A stretch of DNA of 64,000 nt from contig CAWKMU010000003.1 in assembly GCA_963850905.1 (NCBI GenBank), positions 1,984,001-2,048,000 on the forward strand, read 5' to 3'. The notes beneath the pieces are model-generated. The model saw only the letters and a program-made list of their open reading frames with translations. It had not been told where the DNA came from and searched no databases. A program made the position numbers and the translations under genes. Within the stretch, counting starts at the first letter, position 1. Each line of letters begins with the position of its first letter. The stretch comes from an uncultured Gemmatimonadales bacterium. Lineage in GTDB: Bacteria > Gemmatimonadota > Gemmatimonadetes > Gemmatimonadales > Gemmatimonadaceae. Shown here piece after piece: positions 1 to 64,000 of the stretch.

Positions 1-140
1 ATGTAACGAAAGTCCCTGGTCCTAGGGGGTCGGACGGGACGCGGCGGCGGGGGTGCGTGGCCCGTGGTTATTGGGATGCGGGATTTGTGATTTTGGCGGT
101 ATGGTGGTGGACCAAGGCTGCGGCGTGCAGCTCGATTCTG

Positions 141-184
141 AAGAAAGTAGGAGGGCCAGTGGGGGATCGCCGCCACTGGCCCTC
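141..184 (-). terminator. Likely intrinsic terminator downstream of pstS
   Basis: 12-bp stem gagggccagtgg (151-162) / ccactggccctc (173-184), followed on the minus strand by ctactttctt. Confidence 0.6.
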
Positions 185-239
185 GCTAATCAAGGGCGAG
201 ACCGGGAAACCAGGCCCCTGCCGCGTTATGGTGCCGACG

Positions 240-1301
240 CTATTGCGAGGCGCTCATCGTCCCGACTTTGATCTGTTTGATGTAGGTGTCAAGACGCTTA
301 ACCATCGCCGTTGGCAGTGGTGCGTAGTCCAGGGCGGCGACCTCCTGTTGGCCGCTGTGCAGCATCCATGTAAGGAAGTCAACGAGCTGCTTCCCCTTGG
401 TCGCGTTCGTCTGATTCTTGTACACGAGCAACCAGGTGAAGGAGGAAATGGGATACGCATCGGCGCCGGGTCCGTTCACGATTGAGATGCGGTAGTCGGT
501 GTTAGCAGGCAACGTGGCCGCCACGCCTGCTGCCGCGGCAGTCACCGACTCGATCGTGGGCTCCACGAACTTCCCGGCCGCATTCTTGACCGCAGCGTAC
601 GGGAGCTTGTTTTGCCTCGCGTAGGCCAGCTCGACGTACCCAATTGCATACGGGGTCTGCTTGACCTGGCCCGCGACTCCCTCGTTCCCTTTGCCGCCAA
701 GCCCGACCGGCCACTGGACGTCTTTCCCCTTGCCCGGCCCCTTCGCCCATTCGGGACTGACGCTCGAGAGGTAGTCGGTCCAGATATAGGTGGTCCCGCT
801 GCCGTCCGATCAATGCACCACCAATATGTCCTGGTCCGGCAGTTTGACACCGGGATTGAGCGCCACGACCTGGGGATCATTCCATTTCGTGATCTTGCCT
901 AGAAAGATCCCGGCGATGGCCTCGGGCGAGAACCGAAGCGACTGAGTAATCCCGGGAAGGTTGTAGGTCAGGACGTCTGCTCCTAACACCGTTGGAATGT
1001 GGAGGATGGGCCCACCCTTGACCTTGGCGATCTCCGCGTCGCTCATGGGCCCGTCGGAGGCACCGAAGTCCACCGTCATGTCCGAGATCTGGCGCACGCC
1101 GCCGCCAGAGCCGATGGACTGATAGTTGATCTCGACATGCGTCTGAGCGGCATAATCGGAGAACCACTTGGAATAGATCGGGTACGGGAACGTAGCGCCG
1201 GCGCCCGTCAGGGCCTGGCCCGAAGCCACGACCGGCATTCCGACTATCATTGCAGTGGCGAGGGTGCGCCAGAGCACGCCTGGTGCGCGGTTGCTGATCA
1301 T
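240..1301 (-). pseudogene. pstS: Phosphate ABC transporter substrate-binding protein PstS, interrupted by one in-frame TGA at 810-812
   Basis: Motifs GAGATFPYP, YQSIGSGGG, VDFGASD, and YPISSFTW in the C-terminal ORF 240-566, all in one frame; the sequence reads VVH-TGA-SDGSGTT where the family has VHRSDGSGTT. Confidence 0.85.
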
Positions 1302-1599
1302 CAGGATGTCCTCGGAAGGGAAAGAGTTCTCGATCGACCGGCATCGATCCGGACGGAATTGCTTTCAAAACGGCCGGGCAGACAACTGAAGCAACGATTC
1401 GGTCGCGTAACGGATGATCGCCGCTCCCTCGCTCAACAGTCTGGTGCCCTAGAGACGTTTGGCTCCCCTTAACGCTGTCCGTCCCTCGTAACGCGTCGAC
1501 GCGCGGATTGTATCGGATGTGTCACGTGCGCTAAGAAGCGGACTCGACCGTTTGGCGTCCCGCGTGTTCCCGACCAATGATCGGGGTGGTTGGAAGGCT

Positions 1600-3039
1600 C
1601 TAGGGAGCTCGGTCCGGGAAGAATGCTGCGACAGCTGTCCCCCGACCTGGTTGGCTGTCCGCGCGGACACGACCCCCGTGCGCCTCCACCAGATGCCGGA
1701 CGATGGCGAGTCCGAGCCCAGTCCCGCCCGCCTCGCGCGCGCGGGCCCGATCCACCCGGTAAAATCGCTCGAAGATGCGCGGCAGGTGCTCCGCCGCGAT
1801 CCCGACACCAGTGTCTCGAACGGTCAGCCAAACACCGTGTTCGGCCAGGTCCGGGTTCGCACCCAATGCGTCCCCGTCGTGCCCAGCCAACGCGCCGTTG
1901 TCGCGATGGGCTGTCACCGTCACCGACCCTGCCGGCGTGTGGCGCACCGCGTTCTCGACAAGGTTCGTCAGGACCTGTCGCAGCGCGGTCGGGTCCGCTA
2001 GCACGGTCCGCGCATCGTCCGGGATGAAGAGCTCGAGGGCAACGCCTTTCTCTTCCGCCAAAGCTTTCGACGGGAGGACGGCGTCGGTTGCGGCTGCGCG
2101 CGTGTCCACGACGATGGGCTTCGGCACCCAGCCGCCGGACTCGATCCGGCTGAGGTCGAGCAGATCATCCACGATGCGCTGCATGCGTCGGGTGTTCGCG
2201 AGTATCGTCTCCGCGAATTGGCGGCGTCGCTCTGGCGGCAGATCTTCGTCGGTCAGCGTCTCGGCAAATCCGCCCACGACCGTGAGCGGTGTCTTGAGCT
2301 CGTGCGAGACGTTGGCGACGAAATCGCGTCGCACGGCCTCGAGTCGTCTCGACGCCGTGAGGTCCAGCAACGCCACGACAGCACCCCCGCCCGCCAGCGG
2401 CCGCGCAGTCAGCGCGAGCGATCGGCCCTCCACGGTCGTCTCCGCGCCTTCGGTCACCGTGCCCGCAAGCGCCGCGGTCACCGACTGGCGAAAGACGCGC
2501 TCTCGCGGCAGGTAGTCGAGCGGGAACGGTACTGGCGTCGCCGCCCGCAACAGTTTGCGGCCGGTCGCGTTGATGCGTACGACGCGTTGCCGCACGTCGA
2601 CGGCAAGCACTCCCTCGTGCAGCGAATCGAACAGCGCCGTCAACAGGGAGTCCTCCTCTTCGAGCGCGAGCAGACGAGCGCCCAGCTGCTCGCCGAGACG
2701 GTGGATCGCTATCGCCAAGTCGCCGACTTCACCCGGTGCCGTGAGCGATGGTCGGCGGCTGAGGTCCCCAGCCGCCAGCCCTCGCGCGACGTCGCGGAGC
2801 TCCTCGACCGGGCGGGAGACGGCGCGCGCAAACAGAAACGCGATCACCGAGGACAGGGCCAACGCAATGCAGCCCGTGAGAACGACGTCGCGCTTGGCGG
2901 CGCGCAGCAGATCTGGCGTCGGCGCGGCGGCGCCGGAGATGCCCGGGTCGAGTCGATAGTTGATCACGCCGACGACGCACACGACGATCACGCTCACGAC
3001 GATGAGCGAGCCTAGGAGCAATCGCTGTGTGAGTCTCAC
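1600..3039 (-). CDS. phoR: HAMP/PAS sensor histidine kinase, PhoR-like
   Basis: Two TM segments, HAMP, H-box DFVANVSHELKTPL, FERFYRVD and GGTGLGL; lies between phoB and pstS. Confidence 0.85.
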   Translation of the reverse strand: MRLTQRLLLGSLIVVSVIVVCVVGVINYRLDPGISGAAAPTPDLLRAAKRDVVLTGCIALALSSVIAFLFARAVSRPVEELRDVARGLAAGDLSRRPSLTAPGEVGDLAIAIHRLGEQLGARLLALEEEDSLLTALFDSLHEGVLAVDVRQRVVRINATGRKLLRAATPVPFPLDYLPRERVFRQSVTAALAGTVTEGAETTVEGRSLALTARPLAGGGAVVALLDLTASRRLEAVRRDFVANVSHELKTPLTVVGGFAETLTDEDLPPERRRQFAETILANTRRMQRIVDDLLDLSRIESGGWVPKPIVVDTRAAATDAVLPSKALAEEKGVALELFIPDDARTVLADPTALRQVLTNLVENAVRHTPAGSVTVTAHRDNGALAGHDGDALGANPDLAEHGVWLTVRDTGVGIAAEHLPRIFERFYRVDRARAREAGGTGLGLAIVRHLVEAHGGRVRADSQPGRGTAVAAFFPDRAP

Positions 3040-3130
3040 GCCGCCGCCCTCCGCACCGCAGCCTCAGATAGCCGCGATGCATACCCCGCTCGATACGGGG
3101 CGCCGCCGGCCGAGCGTGCACCCGGGCGCG

Positions 3131-3847
3131 TTATGCGCCGCGTGCGTGCCCTGCGCGCAACCGGTAGCCGAATCCTCGCACGGTCTCGATCAGATCGCCA
3201 GCCGGTCCCAGCTTCGTGCGTAATCGTTGAATATGCATATCGACCGTGCGGGTCTGGATATCGGGGGCCGCCTCCCACACGGTTTCGAGCAGATGTCCGC
3301 GCGCCTGTACGCGCCCGCGGCGCTCGGCGAGAGTCAGCAAGAGCTTGAACTCCGTCGGCGTCAGCTCCACTTCCGCGGTGTCGACACTGACACGGTGCGC
3401 GGCGCGGTCGATGCGGATCGGACCGATCGCGAGCACGTCGGTCGCCGTGTGAGCGGACGCGCCGACGCGCCGCAGAATCGCGCTCACGCGGAGAACCAGC
3501 TCTTGAGGACTGAACGGCTTTGTGAGATAGTCGTCGGCGCCGAGCGACAAGCCACGAATCCGATCCGGTTCCTCGCGACGTGCGGTCAGCATGAGGACCG
3601 CCACATCGCGCGTGCTATCATCCGAGCGCAGTTGCTCCAACACGTCGAACCCTGACAGCCCGGGCAGCATGAGATCGAGCACGACCAGGGACGGCCGCTC
3701 CTGGCGAGCGAGCGTGAGCGCGTCTTGTCCGTTAGAGGCAGTGGAGACCCGGTAGCCCGACTTGGCCAAGTGATAAGCGACAAGGGCTACGATGTCCGGC
3801 TCGTCATCGACGACTAGCACGCGTTCCGTAGTGACCGGTGCGGTCAT
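3131..3847 (-). CDS. phoB: OmpR-family response regulator PhoB
   Basis: VLVVDDE, LDLMLPG, GADDYLTKPFS, TRTVDMHIQRLR, IETVRGFGY; start taken at ATG 3847. Confidence 0.85.
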   Translation of the reverse strand: MTAPVTTERVLVVDDEPDIVALVAYHLAKSGYRVSTASNGQDALTLARQERPSLVVLDLMLPGLSGFDVLEQLRSDDSTRDVAVLMLTARREEPDRIRGLSLGADDYLTKPFSPQELVLRVSAILRRVGASAHTATDVLAIGPIRIDRAAHRVSVDTAEVELTPTEFKLLLTLAERRGRVQARGHLLETVWEAAPDIQTRTVDMHIQRLRTKLGPAGDLIETVRGFGYRLRAGHARGA

Positions 3848-3922
3848 CGGTTTTCCAGAGTTGGGTCGTACCATTATCGAGGCGGCGCCGGGCACGCCAA
3901 GAATATGCGCAGCTAACGAAAC

Positions 3923-4786
3923 ATGAGCAAAGGGGAAGAGTTCGCCACGAGTCACGGTTTGGTATCGACGCACGAGCTCGTCGCGCGCGCGGCCGACCTC
4001 GTCGCAGCCCGGTGTCGCATCACTCGCCCACGCACGGCGCTCATTCTCGGGTCGGGGCTGGGCGACTTCGCGCGACATATCGAGGGTGCTACCAGGCTCT
4101 CCTTCACAGAGATCCCTGGCTTTCCGGCGCCCTCAGTCCAGGGACACGCCGGCGACGTCGTTCACGGCCGCGTCCACGGCCGCGAGGTCATCGCCATCTC
4201 CGGGCGCATCCATTTATACGAGGGGCATCGGGCCCCGGTCGTCGCGCTTCCCGTCCGTCTCGTGCACGCACTCGGGGTGCGCACGCTCCTCATCTCCAAC
4301 GCGGCAGGCGCAATACGTCAGGGGTTCCAGGCGGGATCCCTCATGGTCGTGCGGGACCATATCAATATGAGTTGGCACAACCCGCTGATTGGCCCTTCGT
4401 CTCCCGGCGATCTGCGGTTCCCGGACATGTCGGCCCCTTACGACGCCGCACTCGGCACAACGTTCGAAACCGCGGCCATCGCGAGCGGGCTCACGGTCGT
4501 GAGTGGCGTCTATGCCGGCGTGTTGGGTCCGTCATACGAGACTCCAGCCGAAGTGCGCATGCTCGCGCGCATGGGAGCGGACGCGGTGGGCATGTCCACC
4601 GTCCCCGAAGTACTGGTTGCTCGGGCGCTCGGCATGCGCGTCGTGGCCATCAGTTGTCTCACCAATGCCGCCGCAGGCATCGCCGCGCACCCGCTCTCTC
4701 ACGCCGATGTCCTCAGGGTGGTCGCACGGGTGGCGCCCGCGTTCGAACAGACGGTAGCCGTCTGGCTCGACCAGGCAGCGAGATAG
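3923..4786 (+). CDS. Purine-nucleoside phosphorylase (family 2)
   Basis: ILGSGLG, GRIHLYEG, NAAG, GPSYETPAE, GADAVGMSTVPE. Confidence 0.9.
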   Translation: MSKGEEFATSHGLVSTHELVARAADLVAARCRITRPRTALILGSGLGDFARHIEGATRLSFTEIPGFPAPSVQGHAGDVVHGRVHGREVIAISGRIHLYEGHRAPVVALPVRLVHALGVRTLLISNAAGAIRQGFQAGSLMVVRDHINMSWHNPLIGPSSPGDLRFPDMSAPYDAALGTTFETAAIASGLTVVSGVYAGVLGPSYETPAEVRMLARMGADAVGMSTVPEVLVARALGMRVVAISCLTNAAAGIAAHPLSHADVLRVVARVAPAFEQTVAVWLDQAAR

Positions 4787-4811
4787 GTTCGACGCTATGT
4801 CGCGCGTCGTA

Positions 4812-5597
4812 TCACGCGACAGGGCCTTGGCCGCGACCAACACGAGGGGGACGTAACAGCGCGCGGTGCACATAGGCCATCCCGGCGCGAACGGCGCGGT
4901 TCAACGACGCGCCCTTGGCGAGATGGGCGGTGATCGCCGCCGAGAGGACGCACCCAGTTCCGTGGGTATGGCGAGTCGCGACTCGTCGATGGCGAAAGAA
5001 CCGCGGAGCGGTCGATCCGTCGTAAAAGACGTCGATAGCCGTCGGGCCATCGAGGTGTCCGCCGGTCACCAAGGCCGCGCCCGCACCGCCGCGCTCGACG
5101 AGCCACCGTGCCGCTCTCGCCATGGATGCCAGGTCGGTCACCGGCTCGCCCCCGAGTGCCGCGGCCTCCGCCAGGTTGGGCGTAATGAGCGCGGCGAGCG
5201 GCACGAGCTCGCGACGCAGGACAGCGACAGCCGCTCGGTCGAGCAATGCGCGGCCTGTAGAGGCGCGCATGACAGGGTCCAACACGTACGGAGCGAGCGC
5301 ATGGTATCGCAATGCCGCAGCGACCGCCCGCGCCACTCCGGCTGTCGCTAGCATCCCGCTCTTCACGGCGGCGGGCCGGAGGTCGGTGGCGACGGCGTCG
5401 ACCTGCGCGCGCACCAGCCGCGGGGCGATGGGCGCCGACCGCACGACGGCGAGCGAGTTCTGCGCGGTAACGGCGGTGATCGCCGTGGTGCCGAACACGC
5501 CAAGCCGCGCGAACACGCGCAGGTCGGCTTGGACACCTGCCCCGCCGCCCGAATCCGATCCGGCGATCGTCAGTGCGATGGGGGCGCGTGAGGGCAT
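4812..5597 (-). CDS. thiD: Hydroxymethylpyrimidine/phosphomethylpyrimidine kinase
   Basis: LTIAGSDSGGGAGVQAD, VTAQN, ITPNLAEA, THGTGC. Confidence 0.92.
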   Translation of the reverse strand: MPSRAPIALTIAGSDSGGGAGVQADLRVFARLGVFGTTAITAVTAQNSLAVVRSAPIAPRLVRAQVDAVATDLRPAAVKSGMLATAGVARAVAAALRYHALAPYVLDPVMRASTGRALLDRAAVAVLRRELVPLAALITPNLAEAAALGGEPVTDLASMARAARWLVERGGAGAALVTGGHLDGPTAIDVFYDGSTAPRFFRHRRVATRHTHGTGCVLSAAITAHLAKGASLNRAVRAGMAYVHRALLRPPRVGRGQGPVA

Positions 5598-5669
5598 GAC
5601 GGGTGGTGGCGGCGAACCGGAGGAGAGGCGATCATCGATGGACAGGTCACCCCATCTACCTTCGATTCC

Positions 5670-6432
5670 GTGCGACTTCTAACCCTAGCGCGCGACCTCA
5701 AGCGTCGAAAGGCGCGCGAGCGGACGCAATACTTTGTTGCCGAAGGCGTGCGGACCGTCGAAGAGCTGCTGGGATCAGGGCTCGCGATCCGGGGGGCGCT
5801 GGTCGCGCCCCAACTCGCGACAACCCCTCGTGGCGACTCGCTCCGAGCCACGCTCGAGGGGCATCAGATCGAAATTGAACGGGTTAGCGACGCCGATTTC
5901 GCGACCGGATCCCAGACCGACTCTCCCCAAGGGGTGCTGGCGATCGCAGAAGTCCCGCCGCGTTCGCTGGCGGACCTTGATCCGGGCTCGCGATGTCGCA
6001 TGCTCGTCCTGGATGCGGTCCAGGATCCCGGCAACGTGGGCACAATGGTGCGGGCCGCGGGGGCACTTGGCGTGGCTGCCACCTTGGCACTACCCGGCAC
6101 GGTTGACCTGTGGAACGCGAAAGTCGTCCGTAGCGCGATGGGTGCGCTCTTCTCTCACACGGCAATCATGGCGACTTGGGCGGAGTTCGACGATTGGCGG
6201 GCGGCCCATCGTGTGGCGCTGTGGGGAGCGGATGCGCGTGGCGAGCCCATTGAGCGGGCGCACACCGACGCGCCCCCGCGGCTCGCCCTTATGGTCGGCA
6301 ACGAGGGCAGCGGCCTGACCCCACTCGCCCGTACGCGATCCGAGCGGCTCGTCGGGCTCCCGATCGCGGGCGTGGAATCTCTCAACGTTGCGGTGGCTGC
6401 GGGCATTCTTGTTGTACGAGTTGCGACAGTGA
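5670..6432 (+). CDS. TrmH/SpoU-family RNA methyltransferase; an extra T near 6409 makes it read into the next gene
   Basis: LDAVQDPGNVGT, VGNEGSG, VESLNVAVAAGIL; removing one T gives the typical end ILLYELRQ-TGA (6430-6432). Confidence 0.8.
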
Positions 6433-7325
6433 CGCTCGCGCCGACTGGACTGGTCGCGACCCTGGGCATCGTCTTTGCCGGCGGCGCGCCGACTGGCATC
6501 CCGCCGTGGTTGTGGTGGGGCACCGTCGGCGTGTGGGGCGCGCTCATTGGCTCTTTCCTCAACGTGTGTATCGCCCGCTGGCCGATGGAGCTGTCCGTCG
6601 TCGCCCCTCGATCGCGGTGCCCGCGCTGCCAGCGCCAGATCGCCTGGTACGAGAATGTGCCGGTCCTGAGCTGGGTTGCCCTGCGCGGCCAATGCCGCGG
6701 CTGCCGCCTCCCGATCTCGGTCCAGTACCCGATCGTGGAGATCGCGATCGCGCTCGCGTGGATCGGTGCTTTTGCGGTCTACCACTCGCCATTTGCCGCG
6801 CTGCGCGTCGCCGTTTTCGTCACGCTGTTGGCCGGCGTCGCCGTCACCGACCTGCTCTACTATCTCATCCCCGACGGGTTCACCGTGTTTGGCCTCGTGT
6901 GGCTCTTCGCGGCGTCCGTGATAGGTGTGTTCATCGGCGACAGCGGGGGATTCGCCTTGCCGTACGACGCGTTGATCGGTGCGTGCGTCGGGGCGGGGGC
7001 GATCTCGATCGTCGGCTGGCTGGGGGAGGTCGCGCTCCGGAGAGAAGCGATGGGCTTTGGCGATGTCACGCTCATGGCCGTCGTCGGAACCGCACTGGGC
7101 GCGCCCCGCACCCTCCTCACGATCTTCCTGGGCGCGACCGTCGGTGCCGTCGTGTTCCTGGTCGCAGTCATGCCCGTTGCCTGGGTCCGCTGCCGGCGGG
7201 CTGGGGTACCTTTTGAGGCGCCGCTAGTGCCCTTCGGGGTCTTCCTTGCGCCTGCCGCCATCCTCACCTTCCTTTGGGGAGACCGCCTGCTCGCGTGGTA
7301 CCTGGCGCGACTCGGGCTGGCGTGA
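6429..7325 (+). CDS. pilD: Prepilin peptidase (A24A, PilD-like)
   Basis: IGSFLNVCI, SRCPRC, NVPVLSW..LRGQCRGC, MGFGDV, VPFGVFL; GTG start overlaps the reconstructed trmH TGA (GTGA). Confidence 0.88.
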   Translation: MTLAPTGLVATLGIVFAGGAPTGIPPWLWWGTVGVWGALIGSFLNVCIARWPMELSVVAPRSRCPRCQRQIAWYENVPVLSWVALRGQCRGCRLPISVQYPIVEIAIALAWIGAFAVYHSPFAALRVAVFVTLLAGVAVTDLLYYLIPDGFTVFGLVWLFAASVIGVFIGDSGGFALPYDALIGACVGAGAISIVGWLGEVALRREAMGFGDVTLMAVVGTALGAPRTLLTIFLGATVGAVVFLVAVMPVAWVRCRRAGVPFEAPLVPFGVFLAPAAILTFLWGDRLLAWYLARLGLA

Positions 7326-7507
7326 GCGCCGGGATCGTCGGCGCGGATGCACGGCACGGAAACTCCGGCACATAATCAACGGTAGGGAGAGACGGCACCG
7401 GTCGAGTACCCTTCCGGCGACCGATTCTGGCATGCGAATCTTGGTGAAGGTGACGATGACGGACCTGATGGATTACAACGGGCGGCCGATGGATCGCGGA
7501 CGAGCCG

Positions 7508-8692
7508 ATGCGTGACTCGGCGTTGGGCCGCTTCACGCGCAATCTCACCGATGAGGCCCACCGGGGTCGTTTGGACCCCGTCCGCTGTCGGGACGCGGAG
7601 ATCGCGCGCGTCATCGACATTCTCCTGCGCTATGGCAAGAACAACCCCGCCCTGGTCGGGCCGGCGGGCGTGGGGAAGACAGCGATCGTCGAAGGCCTCG
7701 CCCAGCGGGTCGCGGCCGCGGAAGTACCGCTCGCGCTGCGCGACGTTCGTGTACTCTCGCTCGACCACGTGGCCCTCCTGGGCGGTACGACGTACCGCGG
7801 CCAGTATGAGTCTCGTATCACCGCGCTGGTCGATGAGGTGACGGAGGCAGGTGATGTCGTGCTCTTCGTCGATGAGCTCCACAACCTGATCGGTCAAGGC
7901 ACCGCGATGGGCGTCGCGATGGATGCGGGCAACATGCTCAAGCCGGCGCTGGTGCAAGGCGAGTTTCGAGTCATCGGTGCCACGACGAGCGACGAGTACG
8001 ATCGGTGGATTTGTGGCGACCCGGCTCTGGAACGGCGCTTTCAGCGCGTCGACGTTCGCGAGCTATCCGCATCCGACACGTTGGCTGTGTTGCGCGCGAG
8101 AGTACTCCGCCTGGAGCGACATCACGGCGTCGTCATCGCGGATGATGCGATCGACGCCGCGGTCCAGCTGACGGATGAGTATGTGCACGATCGCGCCCGG
8201 CCGGACCGGGCGATCAATGCGCTGGATGAGGCGTGCGCGCACACCCAGGCGCGGGCCGTCTACCGGCCTGCCGTCGCGATGCTGATCGCTGAGCGTCGCG
8301 GATTGCTGCGGAGTGGTGCGGCGGCCATCGAGCCGCCCCCGGCTGGCGAGGCCGCCACGACTGAGGACCCCGATCCCCTCGAGCGGTTCGCGCGCTCGGG
8401 ATTCAACGCGCTCGAGCGGTTCGGCGCCGAGCTCGAGGCGGCAATCGCCGAACGTCTGGGAGATCCGATCGACCGGCCGGCCGATCGGCCGCGGAGACCC
8501 GGATCGGGTGGCCAAAGCGGAGCTCGGCCGGCAGATGCGCCGGCGGCGCGAACGGCACAAACGCCCCTCGCCGAACTGGATGAATCGATCAGACGGCAGT
8601 TGATCGAGGACGGGGTCGTCGTCCGCGGGCACGATGTCGCGCGAGCCGTAGCGGTGGCCACGGGCACCGACGTCATCTGGCGCGCGCCGTGA
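7508..8692 (+). CDS. ClpA/ClpB-type AAA+ protein comprising NBD1 only
   Basis: LDPV, KNNPALVGPAGVGKT (Walker A), YRGQYE pore loop, LFVDELH (Walker B), IGATT, ALERRF, PDRAINALDEA; no N domain and no NBD2. Confidence 0.8.
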   Translation: MRDSALGRFTRNLTDEAHRGRLDPVRCRDAEIARVIDILLRYGKNNPALVGPAGVGKTAIVEGLAQRVAAAEVPLALRDVRVLSLDHVALLGGTTYRGQYESRITALVDEVTEAGDVVLFVDELHNLIGQGTAMGVAMDAGNMLKPALVQGEFRVIGATTSDEYDRWICGDPALERRFQRVDVRELSASDTLAVLRARVLRLERHHGVVIADDAIDAAVQLTDEYVHDRARPDRAINALDEACAHTQARAVYRPAVAMLIAERRGLLRSGAAAIEPPPAGEAATTEDPDPLERFARSGFNALERFGAELEAAIAERLGDPIDRPADRPRRPGSGGQSGARPADAPAARTAQTPLAELDESIRRQLIEDGVVVRGHDVARAVAVATGTDVIWRAP

Positions 8693-8759
8693 GGGGACCC
8701 ACTGCCCATCGGGCGACAGCTGCCTCGTTCCCTCGACCGACCTTTTTCCTCGTGGCGCG

Positions 8760-10019
8760 ATGAGCCTTCTCGATTGCCTGGCGCATGTCTGGCCGACCGG
8801 CGCCGTGTGGGTCGTCCTCAGCGGGACGCTGGCATGCGGGGCGGGTGATCGAACGGCAGGGCATGGCGGACCCTCTGCGTCCCAGGTCGCCGACGCCGCG
8901 AAGCGGGTCGAACACGCGGTTGGCCTCACGTTCAAACGGCCGCCGCGGGTCGAGACCCGGACGAAGGCGGAGGTTCGTGCCTTCCTCGATCAGCAGTTTG
9001 CCACGAGTCACGCGACGCGGGACATCGCCGGAACCGAGGCCGCGTACAAACTGCTCGGCATGATTCCGGACACGTTGAATCTCACGGACGAGATGAAGGC
9101 GCTGCTCGCCGAGCAGGTCATCGGCTTCTATGACCCGAAAACCAAGGTCCTGTACGTGGTGGACAGCGCGCCCCAGGCCGCGGTGGATATGGTGCTCACG
9201 CACGAGCTGGTGCACGCGCTGCAGGACCAGTACATGAATCTCGACTCCGTACAGAGCGCCGAGGGTGACAACGATCGCTCCGCCGCGGCCGACGCGATCA
9301 TCGAAGGTCAGGCGTTCTACGATCAGATGATCGCGGTAGCAGGGAATCGAGGCCTCGTCGCGGCCATGCCTGGCGGGTGGGACGCGGTGCGCGAGACGAT
9401 CCGAGAGAACAAGACGGCGATGCCTGCGATAGCCAACGCCCCAATGGTGCTGCAGGAGACGCTGCTCTTCCCGTATCTGAGCGGCGCCGAGTTCATGCGC
9501 GACTTCAATGCGCGCGAGCCCGGCAAGCAGCCGTACGCCGACATGCCAGTCTCGACGACACAGATTCTGCATCCGCTCACTGCCTATTTCGGCAAACGCG
9601 ATTGGCCGGTGCGCGTGGCGCTCCCGCCGCCGCCACACGGCCTCCATGTCCAGTACGACGACAACCTGGGCGAATTCGAGACGCGACTCTTTCTCTTCCA
9701 GCACCTGGATGACCAGGCCGCGGCCATTCGCGGGGCGAGCGGATGGGCAGGCGACCGTTACGAGGTGGTCCAGATGCCCGAAGGACCGGGCCTCGCGTGG
9801 GTGACCGTCTGGGAGTCAGCGGTGAGCGCGGGACAGTTTCGCGATTTGTTGCAGCAAGCGATCGCCCATCGGTATGGGCCGCATCCTACGCGCTCGGTCT
9901 CGGTCACGGCGGTTGATATCGCCGGGCGCCCAGCCGTCATCTACGAGGACAAGCCGCACGGCGTGACGACACGGCTGGTGGACCCGGCAGGGGTGAAGGT
10001 GGAGACGACTGGACGTTAG
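8760..10019 (+). CDS. Lipoprotein with HExxH motif, putative zinc metallopeptidase
   Basis: Lipobox-like GTLAC, GFYDP, THELVHALQDQ, downstream IEGQA. Confidence 0.65.
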   Translation: MSLLDCLAHVWPTGAVWVVLSGTLACGAGDRTAGHGGPSASQVADAAKRVEHAVGLTFKRPPRVETRTKAEVRAFLDQQFATSHATRDIAGTEAAYKLLGMIPDTLNLTDEMKALLAEQVIGFYDPKTKVLYVVDSAPQAAVDMVLTHELVHALQDQYMNLDSVQSAEGDNDRSAAADAIIEGQAFYDQMIAVAGNRGLVAAMPGGWDAVRETIRENKTAMPAIANAPMVLQETLLFPYLSGAEFMRDFNAREPGKQPYADMPVSTTQILHPLTAYFGKRDWPVRVALPPPPHGLHVQYDDNLGEFETRLFLFQHLDDQAAAIRGASGWAGDRYEVVQMPEGPGLAWVTVWESAVSAGQFRDLLQQAIAHRYGPHPTRSVSVTAVDIAGRPAVIYEDKPHGVTTRLVDPAGVKVETTGR

Positions 10020-10118
10020 ACGCTGGACGCTAGATGACAAACCTCGGGGCCAGCGAAGCGCACTGCTCCTGGCCCCGAGGTTTTTTCAGCGTCCAGCGTC
10101 CAGCGTCCAACGTCTAGC
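10009..10118. repeat. Inverted heptamer arrays flanking a bidirectional terminator hairpin
   Basis: (C/T)T(G/A)GACG units at 10009-10036 and CA(G/A)CGTC units at 10087-10118 flank the stem aaacctcggggccag/ctggccccgaggttt with a T-run, between convergent genes. Confidence 0.75.
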
Positions 10119-10121
10119 CTT

Positions 10122-10883
10122 TCAAATCCCAATCAACTTCGTCAGCCCGAACAGCACGACCGCGATGAGGCCGCCGAGGAGATAACCGGTCCGAATGATT
10201 AGCCGTAGCTCGCGATCGATCACGCCTCGAATCAGCTCTTCGATGCGATCCGGGCTGAAGGCCAGCACTTTGCGCTCGACCATCTCCTGGATGCGGAATC
10301 GCTCGACCAGGGCCGGGATGTGCTGTTCGATCCAGGACCAGATCGCCGGAGCGAGCACGCGCGCCAGGCGCTCGGCCGCGTCGGGGGGAAGCCAGCGTCC
10401 CGGACGCCCGATCGGTTTCTCGAGCGCTTCCACGATCCTGTCGACCGTGCGGTCGGTCAGCACGAGACGAGCGACCATCCGCTCGCGAAAGGGCAAGTCG
10501 TTGACGAAACGCGTCAAGAAATCCTGGATCGCGTGCTCGACGGCGGGGAGAATCTCGGACGGGATGATGGTCGCGAGCGAGCCGTGCTCCGTGTCGAGTG
10601 TGTCGGTCAGCAGGACGGCCAGCTGCCGCTCGAGGGCATCGCGCAGCCCGGAGCGGGCGATTTCCTCCATGAGATCGTGCGGCGTCAGGAGGCGTTCGCC
10701 GACTGTGCGGCCAATGCTCTTCGCGAGGCGCGGCTGGTTCTTGGGGATGGCGCCCTGAAAACCGAACCGCCGCTGCCGCGGTCGAAACAACATCCAGACA
10801 GCGACCGTGTCGGAGAATCCGCCGGCGATCGTACCGATCGCAACCTGCACGGCGAAGTTTATCCAGGGATTCTGTATCGCCAC
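10122..10883 (-). CDS. DUF445-family membrane protein
   Basis: N-terminal GG..D.VAVWMLFRP..FQGAIPK and C-terminal ELRLI...GYLLGGLI. Confidence 0.75.
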   Translation of the reverse strand: MAIQNPWINFAVQVAIGTIAGGFSDTVAVWMLFRPRQRRFGFQGAIPKNQPRLAKSIGRTVGERLLTPHDLMEEIARSGLRDALERQLAVLLTDTLDTEHGSLATIIPSEILPAVEHAIQDFLTRFVNDLPFRERMVARLVLTDRTVDRIVEALEKPIGRPGRWLPPDAAERLARVLAPAIWSWIEQHIPALVERFRIQEMVERKVLAFSPDRIEELIRGVIDRELRLIIRTGYLLGGLIAVVLFGLTKLIGI

Positions 10884-10945
10884 GGGCCCGTTGGCGAAGA
10901 GCGGCGACTGGCGCTATCAGCTGGCGACGCGCGGCCGCTCATTCG

Positions 10946-13486
10946 TTACCGCAGTGTGTCGGCCGGAAGGTTCGGTGCGACGGGGGCAATCGGAGCCGGC
11001 GGCGATCGGACTCCGCCGTTCGGCGAGGGCACGCCAACGGACCCATCCCCCGATGCTGCGGTCGAATCGTCGACAGGCGGATGGTCCGCCAGCACTGCCG
11101 CCGACGAAGCGGCGCCAGCGCCCGCGGCGGGGAGCAGCGCGATCCGGAAGACATCATCCATCGTCCCGACGAACGTGAACACCATGTTCGCCCGGACCTC
11201 GTCGGGCACGTCGCGAAGGTCCTTCTCATTTGACCGAGGGAGGACGACCTCGCGGAGGCCGGCCCGGTACGCTGCGAGGACCTTCTCCTTGACGCCGCCG
11301 ATCTCGAGTGCCTTCCCTCGGAGCGTCACTTCGCCCGTCATCGCGACATCGCGCCGCACGGCGCGGCGGGACAGCGCGCTCGCGATCGCCAGGGTGACGG
11401 CGATGCCGGCACTGGGTCCGTCTTTCGGGACGGCACCGGCAGGGAAGTGGATGTGGAGGTCAGTTTCCTTGAACTCCTTGTCCTCGATGCCCAGCACGCC
11501 GGCCCGCGAGCGCACGTACGAATGCGCGGCATCGACGGATTCGCGCATGACGTCGCCCAGCTGTCCAGTCACGGTGAGCCGTCCGGTACCCGGCATCCGC
11601 AACGCTTCGATCACCATCAAGTCTCCGCCGGTCGCGGTCCATGCCAGACCGGTCACGGCGCCGACTTCGGGCTCCTTCTCCGCTTCCTCGAACGGGTAGC
11701 GCGGCACACCCAGGATCTCCTCGACCCGCGCGAGGTCGATCACCCACGCGCCTTCCTCGCCCTCGGCCTTCTTGCGAGCACGCTTGCGCATGATGGCGGC
11801 CAAGTTGCGCTCGAAGTTTCGGAGCCCCGCCTCGCGCGAGTATCGGCTCGAGATGAAACCAAGGACCTCGTCGGTGAATTGCAGGTCCTTATCGGTGATG
11901 CCGTGCTCCTCGAACAACCGGGGCAGCATGTATCGCCACGCGATCTCGACCTTCTCCTCGACCGTGTAGCCGGCGATGCGAATCACCTCCATGCGGTCGC
12001 GGAGGGGCGCGGGGATGTCGAAGAGATTGTTGGCCGTGCAGATGAAGAGACAGGCCGACAGATCGAAGGGGAGATTCAGGTAGTGGTCGACGAACGAGTT
12101 GTTCTGCGAGGGATCGAGCACTTCCAGCATCGCGGCCGTCGGGTCACCAGACGGCCCGCCGCCCGTCATCTTGTCGATCTCGTCGATCATCAGCACCGGG
12201 TCCTTCACCTGCACTCGCCGCAGCGATTGCAGGATGAGACCGGGCATCGAGCCCACGTAGGTGCGACGGTGGCCGCGGATTTCCGCTTCATCGCGGACGC
12301 CACCTACCGAGATACGATAGAACTCCCGGCCGATCGCGGCGGCGATCGCCTCGCCCAGCGATGTCTTGCCCGTGCCCGGTGGACCGACGAAGCAGAGAAT
12401 GGGGCCGTGCGGATCACCGCCGCGCAGCTTGCGGACGGCGAGAAACTCGAGGATGCGCTCCTTCGCTTCGCGCAACCCGTAGTGGCGGCCATCGAGGGCA
12501 CTCTCGACCTTCGCGAGCGCGATCTCCTCATCGCCCGAGCGCTTGTGCCAGGGCAACGCGAGGATCCAATCGAGATACGTCCGAATGACCTGATACTCGC
12601 TCGACGCTGGCGAGAGCATGCGCATCCGCTCGGTTTCGCGGCGCGCCTCCTGTCCCACTTTTTCCGGCAGATTCGCCTCGTCGATCTTCTTGAGCGTGTC
12701 GATCGTCTCCTTCTCGCCGGGGTCGGTTTCACCGAGCTCCGTCTGGATGGCTCGCAGCTGCTGGCGGAGATAGAACTCGCGCTGATGCTGCTCGATCTTG
12801 ATTTCCGTCTGCCGCTTGACGTCCTCCATGACACGCGCGCGGGCGACTTCGCGCTCGAGCCGCGTGAGGATGAACCGCAGCCGCTGTCCGACGTCGAGCC
12901 GCTGCAGCACCTCGTCCTTGTCGGAGATGCGGAAGTTCATGTTGGTGGATGCGAGATCGGCAAAGCGTCCCGGGTCGGACACGTTCATCTTGAGGATGGC
13001 GGGGACCTCGTCCGGAATGCGGTCGATGAGGTCCGCCAGCGTCTCGGCGGCGGACGCGACGCGCGTCACGAGCTCCTCGATCTCCTTCGGGTCCGAGATC
13101 GTTTCCTTGGCGGGCTTGACGGCCGCGACGACGAAGGGCTGGGTCTGTCGGATCTCGTCGACGACGATCCGCCGCAGGCCTTGCAGCGTGATCTGCACGG
13201 TGTCGCCCGGCAGGTTGATGCGCTCATGCACGCGGGCCGCTACGCCGACCCGCCCGATGAACTGCTTGGCGTCGATCGGCTCATCGTGATCCCCACTCGC
13301 GACGACGAGCGCCACGATGAGGCCCGGCTCCTCGTTGGCCCGCAGCAGCGCGAGATTCTCCGGCGCCCCCATCTGCACGGCGATGGTGCCCAGCGGATAG
13401 ACGATGGTCGACCGCAGCGCCATGAGCGGTAGCGCGGGCGGCAACTCGGACTTGAGGATCTCTTCTTTCCGCTGCGGTCGGGGCAT
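10946..13486 (-). CDS. lon: Lon protease
   Basis: LON-N, ILCFVGPPGTGKTS, IRGHRRTYVG, DEIDK, GLAWT, PKDGPSAG (catalytic Ser), IGGVKEK. Confidence 0.95.
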   Translation of the reverse strand: MPRPQRKEEILKSELPPALPLMALRSTIVYPLGTIAVQMGAPENLALLRANEEPGLIVALVVASGDHDEPIDAKQFIGRVGVAARVHERINLPGDTVQITLQGLRRIVVDEIRQTQPFVVAAVKPAKETISDPKEIEELVTRVASAAETLADLIDRIPDEVPAILKMNVSDPGRFADLASTNMNFRISDKDEVLQRLDVGQRLRFILTRLEREVARARVMEDVKRQTEIKIEQHQREFYLRQQLRAIQTELGETDPGEKETIDTLKKIDEANLPEKVGQEARRETERMRMLSPASSEYQVIRTYLDWILALPWHKRSGDEEIALAKVESALDGRHYGLREAKERILEFLAVRKLRGGDPHGPILCFVGPPGTGKTSLGEAIAAAIGREFYRISVGGVRDEAEIRGHRRTYVGSMPGLILQSLRRVQVKDPVLMIDEIDKMTGGGPSGDPTAAMLEVLDPSQNNSFVDHYLNLPFDLSACLFICTANNLFDIPAPLRDRMEVIRIAGYTVEEKVEIAWRYMLPRLFEEHGITDKDLQFTDEVLGFISSRYSREAGLRNFERNLAAIMRKRARKKAEGEEGAWVIDLARVEEILGVPRYPFEEAEKEPEVGAVTGLAWTATGGDLMVIEALRMPGTGRLTVTGQLGDVMRESVDAAHSYVRSRAGVLGIEDKEFKETDLHIHFPAGAVPKDGPSAGIAVTLAIASALSRRAVRRDVAMTGEVTLRGKALEIGGVKEKVLAAYRAGLREVVLPRSNEKDLRDVPDEVRANMVFTFVGTMDDVFRIALLPAAGAGAASSAAVLADHPPVDDSTAASGDGSVGVPSPNGGVRSPPAPIAPVAPNLPADTLR

Positions 13487-13524
13487 GGGGGGCGGTGAAG
13501 GCTGTGGGGAAGAGACGAAAAGAC

Positions 13525-13631
13525 GGGGTCAGGGATCAGGGGTCAGGGACAAACTGCGAAGCCATTCACGCTCGCGGGGATTCGCGTTCGCCGTTGGTTC
13601 CCTAACCCCTGATCCCCGACCCCTGATCCCT
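13525..13631. repeat. Inverted GGGGTCA/GGGATCA heptamer arrays
   Basis: ggggtcagggatcaggggtcaggga (13525-13549) and complementary tccctaacccctgatccccgacccctgatccc (13599-13630). Confidence 0.75.
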
Positions 13632-13678
13632 ATCTTCTTCCTTGTCGCAAATCATAATCTGGTCTACGTTTAAAGGCT

Positions 13679-15019
13679 ATGTTCGATGAGCTGAGCGAGA
13701 AGCTCGAAGCCACGTTTGCGCGGCTGCGCGGCCGAGGCGTCCTGACGCCGGCCGATATCAAGGAGGGCCTGCGCGAAGTGCGTCGGGTCCTCCTCGAGGC
13801 CGATGTCAACTTTCAATTGACGCGCGAGTTCCTCGAGCGTGTCGAGAAGGCCGCGGGGGGCGTCAACGCCCTCCGGTCCGTTTCGCCGGCGCAGCAGCTG
13901 GTCAAGATCGTCCACGATGAGCTCGTGGCGATGCTGGGCGAGCGCCGCGAGGGATTGCGTCTCAGCTCGGTACCGCCGACGGTTGTCATGCTCGTGGGGT
14001 TGCAGGGGTCTGGCAAGACGACCACGGCTGCGAAGCTCGCGCGCAAGCTCGCCGCCGAAGGCCGGCCGACGCGGCTGATTGCAGCGGACGTGTATCGTCC
14101 CGCCGCGATCGATCAGCTGGAGACGCTGGGTGCGGAGCTGGACATTCCAGTCTACGCCGACCGCGGCACGCAGGACGTCGTGCGCATCGCGAAGCACGGG
14201 ATCGAGCAGTCTCGCAAGGCTCGGGACCGAGTCACCATCATCGACACGGCAGGCCGGCTGCAGATCGATGAGGAGATGATGCGTGAGCTCGCACATCTCA
14301 AGGACGCCGTCCATCCGGACGAGATCCTCCTCGTCGCCGACGGGATGACCGGACAGGATGCCGTGCGCATCGCGCAGGGCTTCGATCAGGCCCTGGGCGT
14401 GACGGGAGTGATTCTCACGAAGATGGATGGCGATGCGCGGGGTGGCGCGGCGCTCTCGATCTACGGCGTGCTGAAGAAGCCGATCAAGTACATCGGTGTC
14501 GGTGAGAAGTCCGATGCGCTGGAGGATTTCCACCCGGACCGGCTCGCGAGTCGGATCCTCCAAATGGGTGACGTGCTCACGCTCGTCGAGAAGGCGCAAT
14601 CCGCGTTCGATGAGGAAGAAGCGCGCAAGCTGGAAAAGAAAGTGCGCAAGGAGGGCCTCGACCTGCAGGACTTTCTGTCTGCGATGCGGCAGATGCAGAA
14701 ACTGGGTCCGCTCGAGGGCGTGCTCAAGATGTTGCCGGGTGTGAATGCGAAGATGTTGAAGCAGGCGAATCTCGACCCCAAACGACTGAAGCATCTCGAG
14801 GCGATCGTGCTGTCGATGACGCCGGAGGAGCGGGCCAATCCGTCCCTGATCAACGGCTCGCGGCGCGCCCGGGTGGCCAAGGGCGCGGGGCGGCCCATCA
14901 GCGAGGTCAATCGTTTGCTCGAGCAGTTCCGCGACATGCAGCGGATGATGAAGAAGGCCGGTAGTGGTGGCATGCGCGGCATGCGCGGTCTGCCGCCCGG
15001 CATGATGGGAATGCGATAG
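13679..15019 (+). CDS. ffh: Signal recognition particle protein Ffh
   Basis: LLEADVN, GLQGSGKTT, DTAGRLQ, TKMDGDARGGAALS, RILQMGD, SMTPEER. Confidence 0.97.
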   Translation: MFDELSEKLEATFARLRGRGVLTPADIKEGLREVRRVLLEADVNFQLTREFLERVEKAAGGVNALRSVSPAQQLVKIVHDELVAMLGERREGLRLSSVPPTVVMLVGLQGSGKTTTAAKLARKLAAEGRPTRLIAADVYRPAAIDQLETLGAELDIPVYADRGTQDVVRIAKHGIEQSRKARDRVTIIDTAGRLQIDEEMMRELAHLKDAVHPDEILLVADGMTGQDAVRIAQGFDQALGVTGVILTKMDGDARGGAALSIYGVLKKPIKYIGVGEKSDALEDFHPDRLASRILQMGDVLTLVEKAQSAFDEEEARKLEKKVRKEGLDLQDFLSAMRQMQKLGPLEGVLKMLPGVNAKMLKQANLDPKRLKHLEAIVLSMTPEERANPSLINGSRRARVAKGAGRPISEVNRLLEQFRDMQRMMKKAGSGGMRGMRGLPPGMMGMR

Positions 15020-15114
15020 GGCGGTTTCCAGGCGCGACCCGGAGAGACCGGAATACGCGAGGAGCCTGGGTGTACCCGGCGCGTGCACGCACGCGCGATC
15101 AAGGAGATTGAACA

Positions 15115-15465
15115 ATGGTTCGGATTCGTTTACGCCGTGTTGGTCGGAAGAACGCCCCCGTGTTTCGGATCGTGGTCGCGGATTCCGAGAGTCCGCGCGA
15201 TGGGCGGTTCATCGAGGTGATCGGGCAGTACGCGCCGAGGGAAGCGGCAGCCGACGGGAGCAAGAAAGGCCGCCTTTCGCTGCAGGTGGATCGTGCCAAC
15301 CATTGGCTTGATGTCGGGGCGCAGCCCAGCGACACCGTTCGGTCGCTGCTCCGGCGGGCGGGTCTCCTGACGGCACGCCACGAGACACGCATTGGCCGCC
15401 AGCGGGCCGCGACGGCCGTGCCGCTGGGCGACGAGGCGGGCGGGAGCGCCGCAGCCGAGCGTTGA
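15115..15465 (+). CDS. rpsP: 30S ribosomal protein S16
   Basis: MVRIRLRRVG...FRIVVADS..PRDGRFIE...GAQPSDTV; RBS aaggag upstream. Confidence 0.96.
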   Translation: MVRIRLRRVGRKNAPVFRIVVADSESPRDGRFIEVIGQYAPREAAADGSKKGRLSLQVDRANHWLDVGAQPSDTVRSLLRRAGLLTARHETRIGRQRAATAVPLGDEAGGSAAAER

Positions 15466-15466
15466 C

Positions 15467-16021
15467 GTGTCGGTGCCCGCGCACCTGATCGTTGGGCGCG
15501 TCCGTCGGGCACACGGGATCAGAGGCGAGGTGGTGGTCGAGGCGCTGACGGACGACGCGGAGGTGTGCTTCGCGGTCGGTGGGCGGCTCCTCGTTGGTAC
15601 GATGACTGGCGAGCTGCCACCTCCTGATGCACCTGGGCCGCGCGAGCTGACGATCCGCCGCGCGGCTCCGTTCAAGGGCGCATGGATCCTGCGCTTTGCG
15701 GAGATCGCTGATCGCAGCGCGGCGGAGCAGTGGCGCGACCGCTACCTGCTCGTGCCCGCAGACGAAGTCGCTCCGCCCTCCGCCGATCAGATCTTCTTCC
15801 ATGACCTCATCGGTATGCGCGTGGAGCGCCCCGACGGACGCGAAGTCGGCCATATCGCGGCGCTGTACGACCTGCCGCAGGGTGTGCTCCTCGACATCCA
15901 GACCCCGCGAGGCGGCACGATGCTGCCGTATGGCCCGCCAATGGTCGTGCGAGTCGATCTGGAACGCAGAACGGTGATCGTGGACCCACCCGCCGGACTG
16001 CTGGACGACGACGAATCCTAG
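15467..16021 (+). CDS. rimM: Ribosome maturation factor RimM
   Basis: VGRVRRAHGIRGEV, FFHDLIGMRV, PAGLL; conserved rpsP-rimM-trmD-rplS order. Confidence 0.9.
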   Translation: MSVPAHLIVGRVRRAHGIRGEVVVEALTDDAEVCFAVGGRLLVGTMTGELPPPDAPGPRELTIRRAAPFKGAWILRFAEIADRSAAEQWRDRYLLVPADEVAPPSADQIFFHDLIGMRVERPDGREVGHIAALYDLPQGVLLDIQTPRGGTMLPYGPPMVVRVDLERRTVIVDPPAGLLDDDES

Positions 16022-16031
16022 GGGGTCCCCC

Positions 16032-16739
16032 GTGCTGCGCATCACGGTCGTCACCATCTTCCCTGAGTTCTTTCACGGACCGCTCGCGGTCAGTATTCCC
16101 GCGCGAGCCGCAGCTGCCGGCGCGGTCAGCTATCGGATCGTGGACCTGCGGGAGTACACACACGACCGCCATCGCACGGTCGACGACTCCCCCTACGGGG
16201 GTGGGTCGGGGATGGTGATGAAGCCGGCGCCGTTCTTCGAAGCGATCGATGCGCTGGGGGCCGGGCCGCCCGTCGTGCTCCTCTCGGCCCGGGGGGAGCA
16301 CTTCGCTCACGCGGATGCGGTGCGTTATGCCTCGGCCGAGGAACTGACTCTGCTCTGCGGTCACTACAAGGACGTGGACCAGCGGGTCGCCGACTTTCTC
16401 GCGACGGAAGAACGGTCGATCGGGGACGTTGTCCTGAGCGGCGGCGAACCGGCGGCACTCGCCGTGATCGACGCCACGGTGCGTCTGCTCCCCGGTGCGA
16501 TCTCCGATCCCGAAAGCGCGCGCGGCGACTCGTTCTACGAGCGGGGGCTGAGCGCCCCGAGCTACACACGGCCCCCGGAGTACCGCGGGCATAGGGTGCC
16601 GGAGGTGCTGCTATCGGGCGATCACCAGCGGATTGCGGAGTGGCGAAGGGCTGAAGGTGAGAAACGGGACGCTGAACGACTGAGGGGTAGGGCAGAAATG
16701 CGGGGTCAAGGGCCAGGGGCCAGGGGCCAGGGGAGCTAA
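16032..16739 (+). CDS. trmD: tRNA (guanine-N1)-methyltransferase TrmD
   Basis: TIFPE, VDDSPYGGGSGMVM, LCGHYKDVDQR, SIGDVVLSGGE, YTRPP, VPEVLLSGDH. Confidence 0.95.
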   Translation: MLRITVVTIFPEFFHGPLAVSIPARAAAAGAVSYRIVDLREYTHDRHRTVDDSPYGGGSGMVMKPAPFFEAIDALGAGPPVVLLSARGEHFAHADAVRYASAEELTLLCGHYKDVDQRVADFLATEERSIGDVVLSGGEPAALAVIDATVRLLPGAISDPESARGDSFYERGLSAPSYTRPPEYRGHRVPEVLLSGDHQRIAEWRRAEGEKRDAERLRGRAEMRGQGPGARGQGS

Positions 16740-16826
16740 CCACCACGGCCAGTCGCGTCGCGTTGGACGGTGACGTTTGTTCCCTGGCCCCCGATCCCCG
16801 ATCCCCGATCCCCGACCCCTGACCCG
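16702..16826. repeat. Inverted GGGGCCA/GGGGTCA heptamer arrays overlapping the trmD 3' end
   Basis: ggggtcaagggccaggggccaggggccagggg (from 16702) and tccctggcccccgatccccgatccccgatccccgacccctgacc (from 16781). Confidence 0.75.
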
Positions 16827-16905
16827 CAGTTCGCCGTTTCCCTGTCATCTCGCGTCTCGCCTCGCTAAATTCTTCAGTCTGTCGTCTATCACCAGAGAGC
16901 ATCCT

Positions 16906-17283
16906 ATGCACGAATTCAGCGAGACTGAGAAGACGTGGTTGCGCGCTGACATCCCCGTGTTTCGCGCGGGAGACACGTTGCGCGTGAACGTGCGCGTCGT
17001 TGAGGGAGAGAAGGAGCGGCTGCAGGCGTTCGAGGGCGTGTGCATTGCGCGGCGCGGCGGGGGCGTGAGCGAGACGTTCACGGTGCGCAAGGTCTCCAAC
17101 GGCGTCGGCGTCGAGCGGATCTTCCCCGTGCATAGCCCCATGATCGGTGAGATCACGGTAGTCCGGCGCGGTCGAGTCCGTCGGGCCAAGTTGTACTATC
17201 TCCGCCACCTGACCGGAAAGGCGACTCGCATCCGGGAGAAGAAGACCAAGGTCACCGTCCCGACCACCGGGACCCCGGAGTGA
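16906..17283 (+). CDS. rplS: 50S ribosomal protein L19
   Basis: [46 protein letters not shown]. Confidence 0.96.
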
Positions 17284-17315
17284 TCGCCCGCTAGGCGCAG
17301 CGACCACGACGGCGC

Positions 17316-18197
17316 GTGGGAGCGGGTACGTCCTCCCACATTGACGAGCCGAGCGGCGACGAACGGAAGCCGAGCCCCCGCGCTGAGCGGGATCGGTCGC
17401 CTGGGCGACCTGTCAAAGTGCGTCGCTGGAGCGGGATCGAGCGCCAGTTGCGGCAGGAGTACGGGCCGCTGTTGGCCGGCGTCGATGAAGTGGGGCGGGG
17501 TCCGCTGGCCGGCCCCGTCGTGGCCTGCGCGGTGGTCATGCCGCCTGACGCGCGAGCAATTCGGGGCGTCGACGATTCGAAACAGCTGACCAGAGCACAG
17601 CGCGAGCGATTGGCGTGCGTGATTCGCGCGCGAGCGCTGGCCGTGGGCCTCGGCGCGGCGTCCCGCCGGGAGATCGATCGGCTCAACGTCTTTCAGGCGA
17701 CGGTGCTCGCGATGCGACGCGCGCTCTCGCGCCTGGCGGTGACGCCGCATCACGTCGTCGTCGACGGCCTGCCGCTGCGGACCTTGGGCGTCGCGCATCG
17801 CTCGGTCGTCGGGGGCGACGCGCGATGCTACTCGATCGCCTGCGCGTCCATCGTGGCCAAGGTCACACGGGACCGCGTGATGCGTGCGCTGGGATCGCGC
17901 CACCCGGAGTATCACTGGTCGCACAACGTCGGCTACGCCACGCCCGCGCACCTGGCGGGGATCGATCGGCACGGGATCTCGGCGCACCACCGCCGGCGGT
18001 TCTGGCGGGTCGCCCAGACGATGCTCGCCCTGGGGGACGCGGTGGTCGACCTCGCGACGGAGGTGGACGCGGAGGTCGCGCTGGCCGACGCCGCGCTCGC
18101 GGACGGCGCGCTCGACGACGGTCTGCTCACCGACTCGAGCGTCCTCGAGATCGAGGACGAGGGAGACGGCTCGCGCGAGGTCGTTGCCGGTGCCTGA
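17316..18197 (+). CDS. rnhB: Ribonuclease HII with acidic C-terminal tail (start may be GTG ~17418)
   Basis: AGVDEVGRGPLAGPVVA, DDSKQL, VVDG, SIACASIVAKVTRD, NVGYAT. Confidence 0.92.
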   Translation: MGAGTSSHIDEPSGDERKPSPRAERDRSPGRPVKVRRWSGIERQLRQEYGPLLAGVDEVGRGPLAGPVVACAVVMPPDARAIRGVDDSKQLTRAQRERLACVIRARALAVGLGAASRREIDRLNVFQATVLAMRRALSRLAVTPHHVVVDGLPLRTLGVAHRSVVGGDARCYSIACASIVAKVTRDRVMRALGSRHPEYHWSHNVGYATPAHLAGIDRHGISAHHRRRFWRVAQTMLALGDAVVDLATEVDAEVALADAALADGALDDGLLTDSSVLEIEDEGDGSREVVAGA

Positions 18198-19146
18198 CCA
18201 GGATGCTGCTGGCGGTGCCGGCGCTGCGTCAGCGGCACGCGCGGCCGAGGAAAGTCCCACTTCGGTGTTCCGACCGGGCCTGTTGGCGGGGCACGTCGCC
18301 CTCATCACCGGTGGCGGAAGCGGCATCGGATTTGGCATCAGCGAGCTGCTGGCTGCGCTGGGCGCGCATGTCGTCCTGGCGAGCCGGAAACAGGAGAACC
18401 TGGAAGCTGCGGCGGGGCGGATTCGCGCCCGAGGAGGTCAGGCGAGTGTCGTGGCGGTCGACGTGCGAGACGCCGATGCGGTGAAGCGCATGGTGGCGCA
18501 GGTCGCGGACGCGCGCGGACGCATCGACGCCCTCATCAACTGCGCGGCCGGGAACTTCTACGCGCCGTCGGCGACGTTGAGCGTCAACGCTTGGCGATCC
18601 GTCGTCGAGATCGATTTGTACGGCACGTTCTTCGTCTCGCAGGCCGTGGCCCCCGTCATGCGCGAGCAGGGAGGGGGACGGATCATCAACATCTCCATGA
18701 CGCTGCACTACCGCGGGTGGCCGCAGATGGCGCACGCGACCGCCGCGAAAGCCGGCATCGATGCGCTGACGCGGACCCTCGCCGTCGAATGGGCGCCCTG
18801 GGGGATTCGCGTCAACGCGATCGCCCCGGGGCCCATCCCGACGGAGGGCGTGCGCAAGGCGTTCGCGTTGCAGCGCGGGCCGTTGCCCCGCGGCAGTGGA
18901 GCGGACGTGCCACCCGGGGGCGGTGGCGAGTCGCCGACAGCGGCGACCGGTCCTGCCGACGTGTTTGTGCTGGACGCCGCGCTCGCGGATTACGCGAAGC
19001 GCGCGATTCCGGCCGGCCGGTGGGGCACGCCGCGCGACATTGCGAACATGGTGGCCTTCCTCGCGTCGTCCGCGGGCGACTGGATCACAGGCGCGATTCT
19101 TGTTGTTGATGGCGGCGAGTGGCTGCAGCGCACCCCGATCGGCTGA
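18190..19146 (+). CDS. SDR oxidoreductase, 2,4-dienoyl-CoA reductase-like
   Basis: ITGGGSGIG, INCAAGNF, HATAAKAG, RVNAIAPGPI, VVDGGEWL. Confidence 0.85.
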   Translation: MPDQDAAGGAGAASAARAAEESPTSVFRPGLLAGHVALITGGGSGIGFGISELLAALGAHVVLASRKQENLEAAAGRIRARGGQASVVAVDVRDADAVKRMVAQVADARGRIDALINCAAGNFYAPSATLSVNAWRSVVEIDLYGTFFVSQAVAPVMREQGGGRIINISMTLHYRGWPQMAHATAAKAGIDALTRTLAVEWAPWGIRVNAIAPGPIPTEGVRKAFALQRGPLPRGSGADVPPGGGGESPTAATGPADVFVLDAALADYAKRAIPAGRWGTPRDIANMVAFLASSAGDWITGAILVVDGGEWLQRTPIG

Positions 19147-19153
19147 TGGCCGT

Positions 19154-19261
19154 GGTGATGTAGGTCACAATTGAGCGTGATGTGAATGCTTTCGCGCGGG
19201 GGCGCGAGGCTGCGCATCACAAAGTTCTCAAAAAATCCTGCCGGATGTGACACGCGTCACA
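19154..19261. promoter_or_regulatory. Two CRP/FNR-family-like boxes upstream of the OmpA-family gene
   Basis: GGTGA-tgtagg-TCACA (19154-19169) and perfect TGTGA-cacgcg-TCACA (19246-19261), plus extra TGTGA/TCACA half-sites nearby. Confidence 0.55.
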
Positions 19262-19377
19262 ACCGGGAATGTGATGGTTGGTGTACATTTTGTACTTGTG
19301 ACCGGTTAAGGTTGCGCAACAGCTATCACAATGCGCGGTTGGGTCGTCACGGTGTAACACGAGGGGGAGATTTCACT

Positions 19378-20076
19378 ATGGGTATCTCGGTCAAGCAGGT
19401 CGTCGTCCTCGGGCTCGCGGCGCCGCTCATGGCAGCGTGCGTCAAAACCAGCACCTACCACAAGGATCTCGCGCAGACTCGCGCACAGCTGGCGTCGGAG
19501 CAGCAGGCCCGTGCCGCCGCCGACAGTGCGCAGAACGCCGACATCTCGGGCGTGAAGACGGACGTGCAGGGATTGAAGACGGACGTGCAAGGGCTGCACA
19601 ACGATCTGCAGAACCTCCGCACGGAGTTCGGCGCGAAGATCACGGCGCTCGAGTCCGCGATCCAGTTCGATGTACCGGTGAACTTCGCGTTCAATGACGC
19701 GACGGTGCGGGACCAGGATCGCGCCGCACTCGACCGGTTCGCGGGTGTCGTCGAGAAGTACTATCCGAACTCGAAGATCACGATCGAGGGCTTCGCGGAT
19801 CCAGCGGGCACGATGCACTACAATCGTGTGTTGTCGGAACGCCGCGCGACGTCCGTACGCGACTATCTCGTGACCAAGGGTGTCGCCACGAACGACCTCA
19901 AGACGATCGGCTACGGGAAGACGCGGCTCGTCGTTCCCAACGCGTCGCGCGACGATCCGGGCGCGGAGCAGAATCGTCGTGTCACTTTCGTGATCGAGAC
20001 CAGGAGCGACAACGCGGCCACCGCGGGCAACCCGACCGCGAGCGTCACGACGTCGGCCCCGGCGGCTGGGCAATAA
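19378..20076 (+). CDS. OmpA/Pal-family peptidoglycan-binding lipoprotein with coiled-coil linker
   Basis: Lipobox LMAAC, heptads KTDVQGL x2, IEGFAD, YNRVLSERRA, GYGK, NRRV. Confidence 0.88.
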   Translation: MGISVKQVVVLGLAAPLMAACVKTSTYHKDLAQTRAQLASEQQARAAADSAQNADISGVKTDVQGLKTDVQGLHNDLQNLRTEFGAKITALESAIQFDVPVNFAFNDATVRDQDRAALDRFAGVVEKYYPNSKITIEGFADPAGTMHYNRVLSERRATSVRDYLVTKGVATNDLKTIGYGKTRLVVPNASRDDPGAEQNRRVTFVIETRSDNAATAGNPTASVTTSAPAAGQ

Positions 20077-20094
20077 CTCGCCTGCGGCTCGTTA

Positions 20095-20249
20095 TAGAGA
20101 GTAGACGGACAGAAAGTAGAAAGTAGACGAACGACAACAGGGGCGGCCAACCAGGCCGCCCCTGTTCCATTCTGGGACGGGATGCCCCAGGCTGGGTGGC
20201 ACTGAGCACCGCTCGCGTCTACTTTCTACTTTCAGAAGTTCTACTTTCT
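20095..20249. repeat. Inverted AGAAAGT heptamer element enclosing a terminator-like hairpin
   Basis: tagagagtagacggacagaaagtagaaagtagac (from 20095) vs gtctactttctactttcagaagttctactttct (to 20249); internal stem aacaggggcggcc/ggccgcccctgtt (20136-20166). Confidence 0.7.
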
Positions 20250-20270
20250 CGGGCGCCGAAAGGCGCCCGC

Positions 20271-20575
20271 GGGCCGGTAGCTCAACAGGTAGAGCAGCGG
20301 ACTTCGAGAAAAATTGGAGCACCGCGCTGGAAACGGCGCGCGTGAATGCGCTCAACGTCGGCGAACGGTGTGAGATCCCAACGCCGAGCCAAGCCGGGAA
20401 GCCGTGTGCGAATCCCGGAAGGTGTAGAGACTCGACGGGCGCCACCTGACCGCGAGAGGCGCAGGTGAAGACAGAGTCCGGACCACGAACGCGCGGAGCT
20501 CGTTGTCTGCGCGGCGGCGAAAGCCGAAGTGGTGTGTTAATCCGCAGGTCGTGGGTTCGAGTCCCACCCGGCCTA
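20271..20575 (+). tRNA. tRNA-Lys(UUU), intron-containing (exon 1 20271-20304, exon 2 20537-20575; CCA not encoded)
   Basis: Joined exons give a 73-nt cloverleaf: acceptor GGGCCGG/CCGGCCT, discriminator A73, D arm GCTC/GAGC, anticodon stem GCGGA/TCCGC with loop CTT|TTAA, T arm GTGGG-TTCGAGT-CCCAC. Confidence 0.9.
20305..20536 (+). ncRNA. Group I self-splicing intron (IC3-like), 232 nt, no homing endonuclease
   Basis: P ctcaacgtcggcgaac, Q caacgccgagccaagc, R gaaggtgtagagactcgacgg, S gtgaagacagagtcc; P1 CUU/CGA..UUG-GAG with U-G at the splice site; P3 gcgctc/gggcgc, P7 gactc/gagtc, P8 cacctg/caggtg; terminal G. Confidence 0.9.
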
Positions 20576-20607
20576 TGCGCGCTTCGCGCGCATAGGGAAG
20601 AGCGATT

Positions 20608-20746
20608 CAGAAAGGAGAAAGGAGATACCGAGCATAGGCGGCCTGGACGGTGTGTGCGCCACGAGGCCGCGTTCCTCGGTCTCCTTTCTCCTTTCTCCTC
20701 TCGGTCCGTCAGCGTTCTCCCTCTGTCCTTGCTCCTCTCTCCTTTC
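20608..20746. repeat. Inverted AGAAAGG heptamer arrays downstream of the tRNA
   Basis: cagaaaggagaaaggaga (20608-20625) vs tctcctttctcctttctcct (about 20680-20699), with further pyrimidine units to ~20746. Confidence 0.6.
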
Positions 20747-21081
20747 CGCCGGCGCCCGAGCACGCGCTGCGTGCGCTCCCGTTCTCACGCGAATGTGCGG
20801 CAGCGTTCATTGCGGGAGCGCCATTATACGCGGACGTAGCAAACGATGCGCGCCAGGGACAGCGTGTCCGAAAATGTCGGGCGCGCGCGAGAATGTTTGC
20901 AAAATCTCTCTGGCTTTTTTTTCCAGGAGTCGCTACGTTGCGCGCCGTCGGAGCGGCGGGGTGGGCGGCGGTGTGGCGCTGGGCGGTGTGTATGCTCCGA
21001 CGGCAAGGACCGGAGCGGCCTACACTAAGGTGGGCCGTAGAGTGGATCACACCGGCATGATCGCTCGCCCCTCCTGAGGGG

Positions 21082-21180
21082 CTGCGACAAAGGCAAACCC
21101 GGCGAAAGCCGGCGACGCAAAGCTACGAGGCTTCGCCCCGCATCAAAGCCAGCGGGGCATGCCAGTCGAGCCGCCGAACA
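21082..21180 (+). ncRNA. Cyclic di-GMP-I (GEMM) riboswitch
   Basis: aaaGGCAAACCcggcGAAAgccggcGACGCAAAGCtac...gagccGCCGAA matches the GEMM core; ends ~7 nt before the AGGAGG RBS of the next gene. Confidence 0.88.
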
Positions 21181-21196
21181 GACAACAGGAGGTTGA

Positions 21197-22840
21197 ATGT
21201 CGCGGACGATTCGTCGCCCCGCGCGGGTGTGGGCATGCGTGCCCCCGACCTGTGCCGCTGTTGTGGCTTGCCTAGCGGCCGCCTGCTCGGACCCTGCTGG
21301 ACCTCATCTGCAATCGCCCGCGTCGCCGGCCACGACGCCCCGCACCTTCGTAGTCGCCCCCGAAGGCCGCATCGACGCGCCGGGCACCAGCACCGCGCCG
21401 ATCTCCCTCGGCCGCGCGATCGCGATGGCGCCCACCGGCTCGACGATCCAGCTCGCGGCCGGCACGTACTCGACGCCAGGACTCACGATCGATCGGTCGC
21501 TCACGCTGCAGGCGGCGCCAGGCGCGACCGTGCAGCTCGAGGGCAGCACGCTGATCCCCGCCGATCAGTGGGAGCCTGCCGCACACGGATGGCGCACACC
21601 CTGGACGGCTGCCGCCCTCGTGCCGGCCGCCACTCCATCCATGCGAACGTCGGCGCGGGCGGCCGTCTCGCAGCAACGACTGCTCGCCGACGGGCGCGTG
21701 CTCACGCCCGCGAGCTCGGCCGCCGCCGTGGGTGTCACCAGCTTCTACGTCGACACCACCGACAAATGGCTCTACGTCGGACAGGACCCGGCGCTCCACC
21801 CGGTGCAAACCGGATCGGCTGACATCGGCCTGCTCGTGAAGGCGCCGAACGTCACACTCATCGGCGTCAGCGTCCACGCGTTCGCCTCGATCGGACTCAG
21901 AGTCTCCAGTGAACACACCACGATCTCTGGCGGCACCTACTCGTACAACGGCCTCATTGGGCTCGACGTCAACGGGGCGAGCTACCTCACTGTCCAGAAC
22001 GCGAGGATGACCTACAATGGCCAGGTGGGGGTCGAGGCCAGCCACTCGAGCAACATCACCATCCTGGACAATGACATCAGCAACAACAACACCGGCAACT
22101 ATAGCGTCTCGCAGGAAGCTGCCGGGTTGAAGGGCACGAACATCAGCAACATCACGGTGCGCGGAAACTGGGTGGCGGACAACGCCTCGAACGCGATCTG
22201 GTTCGACGAAAACTCGACCGGCGTCGTCGTGGCGGCCAATCAGGTGCTGCGCAACAAGTGCTACGCCATCTATTTCGAGCTGAACACCGGGCCGCTCATC
22301 GTCGGCAACCTGGTCTACGACAACGTTCAAGCCGGCATCGGCGTGCACTTCACGACGTACGCGGGAATCTACAACAACACGTTGGTGAACAACGGCACGA
22401 ATCTCGACGTCAGCGCATCGTACGATCGGTTACCGTACGACACGTACCAGGCGACCATTGTCAACAACATCTTCTGGAACGCGGGGTCGCTCCTGGTCAA
22501 CCTCTATCGCTACAACGGGTGCAACAGCTGGGTGTACAAGCAGGTCGATTACAATGCGTATTATCGTAGCAACGGGAGCTCGCCCAAGTACGTCGTGAAC
22601 TGGTGCAACGCGTGGTATAGCAACGTCTCGGCGTTCCACAGCGGTACCGGCTACGAAGCCCACGGGATCGAGTATGACAATGGGAGTGATCCCTACTTCG
22701 TGAACGCCGCCGCCGGGGATTACCACCTCCGCTCGGGGAGCCCGGCTTATCATCGCGGCGTGGGTCTTCCCAGCGCCGCCGCCGCTGCACTCGGCGTTAC
22801 GCCCGGGGTGACCGTGTCGATGGGCGCGTTGCAGAACTGA
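21197..22840 (+). CDS. Right-handed parallel beta-helix (pectin-lyase fold) lipoprotein
   Basis: Lipobox LAAAC; Asn-rich coil repeats (IWFDEN, IYFELN, IYNNTLVNN, IVNNIF); DP.FVN...DYHL..GSPA; MGALQ end. Confidence 0.8.
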   Translation: MSRTIRRPARVWACVPPTCAAVVACLAAACSDPAGPHLQSPASPATTPRTFVVAPEGRIDAPGTSTAPISLGRAIAMAPTGSTIQLAAGTYSTPGLTIDRSLTLQAAPGATVQLEGSTLIPADQWEPAAHGWRTPWTAAALVPAATPSMRTSARAAVSQQRLLADGRVLTPASSAAAVGVTSFYVDTTDKWLYVGQDPALHPVQTGSADIGLLVKAPNVTLIGVSVHAFASIGLRVSSEHTTISGGTYSYNGLIGLDVNGASYLTVQNARMTYNGQVGVEASHSSNITILDNDISNNNTGNYSVSQEAAGLKGTNISNITVRGNWVADNASNAIWFDENSTGVVVAANQVLRNKCYAIYFELNTGPLIVGNLVYDNVQAGIGVHFTTYAGIYNNTLVNNGTNLDVSASYDRLPYDTYQATIVNNIFWNAGSLLVNLYRYNGCNSWVYKQVDYNAYYRSNGSSPKYVVNWCNAWYSNVSAFHSGTGYEAHGIEYDNGSDPYFVNAAAGDYHLRSGSPAYHRGVGLPSAAAAALGVTPGVTVSMGALQN

Positions 22841-22848
22841 TCACTACG

Positions 22849-22958
22849 AGGGATCAGGGGTCAGGGGTTGGGGTCGGGGACGGACCGCAAGGCCAGTGGC
22901 GGCGCGACGTCACCGACCTCGAAGGTTGTTCCCTCACCCCTGATACCTGACCCCTGAC
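22849..22958. repeat. Inverted GGGGTCA heptamer arrays between convergent genes
   Basis: agggatcaggggtcaggggttggggtcgggga vs tccctcacccctgatacctgacccctgac. Confidence 0.7.
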
Positions 22959-22974
22959 ACCGCCGTTATCGCAC

Positions 22975-25275
22975 TTACCGACTCCCCGCCGAGTGTTCAT
23001 TCCATCGGCCGTCGACCGCCAGATAGTCGCCCGACGTCGCAACGTTTTCCGTCTCGGGGGGCGTCGCAACCCGGAACGGCAAAGCGACGGTGAACGTCGT
23101 CCCAAGGCCGAACTGGCTCCGGACATCGATCCGTCCGCCGAGCTGTTGCACGAGGCGACGGGTGATGCTCAGGCCCAGCCCGGTCCCGCCGAACTCGCGC
23201 GTGCGCGACTGGTCGAGCTGCCGGAAGTCTTCCCAGATCGACGCCAGGTCCTGTGCACGGATCCCGATGCCGGTATCGGTGACCTCGAACAGCACGCAGT
23301 CAGTCCGGGTCGTGCTCGTGAGCGTCACATGACCGGTCTGCGTGAATTTCACGGCGTTGGAGAGGAGGTTGAGCAGGATCTGGCGAACCTTGATGCCGTC
23401 CGTGTACATGATGGGCGGTTCGCCGACGACTTTGCTGTCGAACGCCAGTCCCTTCTTGCGTACCATCGGCTCGATCTGCCGCGCCACCTCGCCAAGCACA
23501 TCCCGCAACGTCACATCGCTCAGATGGATCGGCATCTTGCCCGCTTCGATCCGAGCGAGATCAAGGATGTCGCTGATCAACTCGAGCAAGTGACGCGCCG
23601 ACGAGCGGATGCGATTGAGACCATCCTCCTGCCCCGGCGTCAGCTCACCGTAGATGCGATCGAGCATGAGCGACGTGTAGCCCAACAAGGCGTTGATTGG
23701 CGTGCGGAGCTCGTGGGACATGCTCGCCAGGAAGTCGGACTTGAGCTTGTTGGCCTTCTCCACCTCCTGCGACTGCCACTGCAAGCGCGCGTTCTGCGCC
23801 GCCAGGTCTGCCGTCGCCGCCGCGACCCGCTGTTCGAGCTCGCTGTTCAGTTGCTTGAGGGCTTCGTAGAGGCGCTCGTTGTCCGCCTGCTTCGTGAGAT
23901 CGTGCAGCACCGACACGATCGCCATGGACTCGCCCCGCTCATTGAGGATCTTGCCCGAAACGACCTCCATCGGGATGTCCACATTGGAGTCCGGATGTGT
24001 GAGCCGCATCTGCGCCCGCAACGCCCGGCTCTTGTCAATGGTGAAATCCGAGATGAAGCTCGTGAATTTGGTGTCGTTCTCCCGAACGGCAATGTGTCGC
24101 GCGCTGCCAATCGGCTCGTCGCCGCCAATGGCAAAAAGCCGCGCGGCCTGGTCGTTCATCAGGATGATGTCCGATCGATCGTCGGTCACGAGGATCGGAT
24201 CGGCCACGTTCGCAAGAATGAGGTTCAAGCGGTCGCGCTCGCGCGTGGCGTCCATCTCGGCAAGCCGGCCTCGCTGCACCTGCCGCTCCAGCTCGTGCGC
24301 CGCGCGACGCAAGTCGGTGACGTTGCGGAGCACGGACAGCACTCGACCCCCGTGCGGCCCGGTCTCGCTCAAGGGGTGCGTCAGCACCTCGAGGAGCAGA
24401 TCCGTGCCCTCGTCCGGATCGACCAGATTGAGCTCGCGCGCACTGGCCGGCGTACCGCCCGTCATGACCGATCGGGCGAGAAACGATGTGAAGAGCAGAT
24501 TGTTGATTTCCACCGCGTGGCGGCGGCCGCCCGAATCCGACTCTCCGGCAATCAGCAGGTGCTCCGCTTGATGATTCTGTACGACGATGTCGTTGTCGGG
24601 ATCAGTGATGACGATCGGATCGGGAAGTGCATCGACGATTGTCTGCACCAGTTGCACCCTGGCGTCGAGGCGCTCGGCTGCACACCGGAAGGACTCCTCC
24701 GAGGCCAACCGAGCCAGGATGGGGCCGGCCAGCGTCACCACACGATCGATGGCATCGATCACCTCGGGGGCCGAGCCTCGCGTCTCGAGCACCACCACCC
24801 CAGCTGGTGCCCGGCCCAATCGTTGTGGTCGATCCGTAGCCGGCGGATGGAGGCAACAGCCCGGCGGCACATCGCGGCTCATGTGTTCGGCGATGAACCC
24901 GACCATGCCGCGGCGCTGCGGCTGGGCGAATGGCAACGCGACCCAGGGCGAAGCGGGAGGGTCCTGCCGAAAATTGAATCGCCCGTCCGAGCTGACGGGG
25001 CGCAGCGACAGCGCAGACATCACGATCGGGTGGCTGGCATCATCGGTGGCAAACGTCAGCCGCGGTGTTCCGTTCCGCTCGGCGCCCGACCGCACGACCT
25101 CTACCAGTTGCTCCCCCGCCAACACGAAGAGGGCGCCCCCGGTGCACCCGAGCACCTCGCCCACCTGCTCGAGAAGGAACTCACCCGCCGACGCGAGATC
25201 GGGTGCCTCGGCAAGGGAGGACAGGAACTCCGGCAACCGCTCCACCGCGATCAATCCAGTGGCCGGCGCAGCCAT
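22975..25275 (-). CDS. Cytoplasmic sensor histidine kinase with two PAS domains
   Basis: LPDPIVITD and VADPILVTD PAS starts, FLASMSHELRTP, NLLSNAVKFT, DTGIGI, GGTGLGL; no TM segment evident. Confidence 0.9.
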   Translation of the reverse strand: MAAPATGLIAVERLPEFLSSLAEAPDLASAGEFLLEQVGEVLGCTGGALFVLAGEQLVEVVRSGAERNGTPRLTFATDDASHPIVMSALSLRPVSSDGRFNFRQDPPASPWVALPFAQPQRRGMVGFIAEHMSRDVPPGCCLHPPATDRPQRLGRAPAGVVVLETRGSAPEVIDAIDRVVTLAGPILARLASEESFRCAAERLDARVQLVQTIVDALPDPIVITDPDNDIVVQNHQAEHLLIAGESDSGGRRHAVEINNLLFTSFLARSVMTGGTPASARELNLVDPDEGTDLLLEVLTHPLSETGPHGGRVLSVLRNVTDLRRAAHELERQVQRGRLAEMDATRERDRLNLILANVADPILVTDDRSDIILMNDQAARLFAIGGDEPIGSARHIAVRENDTKFTSFISDFTIDKSRALRAQMRLTHPDSNVDIPMEVVSGKILNERGESMAIVSVLHDLTKQADNERLYEALKQLNSELEQRVAAATADLAAQNARLQWQSQEVEKANKLKSDFLASMSHELRTPINALLGYTSLMLDRIYGELTPGQEDGLNRIRSSARHLLELISDILDLARIEAGKMPIHLSDVTLRDVLGEVARQIEPMVRKKGLAFDSKVVGEPPIMYTDGIKVRQILLNLLSNAVKFTQTGHVTLTSTTRTDCVLFEVTDTGIGIRAQDLASIWEDFRQLDQSRTREFGGTGLGLSITRRLVQQLGGRIDVRSQFGLGTTFTVALPFRVATPPETENVATSGDYLAVDGRWNEHSAGSR

Positions 25276-25302
25276 ACCGGGATCGCCCGCATCTCTAGCG
25301 CG

Positions 25303-25608
25303 CTAAGTCGCCGCGAGTTGCTCGATCCGCCGACGCAACTCGTGGTTCTCGCGCTGCACCCGCTCCAGCTCCGAATCCGCTCCGGTGCCAAGTTCGCGCG
25401 GCCGGGCCGACGGCGACGTGATACCAACGGCTTCCGAGTACTTCAGGTACGTGTCGATCGACGCGACGACGATACGGGCCTCCACGGTCACCAGATCAAT
25501 GCCGACGAGCGAGACTCGAACCCACGCGTCGATCACGATGCCTTTGTCGAGTACCCGGTCCAGGACATCGATCAGTGAACTGCCACTCGGCGTACGTTCT
25601 ACCGCCAT
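25303..25608 (-). CDS. gvpA: Gas vesicle structural protein GvpA with C-terminal coiled-coil tail
   Basis: [53 protein letters not shown]. Confidence 0.95.
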
Positions 25609-25635
25609 ACTCGATTCTCCCGGTGTAACGAGGGC

Positions 25636-26049
25636 TTATGGCCGCCCGTGCGGATGAGGGGACTGGGGATGGACGTGATGCGACGAGGATGTGGAATCGG
25701 TCAAGCTCCCAACCGGCGTCGATGACTCTGTCGCGGCCGGTCGGGCGACAAGCAACTCGAGCTGCCGCTCAATGCGCGCCAGCCGGTGCTCGACGTCAGC
25801 AGACGGAAGCCCATCGGCCGGTCTCGCGCTCGCTGGAAGCGAAAGTCGCGGGTCCGCACGCCACCAATTGAGGCCGATTTGCTCGGCCTTGTCTATCGAA
25901 CAGACGAGCAGGCGCACCTGCACCGTCAGCAACTCGACGTTCGCAAGATTGATCTTGATGTCGCCGGCGATGACCAAGCCCTTGTCCAGGACGCGATCGA
26001 GGACATCGACGAGGCCGTGCGTTCGTGTTGGTGAGACGAGCTCGGGCAC
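25636..26049 (-). CDS. gvpJ: Gas vesicle protein GvpJ (GvpA family)
   Basis: [19 protein letters not shown]...VELLTVQVRLLVCSIDKA..IGLNWW..DP.L. Confidence 0.85.
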   Translation of the reverse strand: MPELVSPTRTHGLVDVLDRVLDKGLVIAGDIKINLANVELLTVQVRLLVCSIDKAEQIGLNWWRADPRLSLPASARPADGLPSADVEHRLARIERQLELLVARPAATESSTPVGSLTDSTSSSHHVHPQSPHPHGRP

Positions 26050-26121
26050 GCTAGTGCTCTCCTCGTGACAGGGTCGTGGATGCGATCACGGCCGGCTCGG
26101 GAACGTGTCGCTGCGCCGCGT

Positions 26122-26484
26122 TCACGCCAATCTCCCCAGGGGACCCAGGTCGATCTCGAGATCCTTGTCGGTCAAGCCGAAGGCTCCCTTCAACTCGCCC
26201 ATCTTGTCATTCAACCGCATCAACGCCACCCCCAGCCGCTCGATCTCCTCGTCCGACAATCGTCCGCCATCCATCCGGCGCACCGCCTGATGTTCGAGCA
26301 CCTTCCGGATCACGTCTACAAGAGCGAGTACGAGGCGCGCGAGCCCTTGCTCCGCACCTTCTGGATCCGCATTGATGCGTTGTGGAAGGGTGCGCGAGAC
26401 CGCGCGCACGGCGTCCTGGAGCGCCTCGAGGTCGGCGTCGTCCGTGTCGACCTCACCGCGCTGCACAGTCACCGTTGTCGTCAC
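26122..26484 (-). CDS. gvpK: Gas vesicle protein GvpK
   Basis: GLARLVLALVDVIRKVLEHQAVRRMDGG.L...EIERLG...DLEIDLGPLGRL. Confidence 0.9.
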   Translation of the reverse strand: MTTTVTVQRGEVDTDDADLEALQDAVRAVSRTLPQRINADPEGAEQGLARLVLALVDVIRKVLEHQAVRRMDGGRLSDEEIERLGVALMRLNDKMGELKGAFGLTDKDLEIDLGPLGRLA

Positions 26485-26519
26485 TCAGACGGAGATACCC
26501 CACAGCACGACATTCGGCC

Positions 26520-27326
26520 TCACGGCGCGCTTCCGCCGCCAGCATCGGACGCCGGCGGCCCGGGCATTGGAGAAACGAACGAGTAGGGCGCATGAGGTCC
26601 TAAAAGAAGCACTCGGATCAATGAGTGTGCAATCTCGACCCGAGAAACGCTGCTGCGGTAGATGGAAACCGTGTCCCTGGCGACGAGATGAGAAAGTACG
26701 GTGGCGGACGGAGCGCGCTGCGAGTAGACCGCTTCCTCGCGGATCAGCGCACCGGCAGCCTCGCGCAACTGCATGCGAAACGGCTCGATCAGCTCACGCA
26801 GTCGACGGCGCGCGCGGATCGGGCCTGCCAAGCCTGACAAATATGCATATCCCATGCCGGTCGAGCTCGCTGGCGGGCTCGCGTGTCCGGCATCCGCCGT
26901 CGGTGGATGGTCGGCCGCCGCGTCGGCGTGCGCCTCGCCATCCCTTGAAGTCAGTACCAACGACATCTCCAACGCGTCCCTGATCCGACGCCACACAGGT
27001 CGCAGCGACACCAGCCGGCTGCGGTAATCGGCTTCCAATGCGACGTCGTCCTCGAAGAGCTGTCCGAACCGAGCGGGAAGCACGTCGTCACCCATCGAGA
27101 GTATGGTGTCGCACACGTGATCGTGCTCGCTCACGTGTGCGGCCGTGACCGAGGGCGGTGCCTCCACGGTGCTCACCCACGCCACCGGTGGTCTGTCCTC
27201 GAGCGCGCCATCGCCTGGCAGCGGGACTTTGCGAATCGGAATACCCCCGAGCCCCAGGGGAACGTCGGAATCCTGCGCGGCGTGGTCCTGGCTCGACCGG
27301 CTAAGACAGTAGAGATAGATCGCCAC
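26520..27326 (-). CDS. GvpL/GvpF-family gas vesicle protein
   Basis: IYLYCL start, EHDHV, VLPARFG, GPHAPYSF. Confidence 0.75.
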   Translation of the reverse strand: MAIYLYCLSRSSQDHAAQDSDVPLGLGGIPIRKVPLPGDGALEDRPPVAWVSTVEAPPSVTAAHVSEHDHVCDTILSMGDDVLPARFGQLFEDDVALEADYRSRLVSLRPVWRRIRDALEMSLVLTSRDGEAHADAAADHPPTADAGHASPPASSTGMGYAYLSGLAGPIRARRRLRELIEPFRMQLREAAGALIREEAVYSQRAPSATVLSHLVARDTVSIYRSSVSRVEIAHSLIRVLLLGPHAPYSFVSPMPGPPASDAGGGSAP

Positions 27327-27387
27327 GCTGAGTCCTGCGCCTGATCGCGGTGCTTCGACGCCGACAGCGGCGCCTGGGCCGCGCGGG

Positions 27388-27684
27388 CTATTGCCCGTCG
27401 GGGTCGCGACCGCGCCGCCCCATCGCACTCTCGACGGCGCTGAGGACGAGTCGCAGATCGAGCTGCACCAGGTCAATGTCGGCAACGGCGAGCGTCACCG
27501 ATCCGGTGACCACCAAGCCCTGATCCAGCACGCGGTTGAGCAGATCACTCAGTACGAGGCGGCGGTCGTCGCCGGAGAACTCATCGAGCGTCGCTCCCTG
27601 ACCGGCAGATTGGACCACCGGGGATGCCATCGAGTCCGGGGCATCGAGGCGCGGCGTGCCGAGACCTCGCGTCGTCCCCGTCAC
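27388..27684 (-). CDS. GvpA-family accessory protein (GvpS/GvpM-like)
   Basis: LSDLLNRVLDQGLVVTGSVTLAVADIDLVQLDLRLVLSAVE; GTG start overlaps the upstream stop. Confidence 0.8.
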   Translation of the reverse strand: MTGTTRGLGTPRLDAPDSMASPVVQSAGQGATLDEFSGDDRRLVLSDLLNRVLDQGLVVTGSVTLAVADIDLVQLDLRLVLSAVESAMGRRGRDPDGQ

Positions 27685-28520
27685 ATCGATCCCGGGTTCC
27701 GCGGCGTGATGGCCGCAGTTGGCGCGGCGGAACCGTCGTCCGACGCGCCCACGAAGTGGTAGGGCGCCCAAGGCCCGGTGAACTCGAAACGAAAGCCTCG
27801 CGGGCCGAAGTCCGCAACTAGTCCGGTGACCGCCAGGCGGAATGCCTCGACCTGCGGCCCGGCGATAAGGAACGAAGCGTTCAGCACCGCGTGTCCCGGC
27901 GCCGCCGGTTGGGACGCCACCGCGTCGCGAACAGAGCTGCGGGCGATTGCAGCGAGCACGGTGAACGCCGCTTTCGCGACCTCGTAGCCGACCCGCTCGA
28001 TCTCAGCACGTCGGGCTTGTTCGAGCTTCCGATCCAGCAAGTAGCGCTGGCCAGGTGACGCCTGGGCGGCGCGCGACTCGAGATCCGCAATCTCGTGGCT
28101 GTGCGTGGACAGCAATGCGAGGAGCGCCTGATCCAGTCGATAGACTCGGACCGTGTACTCGCGCGCGTCGCCAAGCCATTGCAGCGTTTCATCGAGCTCG
28201 ACGCGACGCCGAGCGAGCATCTGCTGCACGCCAGCGGCATCGTGAAACAGCGAAAACAGCGGCAACGGGATGACCGCGGCGTGATCCACCGCCCACGTCA
28301 TCACCCGGTCGTGAGCGCTCGCGCGGTCCCCGAGCCACTCCAGGTCCTGACTCTGTTCCGCGACAAGAGCGGGATCGTATTTCGTCTCGTCGATTGGCGT
28401 CACGATCGCCGCGATATCACCACTTCGCACCACGGCAACGGGTCCGTCGTCGACGCCACTCGGCGCGCCTTCGGGGTCGAACGACCCCCGCACGATGGCA
28501 TACGCGTAGAAGGCAGTCAC
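27681..28520 (-). CDS. GvpL/GvpF-family gas vesicle protein (GvpL-like)
   Basis: FYAYAIV, LEWL...AHDRV, PGQRYL, VLNASFL, FTGPWAPYHF. Confidence 0.85.
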   Translation of the reverse strand: MTAFYAYAIVRGSFDPEGAPSGVDDGPVAVVRSGDIAAIVTPIDETKYDPALVAEQSQDLEWLGDRASAHDRVMTWAVDHAAVIPLPLFSLFHDAAGVQQMLARRRVELDETLQWLGDAREYTVRVYRLDQALLALLSTHSHEIADLESRAAQASPGQRYLLDRKLEQARRAEIERVGYEVAKAAFTVLAAIARSSVRDAVASQPAAPGHAVLNASFLIAGPQVEAFRLAVTGLVADFGPRGFRFEFTGPWAPYHFVGASDDGSAAPTAAITPRNPGSM

Positions 28521-28873
28521 TCCGTGCCGGAACTGTCCGTGGAAGGCAATTGCCCTGCTTCACCGGCCTGCTCGCCCTCAACGCCAGTCCGCGACACGCG
28601 CACAGGTCCACCACTCGTCTCGCGCCCGAGTTTCTCCCGCCACGCCCGGACCTCACGGAGTCGAGCCATGAGATCCGCCTCGCCGTTGCGATACTGGGCA
28701 TCGTCGATCTCGCCCAATTCGAGGCGCATCTCGAGCTCCATGAGCTCCTGTTTGATCGGCGTGTCGTCCGTCAGCTCCTCGTCGACGACGCGTTGGACCT
28801 GCCGCAGGGACCATTGGATCCCGGCGACGGGTCCGGACACAGGAAAGGTGAGGAGCGAGGTGAGAAGGCCCAC
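28517..28873 (-). CDS. gvpG: Gas vesicle protein GvpG
   Basis: LLTFPVSGP..GIQW...DEEL.D...IKQELMELE..LELGEID..QY...E..L..RL. Confidence 0.82.
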   Translation of the reverse strand: MGLLTSLLTFPVSGPVAGIQWSLRQVQRVVDEELTDDTPIKQELMELEMRLELGEIDDAQYRNGEADLMARLREVRAWREKLGRETSGGPVRVSRTGVEGEQAGEAGQLPSTDSSGTE

Positions 28874-28928
28874 GCGATGGTCCCTGCCGGTACGAATGGG
28901 AGTGCGCCGCGCGCCCAGCGCGCGACTG

Positions 28929-29735
28929 TCAGTTCGCCTTTTCTAGCTTGAGCTTGATGTTGACGAAGTTGTATGGCGGCCATGGCCCCGTGTACTTGAA
29001 CGTCAGCAAGTCCTCATAGCGACGACTGACCTCGCGCACCTTCTCGTCAAAATCCCGCTCCTCGGCTCGATCGACGAGGAAGGCCGCGTTCATGATCATG
29101 CGGTCACCGATCGGCTTGTTGCTCCGGCTCGCGACGGCTAGCGACTTGAGGCCATCGTGGATGTCGGCGACATAGCGGTTGCCCATCTCTTCGAGCGCGC
29201 TCTCGACCAGGCGCCCAAGCTGCATCCGTGCGAAATAAGTCGACGAGGCGGCGTTGCGCGTAATCTCGTCCTTCAGCCGCCGAATCTCGTCGTTTTCGCG
29301 TTCGATGTTCGCGACGACCTTGTCGCGATCCCACAACACCTTGACCCCGAACTCGATCTTGTCCTGCATCTTCTCGAGCACATCACTGAATGCCTGGTAC
29401 GTCGATCGCAGCAGCTCAGAGACGTCATTTTCCGAACGGAACACCGTTCCGAAGGACATTGGGATGACCGTGAACTCTCGCATGACCATCTCGTTCACGA
29501 ACTCATGCGCGAGGACATTGTCACGCGTGGGATCGTAGATCACGATCGGTGTGTCGCTCACCACCGCTGCCAGGTCGTTGAACGGCACTGTATAAACGCG
29601 GGTGCCTCCGCCGATCCCGATCTGGCCGAACTCGCGCGGGCGGTCCAGCTGAATGATGCAGTACACGTATTTCCCGCCCTCAACGGCAACGGTCAGAGGT
29701 GCGGTCGGACTTGGTTCGGCGACCGGAAGCGTCAT
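28929..29735 (-). CDS. gvpF: Gas vesicle protein GvpF
   Basis: KYVYCII, LAAVVSD, LAHEFV, TVIPMSFGTVF, IEFGVKV, MNAAFLVD, YTGPWPPYNFVNIKL. Confidence 0.9.
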   Translation of the reverse strand: MTLPVAEPSPTAPLTVAVEGGKYVYCIIQLDRPREFGQIGIGGGTRVYTVPFNDLAAVVSDTPIVIYDPTRDNVLAHEFVNEMVMREFTVIPMSFGTVFRSENDVSELLRSTYQAFSDVLEKMQDKIEFGVKVLWDRDKVVANIERENDEIRRLKDEITRNAASSTYFARMQLGRLVESALEEMGNRYVADIHDGLKSLAVASRSNKPIGDRMIMNAAFLVDRAEERDFDEKVREVSRRYEDLLTFKYTGPWPPYNFVNIKLKLEKAN

Positions 29736-29765
29736 GCGTGTGACCTCGAGGTACAAGGGCCCTGG

Positions 29766-31754
29766 TCACGACGCGGTGGTGCGCGCCGTGCCCCGCTTTG
29801 GATATTCAGTGCCGGAATCAGCTCTCGCAAGACCCTCGCCGCTCTCCTGCTCTTCGATTTCCCGGTCGTGGTCCAAAAGGTCCCTAATTCGGTGCGCCGC
29901 ACCGAGATGGAAGGCGACACTGGTCACGACAATCCGGGGGCGAAACAAGAAGGCCGTCCGGATGTAGAGCGCGGTCTTGTTGTGGAGCAGGTGTTCCCAC
30001 CAGTGCTTCGGCACGATCTCCGGGACCACGACGGTTACCAGATCGCCGGGACCGGCGTTCTCCAGTGCAGTCACGTAGTCCACCAGAGGCCTGATGAGCG
30101 ATCGGTAGGGCGAGGGGAGTACGGTCAGGTCGACGCCGGTGTCCCAGGCGTCCCACTCGAGCTTGAGGGCTGCGGTCTTCTCGGGTTCGACTTCCACGTA
30201 AACGGCGCGCACGTCGTCTGAGATGGCCGTGGCGTAAATGAGCGCGTTCGCCACCGCCTTATGCACGCCAGAGACGGGCACGACCACGAGGTGATGCATC
30301 CCCAGCATCTCCGTCCTGCCATCCAGCTGGATCTCTCGGGCGAAGTGTACGTAGTGCCGTCGGATGCTACGCAGAAGTAGGATGAACAAGGGAATGATCA
30401 CGACGACGATCCACGCGCCATGCGTGAACTTCGTAAAGATCTGGATTACGGTCACGACGCCGGTGGCGACCGCGCCGATCCCGTTGAGCAGTGCCTTCCA
30501 GCGCCAGCCCGTTGCCCGGGTCTTGAGCCAGCGACGCACCATGCCGGCCTGCGAGAGGGTGAAACAGAGGAAGACACCGATGGCGTATAGGGGAATGAGT
30601 GCCGTGGTGTCGCCATGGAAGGCCCAGACCAGCAGCATTGCGACCACTGCGAGCGCGACAATGCCGTTCGAGAACGCGAGCCGGTCGCCGCGGGCCGAGA
30701 GTTGCCGCGGGAGATAGCGCTGATTGGCGAGGATGCTGCCCAGGCGGGGGAAGTCCGCGAAGGACGTATTGGCGGCGAGCACGAGCACCGCGAAGGTCGA
30801 GTACTGCAGCGCGAAGTACAGGGGACTCGTGCCGAAGATTCGGTGTCCCAGTTGGGACAACACGGTCTCGCCGGCGACGGGCAGGATGCGCATGTGCTGG
30901 GTGAGAAAGCTGATCCCCAGGAAAAACACGCCCAGGATCGTGGCCATCCAAGCGAGCGTCGCGGCGGCGTTGCGCGAGCTCGGTCGCTTGAAGGCGCCGA
31001 CGCCGTTGGAGATCGCTTCGGTGCCCGTCATGGCAACGCATCCGCCTGAGAAGGCGCGGAGCAGGAGATAGGTGAAGGCGAAGCCCGAGGGGAAACTGGC
31101 CGCCGCCACCACGGCCGGCGCAGCGACCGGCGTGGTCGTCGCGGACGCGATCAGCGGATGTCCGAGGAAGAATTGCGTGCACCCCGTCGCGATGAGGGCG
31201 AGCATGGCGACGATGAAGGCGTAAGTCGGCACGCTGAATGCGGCACCCGATTCCCGCACGCCGCGCAGGTTCACGAGCATGAGGACCACGATGGCGCCTA
31301 CGCAGAGCGGGACTGTTCGCGGCGCCAACGACGGGTAGGCGGACGTGATGGCCGCAACGCCGCTCGAAATGGAGACCGATACCGTGAGGATGTAGTCGGT
31401 GAGCAGCGCGGCCGCCGCGACCAAGCCGGGCATGACACCCAGGTTCTGGTAGGCGACGGTAAAGGATCCGCCGCCACCCGGGTATGCGAAAATGGTTTGT
31501 CGGTAGGAAAGCGCGACGAGGGCGAGCAGGCCGACGATGACGGCCGAGATTGGAAAGACGTGGGTCAGTGCGGCGGCGCCGAGCGGCGCGAGCACGTACA
31601 AGATCTCATCCGTGGCGTATGCGACAGACGAGATCGCGTCGGATGAGAGAACAGCCAACGCGGTGGTCTTGGTGAGTCGCTCAGTCTCGAGCCGTTCCGT
31701 CGCAAGCGGCCGTCCGACCAACAGGCGCTTGGCACGTCTAAGAGGGTTGGCCAT
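29766..31754 (-). CDS. APC-family transporter, KimA/YdaO-like K+ importer
   Basis: KRLLVGRPL...ALAVLSSDAISSVAY, SYRQTI.AYPGGGG, DYILTV, TGTEAISNGV, ANTSFADFPRL, LIPLYAIGVF, SPYRS, WWEHLLHN. Confidence 0.88.
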   Translation of the reverse strand: MANPLRRAKRLLVGRPLATERLETERLTKTTALAVLSSDAISSVAYATDEILYVLAPLGAAALTHVFPISAVIVGLLALVALSYRQTIFAYPGGGGSFTVAYQNLGVMPGLVAAAALLTDYILTVSVSISSGVAAITSAYPSLAPRTVPLCVGAIVVLMLVNLRGVRESGAAFSVPTYAFIVAMLALIATGCTQFFLGHPLIASATTTPVAAPAVVAAASFPSGFAFTYLLLRAFSGGCVAMTGTEAISNGVGAFKRPSSRNAAATLAWMATILGVFFLGISFLTQHMRILPVAGETVLSQLGHRIFGTSPLYFALQYSTFAVLVLAANTSFADFPRLGSILANQRYLPRQLSARGDRLAFSNGIVALAVVAMLLVWAFHGDTTALIPLYAIGVFLCFTLSQAGMVRRWLKTRATGWRWKALLNGIGAVATGVVTVIQIFTKFTHGAWIVVVIIPLFILLLRSIRRHYVHFAREIQLDGRTEMLGMHHLVVVPVSGVHKAVANALIYATAISDDVRAVYVEVEPEKTAALKLEWDAWDTGVDLTVLPSPYRSLIRPLVDYVTALENAGPGDLVTVVVPEIVPKHWWEHLLHNKTALYIRTAFLFRPRIVVTSVAFHLGAAHRIRDLLDHDREIEEQESGEGLARADSGTEYPKRGTARTTAS

Positions 31755-31911
31755 CGCGTGATCGGCGTAAGATGCGCGGAGAGTAGCCCTCGCGGCAGCG
31801 GTCCGTTGGATTATTGGCGGGCCGCCAGCAGCGTGTAGCCGGAAGAAGACGTTTCGGGGGGTGGTTGGTTGCTAGATTGGTCGCGGGGCCCGAGAGGAGT
31901 CACACCGGCGT

Positions 31912-32877
31912 ATGGCAACGAGAGTAGTCGACCGGGAAGGCCAGGCGAGCCAGCCTGGACAATTCGAAGGCCGAGGGCGGGGTGAGGCAACGCCCTCCTC
32001 TCCGCTTTCCTCGGCTGCTGTTGAGGCCGCTGTATTGGCGCCGGAGACGCTCGAAGGTTGGTACGCGGTCCACCAAGTCTGGCGAGTCCATCGCGGCGCC
32101 ATTCGACGCCTGAGCTCGGTTCAGCGTCGAGAGGTAGCAGTCGAGGCTGCGGCGGTGTGGAACGAATTGGCCGCCGGCGCCAGGGGCGAGGTGGTTGCGG
32201 ATCCCGAGACTGGGCGTGGTTGGAGCGCGGTGGCCGAGCTCGTTGGGTCGCGGGGCGACGTCATGGTGATGCACTTCAGGCCGACGTTGGATGACGTGGG
32301 CGAAGCCGAGCGTCGATTCGCGGGGACGCGGCTATTGGAGTGTCTCGAGCCAGTCACGACGTTCCTCAGCGTGACCGAGGCCGGTCTGTACCACATCACG
32401 GCGGCGATCGCGGCGGCGCGACGCGCGGCCGGGGGCGAACCGGGCGATGCCGCCTACCGCGAAGAGGTTGCCGCGCGGGCCGCGGCGGAACGTCGGAACC
32501 CTCATGTGGCGCGTCGGCTGTATCCCGCGCTACCCGCGGACATGCCGTACGTCTGCTTCTATCCGATGTCCAAGCGACGCGCGGTCGGCCAGAACTGGTA
32601 CGCGTTGACGTTGGAAGAGCGGAGTCGTTTGATGCAGGCTCACGGCGCGACGGGCCGCCGGTACGCGGGGCGCGTGCAACAAGTGATCACCGGGGCGATC
32701 GGACTCGATGCGTGGGAGTGGGGCGTCACGCTCTTTGCCCGAGACCCACTGGACGTGAAGCGACTCGTGACGGATATGCGCTTCGATGAAGTCAGTGCGC
32801 AGTACGCGGAGTTCGGGCAGTTCTACTTCGGGCGGTTGATCGACATGAGTCCGTGGCTGGCCCGCACATTCGCGTAG
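31912..32877 (+). CDS. hemQ: Coproheme decarboxylase HemQ/ChdC (chlorite dismutase family); start uncertain
   Basis: TLEGWY, FYPMSKRR, NWY.L..EER..LM..HG..GR.YAG.V.Q, GLDAWEWGVTLF, MRFDEVSA.Y.EFG.F. Confidence 0.82.
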   Translation: MATRVVDREGQASQPGQFEGRGRGEATPSSPLSSAAVEAAVLAPETLEGWYAVHQVWRVHRGAIRRLSSVQRREVAVEAAAVWNELAAGARGEVVADPETGRGWSAVAELVGSRGDVMVMHFRPTLDDVGEAERRFAGTRLLECLEPVTTFLSVTEAGLYHITAAIAAARRAAGGEPGDAAYREEVAARAAAERRNPHVARRLYPALPADMPYVCFYPMSKRRAVGQNWYALTLEERSRLMQAHGATGRRYAGRVQQVITGAIGLDAWEWGVTLFARDPLDVKRLVTDMRFDEVSAQYAEFGQFYFGRLIDMSPWLARTFA

Positions 32878-32964
32878 AATCCCTGGGGCGGTCGCGACCC
32901 TCTTCGACTCTCGAACGTCTGACGTGATCTCGTCGCTGCGTTGGCGGGGGTCGGCTGTGGGTAT

Positions 32965-33014
32965 GTACTTTGTGGCACAAAGTACTTGACACTACGGTGT
33001 CCTTGGTGCATCAT
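32965..33014 (+). promoter_or_regulatory. Palindromic operator abutting a sigma70-like promoter
   Basis: GTACTTTGTG-g-CACAAAGTAC (32965-32985) directly followed by TTGACA (32986-32991), N17, CATCAT (33009-33014). Confidence 0.65.
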
Positions 33015-33023
33015 GGGGCGGGT

Positions 33024-34661
33024 ATGCACGGAGGCCCGATGGACGGGGAGGTTGCGGGGTCGGCAGACGTGTCGGGGACGGGCCACGTGCCGGAGCGGAC
33101 GGCCGCGCCGCAGCGCCGGGGAGATGTCGTTCCGTGGGGGCTGGGGCTCCTGCTGGCCGCGGTCGGCACCATCACGTGCTATGAGGCGGCGCCCGGGATC
33201 AACTGGGCGATCTGGACGACGCTGGCCGCCGGCGGATTCCTGTGGGTGACCTGGCGGCGCGCGGCCCGCTCGGACGGATCGGCACCCGTCGATCGCGTGG
33301 TAGTCTGGACGGCGCTCACGGCGATCGTCGTGGCGTGGGGAGTCGCCGTCACGAGCAACGACTTCGCGCACTTCCTCATCCTCGTGTCCTGCGTCGCGCT
33401 GCTCGCCATCGCGACTCGCGTGTCGGCCGGCGTGCCGGGTGACGACGTGGGCGCGGCCACGGTGCTGGCGGCCCCGATCACGGCATTCGGAACCGTGACG
33501 GTCGAGGCGGGGCGACGGGCTATCACGGCCCTCGCGAGCGCCCGCGACGAGCGGCGCGTGGCAGTCGTGCGTGGGGCGATGCTGGCACTGCCAGTCGCGG
33601 GGCTGTTCGCGCTGGTGCTCGCGGGCGCTGACCCAACGCTGAGCGCGTGGCTCGGGCAGCTGTGGGACAGCCTCGCGCAGTTGATCGGCCGCGCGGCGTT
33701 CTTCCTCGGACTTGGCACGGTCGCGCTTGGCGCGTACGGCATCGCGGCCCGAGCGGCGGATCCGCGGCGGGGTTTTCGCTCGCCGATGCCGCGTCCGCGA
33801 GTCGGCGACACGGAGCGCCGCGTCATTGTCGGCGCGGTCGCGGGCGTCTTCGGCGGGTTTCTCGCTTTGCAGCCCACCTACCTCTTTCGCGACATGAACG
33901 CGCTGCGTGTGAGCGACATGACGTACGCGGAGTACGCGCACCGCGGGTTTGCCGAGCTCACGATTGCCGCGACGCTGGCGGTGGGGCTCGTCCTCGCGCT
34001 GGATCGATACACGGGCGCCGCCGACGGAGCCGCTGCCGGACCGGCGGCCAGCCGGTGGCGGCACTGGGGGACGCTGCTGCTCATCGGCGAGGTATTGATC
34101 GTGCTGGTGTCCGCGTTCCACCGCCTCACGATCTACGAGGCCGCATACGGCTACACCATGTGGCGGCTGTACGTACAGGCATACGAGATCGGCATTGCGA
34201 TCACGCTCGTGATCCTGGCCATCGAGGTCGCACGCCCCAACGGGCACTTCGATGCGCGGCGAGCTGCGCGTCGCGCCGGACTCGTCGCGATCGCCTTCCT
34301 GCTCCTCCGCTCATTTGCGAATCCGGAGGCGTGGATCGTTCGGAAGAATGTCGAGCAGTACCGGGAGACGAACAAGCTGGACACCTATTATCTCGCCTCG
34401 CTGTCGCTCGACGCGGCGCCCGCGCTCATGCTGGCGATGTCGACCCTGCCGCCCACCTGCGCGGGGCACGTCAAGCAGGACGCCGGGATCGGATACGCAC
34501 GGGACCTGAAGCACGCGGCGCGAACGCGCTGGTTCGAATGGAATCTCCGCCGTGAGCAGGGGCTTGGCGCGCTACGAGCCGCCGGCGTCGTGCCGCCCAC
34601 GCGCTCGGATACGACGATCATGGGCGGGTGTTACCCGGGGATGCGGGCGGTGCTGCGATGA
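33024..34661 (+). CDS. DUF4153/DUF4173-family membrane protein
   Basis: Many TM segments; LAGADP, TYAEYAHRGFAEL, RL.IYE.AYG.T..RL, D..YLASLS.DA.P, WFEWNL. Confidence 0.75.
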   Translation: MHGGPMDGEVAGSADVSGTGHVPERTAAPQRRGDVVPWGLGLLLAAVGTITCYEAAPGINWAIWTTLAAGGFLWVTWRRAARSDGSAPVDRVVVWTALTAIVVAWGVAVTSNDFAHFLILVSCVALLAIATRVSAGVPGDDVGAATVLAAPITAFGTVTVEAGRRAITALASARDERRVAVVRGAMLALPVAGLFALVLAGADPTLSAWLGQLWDSLAQLIGRAAFFLGLGTVALGAYGIAARAADPRRGFRSPMPRPRVGDTERRVIVGAVAGVFGGFLALQPTYLFRDMNALRVSDMTYAEYAHRGFAELTIAATLAVGLVLALDRYTGAADGAAAGPAASRWRHWGTLLLIGEVLIVLVSAFHRLTIYEAAYGYTMWRLYVQAYEIGIAITLVILAIEVARPNGHFDARRAARRAGLVAIAFLLLRSFANPEAWIVRKNVEQYRETNKLDTYYLASLSLDAAPALMLAMSTLPPTCAGHVKQDAGIGYARDLKHAARTRWFEWNLRREQGLGALRAAGVVPPTRSDTTIMGGCYPGMRAVLR

Positions 34662-34808
34662 AGCACGGGCGGTCGGGCGATGATCGATCGCGTCCGTCCT
34701 CCGCGAGCGTCGTCACGCCGCGCATGTAGCCGTCAGGCCCGTCGCCTGGCCACCGTGATCGGCAGCGAGCGGTTGACAGCCGATGGCGCGCGAACGATCT
34801 CTCACGCC

Positions 34809-35888
34809 ATGACTCCCATCGTAACACGCGCCTGGCGCGCGACTCGGCTCAGACACGGTGTCCTCGCGCCCTCGCTCGTGCTGGCGTTCGCGTTCCCGTC
34901 AGCACTTGCGCTGGCGCAGCAAGACCTCCGACCCGGTCCTCAGCCCGCCGCGGCCCCTGCTGAGTTGAAGGCACTCATCGGCGACTACGGCCCGGCGGCG
35001 GACACCAATCCGCTCATCGTACTCGAGCGCGACGGCGCTGTATTCGTGACGAGGAAGGGCGGCGGCGAGACGTACGAGCTTGCGCGGAGCGGACCGGATA
35101 CATACGCAGCCCGCGGAACCCCGACGCCCCTCACGCTCCGCGCTCGAGGAGCGAGCGGCGCAACGATTGAGTTCGGCCACGCCTCGCTGCCACGTCGGGA
35201 CTACGCTGCCGAAACGGGCAACTTCACGGTGCACCCAGCGCGCCCCGTCAGCGAGTTAAGGGCAGATGCGCTTCGCGCCACGGTGCCCGCCGAAGCGGGT
35301 CCGTTTCGGAAACCGGATCTCGTGGAAGTAGCGCAGCTGGATCCAGCCATCCATCTCGACGTCCGGTACGCATCGTCCAACAATTTCCTGCGGACGCCCG
35401 TCTACACGGAGGCTCGCGCCTTTCTCCAGCGTCCCGCGGCAGACGCGCTGGTCCGGGCACTCGACAAGCTCAAGCCACTCGGCTACGGGCTGTTGATCCA
35501 CGATGCGTACCGGCCGTGGTACGTGACGAAGATCTTCTGGGACGCCACGCCGCCAGAAGGGAAGATCTTCGTCGCGGACCCTGCACAGGGCTCCCGCCAC
35601 AACCGCGGCTGCGCGGTCGACCTAACGCTCTACGACCTCAAGACGGGCAAGCCGATCGAGATGCCGGGAACGTACGACGAGATGTCGCCTCGTTCATTTC
35701 CGACCTACCCAGGCGGCACCTCGCTCCAGCGCTGGCATCGAGACCTGCTGCGTGCGGTCATGGAGTCGGAAGGGTTCACTGTGTACGAGGCCGAGTGGTG
35801 GCACTTCGACTACAAGGACTGGAAGGAGTACCCGATCCTCAACATCCCGTTTGAGCGGCTCGAGGTCGGCGCAGTGCGTGGTGACTGA
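34809..35888 (+). CDS. D-Ala-D-Ala dipeptidase (M15D, VanX/DdpX-like) with signal peptide
   Basis: DVRYASSNNF, HDAYRP, SRHNRGCAVDLTL, EWWHFD. Confidence 0.88.
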   Translation: MTPIVTRAWRATRLRHGVLAPSLVLAFAFPSALALAQQDLRPGPQPAAAPAELKALIGDYGPAADTNPLIVLERDGAVFVTRKGGGETYELARSGPDTYAARGTPTPLTLRARGASGATIEFGHASLPRRDYAAETGNFTVHPARPVSELRADALRATVPAEAGPFRKPDLVEVAQLDPAIHLDVRYASSNNFLRTPVYTEARAFLQRPAADALVRALDKLKPLGYGLLIHDAYRPWYVTKIFWDATPPEGKIFVADPAQGSRHNRGCAVDLTLYDLKTGKPIEMPGTYDEMSPRSFPTYPGGTSLQRWHRDLLRAVMESEGFTVYEAEWWHFDYKDWKEYPILNIPFERLEVGAVRGD

Positions 35889-35964
35889 TCTCATTTGCCG
35901 GGAGCGCTCGAGAAGGTCCGCATCGCCGCGGCGACGCTGTCGGGTTGATTGACGAACAGGAGTG

Positions 35965-37122
35965 CTAGAGCTCCAGAAAATCCTGCATCTGCTGCAATGC
36001 CTCGTCCAGCGCCAGCCGAAAAGCGCTGCCGCGTGGCCGCGGGCCGGCAAAGCCCAACTCGTGCCGCAGCCGGCCATCGACCACCTTGAGATTGGCCCAG
36101 CCCAGCATTTGCTCGCCCCAGAGCATGGGCATCGCGTAATGGCCCATGCGGCGCTGGTGGGGAGGCACATAGGCTTCCAGCTTGTATTCCCAGCCCCAGA
36201 ACAACTGGAAACGCCGTCGGTCCCAGACCACGGGGTCGAAGGGCGCAAGGAAGCGCAGCCTGTCCTCAACCGGGTGCCGGGGTGCCCCGGGCTTTTCGCC
36301 GTGCGGCCAGAACCACAGCAAGCCGTCGACATCGGCATGGGCATAGCGGGATGTGGCGTGCTCTTGGACCTGGCGCGTCTCGGCGGCCAGATGCGGCACT
36401 CCATAGCGCAGCAGTCCAGACAGATAGCGCAGGCTGGCTGCCGGCAGCGGCGCGTAGAGCTCGACTGCCACGTCCAGCAACTGGCCGGCGCGCGCGAGGC
36501 GGGCTTCGGGACCGTCGTCCTGCGTTGGGTGCTCGATCGCCTGGTACACCCGGGTGCCGGCCTCGCGCCTTGCCACGCGCAGCAATCCGCGATAGTGCAG
36601 GCCTTCCAAGAGATGCCTGCTGACATTCAGGTCGCCGCCCCAGCGCTTGATGCGGCCATGGTCGAAATGCGCTTGGACGTCTTTGGGGTGGGTGCGACCA
36701 TGCTGGCGCACAAAGGCCAGCACCTCCTGGGCATGCGCCTGCATCTTGGCGTCCCAAGCGTCCCAGGCGCGCGGCGCGCCGCGCGGATGCAGCAGGGTCA
36801 GGGTCTCGCGAGGGACGAAACCGTAGTTCACGAAGAAGGCCTCTTCGATGGCCAGGCGCGGGTAGCGGCGTTCCAGCTCGCCGGCGCGATAGTCCTTCAC
36901 ACGCTGCGCGAGGATCAGATCCTGGGCGCGAGCGGGCGCACGCATCGGGTCGGCCTGGACAAAGCCCAGGCGCGCAATAGCCCGCGGCAGGCTGGTCGCC
37001 TTGAACAGGCTGCGCGCGATCGCGTGGCGGCGAAGCTGCCGGAGACTGGTGATTTTGAGAGGGCTCGTAGGGTTTCCGCCCTCGGTATCTGCGAGGTCGG
37101 CGATATGGGCTAGAAGTTCCAA
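35965..37122 (-). CDS. YcaQ/AlkZ-family (HTH_42) DNA crosslink glycosylase; start uncertain
   Basis: LGFVQADP (QxD), FLAPFDPVVWDR.R....GWEY.LEAYVP...R..G.YAMP.L.G. Confidence 0.82.
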   Translation of the reverse strand: MELLAHIADLADTEGGNPTSPLKITSLRQLRRHAIARSLFKATSLPRAIARLGFVQADPMRAPARAQDLILAQRVKDYRAGELERRYPRLAIEEAFFVNYGFVPRETLTLLHPRGAPRAWDAWDAKMQAHAQEVLAFVRQHGRTHPKDVQAHFDHGRIKRWGGDLNVSRHLLEGLHYRGLLRVARREAGTRVYQAIEHPTQDDGPEARLARAGQLLDVAVELYAPLPAASLRYLSGLLRYGVPHLAAETRQVQEHATSRYAHADVDGLLWFWPHGEKPGAPRHPVEDRLRFLAPFDPVVWDRRRFQLFWGWEYKLEAYVPPHQRRMGHYAMPMLWGEQMLGWANLKVVDGRLRHELGFAGPRPRGSAFRLALDEALQQMQDFLEL

Positions 37123-37245
37123 TAATGTCCGGAAGTTTGCGCAGGCTGCACTGCCTTTGCACGCTCGAGAGCGCGGAGATCATCTGCCTGTCTTACTGAC
37201 AGTGATCGGTATCGGAGGCCGCCGTCGTGCTGTATTTTCGGGGCC

Positions 37246-38544
37246 GTGATGACGGTTCGCTACGTTGCCGGCCGAATGGGCGCCACGAGACTGTGGCGCC
37301 GCATCGAGCGCCTTCGCCGACACACTTCCCTGGTCGTGCTCGAGTACCACGCATGGCCCGACCAGGGGTATGCCATTCGGGTACTCGAGCCCCACGCACT
37401 CCCGGTACGCCTACGTCCTGGCGAGGCGGCCGCGCGGGTCTTGGCCGATGTCCCCGATGACGCGCGAACGGTGATGATGCACGTGGATGCCAGCCGAACC
37501 AATGGCTTCATCGCCCAGGCGCCCGCCCTGTGGGATGCCCTTCGTCACCGCGGGATACGCGTGCTCAACGCCCGCGCGACGGACATTCGCAAGAGCACGC
37601 TGCACGCGCGGTGCGAGGCGCTTGGCGTGCCATCGGCTCGCACCCCGCGCGACGGCGCGCCCGACGAGCGGGTCATCATCAAGACCAACCTGAACAGCGC
37701 CGGGGCGCCCGAGCGTCTCCTGGCTCGGCAGGCGAACGGATTGGGCCGCCAGTTCGCGCAGGAATTGAACGCCGGGATGCGCGATGCGTCTGACTACCGC
37801 ATTTGCCGGCGCGACGAGGTGCCGGCCACCGTATGGACCGACCCGACTCTCGTCGTCGAGCGGTTCATCAGCAATCCCGACGGTCTCTACTTCCGCGTCC
37901 ACACGGTCGGGCGTGCGACGTGCGTCGCCGAGATCTGGAACACGTTCGACATCAAGAAGGGGACCACGGGGGTGGTACGCCGGTTCAACCACTTCTACTG
38001 GAGGACGGCCGCCGGCGACGAGGCCGTGGGCCCCTCCCACGAGACAGCGGGACGAGTGGCGGCCCTCGTGCGCCGGGTCCACGACGGGATGGGCATCGAC
38101 TATGGCGCCACCGACTGCGTCATGGACGACACGACGGGTGAGCTGGTCGTCGTCGACGCCAACAAGACGCCGGGCGCAGGCTCCATGGCCAAGAGACCCG
38201 ACATCGTCGAACACCTCCGGCGAGGGTTCGACGACTTGCTCGCCCGGCCAACGACCTGTTCGAACCCTTCCGCCTCACGCATCGTCGCCGCGAAAGAGCA
38301 GATCGAACGTGTCGTCGACCCCTTTCCGCCGGGCGAATTCGCGCAAGGCGAAATAGGGAATGAAGGCGAGGAAGATCACCAGCGACCGCGCCGTGATCTC
38401 CTCCCACCCGAGATGCGCCAGGACCCGCAGCGTCTCCCGCGCGGGGTGACCGTGGATCAATCCTTCGATGGCCTTCTCGACCACGGTAACGAAGAAGACG
38501 AAGACGCCGTAGATCGCCGCCAAGCGCATCGTTCGGATGATTAA
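37246..38544 (+). CDS. Hypothetical protein with ATP-grasp-like features; the 3' 270 nt overlap the opposite gene
   Basis: DIRKS.L, VIIKTNLNS.G, LVVERFI, GIDYGATD, VVDANKTPG resemble RimK-like motifs. Confidence 0.5.
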   Translation: MMTVRYVAGRMGATRLWRRIERLRRHTSLVVLEYHAWPDQGYAIRVLEPHALPVRLRPGEAAARVLADVPDDARTVMMHVDASRTNGFIAQAPALWDALRHRGIRVLNARATDIRKSTLHARCEALGVPSARTPRDGAPDERVIIKTNLNSAGAPERLLARQANGLGRQFAQELNAGMRDASDYRICRRDEVPATVWTDPTLVVERFISNPDGLYFRVHTVGRATCVAEIWNTFDIKKGTTGVVRRFNHFYWRTAAGDEAVGPSHETAGRVAALVRRVHDGMGIDYGATDCVMDDTTGELVVVDANKTPGAGSMAKRPDIVEHLRRGFDDLLARPTTCSNPSASRIVAAKEQIERVVDPFPPGEFAQGEIGNEGEEDHQRPRRDLLPPEMRQDPQRLPRGVTVDQSFDGLLDHGNEEDEDAVDRRQAHRSDD

Positions 38545-38817
38545 CGGGACGCCTTGCCGTCCGCTCCCTCCGAGCTTCAGCCACCCGCCGATCATGATCG
38601 TCTTGGCAATCACGAGTGCGGTCACGAGGCTTGTCCCGAACTGCACCACGACACTCGTGTCGAGCAGCTCTTTGGTGATCAGTGCTCGATAGGCCGCAAA
38701 CGTGCAGAGGAAGAGCGCCAAGTAGGCGGCGTTGACGAACCACTCGCGCAGCTCGTCGGTCGCTTTCGACTTTATGGCCGCTCTCTTCGAGCTGGCCGGA
38801 TGTGTCGCGTCCGCCAC
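38275..38817 (-). CDS. Hypothetical membrane protein
   Basis: Four hydrophobic segments (ALVIAK, FIPYFA.RE). Confidence 0.65.
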   Translation of the reverse strand: MADATHPASSKRAAIKSKATDELREWFVNAAYLALFLCTFAAYRALITKELLDTSVVVQFGTSLVTALVIAKTIMIGGWLKLGGSGRQGVPLIIRTMRLAAIYGVFVFFVTVVEKAIEGLIHGHPARETLRVLAHLGWEEITARSLVIFLAFIPYFALREFARRKGVDDTFDLLFRGDDA

Positions 38818-39050
38818 GCCGGATACTAGGCTGCGGATCGCGGCCGGTCTGTAGAGACAAAGGTCAGGGTTCGCGCGGGTCCTACCGACATTCGATACCC
38901 CGACGTACCCGGGGCTGGTGATGCCGTCGTTGCCTCAAGCGTGCTCCGCCGCTCGTTGCCTCGACGCGAGGGGTCCCAGGTGAAATGGTCTGGCCGCGTG
39001 CGCAACCGAGCGTAGCTTCCGAGCGTATCCGCATCGGGTGGGACCTCCCG

Positions 39051-40615
<1,565 letters not shown>

Positions 40616-40695
40616 AGCCGATCGGCGGCGCATACGCTGGCGTCGAAGGGTGATGGCGTGCGGCGAGTATATTGCCCCCGCATGGTGCTTGCGGA

Positions 40696-41826
40696 ATGGT
40701 GACCGTCACTGCGCCGCCGGCTGACGTCGGCATGGCTCTGGAGGAGATCGATACTCCCGCCCTGCTGCTCGATCTCGACGCGTTCGAGTACAACCTCGCC
40801 CTCATGGCCGACGAGGTCGCGCGCGCGGGCGTCACGCTGCGCCCGCATGGCAAGGCGCACAAATGCGCCGAGATCTCGCGCCGACAGATCGCGCTCGGCG
40901 CCGTCGGCGTGTGCTGTCAGAAGGTGAGCGAGGCGGAGGCCTTCGTCGACGCCGGTGTCTTGAATGTGCTCGTGAGCAACGAGGTCGTGGCGCCGCCAAA
41001 GCTGGATCGGCTTGCAACCCTCGCGCAGCGCGCGGTCGTCGCCGTATGCGTCGACGACCCGTCGGTCGTGCCAGCGTTGAGTTCAGCGGCTGGCCGCGCG
41101 GGTGTCGTCCTCGATGTATTGGTCGAGATCGACGTAGGCGGTCTGCGATGTGGCCAACTCCCAGGGGAGCCGGCTGTGCGATTGGGTGAGCTGGTCGCGA
41201 GCGCCCGCCATCTGCGACTGCGAGGCCTGCAAGCGTATCAAGGCCGCGCACAACACATCCGCCCCTACGTCGAGCGACGAGCGGCGATCGAGAAAGCCGC
41301 CGGGGCGGCCTGTCTCACGGTGGACATGTTCCGCGCCCGTGGCTTGGCGTGCGAGGTGGTAGGGGGAGCGGGGACGGGGACGTACGCGTTCGAAGCAGCG
41401 AGTGGTGTGTATACCGAGGTGCAGCCTGGCTCATACATCTTTATGGACGGGGACTACGCGCAGGATCTGGACGAGTCGGGAACGCCGGTCTCGCGCTATC
41501 GGCACAGCCTCTTCGTGTACACACAGGTGATGAGTGCACCGGGGCGCGGCCTGGCGATCGTGGACGCCGGGCTCAAGTCGATCGCGTTCGATTCCGGAAT
41601 GCCCTGGGTGGCAGATCGACCCGAGGTGTCGTACAGCCGTCCGTCGGACGAGCATGGTGTGCTCGACGTGCGGGGTGTGACTGCGGGATTCGAGTTGGGC
41701 GCCAAGCACAGGCTCATCCCGGGCCACTGTGACCCGACGGTGAACCTTCACGATTGGTACGTCTGCATCCGAAACGGACGCGTGGAGTGCCTGTGGCCCG
41801 TCGTCGCACGCGGGGCGAGTTCGTAG
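40696..41826 (+). CDS. DSD1-family PLP enzyme (D-threonine aldolase / 3-hydroxy-D-aspartate aldolase-like)
   Basis: IDTPALLLD, LRPHGKAHK, GAGTG, EVQPGSYIFMD, DAGLKS, SDEHG, PGHCDPTVN. Confidence 0.88.
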   Translation: MVTVTAPPADVGMALEEIDTPALLLDLDAFEYNLALMADEVARAGVTLRPHGKAHKCAEISRRQIALGAVGVCCQKVSEAEAFVDAGVLNVLVSNEVVAPPKLDRLATLAQRAVVAVCVDDPSVVPALSSAAGRAGVVLDVLVEIDVGGLRCGQLPGEPAVRLGELVASARHLRLRGLQAYQGRAQHIRPYVERRAAIEKAAGAACLTVDMFRARGLACEVVGGAGTGTYAFEAASGVYTEVQPGSYIFMDGDYAQDLDESGTPVSRYRHSLFVYTQVMSAPGRGLAIVDAGLKSIAFDSGMPWVADRPEVSYSRPSDEHGVLDVRGVTAGFELGAKHRLIPGHCDPTVNLHDWYVCIRNGRVECLWPVVARGASS

Positions 41827-41891
41827 CTACGTCCGAGCGCTTATACGCCGCCGCCAACCGCCGACCTTTGTCACCATGACACCCTGTCCCT

Positions 41892-43830
41892 TCAACGTGG
41901 ATCGAGGCCAGCCAGCCAGGCTTGCCGCCTCGCGCGTTGGTCTGGACTCACTTCTGCGGCATCGACGAAGCGCACACGCGGGCGCTGGTATCCGCGCACG
42001 TCCACCCGCACCCGCGTCGTATCGTTGGCGCGCACGATGTCGACAAACGTCGACGCGTGTCCTTGGTCGTCGAGGCGGAGCCGAGCGAGTGCAGCCTGCA
42101 GCTCCGCATAGCTGTGAACCGCCCGGCCATTGATGTCGAGCAGCCAATCGCCCGTGCGGAGCCCAGCGGCTGCCCAACATGTCGAAGGGTTCCGGACAAC
42201 GATGAGCGGCCGTGCCGGATCGTCGAAATCAACGTTCAGTCGCCGATCCGGCAGGCCGCCGCCGGTGGAATCGGTCGCGGCGACGGAGTCGACAACGGCG
42301 CGTAATCCCAGCCGTCCGAGAACCGGTGTCACATTGATCGGACCGAGACCACGGACCTCGCGCGCGAAGAGTGCATTCGAGCCGGCAGTGGCAGACCGAG
42401 TCCGCCACCTGCTCGAATTCCGCAGGGGTGTAGCCGCGGAACCCTCGCCCGTCGGGCGCGGCGGTGCGCGCGCGCATCGCTCTCATGACGTCATCGAGCC
42501 CACGATGCTCGTGGGTCGAGTCGAGAATCAGGGCATCGAGCACGTCGCCGAGCAATTCACCCTGGAGGTAGTAGCCGCCTGTGGCGTCGGGATTGTCCAC
42601 GGGTGAATCCTCGAATGCGAGGCTCGCCTGCGCGGGCGAGACGGTGTGGAGCACCGGGGATGCGTCATAGTTCTGCGCGAGCGTCTGGAGATGCTCGAGC
42701 CGAGAGGGCGCCGTGTCCGCGATGCCGGCGCGACGAGGCAGAACGTCGGCGTAATACAGTGTGATGCCTTCCCCGATCCACAGGCTCGGTGTTCGCGACG
42801 GAGGGCGGTAACTGAGGGCGTTGTAGCCGGCAGGATGCAGCGCTACGAGGTTCCATGTGTGGACGAACTCGTGTGCGATCTCAGTGGTCGACGCTCCTGG
42901 ATCGCGCGCCAGCTGCTCACTGGGCACACCGATCGTGACCGATGCCCCGTGCTCGAGCGCATCCCACGCACCGTCCTGAATGAGGAACCAGTAGTCGCGC
43001 GAGGCCGGGGGCGGCCCAAAGGCGAGCGCCGCGGTGTGCGCGAGTCGTCGCAGGCGGTCCACGAAGCGCGTCGTGTCGAACGCAGGGGCCTCCGGGAGCG
43101 GCCAATACGCGACATGGTACGTCGTGCCCTGGTCGATGAAGTCCCACCGCTTGAAGTGCCCAACGAGGATCGGGGAATCCAGGAACGTGTGCGCGTTGGA
43201 TGCTGTGCGCACGGTCTGCATGCCTTGCTGGTAGAGTGCCGTTGCGATGTGCCAAGACTGGGGTGTACGGAGGGCCAGCGTGATGGGACTTGCGGACAAC
43301 TCGGGCACGTAGAGAAAAAAATCGGGCGGGTTGATGAATGCACCGTCGTCGCGCGCATATGGGAGCCAGGCCCGGCGCAGCCCGGTGGGAGCGGGCTGGA
43401 TGTGCACTCGGTACCGGATCTCACCCGCACCCCCGCACCCGTCCACGCGCCACAGCGTACTGTCTTCGCGGACCACCGTCCCCGCTCGGCCGCCTGCGCA
43501 GGCGATCCGCATTTCGTCGAGGTATCGCCAGTATTTGGCGTCGTACTCGGCGTGGACCTTCATCGCGACGTGGAAGGTGGCTGGTGCGCCGCTCACCCGA
43601 ATCCGCACGTCGGCGACATCGAGGTGAGCCGAGTCGAGCGTCAGCACATAGCCGATCTGCGATAGCGGCGCGGCGTCGTCTCCAGAGCCCTTCGCAACGT
43701 TGAGCGCCGGGTACCGCTCCGCGCCTGCGGCCCAGACCGCCACGGCCTGAGGGGCAATACGAGGCGGCGGATCAGTCGCCACAATGAGTGCGATCCCGGC
43801 TATCGCCAGACCGATGCTTTTTTGCCCAGG
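41892..43830 (-). pseudogene. M61-family metallopeptidase with C-terminal PDZ, split by a +1 frameshift near 42376; start uncertain
   Basis: LDSPI, ALEH, AHEFVHTWN, LWIGEGIT.YY, YYLQG, then PDZ AAAGLRTGD.LL.ING in ORF 41892-42332; removing one base joins the two frames. Confidence 0.72.
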
Positions 43831-43972
43831 TGCTAGCGACGTATTCTCTGGCGAGCGCAGGGCCCCTTTCTTTGAGCGCCGCTGCGCCACGCGTTGCTTT
43901 ATACCGCGCAACGCGCCGGCCCAGGAGAGAGCCGTGCCGGCCGACCCGAGAGCCGGTACCCGACGGTCTCCG

Positions 43973-44143
43973 TTATCGATCGTAGTATCGACCGTTGACT
44001 TCGTCGCCGATGATCGCAAAGGCCGCCCGGGATGTCGCCAGGGGATCGGACTTCCAGGAGAAGTCGATCGACGGCACGACAATCTCCGCCTGGAGGGCGT
44101 CCCGGCGAGTATGCATGTGCGACAACCGGATGAGCGTGGTCAT
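43973..44143 (-). CDS. Possible 56-aa small protein
   Basis: ATG at 44143 preceded by GAGGA; MTTLIRLSHMHTRRDALQAEIVVPSIDFSWKSDPLATSRAAFAIIGDEVNGRYYDR. Confidence 0.35.
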   Translation of the reverse strand: MTTLIRLSHMHTRRDALQAEIVVPSIDFSWKSDPLATSRAAFAIIGDEVNGRYYDR

Positions 44144-44159
44144 TCTGGATCCTCGGTGC

Positions 44160-46289
44160 CTACTCCAGGTTCATCTGCCGCAGCAACACGCGAAATCTGG
44201 GATGCTTTTGGAGCGGGGCCAAAAGGAACGAGCCCTTGATGCCATAAACCGGGCCTGTGCGGGATGCCACCGCACGCTCGAGCCAGTCTATCGCCCGGTC
44301 GAACTCACCGAGGCCGGTGTAGACGTATGCGAAATAGTAGGGTGAGATAAAGCTGGCTCGTGCCCGATTCTCGAGCTCCAGGAGTATCGCTCGCGCCTTC
44401 TTGGTGTTGCCGGCCATGCCATACGCCTCACCCAATTGGCCCATCCACCCGGGGTGGTTGCGAGACAACTCCACCGCTTGCTCCAACTGGGCCAAGCCCT
44501 CATCCCGCCTGCCACTGAGAAAGTAGGCCCAGCCGAGTGTTGCCCGCGTACGGTTATGACCAGGATCCAGGGCCTTCGCAGACTCGGCTTCAGCAACGGC
44601 CTCAGGGTATCGCCCGGCGCGCAACAGCGCCGTGACGAGATCCATCCGGTGAACGAGCGGATCCAATTCGCGAGCCCTCGTGTGCAGCGTGATGGCCTCA
44701 TCGTAGCGCGCGAGGGCCGCGCAGAACCGTCCGTAGAGATTGTGCGTATGCGCGTGGCTCGGGCCCAGTGCCAACGCCCGCTTGAACCCCTCCTCGGCTC
44801 CAGACCAGTCGAACTCGCGCACCGCCTTGAGGTGGCCCATCGTGCAATGCGCGGCGCCCAGCAGGGGATCGAGCTGCAGCGCCCTCCTCGCCGCTTCCGT
44901 CGCGCGGCCATACGCAACGTCGGGTGCCATGGCACCATCCTCGGCCAACTCGGTGTACGCCATGGCCAGGTGGGCCCAGGCGAGGGCAAACCCCGGATCG
45001 CGCGCGATCGCCCGGTCAAAGAGATCAATCGAGCGCGTAATCGCTTCTATGTTGTACTCGATGAAGCAGTGCCGGGCCTGCAGAAACAGCTGGTACGCGT
45101 GGATGTCTCGCGTCGGCTCCATCCGCACGCGTGCCTGCTCGTCTGGTGACAGCTCCGCTTTGAGCGACGCCGCAATCTGAAGCGCGACATCGGTCTGCAC
45201 CGAGAAAATGTCGCTCAGTTGTCCGTCATACGTGTCGGCCCACAGGTGCTGATCCGTCTCGACATCGATCAGCTTCGCGACGACGCGCACGCGATCTCCG
45301 ACGCGGCGAATGCTTCCGTCGAGTACTGTCGCCGTTCCGAGGGTTACCCCGATCTCCTTGAGGCTCTGTCGTCGTACCTTGAACCGGACGACCGAGGTAC
45401 CGGCAATCACCTTGAGCGCGCGGATCTTCGACAAATGTGCGATGACATCCTCGGTGATCCCGTCCCCTAAGTGCTCCCGCTCGTGCTCGTGATCTGCACT
45501 CAGGTCAAGGAAGGGGAGCACCGCGACAGATGAGGGCCGCGGGCCGCCGGGTGCGGCAAGGCGTGCCTGACGCTTCGCCCCTGCCTCCCGCAACTGCTTC
45601 GCGAGCGCTACGACGCCCTCGTCTGGCTCGAGACCGAGGTCCGCGCGCAGACGTTGCGCGTGCTCACTGGCATGCTGGATCGCGCCCGCCCGGTCGCCCG
45701 CGGCGTCGAGCGCCTGTATCAACACTTGTGCGTTTTTTGCCGAGTGCGGATCGGCAGCCACCAACTTGAGGCACGTGCGCACCCTGCCATGCACATCCCC
45801 AGACTCCTCTTGACGCTCCGCAAGCGCGAAGAGCGCGCCGACGTAGGCGTGGGCCAGCTCATTTCGGCGTTCATCGAGCCAGTACGTGAACTCGATTGAA
45901 TCGCCCAGGTGAAAGCCATCCAGCAGCGAGCCGGTGTAGAGCTGCACGACACGCTCGCACGAGTCGGCCGCGATCGCCGCGCGCAAATCGTGTAGGTCGC
46001 AAGTCACTGCGTTGGGGTTGAAGAGCAGTCCGTCGCCTGTCGACGCAATCACGCGTTCGCCGAGCGCCGACCGCAGGACGTGTACGGCGAGATTGAGCAG
46101 CCGACGCGAGTTGGCCACGTCTCGCTCGGGCCACAGCAGGGCCATCGCACGGTCGCGGGAGATCGGCTGCGGCCACGCTGAAACGATGAGCGTCAACAGC
46201 GCAATGCGGTGACGCTGTGCCGGCGGCCCACCGACGGGAGCATCGCCGGAACGGAGACACGCGCCGCCGAGCAGTTGAACCGTGATCAT
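44160..46289 (-). CDS. SARP/BTAD transcriptional regulator fused to a TolB-like domain and TPR repeats
   Basis: ITVQLLG, SRDR..ALLWPE, LYTGSLLDGF, SVAVLPF, GITEDVI, HLWADTYD, TPRs, C-terminal LAPLQKHPRF. Confidence 0.82.
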   Translation of the reverse strand: MITVQLLGGACLRSGDAPVGGPPAQRHRIALLTLIVSAWPQPISRDRAMALLWPERDVANSRRLLNLAVHVLRSALGERVIASTGDGLLFNPNAVTCDLHDLRAAIAADSCERVVQLYTGSLLDGFHLGDSIEFTYWLDERRNELAHAYVGALFALAERQEESGDVHGRVRTCLKLVAADPHSAKNAQVLIQALDAAGDRAGAIQHASEHAQRLRADLGLEPDEGVVALAKQLREAGAKRQARLAAPGGPRPSSVAVLPFLDLSADHEHEREHLGDGITEDVIAHLSKIRALKVIAGTSVVRFKVRRQSLKEIGVTLGTATVLDGSIRRVGDRVRVVAKLIDVETDQHLWADTYDGQLSDIFSVQTDVALQIAASLKAELSPDEQARVRMEPTRDIHAYQLFLQARHCFIEYNIEAITRSIDLFDRAIARDPGFALAWAHLAMAYTELAEDGAMAPDVAYGRATEAARRALQLDPLLGAAHCTMGHLKAVREFDWSGAEEGFKRALALGPSHAHTHNLYGRFCAALARYDEAITLHTRARELDPLVHRMDLVTALLRAGRYPEAVAEAESAKALDPGHNRTRATLGWAYFLSGRRDEGLAQLEQAVELSRNHPGWMGQLGEAYGMAGNTKKARAILLELENRARASFISPYYFAYVYTGLGEFDRAIDWLERAVASRTGPVYGIKGSFLLAPLQKHPRFRVLLRQMNLE

Positions 46290-46514
46290 CGTCCCTCGGT
46301 TCCCAGCTAATCCGTAGCTAACTCTGAGCGCAAGAACCCGCTAATCGGTTCACGTCATACTTCGCCCGCGGGACCAAACATAACCCACACCGGACGACGG
46401 GACGATGTCGCCTTCGGGTCACTGCTGCGATTTGTACGGACAGAGGCGTCGTGCATCTCGCTCAATGTTTGGCGCGGCAGAAAAAACACAAAACCCACAC
46501 CAGATGAGGATACC

Positions 46515-47126
46515 ATGAAACGACCCGTCCACCTACTTGCCGGCATGGCACTGCTGAGTGCGTGCGGCGGCGAGCAAATCCCCACCGAAGCTACCACCCA
46601 CACTCAATCGTCGACAGCCGCCACAGCCGCGAGAGCCGTGACAGCGGAGTCGAGAGAAATGGATCGCGGTAGGCATTCCACGCTGGGTGAAGAGCTCGCG
46701 ACGATCCGTCGGGTGACGGCGCCGTTTCACGACTTCGCCGTGGCACAGAGCGCCGGATGGTCCACAGAGATCACAGCGTGCCTGGTGAATCCAGATGGTC
46801 CGGGCGCAATGGGCTTCCACTACGGTAAGACTGCCCTCATCGACGGCACCGCTCACGTAGACAGGCCGCAACTGCTGCTGTACGAGCCGGAGAAGAACGG
46901 CCGACTCCGTCTCGTGGCTGTGGAGTACATCATTCCCTACAGCTTCCACAGCCGCGATGCCGCGCCGCCCGTCCTCCTCGGTCAACAGTTTCTGCAATTC
47001 GACGCGTTTCAGGTGTGGGGTCTCCACGCGTGGGTATGGAAGGACAACCCAGCCGGCGTGTTCGCTCCCTGGAACACGCGGGTGTCGTGCAGCAACACCG
47101 ACGATGTCTCCGCCATGCGTCACTAG
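46515..47126 (+). CDS. Hypothetical lipoprotein
   Basis: RBS gagga, lipobox LLSAC, AMGFHY, LLYEP, LVAVEY, LHAWVWKDNP.G.F..WN. Confidence 0.7.
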   Translation: MKRPVHLLAGMALLSACGGEQIPTEATTHTQSSTAATAARAVTAESREMDRGRHSTLGEELATIRRVTAPFHDFAVAQSAGWSTEITACLVNPDGPGAMGFHYGKTALIDGTAHVDRPQLLLYEPEKNGRLRLVAVEYIIPYSFHSRDAAPPVLLGQQFLQFDAFQVWGLHAWVWKDNPAGVFAPWNTRVSCSNTDDVSAMRH

Positions 47127-47156
47127 GTCGACCCGACACCTCGACTGGAGAACCCC

Positions 47157-47459
47157 ATGCCGAAGTACATCATCGAGCGAGAGATTCCGAACGCGGCGGC
47201 CCTCTCGCCGGCGGAGTTGCAAGCGATCTCGCAGCGCTCCTGCGCCGTCCTGCGCGAGCTCGGTCCTAGCATCCAGTGGGTGCAGAGCTACGTGACCGAG
47301 GACAAGATCACCTGCGTGTATATCGCCCCCAACGCCGATCTCATCCGGTCGCACGCGCAGCTCGGAGGATTCCCGGCGGATCGTGTGTTGGAGATAGCGA
47401 CGATCATCGACCCGACGACCGCGGAGTCGAACGCGCTCGCCGCCACGGCGAAGGCATAG
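47157..47459 (+). CDS. DUF4242-family protein
   Basis: MPKYIIEREIP, IQWVQSYV..DK..CVY.AP....IR.HA..GGFPAD. Confidence 0.8.
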   Translation: MPKYIIEREIPNAAALSPAELQAISQRSCAVLRELGPSIQWVQSYVTEDKITCVYIAPNADLIRSHAQLGGFPADRVLEIATIIDPTTAESNALAATAKA

Positions 47460-47537
47460 CGAGTGGGCGTTCGCCGACGGCGCCTCCGAGGGGACACCCC
47501 GTCGTCGAGCGGAGCGGAGCTAAAGGGCCGCAGGATG

Positions 47538-47569
47538 ACGAAGGCCAGCGACGTGTCGCTGGCCTTCGT
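47538..47569. terminator. Hairpin between convergent genes
   Basis: acgaaggccagcgac-gt-gtcgctggccttcgt, a 15-bp perfect stem. Confidence 0.55.
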
Positions 47570-47605
47570 GACGTGCGCTGAACGTACGGTCGTGCAACGA
47601 GGACG

Positions 47606-49222
47606 TTACTGGCAGCTCAGCGTGTAGCTGCCTCCTCGTCCAGCGGCTTCCGCTATAGGGACAGGGAGGAGCGTCGTGTGCAGGTCCGGGAACGAACCTT
47701 CTGACTTGTCAGCAGTGGCCTTGGCTGCAGCATCGGGTCCCTGGGTGGCGTCCCACGTGGTATCGGCGACAGCCGCCAGTCCATACATGCGAATCGCGAT
47801 GTCTCTGTCGCCACCCGCCTCGAGCACACTCGTGATGCGCTGCTCCTTCATGAGGGAGTCGCGGACCGCGGTGTACGTCGCCGCAATGTTGAGAGGAGTC
47901 GCGAAGCCGCCTGCTTGCTGGTGCACGTCGTTGATGAGCGTGATTGCCGCCGCGTACTGGCCCAGGCCGAGTTGAATCTGCGCATCTACGAGCGCCAGCT
48001 CGTCGTTCCGGACGATCGGGATCGGTGCCGCTGGTGTTCCATAATAGTTATAGATGTATGGCGAGGCTGAGCCGGCGAACGACGGCTGCGACACGGGCAG
48101 GTTGGGGTTCCCTGAGAACTTGGCCGCCCAACGCGCGTCGTGAACGGTGTCCACGTCCGCGACCAGATCCCACAGCACGGCCATCGTGCCGATGTTCGAG
48201 TTGACCGGGTTGACCAGGTCACCCGACTGCGGGCTGAACGCGTGATAGACACCGTACGGATCATTGGCTGAAAAGCCGCCTACGACAGGCAGCGTAATAT
48301 TTGAGGGGCTGAACAGTGCCGAGGCCTTGATGGCGCTGTCCGCACGTGTGAGTGCTGGGATATTCGGCGATCCGGCGCTGGTGGGCGTGGGTGCCGCACC
48401 GGTCCCCCGTGCGATCGCATAGGCCAACTCGAGTCCCGCTTTCGCCGCGAGGGCTCGGTTAAACGCGGCGAATGCGCCCGGTGTCGTGCTGGGCCCCGCG
48501 CTGTTCGACACGGAACTGAAGCCAGGCGGGAGGCTCACCGGCAGCGCGACGGATCCCGCGGCGTTGAGGACCGTGTTACCGGAATCGAGGAGCGCTACGA
48601 TGTACGCCCAGACGTCCTTGTTGCACAGCATGGGCGCTGGCGTCGTCCCTGTCGACGTAATGGACGCTATCGAAACGCCCCCCGTGTCGTGGGTCTCCGC
48701 GACCATCATGAACATGAGCGCCTTCATGGTTTGCGCAACCCCGATGATTGCCTGCTGCTGCGGCGTCGTGTAGGGCGGCGCAACGGTTGGTATCGAGGCG
48801 ATGATCGAGTTCGCGAACTTCGCGGTGCGGTACTCATCGTCCCAGATCGCTGCGCCCCAAAATCCGTCATTGCTCGTAATCGGAATGACGCCCGTCCCCA
48901 TCGTCACCCATCGAGGCTCGGTATTCACGAAGTTGGCGGCGTCGCGAGCCATCGTGGACATGAAAATCGCGTACAGCCCGACGTCGTTCCGGCTCGCCCC
49001 AAAAAGCCCGGTAACGGCGTTTTGCACGCCGGTCGGGGTGTTCGAGACGGAGGTCGGAGCGATGAGGTCCGGGACGTTACTGTCTTTGCAGCCCACCATG
49101 ACGGCGAGGGCGATTGCTCCAATGCATGCAGCGGCACGGGCTCTGGTCCGGCGGATCGAACGAGCCCGCGGGCGCGCCACCGCTCTATCGTCCTGATTGG
49201 TATACATCTCGTTGAATGTCAT
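47606..49222 (-). CDS. SusD/RagB-family lipoprotein
   Basis: Lipobox VMVGC, directly downstream of SusC, IPIVRNDEL.L..A, LMKEQR...EAG.R..IRMYG. Confidence 0.78.
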   Translation of the reverse strand: MTFNEMYTNQDDRAVARPRARSIRRTRARAAACIGAIALAVMVGCKDSNVPDLIAPTSVSNTPTGVQNAVTGLFGASRNDVGLYAIFMSTMARDAANFVNTEPRWVTMGTGVIPITSNDGFWGAAIWDDEYRTAKFANSIIASIPTVAPPYTTPQQQAIIGVAQTMKALMFMMVAETHDTGGVSIASITSTGTTPAPMLCNKDVWAYIVALLDSGNTVLNAAGSVALPVSLPPGFSSVSNSAGPSTTPGAFAAFNRALAAKAGLELAYAIARGTGAAPTPTSAGSPNIPALTRADSAIKASALFSPSNITLPVVGGFSANDPYGVYHAFSPQSGDLVNPVNSNIGTMAVLWDLVADVDTVHDARWAAKFSGNPNLPVSQPSFAGSASPYIYNYYGTPAAPIPIVRNDELALVDAQIQLGLGQYAAAITLINDVHQQAGGFATPLNIAATYTAVRDSLMKEQRITSVLEAGGDRDIAIRMYGLAAVADTTWDATQGPDAAAKATADKSEGSFPDLHTTLLPVPIAEAAGRGGSYTLSCQ

Positions 49223-49224
49223 GG

Positions 49225-52206
<2,982 letters not shown>

Positions 52207-52515
52207 TCGCCCTCCTGTCGCGAGCAATACCTGGCACTGGGCCCGGCATGCCTCGCGTGCAGACCAGGCCACCTTCACGATTGCCTGCGGCGCGTAAACA
52301 GGTGCGCTACGGCGAATCGGCAACGGTGGCGAAAGGCACGGAAACTGTCAAGCACGAATTGACAGAGTTCCCCTCGCGTGCGCGTCGCGCTCACGGGGCG
52401 GGCGGCGCGGCGCCGGCCCTGGCAGCGCAGAAAGGGCAAGGAAAAGGAGAGAGGAGACAACAAGCGCCGCGTCAATGAGCGCGGGATTGGCCTCCACGCG
52501 GCTGGACGCGCTGCC

Positions 52516-53937
52516 CTACGCCCTGGGCGAACTCGAGAGGCGCTTCACCAGGTCGTACATGAACGTTTGGCCTTCGTAAAACGATTGCACTTTGAGGCGC
52601 TCGTCACGCCCGTGGAAGCGGATGTCGTCGCGATCGTAGAAGAGCCCCTGCACCCCGTACGTCGGAATACCAGCCGCCCGCAAGTACGCACCATCCGTTG
52701 CTCCCATCACCATCAGCGGGACCGTGGCGACGCCGGGCCACAACTCGGTGGTGGCAGCAGTGACCGCGCTCAAGAGATCCTCGCGCATTTGCGATGGCGG
52801 TGCGTTGTGGGGTGTCCCCGTGATGGTCACCCGCACGGCGGTGTCCGCGATCACTCGCTGCAATGTCTCGGTCACGTACTCCGCGCTGTCGTCCGGCAGG
52901 ACGCGACAGTTGACGGTGGCGGCCGCCAGCTGTGGAAGGGCGTTCACCGCGTGTCCACCCTCGAGCAACGTGGCGACGCACGTGGTGCGCAGGGTCGCGT
53001 TCCACGGGGTGGATTGTGCGGCGACCCGCCGCATGGCCGCGGTGTCTCCGTTTGCCACCGCCGCGAGATCGCCGCTCACCGGCCCGTGCTCGATGCCCGC
53101 CATCGCCCGGAAGTACGCGCGCGTCACGTCGTTGGTCTTTAGGGGAAAGCCGAACTGCGACAGCCGCTCGAGTGCGCCGGCCAGGTGGTAGATCGCGTTG
53201 TCTGCGACCGGCAGCGAGCTGTGCCCCCCTTTATTGCGCACCTCGAACCGATAGTTGATCACGTACTTCTCGCTGACCTGCACGTCGTTGGAGAGTTTGG
53301 TACCGTTCACCGCCTCGCCCCACCCACCTTCATTCAGTGCATAGTCGGCGTCGATGAGGTCGCGCTTGTTCTTGAGCAGCCACTGCACGCCGTTAAAGGG
53401 GCCACCACCTTCCTCGTCGGCAGTGAGCGCGACGATGAGGTCGCGATCGGGCTTGAATCCCTCACGCTTGTACCGAATCAGATTGGCGATCCAGATCGCC
53501 GCCTGCGCCTTGTCGTCGCCCGTTCCGCGGCCGTAGAAGTAGCCGTCCTTCTCGTTCAGCACGAATGGATCCATGCTCCAGTCCTCGCGCTTCGCCTCGA
53601 CGACGTCGGTATGCGCGAGCAGCAGAATCGGACGCCGGCCTGCCGTTCCGTGGTAGCGGACGACAAGGTTCATCTTGTGGGGGGCCGCACCGCCGACGAA
53701 GATGTCGCGCTCGTCGAAGCCGGCCGCTCGGAGCCGACGCGCCACGGCCTCTGCCACCGGCGTCGTGGCGCCAGTCGTATAGCCCGACTGGATTTCGATG
53801 ATCTCCTTATAGATGGCGTGCGCGAGCTGTTGGTCCTGCTCGGGTGGCATCGTGCGCGTCGTGGGCGATGACTGTGCGGCAGCGACTGATGCGACCAGAA
53901 CGCTGGCGATCACCACTGATTGTGAGATTCTGGACAT
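52516..53937 (-). CDS. M20/M25/M40-family metallopeptidase with signal peptide
   Basis: LLAHTDVV, YGRGTGDDK, TADEE, NEGG, GGHSS, GATD, HGRDER. Confidence 0.9.
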   Translation of the reverse strand: MSRISQSVVIASVLVASVAAAQSSPTTRTMPPEQDQQLAHAIYKEIIEIQSGYTTGATTPVAEAVARRLRAAGFDERDIFVGGAAPHKMNLVVRYHGTAGRRPILLLAHTDVVEAKREDWSMDPFVLNEKDGYFYGRGTGDDKAQAAIWIANLIRYKREGFKPDRDLIVALTADEEGGGPFNGVQWLLKNKRDLIDADYALNEGGWGEAVNGTKLSNDVQVSEKYVINYRFEVRNKGGHSSLPVADNAIYHLAGALERLSQFGFPLKTNDVTRAYFRAMAGIEHGPVSGDLAAVANGDTAAMRRVAAQSTPWNATLRTTCVATLLEGGHAVNALPQLAAATVNCRVLPDDSAEYVTETLQRVIADTAVRVTITGTPHNAPPSQMREDLLSAVTAATTELWPGVATVPLMVMGATDGAYLRAAGIPTYGVQGLFYDRDDIRFHGRDERLKVQSFYEGQTFMYDLVKRLSSSPRA

Positions 53938-54032
53938 GGCGTTCCAACGCGGGGAGGGGAAGGCGTGCCCACCAACAGGCGGAAGGCGGGGCGGCGCGCA
54001 ACACCGGCACGGCCGGCGTGCGCGGCCGGACG

Positions 54033-55268
54033 CTAACTTGGCCCCGCGGCCGAGCCGCCGCCAGACGGCAACCCGCGCAATGTGTGGCATCGCGTGTCGG
54101 GTGAGAGATCCTGCGGGAGGCCGTGCTGGTCGAGGCTTGACTCCGACACTGCGCGCCGTCTGCCCCCCGTGCCGTCGTCGTCCGTGCCAATCAGGCGCGC
54201 CAGCTGGACGTCAGCGAGATCCATAGGGCGCCCCTGCGCGTCGACAAGAGAGAGCTCCCATCTCGCTTCCATCCGAACATAGACGCACTCCGCTCGCCGC
54301 CATGGGTCCACCCACCCAGGTGCACTTCCGACAACCACCTCGAGCGGGACGCCCAGCTCCTGGGCGCGCGTCATGAGATCATAAATCGTGCACTCATCTC
54401 GATGAACCCAGGGAGTGGGGATCCGTTCATCAAGGAAACCCCATCGGAGCCGAACGGTCCCGTGAAGGCGCCCGTACTGATACAACGCCACGAGTGATTT
54501 TCCATCGGCTTCCAGTCGGCGTCGGAGTTTGGATTGCTCATGGCGGTGCCGGTAACGCCACAGCACCATGTCATCGGATAAGGGGCGGCTTATGCGGCAA
54601 GAGCCGAGGATGAGTAGTTCGGTCGTGATCCGGAGCGTCCGACCCCGCTTGTTGAGTTGAACGGTTTTCTGCGGCGGTCCCAACTCAGCCAGGCGGCGCT
54701 CGCCAGGGTCGAACGCCAAGGCGCGGAGCAGGGTCCGCACGTCCATCGCGGCGATGACGTCGTAGTCGGCGAGCCTTGACGGAACCGTGATGATTTCCTC
54801 ATCCAAGAACGTGACGACCTCGCGCCGCTCGACGTCCGCGAGTACGACCGCCACGGGCGCGTGAGCGGGCAAGACGTGAATCACCACGCGACGCATCCGA
54901 GCCAGCCGTTCCGCGTTCGCATCGCGCTCGGCCTCGAGACCGGCAACCTTTGGCGGCAGGAGGCCGAGTCGGAACGCCCAGAGATCGACCTCATCGTCAT
55001 GAGGGTCGAGCGCATAGCGATTGCCATCGCGGTAAATAGGCGGCCGCGCTGGCCTGCATCGCTTGAGCAATGCGAGGGCCTGGCTGGCGGGCGCGATGCC
55101 GGCAGCTTCGAAGCGCTTCGCGGCCTCCTCGAGCGTGATCGGCCGTCCGCGCTCGAGCAACGCGACAATCAGCAGCGAGTAGTAGTTGGCCTCGCCGCTG
55201 GCTTTGGCTATCTCCAAGCGCGGGATCTCGATGCCGAGCGCCTTGCAATACGAGTTCGTCGCGTTCAT
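54033..55268 (-). CDS. Hypothetical protein
   Basis: Long ORF of ordinary globular composition starting MNATNSYCKALG; no family recognised. Confidence 0.55.
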   Translation of the reverse strand: MNATNSYCKALGIEIPRLEIAKASGEANYYSLLIVALLERGRPITLEEAAKRFEAAGIAPASQALALLKRCRPARPPIYRDGNRYALDPHDDEVDLWAFRLGLLPPKVAGLEAERDANAERLARMRRVVIHVLPAHAPVAVVLADVERREVVTFLDEEIITVPSRLADYDVIAAMDVRTLLRALAFDPGERRLAELGPPQKTVQLNKRGRTLRITTELLILGSCRISRPLSDDMVLWRYRHRHEQSKLRRRLEADGKSLVALYQYGRLHGTVRLRWGFLDERIPTPWVHRDECTIYDLMTRAQELGVPLEVVVGSAPGWVDPWRRAECVYVRMEARWELSLVDAQGRPMDLADVQLARLIGTDDDGTGGRRRAVSESSLDQHGLPQDLSPDTRCHTLRGLPSGGGSAAGPS

Positions 55269-55285
55269 CCCGGGACCGCAGTAAT

Positions 55286-56029
55286 TTGACCACCGTGAGG
55301 ACTGCAGACGAGCACGCGAGTTCAGATGGCAACCTAGCACCTCTCGCCAAGGTCGCCAGCGATCGGCCTGACGACGTGAAAGTCTTCATCAGCACTCGGG
55401 AGTCGCGCTGCGGCGAGTGTGCCGAAGACCTCGGCCGGAAGGCGTGGATCTTTCTAGCCGGGGATCGTGGCGCGCTCTGTCTCACCTGTGCCGATCTCGA
55501 TCACCTCGTGTTTTTGCCTGCAGGAGACGCGTCCCTCACCCGGCGCTCGCGCGCGCATTCGCGATTGTCCGCGGTGGTGCTCAAGTGGAGCAGCGCGCGT
55601 AAGCGGTACGAGCGGCAGGGGCTGCTCGTCGAGGAAAGCGCGCTCGAGCAAGCGGAGGCCGAATGTTTGGGTGACGCCGCGGCGCGAGCCAGCCGGCGCG
55701 ATCGTGCGGCGGCACGACGAGCCGAGCTCGATATGGAGTTCCTAGGGCGTTTTGCGGAGCGCATTCACCAGCTGTTCCCACGCTGTCCAGCGGACCGCCC
55801 CGAGCAGATCGCCGCGCACGCGTGCCAGAAGTACACCGGCCGCGTAGGCTGCTCAGCGGCCGCCAAGACTCTCGCGGAAGGTGCGGTGCGGTTGGCGGTC
55901 ACTGCACACGTGCGCCATCGTGAGACTATGTACGACGATCTGCTCGCTCGCGGCACCGCGCGCTTGGACGCGCGTCATCAAGTCCGCGAGCAGGTCGAGC
56001 GCGTGCTGGCCACATGGGGTGAGTGCTAA
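55286..56029 (+). CDS. DUF2293-domain protein with N-terminal Cys cluster; start uncertain
   Basis: CGEC..LCLTC, LVFLPAGDA.LTRR, RYERQG.LVE, LFP.CP, GRVG, AHVRH.ET.YD.LL. Confidence 0.78.
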   Translation: MTTVRTADEHASSDGNLAPLAKVASDRPDDVKVFISTRESRCGECAEDLGRKAWIFLAGDRGALCLTCADLDHLVFLPAGDASLTRRSRAHSRLSAVVLKWSSARKRYERQGLLVEESALEQAEAECLGDAAARASRRDRAAARRAELDMEFLGRFAERIHQLFPRCPADRPEQIAAHACQKYTGRVGCSAAAKTLAEGAVRLAVTAHVRHRETMYDDLLARGTARLDARHQVREQVERVLATWGEC

Positions 56030-56183
56030 CGGGAACTGTGCGCGCCGCCGCCGCTGCCCCCTTCAGTGCAGCTGTGACCCAGACGTGGTCAGCATGGACG
56101 CGGTCGCGACGCTTGCCAGCGAGTGAACGCGCGTGCTCAGTGGTCTACCCAGTTACAGATCAATCCCTCTTGGGAGTGCCGCC

Positions 56184-57209
56184 ATGAGATCTCTCCGATA
56201 CACGTTCGTTCTCCTGGCCTCGCTAAATGCCCGGAATGTGTACTGCCAGGATCAGCCACAGGTTCACAGAATCACATCGGGTCCGCAAACGGTGGAGTGG
56301 GGCTATTTCGACCCCGCCGCCAAGCCGATTCTCACGATCCACTCAGGCGAGATAGTTGAATTGGATACGCCGCTGGCCGGCGCGGAAGAGATGAAAAGCC
56401 TGGGCATGCCAGACAGCCTCATTCGACCCTCGATGCGCGAATTGGACGCGGTAACAGATCGAAGTAAGAGCTACGGGAATATTCTGGTGGGCCCGATCGC
56501 GATCGAGGAAGCAGAACCCGGGGACGTCCTTGAAATACACATCCTGGAAATTCGGCTCCCCGATAACTACGCCGTCAACGCTTTTCACGCTGGAGGGGGT
56601 ACGTTGCCGGAAGATTTTCCCTATGCACGATCGCGCGTGATCCCGTTGGATCGGACTCGTAACGCCGCCCTCTTTGCACCGGGGATCGAGATTCCCTTGC
56701 GCCCTTTCTTCGGGACGGTGGGAGTGGCGCCGGCGCCGGCAGACGGAAGAATCAGCGACCGGGCCCCTGGTAACTATGCCGGCAATCTCGACAACAAAGA
56801 CCCGGTGGCTGGAACCACCCTTTACATACCTGTTCACACCAAGCACGCACTATTTTCTGTCGGCGACGGCCATGCGGGGCAGGGAGGCGGCGAGGTAGAT
56901 GGCACCGCTATCGAGGCCGCTCTTTGGGGACGGTTTCGGTTCTATGTCCGAAAAAACATGAAGCTGAAATGGCCTCGCGCGGAAACCCCGGATCATTACA
57001 TGACCATGGGGTTAGATCCGGACTTGAACAAGGCCGCGCAGATGGCAGTCCGCGAAATGGTTGATTATTTGGTCACGGAACGTCATTTGACTGCGGATCA
57101 GGCCTACATCCTTTGCAGTTTGGCGGTAGACCTGCAGGTGACTCAAGTGGTCGATGGCACCAAGGGCATCCACGCCTTATTGCCGAAGCGCATTTTCCGG
57201 GCACAGTAG
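56184..57209 (+). CDS. Acetamidase/formamidase-family protein
   Basis: WGYFD, GPI.IEEAEPGD.L, RPFFG..GVAP, GNLD, FSVGDGH..QG.GEV, AY.LCS. Confidence 0.85.
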   Translation: MRSLRYTFVLLASLNARNVYCQDQPQVHRITSGPQTVEWGYFDPAAKPILTIHSGEIVELDTPLAGAEEMKSLGMPDSLIRPSMRELDAVTDRSKSYGNILVGPIAIEEAEPGDVLEIHILEIRLPDNYAVNAFHAGGGTLPEDFPYARSRVIPLDRTRNAALFAPGIEIPLRPFFGTVGVAPAPADGRISDRAPGNYAGNLDNKDPVAGTTLYIPVHTKHALFSVGDGHAGQGGGEVDGTAIEAALWGRFRFYVRKNMKLKWPRAETPDHYMTMGLDPDLNKAAQMAVREMVDYLVTERHLTADQAYILCSLAVDLQVTQVVDGTKGIHALLPKRIFRAQ

Positions 57210-57257
57210 CGCATTGGCGCTTATCCCGGCTCCGGGAGGTAATCCTCGCGAAGGATC

Positions 57258-59216
57258 TCACCTGGATGCACCGGCCGCAGACGTGTGACCCGCCACTGGC
57301 TCTTCCGGGAGCTTCTGGATCAGATCTCCCATCTGCGCTCGGGCGCGCTCCCAATCGTCGACGTTGTGGTCCCACGCCCCGGGCGCGCCCCACGCCTCGC
57401 GTTGTCCCATCGGCTCGTGGATCACACTATTGGCCAGCTCGTCGGCGATGGCCCGGCCACCTTTCTTGTGGGACAGCAGCCAGAAATACTCGTAGTCCTG
57501 GCTTCCGCGGCGCAGCAGTTTGAGCCGGATGCTCGCGACCGGCTCGTCGAGCCCCATGGTTTCCCCACGGTAGATCAGCATGCCCAGCCCGTTGTAGACG
57601 TCGCCGGCCCGCTCCGAGCCCGATGTTACTGCCGCTGTGTAGGTCGCCGGGTTCATCCATGCGTGCAGCGCATTGAAGTCGAACTCCCAGATCGTCCAGG
57701 AGTGCGCCTGATATTTCCACGCGACCCAGCCGAGCGCACGACAGCCGAGGGGATCGGCGTCCAGGATGTCCGTGCCAGCGTAGAACCAGTCCTCGACCCC
57801 TTTTTTCCGGAGTTGCTGTACCCGTTCCGGCACGTACGAGCGCACGCCGAGGATCGAGATGTCCACGACATCCGCCAGTCGATCCATCGTCTCCATCGGG
57901 TACGAGCCGTCGATGCGGAACTTGAGCCGCTTCGCGCCGGACTCCTTGAGCAACCGACCATAATACAGGAACTTCTCGATGGACCCCTCGTCGTAGGATT
58001 CGTCGAGGCTCAGGAGAAACACGATCGGCGTCGTACGATTCCATGACGGGTGCTGATCGAAGTGGTCCCCGAAGGCGCGAAAGGCCTTCTTCCACACCTC
58101 ACCGTACTCCGGGGTAAAGCCGCTGTCGGGGAGATCGACTGGCCAGGGACGATAGAACTTCCATTCCTTCCCGTACGGCACGCCGGCGCTCCCGGTATCG
58201 TGATAGACGTTGACGGGGTAGACGTCGAACGGCAGCACCAGCATCTCGATCGGCACGCCGTACCCGGGACCCGAGTAGCCGTACTTCTCGGTGAAGGCGC
58301 TGCCATCGAGATACTTGCCCAGTCGCGCATCGTAGCCGGTCCAGTCGAACTGAATATTGGAGCCGTCGACCGCGATATCGGGCGCGTAGCCGAGGACGCC
58401 CATCGCCAGGCGATGACGGCGGATCATCTGATAGTACTTGAGCTCCAGCTCGGGCGGGAAGGTATTGAGCTCCGTGTCGTTGTGAATGTTTCCCGCGACG
58501 TGGGTCTCCTCCGGCAGCGCGAAATCCCAGATGGCGAGGCTGAGCGTAAGCTCCACACGTTCGCCGGCGGGTGTGGACACCGTGATGGTCGAGGTATACT
58601 CGCCGGGTGGCGCCTCGCGCCGCTCTCGCGGCACGTAGATGTCGAACCAGACGGCCTGATTCTGCTGATCGTGACCAATGTTGTTCATGAGGTCCGGCAC
58701 GTCGAATGGCAGGACGTACGACTTGGGGAACAGGCGGCCCGTGTAATGCGCCGTAGGGATGAGCGCATTGGGATACCATCCGACGCCCAGCGTGTAGTTC
58801 TGGGACGTGCGGCGATCCACATTGACGTACCATTCCTTGAACATCGAGACGCTCGCCTCGCCGAGCGTGACCCCTCCCGGGCCGTTTAGCGCACCCACGG
58901 TCACGTTGACGCGCCTGAGCGGCGCACTGCTCGTCCGTTCGACGATCACCTGGAAGGAGACCGTCTCGTTCCGCGCCGACTTGATCGAGATGTGTCGGTG
59001 CGGTCCGTCCCAGACGGGGTTGGACTCGTGGTAGTCGCCCCGCGGCGCGTCGGGGAGGATGAGCGAGTTTGCCTCACGCGCATTGCCCGTCGTGGGGTCG
59101 ATGCGGAACGAGTCGCCGACCGCCCATACCCGCATGTGGGCAGTGGGCGGCTCCGTCAGCGCGGCCGCGAGGAGGGCCAGCACGGCGGGCCGCAGCGAAC
59201 CCAAACTACTGAGCAT
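57258..59216 (-). CDS. DUF4091 / GH123-like secreted protein
   Basis: Signal peptide, ARNETVSFQ, VWFDIYVP....PG.Y, IWDFALP, LDE, G.LIY.G, SIRLKLLRRG.QDYEY. Confidence 0.65.
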   Translation of the reverse strand: MLSSLGSLRPAVLALLAAALTEPPTAHMRVWAVGDSFRIDPTTGNAREANSLILPDAPRGDYHESNPVWDGPHRHISIKSARNETVSFQVIVERTSSAPLRRVNVTVGALNGPGGVTLGEASVSMFKEWYVNVDRRTSQNYTLGVGWYPNALIPTAHYTGRLFPKSYVLPFDVPDLMNNIGHDQQNQAVWFDIYVPRERREAPPGEYTSTITVSTPAGERVELTLSLAIWDFALPEETHVAGNIHNDTELNTFPPELELKYYQMIRRHRLAMGVLGYAPDIAVDGSNIQFDWTGYDARLGKYLDGSAFTEKYGYSGPGYGVPIEMLVLPFDVYPVNVYHDTGSAGVPYGKEWKFYRPWPVDLPDSGFTPEYGEVWKKAFRAFGDHFDQHPSWNRTTPIVFLLSLDESYDEGSIEKFLYYGRLLKESGAKRLKFRIDGSYPMETMDRLADVVDISILGVRSYVPERVQQLRKKGVEDWFYAGTDILDADPLGCRALGWVAWKYQAHSWTIWEFDFNALHAWMNPATYTAAVTSGSERAGDVYNGLGMLIYRGETMGLDEPVASIRLKLLRRGSQDYEYFWLLSHKKGGRAIADELANSVIHEPMGQREAWGAPGAWDHNVDDWERARAQMGDLIQKLPEEPVAGHTSAAGASR

Positions 59217-59458
59217 CGGAGGCGGGGTTGTCGGTGACTGGTCGCGAAGGCCGCACGCGATGGCCCGCCGCGACGATGAGGAACGGACGCTGAGAAGCTA
59301 CGGCCGGCTCGGGTGCGCTGTGAAGTAGCGCCCTTGCATCCAAAACGCACCGCGAGTCATGTTCAGCCGCGCCGACCCACGACCGGTGCCCGGGTTGACG
59401 TGCCCCGTGGCTGGCGGCTGCTGCCGCGGGTACCGACGCGCCCGAGAACGTAGTCCTT

Positions 59459-59480
59459 CAGAGAGTAGAAAGTAGAGAAG
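59459..59480. repeat. AGA(A/G)AGT heptamer run
   Basis: cagagagtagaaagtagagaag. Confidence 0.45.
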
Positions 59481-59521
59481 AGCGGTCACGCTGGCAGTGT
59501 GGCTTCCCCGAGGAGGAGGCG

Positions 59522-61021
59522 ATGGCACTTCGATTGATGGCGCGGCCGTGGCACGCCCTCGCGTTGGGTGGGCTGGCCGGCGCCCTCCTGGGCGCCGTTG
59601 CTCCGGGCCGCATCGGGCCAGCTGGGTCCACGACGCCGCAGCCTGCCTACGACATCGTGATCCTGGGGGGCCGCGTCATGGATCCCGAATCCGGCGTTGA
59701 CGCGCTACGCAACGTGGGCGTCCGCCAGGGCAAGGTCGTGGTCATCTCGGACGCGCCGATCGCTGGAACGACGACGTTGAACGCCCGCGGCCTGGTCGTG
59801 GCTCCCGGATTCATCGACCTGCACGAGCACGGGCAGGCGCCTCGGAACTACCAGTTCCAGGCGCACGACGGCGTGACGACGTCGCTCGAGCTCGAACGCG
59901 GCACCGACGATGTCGCCGGCTGGTATGCCGCACGCGAAGGGAAGTCGCTGATCAATTTCGGGGTGAGCATCGGCCACTGGCCCGTGCGTATGCGGGTGCT
60001 TCACGACTCGGGGGGACTCCTCCCTACGGGTCCAGCCGCCCGGCTCGCCGCTACCCCTGAGCAACTGGACCAGATCCGCGCCGGCATCGAGCAGGGTTTT
60101 CGGGAGGGAGCGCTAGCCGAGGGCATGGGGGTGAACTACACGCCAGCGGCGACGCACTCGGAAGTCCTCGAGATGTTCCGCGTGGCTGCGCAGAACCACG
60201 CCTCGGTGCACGTGCACCTGCGGTATGCGGCACTCCGCGAGCCGATGACGGCGCTATCGGCGCTGCAGGAGGTCATTGCGGATGCCGCAGCCACCGGTGC
60301 GCCGTTGCAGGTCGTCCACGTCACCAGCATGGGTCTGCGAAACACGCCGGAGCTCCTCGCGGTGATCAAGGGCGCCCGGCAGCGGGGGCTCGACGTCACG
60401 ACCGAGGCATACCCGTACACCGCTGGCAGCACCGACATCAAGTCGGCGATCTTCGACCCGGGATGGCAGGAGAACTTCGGGATCACGTATCACGATCTCC
60501 AGTGGACGGCGACCGGTGAGCGCCTCACCGCCGAGACGTTCGCCAAGTACCGCGCCCAGGGCGGGATCATCGTCATCCACGAGATCCCTGAAGCGGCGGC
60601 GAGGACGGCAATGGCGGATCCAATCGTCATGGTCGCGAGCGACGGGATGCCGCTCTCCGGGCCGGGTGTACACCCTCGAGGGCAGGGCACCTTTGCCCGC
60701 GTGCTCGGCCACTATGTGCGGGAGGAGCGGGCGCTGGATCTCATGACCGCCCTGCGCAAGATGACCTTGATGCCGGCACAGCGCCTGGAAGCGCGCGCCC
60801 CGATGTTCAGAGACAAGGGTCGCCTCCGCGTGGGAGCGGACGCCGACATCACGGTCTTCGACCCGGACCGGGTGATCGACAAAGCGACGTACCAGGACCC
60901 GCTGCAATACTCCGAGGGCATTCGGTTCGTGCTCGTCAACGGGGTGCCGGTCGTCAAGGACGGCGAGCTCGTCGATGGCGTGTTCCCCGGCCGCCCCGCG
61001 CGAGCACCAATCGTCCAGTGA
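59522..61021 (+). CDS. Amidohydrolase (D-aminoacylase/dihydroorotase-like)
   Basis: RBS aggagg, VVAPGFIDLHEH, HVHLR, TEAYPY.AGST, VASDG, HPRG.GTF.R.LG, GADADI.VFDP. Confidence 0.88.
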   Translation: MALRLMARPWHALALGGLAGALLGAVAPGRIGPAGSTTPQPAYDIVILGGRVMDPESGVDALRNVGVRQGKVVVISDAPIAGTTTLNARGLVVAPGFIDLHEHGQAPRNYQFQAHDGVTTSLELERGTDDVAGWYAAREGKSLINFGVSIGHWPVRMRVLHDSGGLLPTGPAARLAATPEQLDQIRAGIEQGFREGALAEGMGVNYTPAATHSEVLEMFRVAAQNHASVHVHLRYAALREPMTALSALQEVIADAAATGAPLQVVHVTSMGLRNTPELLAVIKGARQRGLDVTTEAYPYTAGSTDIKSAIFDPGWQENFGITYHDLQWTATGERLTAETFAKYRAQGGIIVIHEIPEAAARTAMADPIVMVASDGMPLSGPGVHPRGQGTFARVLGHYVREERALDLMTALRKMTLMPAQRLEARAPMFRDKGRLRVGADADITVFDPDRVIDKATYQDPLQYSEGIRFVLVNGVPVVKDGELVDGVFPGRPARAPIVQ

Positions 61022-61100
61022 CTGACCCTCACCGGCGCGAGCGCGGCCCGCAGGCAGTCCCGTTGTTGTTTGCTGTCAACGGGCCGTCGTTGTCTTTCCG

Positions 61101-61133
61101 CCTACTTTCTACTTTCTGCTTCGCTACTCTCTA
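61101..61133 (-). repeat. Second copy of the AGAAAGT element, inverted
   Basis: Reverse complement tagagagtagcgaagcagaaagtagaaagtagg aligns with 20095-20128. Confidence 0.65.
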
Positions 61134-61268
61134 TTTGGTAGGCCGCTTCGGGGACTACCAAATGGTAGTGACGCAGGCATTGGCTCTCCGGATCCGAGGT
61201 GTTGACGCCGCCGCGGCGCACTAACAGATACGATCGTTTGTTGTCATCAATTCCAAAGGAGATGACCA

Positions 61269-61703
61269 ATGACGGTATCGACGGCACTCGAGACCACCAA
61301 TGAAATCTCGGCTTTCATTGCCGAGTACTTCGAGGCATGGAGAGGAACGGACATCGATCGGATCATGTCCTACTTCGACGATGGCGTCACCATTCACGTC
61401 CCGGGTGCTGTCATGCGCGGGAAGCAGGCTGTTCGCGAGGGCTTCGTTGAACCGTTCATCACGGGGTTTCCGGGCAACCGTCACATTGCCCAGAACATGA
61501 TCTTCGGTCCGGACGTCATGGTGGTCGAATGGAGAGTAGAGGGTGAACACACTGGGCCGTACGGCGCGTTGGCCCCAACCGGTGCGAAGATCGATCTGCC
61601 AGGGTGCTCCGTTTACGAATACAATCCGTCCAGCCGTCAAATCACGGCCGGGCGGCTGTACTTCGATCTCGGCACGCTCCTCAAACAGGTCGGGGCCGCC
61701 TAG
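61269..61703 (+). CDS. SnoaL-like ester cyclase / NTF2-family protein
   Basis: RBS aaggag; YFEAW, EW...G.HTG....PTG......GC. Confidence 0.8.
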   Translation: MTVSTALETTNEISAFIAEYFEAWRGTDIDRIMSYFDDGVTIHVPGAVMRGKQAVREGFVEPFITGFPGNRHIAQNMIFGPDVMVVEWRVEGEHTGPYGALAPTGAKIDLPGCSVYEYNPSSRQITAGRLYFDLGTLLKQVGAA

Positions 61704-61730
61704 CCCGCGTGCAGCTCGAGGAGGAATCGA

Positions 61731-61922
61731 ATGAAGACGTACGTCATCACAACGGGTGTCGTCTTCGCCGCGCTTGTCATCGCGCACGTGGCGCGGCTTT
61801 TTGCCGAGGGGCCCCGCTTGCTCACCGAGCCATTTTTTGTGCTGATGACCGCCGCCGCGGCGGCGCTCGCCGTTTGGGCAGGGTGGCTGGTGAGTCGATC
61901 ACGGACGTCAACGCAGGCGTGA
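61731..61922 (+). CDS. Small membrane protein
   Basis: RBS gaggagg; MKTYVITTG..F.....AH.AR with two TM segments. Confidence 0.65.
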   Translation: MKTYVITTGVVFAALVIAHVARLFAEGPRLLTEPFFVLMTAAAAALAVWAGWLVSRSRTSTQA

Positions 61923-61929
61923 CTCGCGC

Positions 61930-62388
61930 GTGATGTTCATTCGCTGGTTGTTCGCCGCGGTGCACCTCCTGGCGCTCGGCATCGGGCTCGGCGCCGTCTG
62001 GTCGCGCGCTCGCGCCTTTCGCGGACCGCTCGATGTCATGGGACTGAAACGCGTGTTTTACGCGGATACCTGGTGGGGCATCGCCGCCATCTTGTGGATC
62101 GGCACGGGGCTCGTACGTGCATTCGGCGGTCTGGAGAAGGGAAGTCAGTACTACATCCACAACTACCTCTTCCAGGCCAAGATGACGGGGCTCGTCATCA
62201 TCCTCCTGCTCGAGATCGCGCCCATGCTTGCCCTCATCCGCTGGCGTAGCCAGGTCGCACGCGGCGTCGAACCCGACACGCACTCGGCCCGAACGTACGC
62301 GACGATCAGTACGATCGAAGCATGCCTGATCGTGCTGATGCTGCTCGCTGCGACGGCCATGGCCAGAGGCTATGGCCAAGGCCACTAG
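61930..62388 (+). CDS. DUF2214-family membrane protein
   Basis: AVHLL, AD.WWG, GL.R....EKG..YY.HN..F..KM, ATAMARG.G. Confidence 0.8.
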   Translation: MMFIRWLFAAVHLLALGIGLGAVWSRARAFRGPLDVMGLKRVFYADTWWGIAAILWIGTGLVRAFGGLEKGSQYYIHNYLFQAKMTGLVIILLLEIAPMLALIRWRSQVARGVEPDTHSARTYATISTIEACLIVLMLLAATAMARGYGQGH

Positions 62389-62450
62389 TCTGGCACACCC
62401 GGCGTAACCGGCTGAGCTGACAATGGCGATTGATGCGCTGCGGCGCCCGC

Positions 62451-62478
62451 TTGACATATTCCTATATAGGAATAGCTT
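62451..62478 (+). promoter_or_regulatory. Promoter with palindromic operator for the ArsR-SRPBCC operon
   Basis: TTGACA (62451-62456), perfect palindrome tattcctatataggaata (62457-62474), TAGCTT (62473-62478). Confidence 0.7.
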
Positions 62479-62486
62479 TTTCTCAC

Positions 62487-62849
62487 ATGGTTTGCGCCGC
62501 CACCACGTCCGACCCCTTCAATGCCGTCGCCGAACCGCGCCGACGGGCCATCCTGGCCTACCTCACTGCTCACGAGCGGCCGGTCGGCGAGATCGCCCTC
62601 GCACTCCGCCTGGCACAACCGTCGGTCTCCAAGCACCTCCGCGTGCTGCATGACGTCGGCCTCGTCGAGGCGCGCCGCGACGGCCGGCAGATCTTCTATC
62701 GGACGAATGCCGAGGGGCTGAGACCGCTCCACGAATGGACCAGCCGATTCGAGCGCTATTGGCGCCGGCAGCTCACGCGAGTCAAGACACGGGCCGAGCA
62801 GCAACTGGATCACCATACCGAGGACCAGACTCGAGGGAGGCAATCATGA
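62487..62849 (+). CDS. ArsR/SmtB-family transcriptional regulator
   Basis: F.AVAEPRRR.IL, QPSVSKHLRVL..VGLV. Confidence 0.88.
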   Translation: MVCAATTSDPFNAVAEPRRRAILAYLTAHERPVGEIALALRLAQPSVSKHLRVLHDVGLVEARRDGRQIFYRTNAEGLRPLHEWTSRFERYWRRQLTRVKTRAEQQLDHHTEDQTRGRQS

Positions 62850-63295
62850 CCGCACTCGCCCCAGCCATCGACAGCCTGTCGCTCGACATCACGGAAGAAG
62901 TCCGCGTTCGAGCGCCTCTCACCGCGACGTTCGCAGCACTGCTCGAGGAAATGGGTCCATCGAACCAGGGTCACGAAGGCGCCCCCATGCCGATGGTCCT
63001 CGAGGCCTGGCCGGGTGGCCGCTGGTTTCGCGACCTGGGCGGCAACAACGGCCACCTATGGGGCCACGTGCAAGCGATCAAGCGCCCGACGCTGCTCGAG
63101 ATCACTGGACCGCTCATGATGTCCTTCGCCGTCGCCAACAACCTACAATACCGCCTCAAGGAGGTCGACGGCGCCACGGCGATCACGCTTCACCACTCCG
63201 CGCTCGGCCTGTTTCCCGAAGGGTATCGAGAGGGGTTCTCGGAGGGGTGGCCGCTCTTCGTCGCCCGCATTCGACGACGAGCCGAGCACGCGTAG
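62846..63295 (+). CDS. SRPBCC/AHSA1-family protein
   Basis: ATGA overlap with arsR; LEAWPGGRWFRDLG, WGHVQ.IK.P.LLE, EGW. Confidence 0.8.
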   Translation: MTALAPAIDSLSLDITEEVRVRAPLTATFAALLEEMGPSNQGHEGAPMPMVLEAWPGGRWFRDLGGNNGHLWGHVQAIKRPTLLEITGPLMMSFAVANNLQYRLKEVDGATAITLHHSALGLFPEGYREGFSEGWPLFVARIRRRAEHA

Positions 63296-63343
63296 AACTA
63301 TTAATGCGTGGTTGCTACCGACCCGAATTGTAGATCTGTTTCT

Positions 63344-63387
63344 GACGTCCAACGTCTAGAACGTCTAACGTCCAGTTAACGTCTAGC
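63344..63387. repeat. ACGTC(C/T)A heptamer run, same family as 10009-10118
   Basis: gacgtccaacgtctagaacgtctaacgtccagttaacgtctagc. Confidence 0.55.
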
Positions 63388-63418
63388 CTGTCAATTGGCC
63401 ATGCGCCCAAGAATCGAC

Positions 63419-64000
63419 ATGCTCACAAGCGACCTCCGGTTCGCGTTTCGTTCGCTGTCGCGCGCCAAGGGTCTCGCGATCACGGTTATCCTCACACTCG
63501 CGCTCGGGATCGGCGCGAACGCCGCCATCTTCACCATCGTCCGCGGTGTGCTCCTCCGTCCGCTCGTCAATCGCGACGAGAGCACACTGATCTATGTTCG
63601 CCAAAGCCAGCCAGGACTCGGAAACCCGAACGCGTCGTTCTCCGTTCCCGAGCTCCAGGACATCGAGTCTGGCGTCCATTCCATGAACCGATTCGGCGAT
63701 TTCTCGACGATTGCCTTTTCGGTCGTAGGCCTCGGTGCCCCGCGGGAGGTGCGCGCGGGTGTCGTGGGCGGCTCCTATTTCGATGTGATGGGGTTGCATC
63801 CGGTCCTCGGTCGGCTGATCGGCCCGCGCGATGACGGGCCGAACGCGCCTGGCGTAGTCGTGCTCACCCATCGGTTCTGGTCGACGACGCTCCAGAGCGA
63901 TCCGTCGCTCATCGGCAAGACCGTACGCCTCGGTAGCGGCTCGCTGGGTTCGCGGATGGCCACGATCATCGGCGTGCTCGAACCATCGATCCCGTATCCC
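63419..64000 (+). CDS. ADOP/MacB-like ABC transporter permease, N-terminal part, runs off the window
   Basis: MLTSDLRFAFRSL...TLALGIGANAAIFTIV.GVLLRPL; YFDVMG..P.LGR. Confidence 0.85.
   Translation, partial: MLTSDLRFAFRSLSRAKGLAITVILTLALGIGANAAIFTIVRGVLLRPLVNRDESTLIYVRQSQPGLGNPNASFSVPELQDIESGVHSMNRFGDFSTIAFSVVGLGAPREVRAGVVGGSYFDVMGLHPVLGRLIGPRDDGPNAPGVVVLTHRFWSTTLQSDPSLIGKTVRLGSGSLGSRMATIIGVLEPSIPYP

Follow-up and report, generated by a model that had tools for sequence, protein, structure and literature searches.

The question raised by this locus is how a tRNA gene can be read from positions 20271-20575 of the plus strand when its two halves lie 232 nt apart, which amino acid it serves, what kind of element separates the halves and from where this element has come. 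The locus is placed in a stretch of 64,000 nucleotides of bacterial DNA which was analyzed as a whole and is called the window here. It is highly probable that the gene is a tRNA-Lys(UUU) gene in which U34 is separated from U35 by a group I intron of 232 nt, without an open reading frame and belonging to the bacterial tRNA-intron family. Here we describe the exons and their junction, the fold of the intron, its expected splicing and the need for it, and the distribution of related introns among tRNA hosts.

Exons, junction and host tRNA

By inspection of the sequence, the tRNA-Lys(UUU) gene at 20271..20575 (+) consists of two exons with an insert of 232 nt between them. Exon 1 (20271..20304, +, 34 nt) ends in ...GGACUU and carries the 5′ strand of the acceptor stem, the D arm, the 5′ strand of the anticodon stem and C32, U33 and U34. 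Exon 2 (20537..20575, +, 39 nt) starts with UUAAUCC and carries U35, U36, A37 and A38, the 3′ strand of the anticodon stem, the variable loop, the T arm, the 3′ strand of the acceptor stem and A73; CCA is not encoded. When the exons were joined by a script and given to ARAGORN, a 73-nt tRNA-Lys(UUU) with a regular cloverleaf was obtained, having a G1-U72 pair, A73 and the anticodon loop CUUUUAA. This agrees with the first-pass annotation of this DNA, which had described two halves 232 nt apart joining into a clean 73-nt cloverleaf with the loop CUU/UUAA, and the split gene is confirmed as it was first observed. A73 and U35, both present in this tRNA, are lysine identity elements, from work in E. 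coli.

The gene had been expected to escape the tRNA finders, and default ARAGORN indeed reported no tRNA across the whole 64-kb window. With introns allowed, ARAGORN found 20271-20575 with a shifted boundary and under the label Asn(gtt) i(33,232); over the genome this mode gave 38 calls, many of them false, and the true ones were given wrong boundaries or isotypes. A passage of the tRNAscan-SE 2.0 paper (PMC8450103) points the same way, stating that finding such introns was no part of the program's design. If the label of ARAGORN is taken literally, the host would be tRNA-Asn(GUU) and the intron would be shifted by one or two bases. The chance of this is negligible in our judgement, since the cut for Asn would leave U as the last base of the intron or else put the 5′ splice site behind a C, the loop in the intron-less orthologues is CUUUUAA, the discriminator is A73, and a separate, uninterrupted Asn(GUU) gene with a different body is present at C4:194119-194193.

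For the tRNA-Lys(UUU) host, BLAST was performed on the genome of the window and 40 relatives. The full interrupted Lys gene was found in 5 of the 41 genomes, all belonging to the window's own genus, namely the window genome itself (G000), G004 (98% identity), G001 (93%), G002 (85%) and G003 (81%). In G007, G008 and G009 of the same genus, the exon matches are contiguous and break exactly between query positions 34 and 267, that is 20304 and 20537, with 91-97% identity to intron-less Lys(UUU) genes. The upstream flank of these intron-less genes is common to the window at about 75% identity, and as the upstream gene, which encodes an OmpA-family protein, is shared, the three genomes represent the same locus with and without the insert. 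The intron-less orthologues read ...GGACUUUUAAUCC..., and their loop is reproduced only by the cut CUU / ... G / UUAA, which is the cut that had been proposed for Lys(UUU) as host and 34/35 as site. From the comparison of sequences, the predicted junction at 34/35 is thus fixed exactly by three intron-less same-locus orthologues in the genus. Intron-plus and intron-minus alleles, for which the first-pass annotation had suggested a search, do exist in one genus and at one locus, with five species carrying the intron and G007-G009 being without it.

Of the loci with exon matches alone, 14 (L007-L020) were examined; 11 of them, including L013 from G016, on which no conclusion depends, hold an uninterrupted Lys(UUU) gene by ARAGORN, and L009, L019 and L020 hold 3′ fragments only. 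The idea that the intron may shield its gene from integrative elements was considered and dropped as unsupported: the tRNA-Lys 3′ fragments of G006 have no integrase in two neighbouring reading frames, one of which is a TPR protein and the other of no family.

Fold, family and splicing of the intron

The group I intron (20305..20536, +, 232 nt) starts with CGAG and ends in the omega-G, G20536; it contains no reading frame of its own and is too short for a homing-endonuclease gene. Its P1-P9 structure was drawn by hand on the window intron, and the pairs were counted on an alignment of 10 introns, of which 5 are Lys-hosted and 5 Gln-hosted. P1 (20302..20319, +) is formed by the exon CUU (20302-20304) and the intron CGA (20305-20307) against the internal guide UUGGAG (20314-20319), and the alignment to the Rfam model RF00028 places P1 at the same position. 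It has 6 pairs, and at the 5′ splice site U34 (20304) and G20317 form a U-G wobble; its counts (75-78% paired) understate the pairing because MAFFT misaligns P1 between Lys and Gln rows. The P2 hairpin (20320..20344, +) has 10 pairs, one bulged base and a GAAA loop at 20330-20333, with 98% of its cells paired and 5 of the 10 pairs changing on both sides.

In the core, the P3 5′ strand (20348..20353, +) pairs with the P3 3′ strand (20437..20442, +), being 100% paired with 1 compensatory pair (GC to CG in G012). P4 encloses P5 at 20358..20387 (+), where the P and Q elements are placed; P4 is 20358-20363/20382-20387 and P5 is 20367-20368/20377-20378, both 100% paired and with one compensatory pair in P5. 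P6 and P6a occupy 20388..20423 (+), with P6 at 20388-20390/20421-20423 (100% paired) and P6a at 20394-20398/20414-20418 (90% paired, 2 pairs changing on both sides). The P7 5′ strand (20427..20433, +), which is the R element with bulged A20428, pairs with the P7 3′ strand or S element (20474..20479, +) and makes a pseudoknot with P3; P7 is 100% paired and a C-G pair becomes G-C in G012. The outer 5 pairs of P8 (20443..20467, +) are 20443-20447/20463-20467, 100% paired, and 2 of them change on both sides, being CG in 5 sequences and GC in 5. A three-way junction at 20483..20532 (+) is made of P9 (20483-20486/20529-20532, 100% paired), P9a (20490-20496/20507-20513, 93% paired, 2 pairs changing on both sides) and P9b (20515-20518/20523-20526, +, 100% paired) with a second GAAA loop at 20519-20522.

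Over the whole structure there are 64 pairs and 628 cells, of which 96.0% are paired, a share that falls to 32.6-39.6% on sliding the partners by 1-3 columns; the counts are from an alignment of 10 close-kin introns of one bacterial family with a structure derived from one of them, which favours the unslid register. In the same alignment, 15 of the 64 pairs change on both sides and none of 500 shuffles reaches any of the five measures; the core helices P3, P4, P5, P6, P7 and P8 are each 100% paired, with compensatory changes in each of P3, P5, P7 and P8. U-1 and the omega-G are kept in 5/5 of the intron-bearing Lys alleles and in 5/5 of the Gln alleles. The P, Q, R and S motifs which had been quoted for the insert were located at 20380-20395, 20419-20439 and 20467-20479. 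Likewise the earlier statement that P1, P2, P3, P7, P8 and P9 can be paired and that the insert ends in G is extended here to a full P1-P9 fold with the P3/P7 pseudoknot and covariation in the 10 introns.

A check by covariance model had been suggested. RF00028 was aligned from its first position to its last (1-253) against window 20295-20495, its P1 falling on the exon CUU, and the conserved GCCAA, AGAGACU and AAGA.A.AGUC stretches of the group I core were matched; the score of 24.9 bits (E 2.8e-4 in a local search of 551 bases) is below the cut-off of 50, and an Rfam scan at gathering thresholds listed no match at the intron site. A model built from the 10 related introns, called R1, gives 244.5 bits. 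As a control, RF00028 was applied to five introns in classical hosts, which scored 63.2 (Bartonella Arg-CCU), 50.0 and 44.9 (both Leu-UAA), 33.2 (Burkholderia Leu-UAA) and 23.7 bits (Rhodobacter Arg-CCU), so that 3 of the 5 are under the cut-off of 50. Since several introns of classical hosts score low too, a low RF00028 score seems usual for the bacterial tRNA-intron family. It is also stated by Williams 2020 (bioRxiv 10.1101/2020.01.27.920355) that the Rfam seed sequences are not bacterial, and 18-20 bits was used there as the working score. The identification of the insert as a group I intron therefore stands on the core fold with its covariation, on the full-length though sub-threshold RF00028 match and on homology to Leu(UAA) and Arg(CCU) introns. 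Introns of subgroup IC3 have no P2.1 or P5abc and a short P9 region. Williams 2020 labels the four classical introns of bacterial tRNAs as IC3, and on the strength of homology to them the window intron may be assigned to this subgroup.

If the intron behaves like members of the class that have been characterised, e.g. that of Azoarcus tRNA-Ile, one precursor would be transcribed from the gene, and the intron within it would fold into the P3-P9 core. The 5′ exon end CUU would pair with the guide GAG in P1, placing U34 in the U-G wobble, and an external guanosine would attack after U34. The terminal G (20536) would then occupy the guanosine site, the freed 3′-OH of U34 would attack after G20536, and in this way ...GGACUU would be joined to UUAAUCC... 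with release of the intron.

Evidence from RNA was searched in public sequencing runs, where only metagenomes were found; two of them are soil metatranscriptomes which hold a small share of the sampled words. In one of these (X19), a single contig of 297 nt aligns over its whole length to 20269-20565, gap-free and with 13 differences, and in the other (X20) two contigs lie on 20280-20481 and 20284-20494. The RNA contigs are absent from the adjoining flanks 20035-20175 and 20599-20786, which is no proof of absence, and in a DNA run (X1) identical contigs cross both ends of the gene. The contigs of the RNA libraries are in the unspliced form; a joint from 20304 to 20537 was met in none of two metatranscriptome and two metagenome runs, and contigs cannot display the joint of a 73-nt product. 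They give a weak hint that close relatives transcribe the unspliced gene, and carry-over of DNA could account for them as well. Two joints from 20439/20440 to 20513, which skip 72-73 positions, come from the shorter introns of other organisms.

Two features of the intron would agree with a group I fold which does not splice by itself in the cell, so that a protein helper is needed, or splicing is poor and thereby limits or regulates how much tRNA-Lys(UUU) is available: no clear P10 pairing of exon 2 with the guide sequence was found by eye, and the minimum-free-energy fold of the intron alone, which cannot include the pseudoknot, is no stabler than shuffles (z = -1.16). We consider such a state improbable in view of a core which is complete and conserved with compensatory changes, and of the two GAAA loops. 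A comparison can be made with the Azoarcus tRNA-Ile(CAU) intron, the model ribozyme of this class, which is also a small anticodon-loop intron of a bacterial pre-tRNA (205 nt there against 232 nt here) and whose compact ribozyme has tetraloops at L2 and L9 like the GAAA loops on P2 and P9 here; host and site differ, and the two are likened by size, location and loops. According to a passage of PMC13168695, this 205-nt relative self-splices efficiently in vitro at 37 °C, which argues further for an intron of the window that would splice without help.

Lysine codons and the need for splicing

The assembly which contains the window has 4.49 Mb in six contigs and is 82% complete. ARAGORN finds 47 tRNA genes in it, among them Lys(CUU) and Asn(GUU). 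Neither ARAGORN nor BLAST gave a second Lys(UUU) gene in this 82%-complete assembly, where an unassembled copy is possible; within this range, the suggestion that the gene may be the only one for Lys(UUU) is upheld. As a rough stand-in for genes, the 1153 open frames with 500 codons or more were taken for a codon count, which gave 2075 AAA against 6795 AAG, so AAA makes about 23% of the Lys codons. As AAA codons are present in long open frames, a tRNA reading AAA is needed; and since the searches gave no further Lys(UUU) gene and Lys(CUU) is unable to read AAA, normal translation should depend on splicing.

This need would disappear if the gene was a decaying pseudogene whose intron no longer splices, with AAA being read by some other tRNA that is unassembled or unrecognised. 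The 82% completeness of the assembly and the ease with which unusual genes escape the tRNA finders leave some room for such a copy, and none was met with by ARAGORN or BLAST. The state of the gene itself speaks against decay, because both exons are undamaged and differ little from the intron-less orthologues, and U-1, the omega-G and all the core helices are kept in 5 species up to 19% diverged, with compensatory changes. We therefore take a pseudogene to be very improbable, and a functional split tRNA-Lys(UUU) gene as the reading to be preferred.

Relatives, host range and movement

The host range of bacterial tRNA introns is wider than the four classical hosts which the first-pass annotation had in mind; that picture is dated, for Williams 2020 (bioRxiv 10.1101/2020.01.27.920355) counts 5292 tRNA genes that contain a group I intron and sorts them by host and site into 21 types, of which 17 are new and four classical. 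The words Lys and Gln are absent from the text of that work, and the types are listed in its Table 1. In a literature search which did not cover this host list, no paper was found which describes a bacterial tRNA-Lys(UUU) with a genuine group I intron. For tRNA-Arg, -Gly and -Lys(CTT) of cyanobacteria, 'group I introns' are claimed in a passage of PMC5733544; these inserts measure 22-49 nt and were rejected as a precedent, since at this length they are far too short for group I introns.

The Leu(UAA) intron of bacteria and plastids ('Leu.3Ug' in Williams 2020) has the same site 34/35, the same 5′ exon end ...GGACUU and a compact core without a reading frame. Its host is Leu with the 3′ exon AAAA, whereas in the window the host is Lys(UUU) with UUAA, and the window intron is outside the main Leu clade. 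Leu(UAA) introns share a 26-base core motif pair with the window intron and are present in the same family (G104, G052) and order (G275). The alphaproteobacterial Arg(CCU) intron ('Arg.5Ug') is the nearest classical-host group in both of the trees described below and is of similar size (215-252 nt), but it is inserted at 36/37, after the anticodon, in another host and phylum. The Arg(CCU) group I intron is said to have been described for the first time in Agrobacterium by Reinhold-Hurek and Shub in 1992.

Distribution was profiled with the covariance model R1, made from the 10 introns (5 Lys, 5 Gln). In the bacterial family, 13 of 151 sampled genomes and 9 of 77 genera gave 17 matches. In a phylum-wide sample, 4 of 151 genomes matched, and these comprise G000, the Leu(UAA) intron of G275, a partial match in G211 and one weak match of 23 bits. 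Hosts were assigned by a script which tries every cut that leaves a U ahead of the intron and a G as its last base, a permissive rule which lists many spurious alternatives. By this rule, the 17 family matches fall to Lys(UUU) 34/35 in seven cases (G000, G004, G050, G143, G086, G044, G165), Lys(UUU) 35/36 in two (G113, G149), Gln(CUG) 35/36 in four (G000, G004, G012, G113), Asn(GUU) 35/36 in one (G050) and Leu(UAA) 34/35 in two (G104, G052), and one match (G152) has no host assigned. The Lys copy of G050 also fits Asn 33/34 by the U/G rule alone. G152, G211 and G241 were set aside, the host being not assignable or the match partial or weak.

Outside this sample, an exact scan of one genome per species found the 26-base core motif pair in at least 119 stretches, in Alphaproteobacteria, Acidobacteriota, Burkholderia, Patescibacteria and others. 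R1 marked 102 places in 100 loci among the matches listed, and the Leu(UAA) and Arg(CCU) introns of named Alphaproteobacteria, Acidobacteriota and Burkholderia were matched over the full model with about 107-154 bits. The best outside match among those listed is L079, a copy in an uncultured Gemmatimonadales MAG (194 bits), with which the earlier guess of a probable Gemmatimonadota genome is consistent, though it goes no further than that. Lys(UUU) introns occur elsewhere too, e.g. in Sphingomonas cremea at 35/36 (L050); the host tRNA of these others is the same, and some of them sit one base further 3′. The window intron represents another, less familiar host for a well-known intron family; it is not a new kind of element and brings no new mechanism.

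A paralogous intron is present in the same genome, in a gene at C3:520739-521033 (match C3:520790-520992, 79% over 218 bases by BLAST), and outside P1 it is about 82% identical to the Lys intron. It has the same architecture and differs in its site, 35/36 of a tRNA-Gln(CUG) with a U1-A72 acceptor stem, and in P1 and the guide, which are rebuilt for the exon UCU. Other genera (G012, G113) have the Gln(CUG) intron too, and the homologous exon there allows no reading but Gln; in G012, an A after the exon CUCU makes the split of Gln(CUG) at 35/36 the only readable one. In 4 of the 5 species carrying the Lys intron, the Gln intron co-occurs with it. The guide GGG of the Gln copy could wobble-pair with CUU of tRNA-Lys.

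The Lys intron of G002 is of mixed character: of 20 diagnostic columns, 11 agree with the Gln type and 4 with the Lys type. Its identity is 87.7% to the Gln intron of G002 itself, 83.7-84.2% to the Lys introns of G000, G004 and G001, and 80.3% to that of G003. This mosaic suggests recombination between the Lys and Gln paralogues, and it fits either such recombination or repeated switching of hosts.

For the trees, 74 rows among the matches listed were labelled; the other 28, which were truncated matches, second hits within one locus or rows without an assignable host, were left out. The 74 rows comprise 36 Leu(UAA) 34/35, 13 Arg(CCU) 36/37, 10 Lys(UUU) 34/35, 6 Gln, 3 Lys(UUU) 35/36 and 2 Thr(GGU), with one each of Asn, Lys(CUU), Arg(UCU) and the odd Gemmatimonadales copy L079. 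Two trees were made with the P1 columns omitted, a quick one of 74 rows and a careful one of 38 rows, before which the labels of L005, L041 and L110 were set by hand. In both trees, the Lys, Gln and Asn introns of the family together with two Vulcanimicrobiota Leu introns form one clade (support 98 and 98/98; 22 rows), which adjoins the Arg(CCU) introns of Alphaproteobacteria or falls among them. Separate from it is the main Leu(UAA) clade (99 and 100/99), which contains the family's own Leu introns. The branching order inside the Lys/Gln/Asn clade differs between the two trees. The nearest relatives of the window intron are the Gln(CUG) paralogue and the Lys-, Gln- and Asn-hosted copies across the bacterial family. 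The first-pass annotation had offered a Leu-type intron, moved in by reverse splicing through the shared CUU 5′ exon; this is not favoured, as the trees put the window intron with the Gln, Asn and Lys introns of its family, beside the Arg(CCU) introns, and keep it out of the main Leu(UAA) clade.

By the AU test, a single clade of all Lys-hosted introns, a group defined by host before the tree, was rejected (p=0.0066), and so was one of the 34/35 introns alone (p=0.0025); the Lys and Gln introns of the genus as one clade, a group chosen after the quick tree, were not rejected (p=0.21), nor were the five Lys introns of the genus (p=0.24). As monophyly of the Lys-hosted introns is rejected, hosts would have been switched more than once, or the paralogues recombine. 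Within the bacterial family, the intron lineage would have moved among the anticodon loops of Lys(UUU), Gln(CUG) and Asn(GUU). A bolder proposal is that this lineage without endonuclease is actively mobile among these loops, by natural ectopic transposition through reverse splicing followed by retuning of the guide. It is put forward tentatively, and we would sooner doubt it than accept it at present; it is prompted by the occurrence of introns in Lys(UUU) at two sites, in Gln(CUG) and in Asn(GUU), by copies in the same host that are not the closest kin, and by presence and absence at one locus within a genus. To our knowledge, ectopic transposition of group I introns by reverse splicing is much proposed and has rarely been documented in bacteria, and if the proposal is true, a natural case of it in bacteria would be at hand.

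Whatever the route, standard tRNA finders miss or mislabel this gene, so the genome would seem to be without a tRNA for AAA codons, and estimates of completeness or codon capacity based on tRNA for this soil lineage would then be wrong. By its likeness to the Azoarcus ribozyme, the window intron may serve as a further small, GC-rich candidate ribozyme of that type. One bacterial family carries related introns in at least four tRNA hosts, and in one genus, species with and without the intron are found at the same locus. This makes a compact natural data set for studying the movement of group I introns without a homing endonuclease and the retuning of their guide sequences.

Sequences flanking the tRNA-Lys gene and its isolated fragments

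The region upstream of the tRNA-Lys(UUU) gene carries direct CTACTTTCT-type repeats within window positions 20219-20268, together with a GC hairpin at 20251-20268 that has a GAAA loop. On the downstream side, a hairpin at 20574-20594 overlaps the last bases of the tRNA, and a purine/pyrimidine inverted repeat of about 90 bases occupies 20608-20697; this inverted repeat attracts spurious matches to microRNA models. A c-di-GMP-I-GGC riboswitch was found at 21083-21179 on the forward strand (62 bits against a cut-off of 59), immediately 5′ of the gene (21197-22840) for a 547-aa right-handed beta-helix/NosD-like protein. Look-alike aptamers were abundant in the two soil metatranscriptome runs.

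Lone 3′ fragments of tRNA-Lys(UUU), which begin in the anticodon stem and are without the 5′ half, were located at L009/L165 and L164 in genome G006, at L019 in genome G038 and at L020 in genome G020. These fragments resemble the attachment-site scars of integrative elements. An integrase was not found in the two reading frames scanned beside the fragments in G006, and none of these fragments was seen in the five intron-bearing genomes, numbers which are too small to interpret.

Unusual copies and hosts

Among the matches listed, the best outside match to the covariance model (194 bits) was locus L079 on contig CAWJVX010000009.1 of an uncultured Gemmatimonadales MAG. Its exon 2 is that of a normal tRNA-Gln but the upstream sequence does not make the tRNA-Gln 5′ half. 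This copy may have been rearranged or broken. The motif scan also gave introns at site 35/36 in Lys(CUU) of a Pyrinomonadaceae MAG (L066) and in Lys(UUU) of Sphingomonas cremea (L050); the two were paired in the quick tree with a support of 96*, but on long branches. A partial match of 35 bits (L096) was seen on a contig binned as an archaeon, a Methanosarcinaceae MAG, and this contig may be mis-binned.

The Gln-hosted paralogue and a mosaic intron

Outside the window, the same genome has a tRNA-Gln(CUG) at C3:520739-521033 which is split at 35/36 by a second, paralogous group I intron of 222 nt; the Lys(ctt) label given to it by the intron mode of ARAGORN is wrong. The sole plain 'Gln(ctg)' call of ARAGORN in this genome (C3:c1716143-1716231, 89 nt) looks doubtful.

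In G002, a genome of the same genus bearing both introns, comparison of the Lys intron (L004) with the Gln intron (L022) over the diagnostic columns gave a mosaic pattern: the 5′ columns 32, 35 and 64 of the Lys intron are Lys-like, and from column 89 onwards it is Gln-like. The Gln intron of G002 resembles this Lys intron more closely than other Lys introns do. The mosaic suggests one of two things, gene conversion between the paralogues or retention of an ancestral state.
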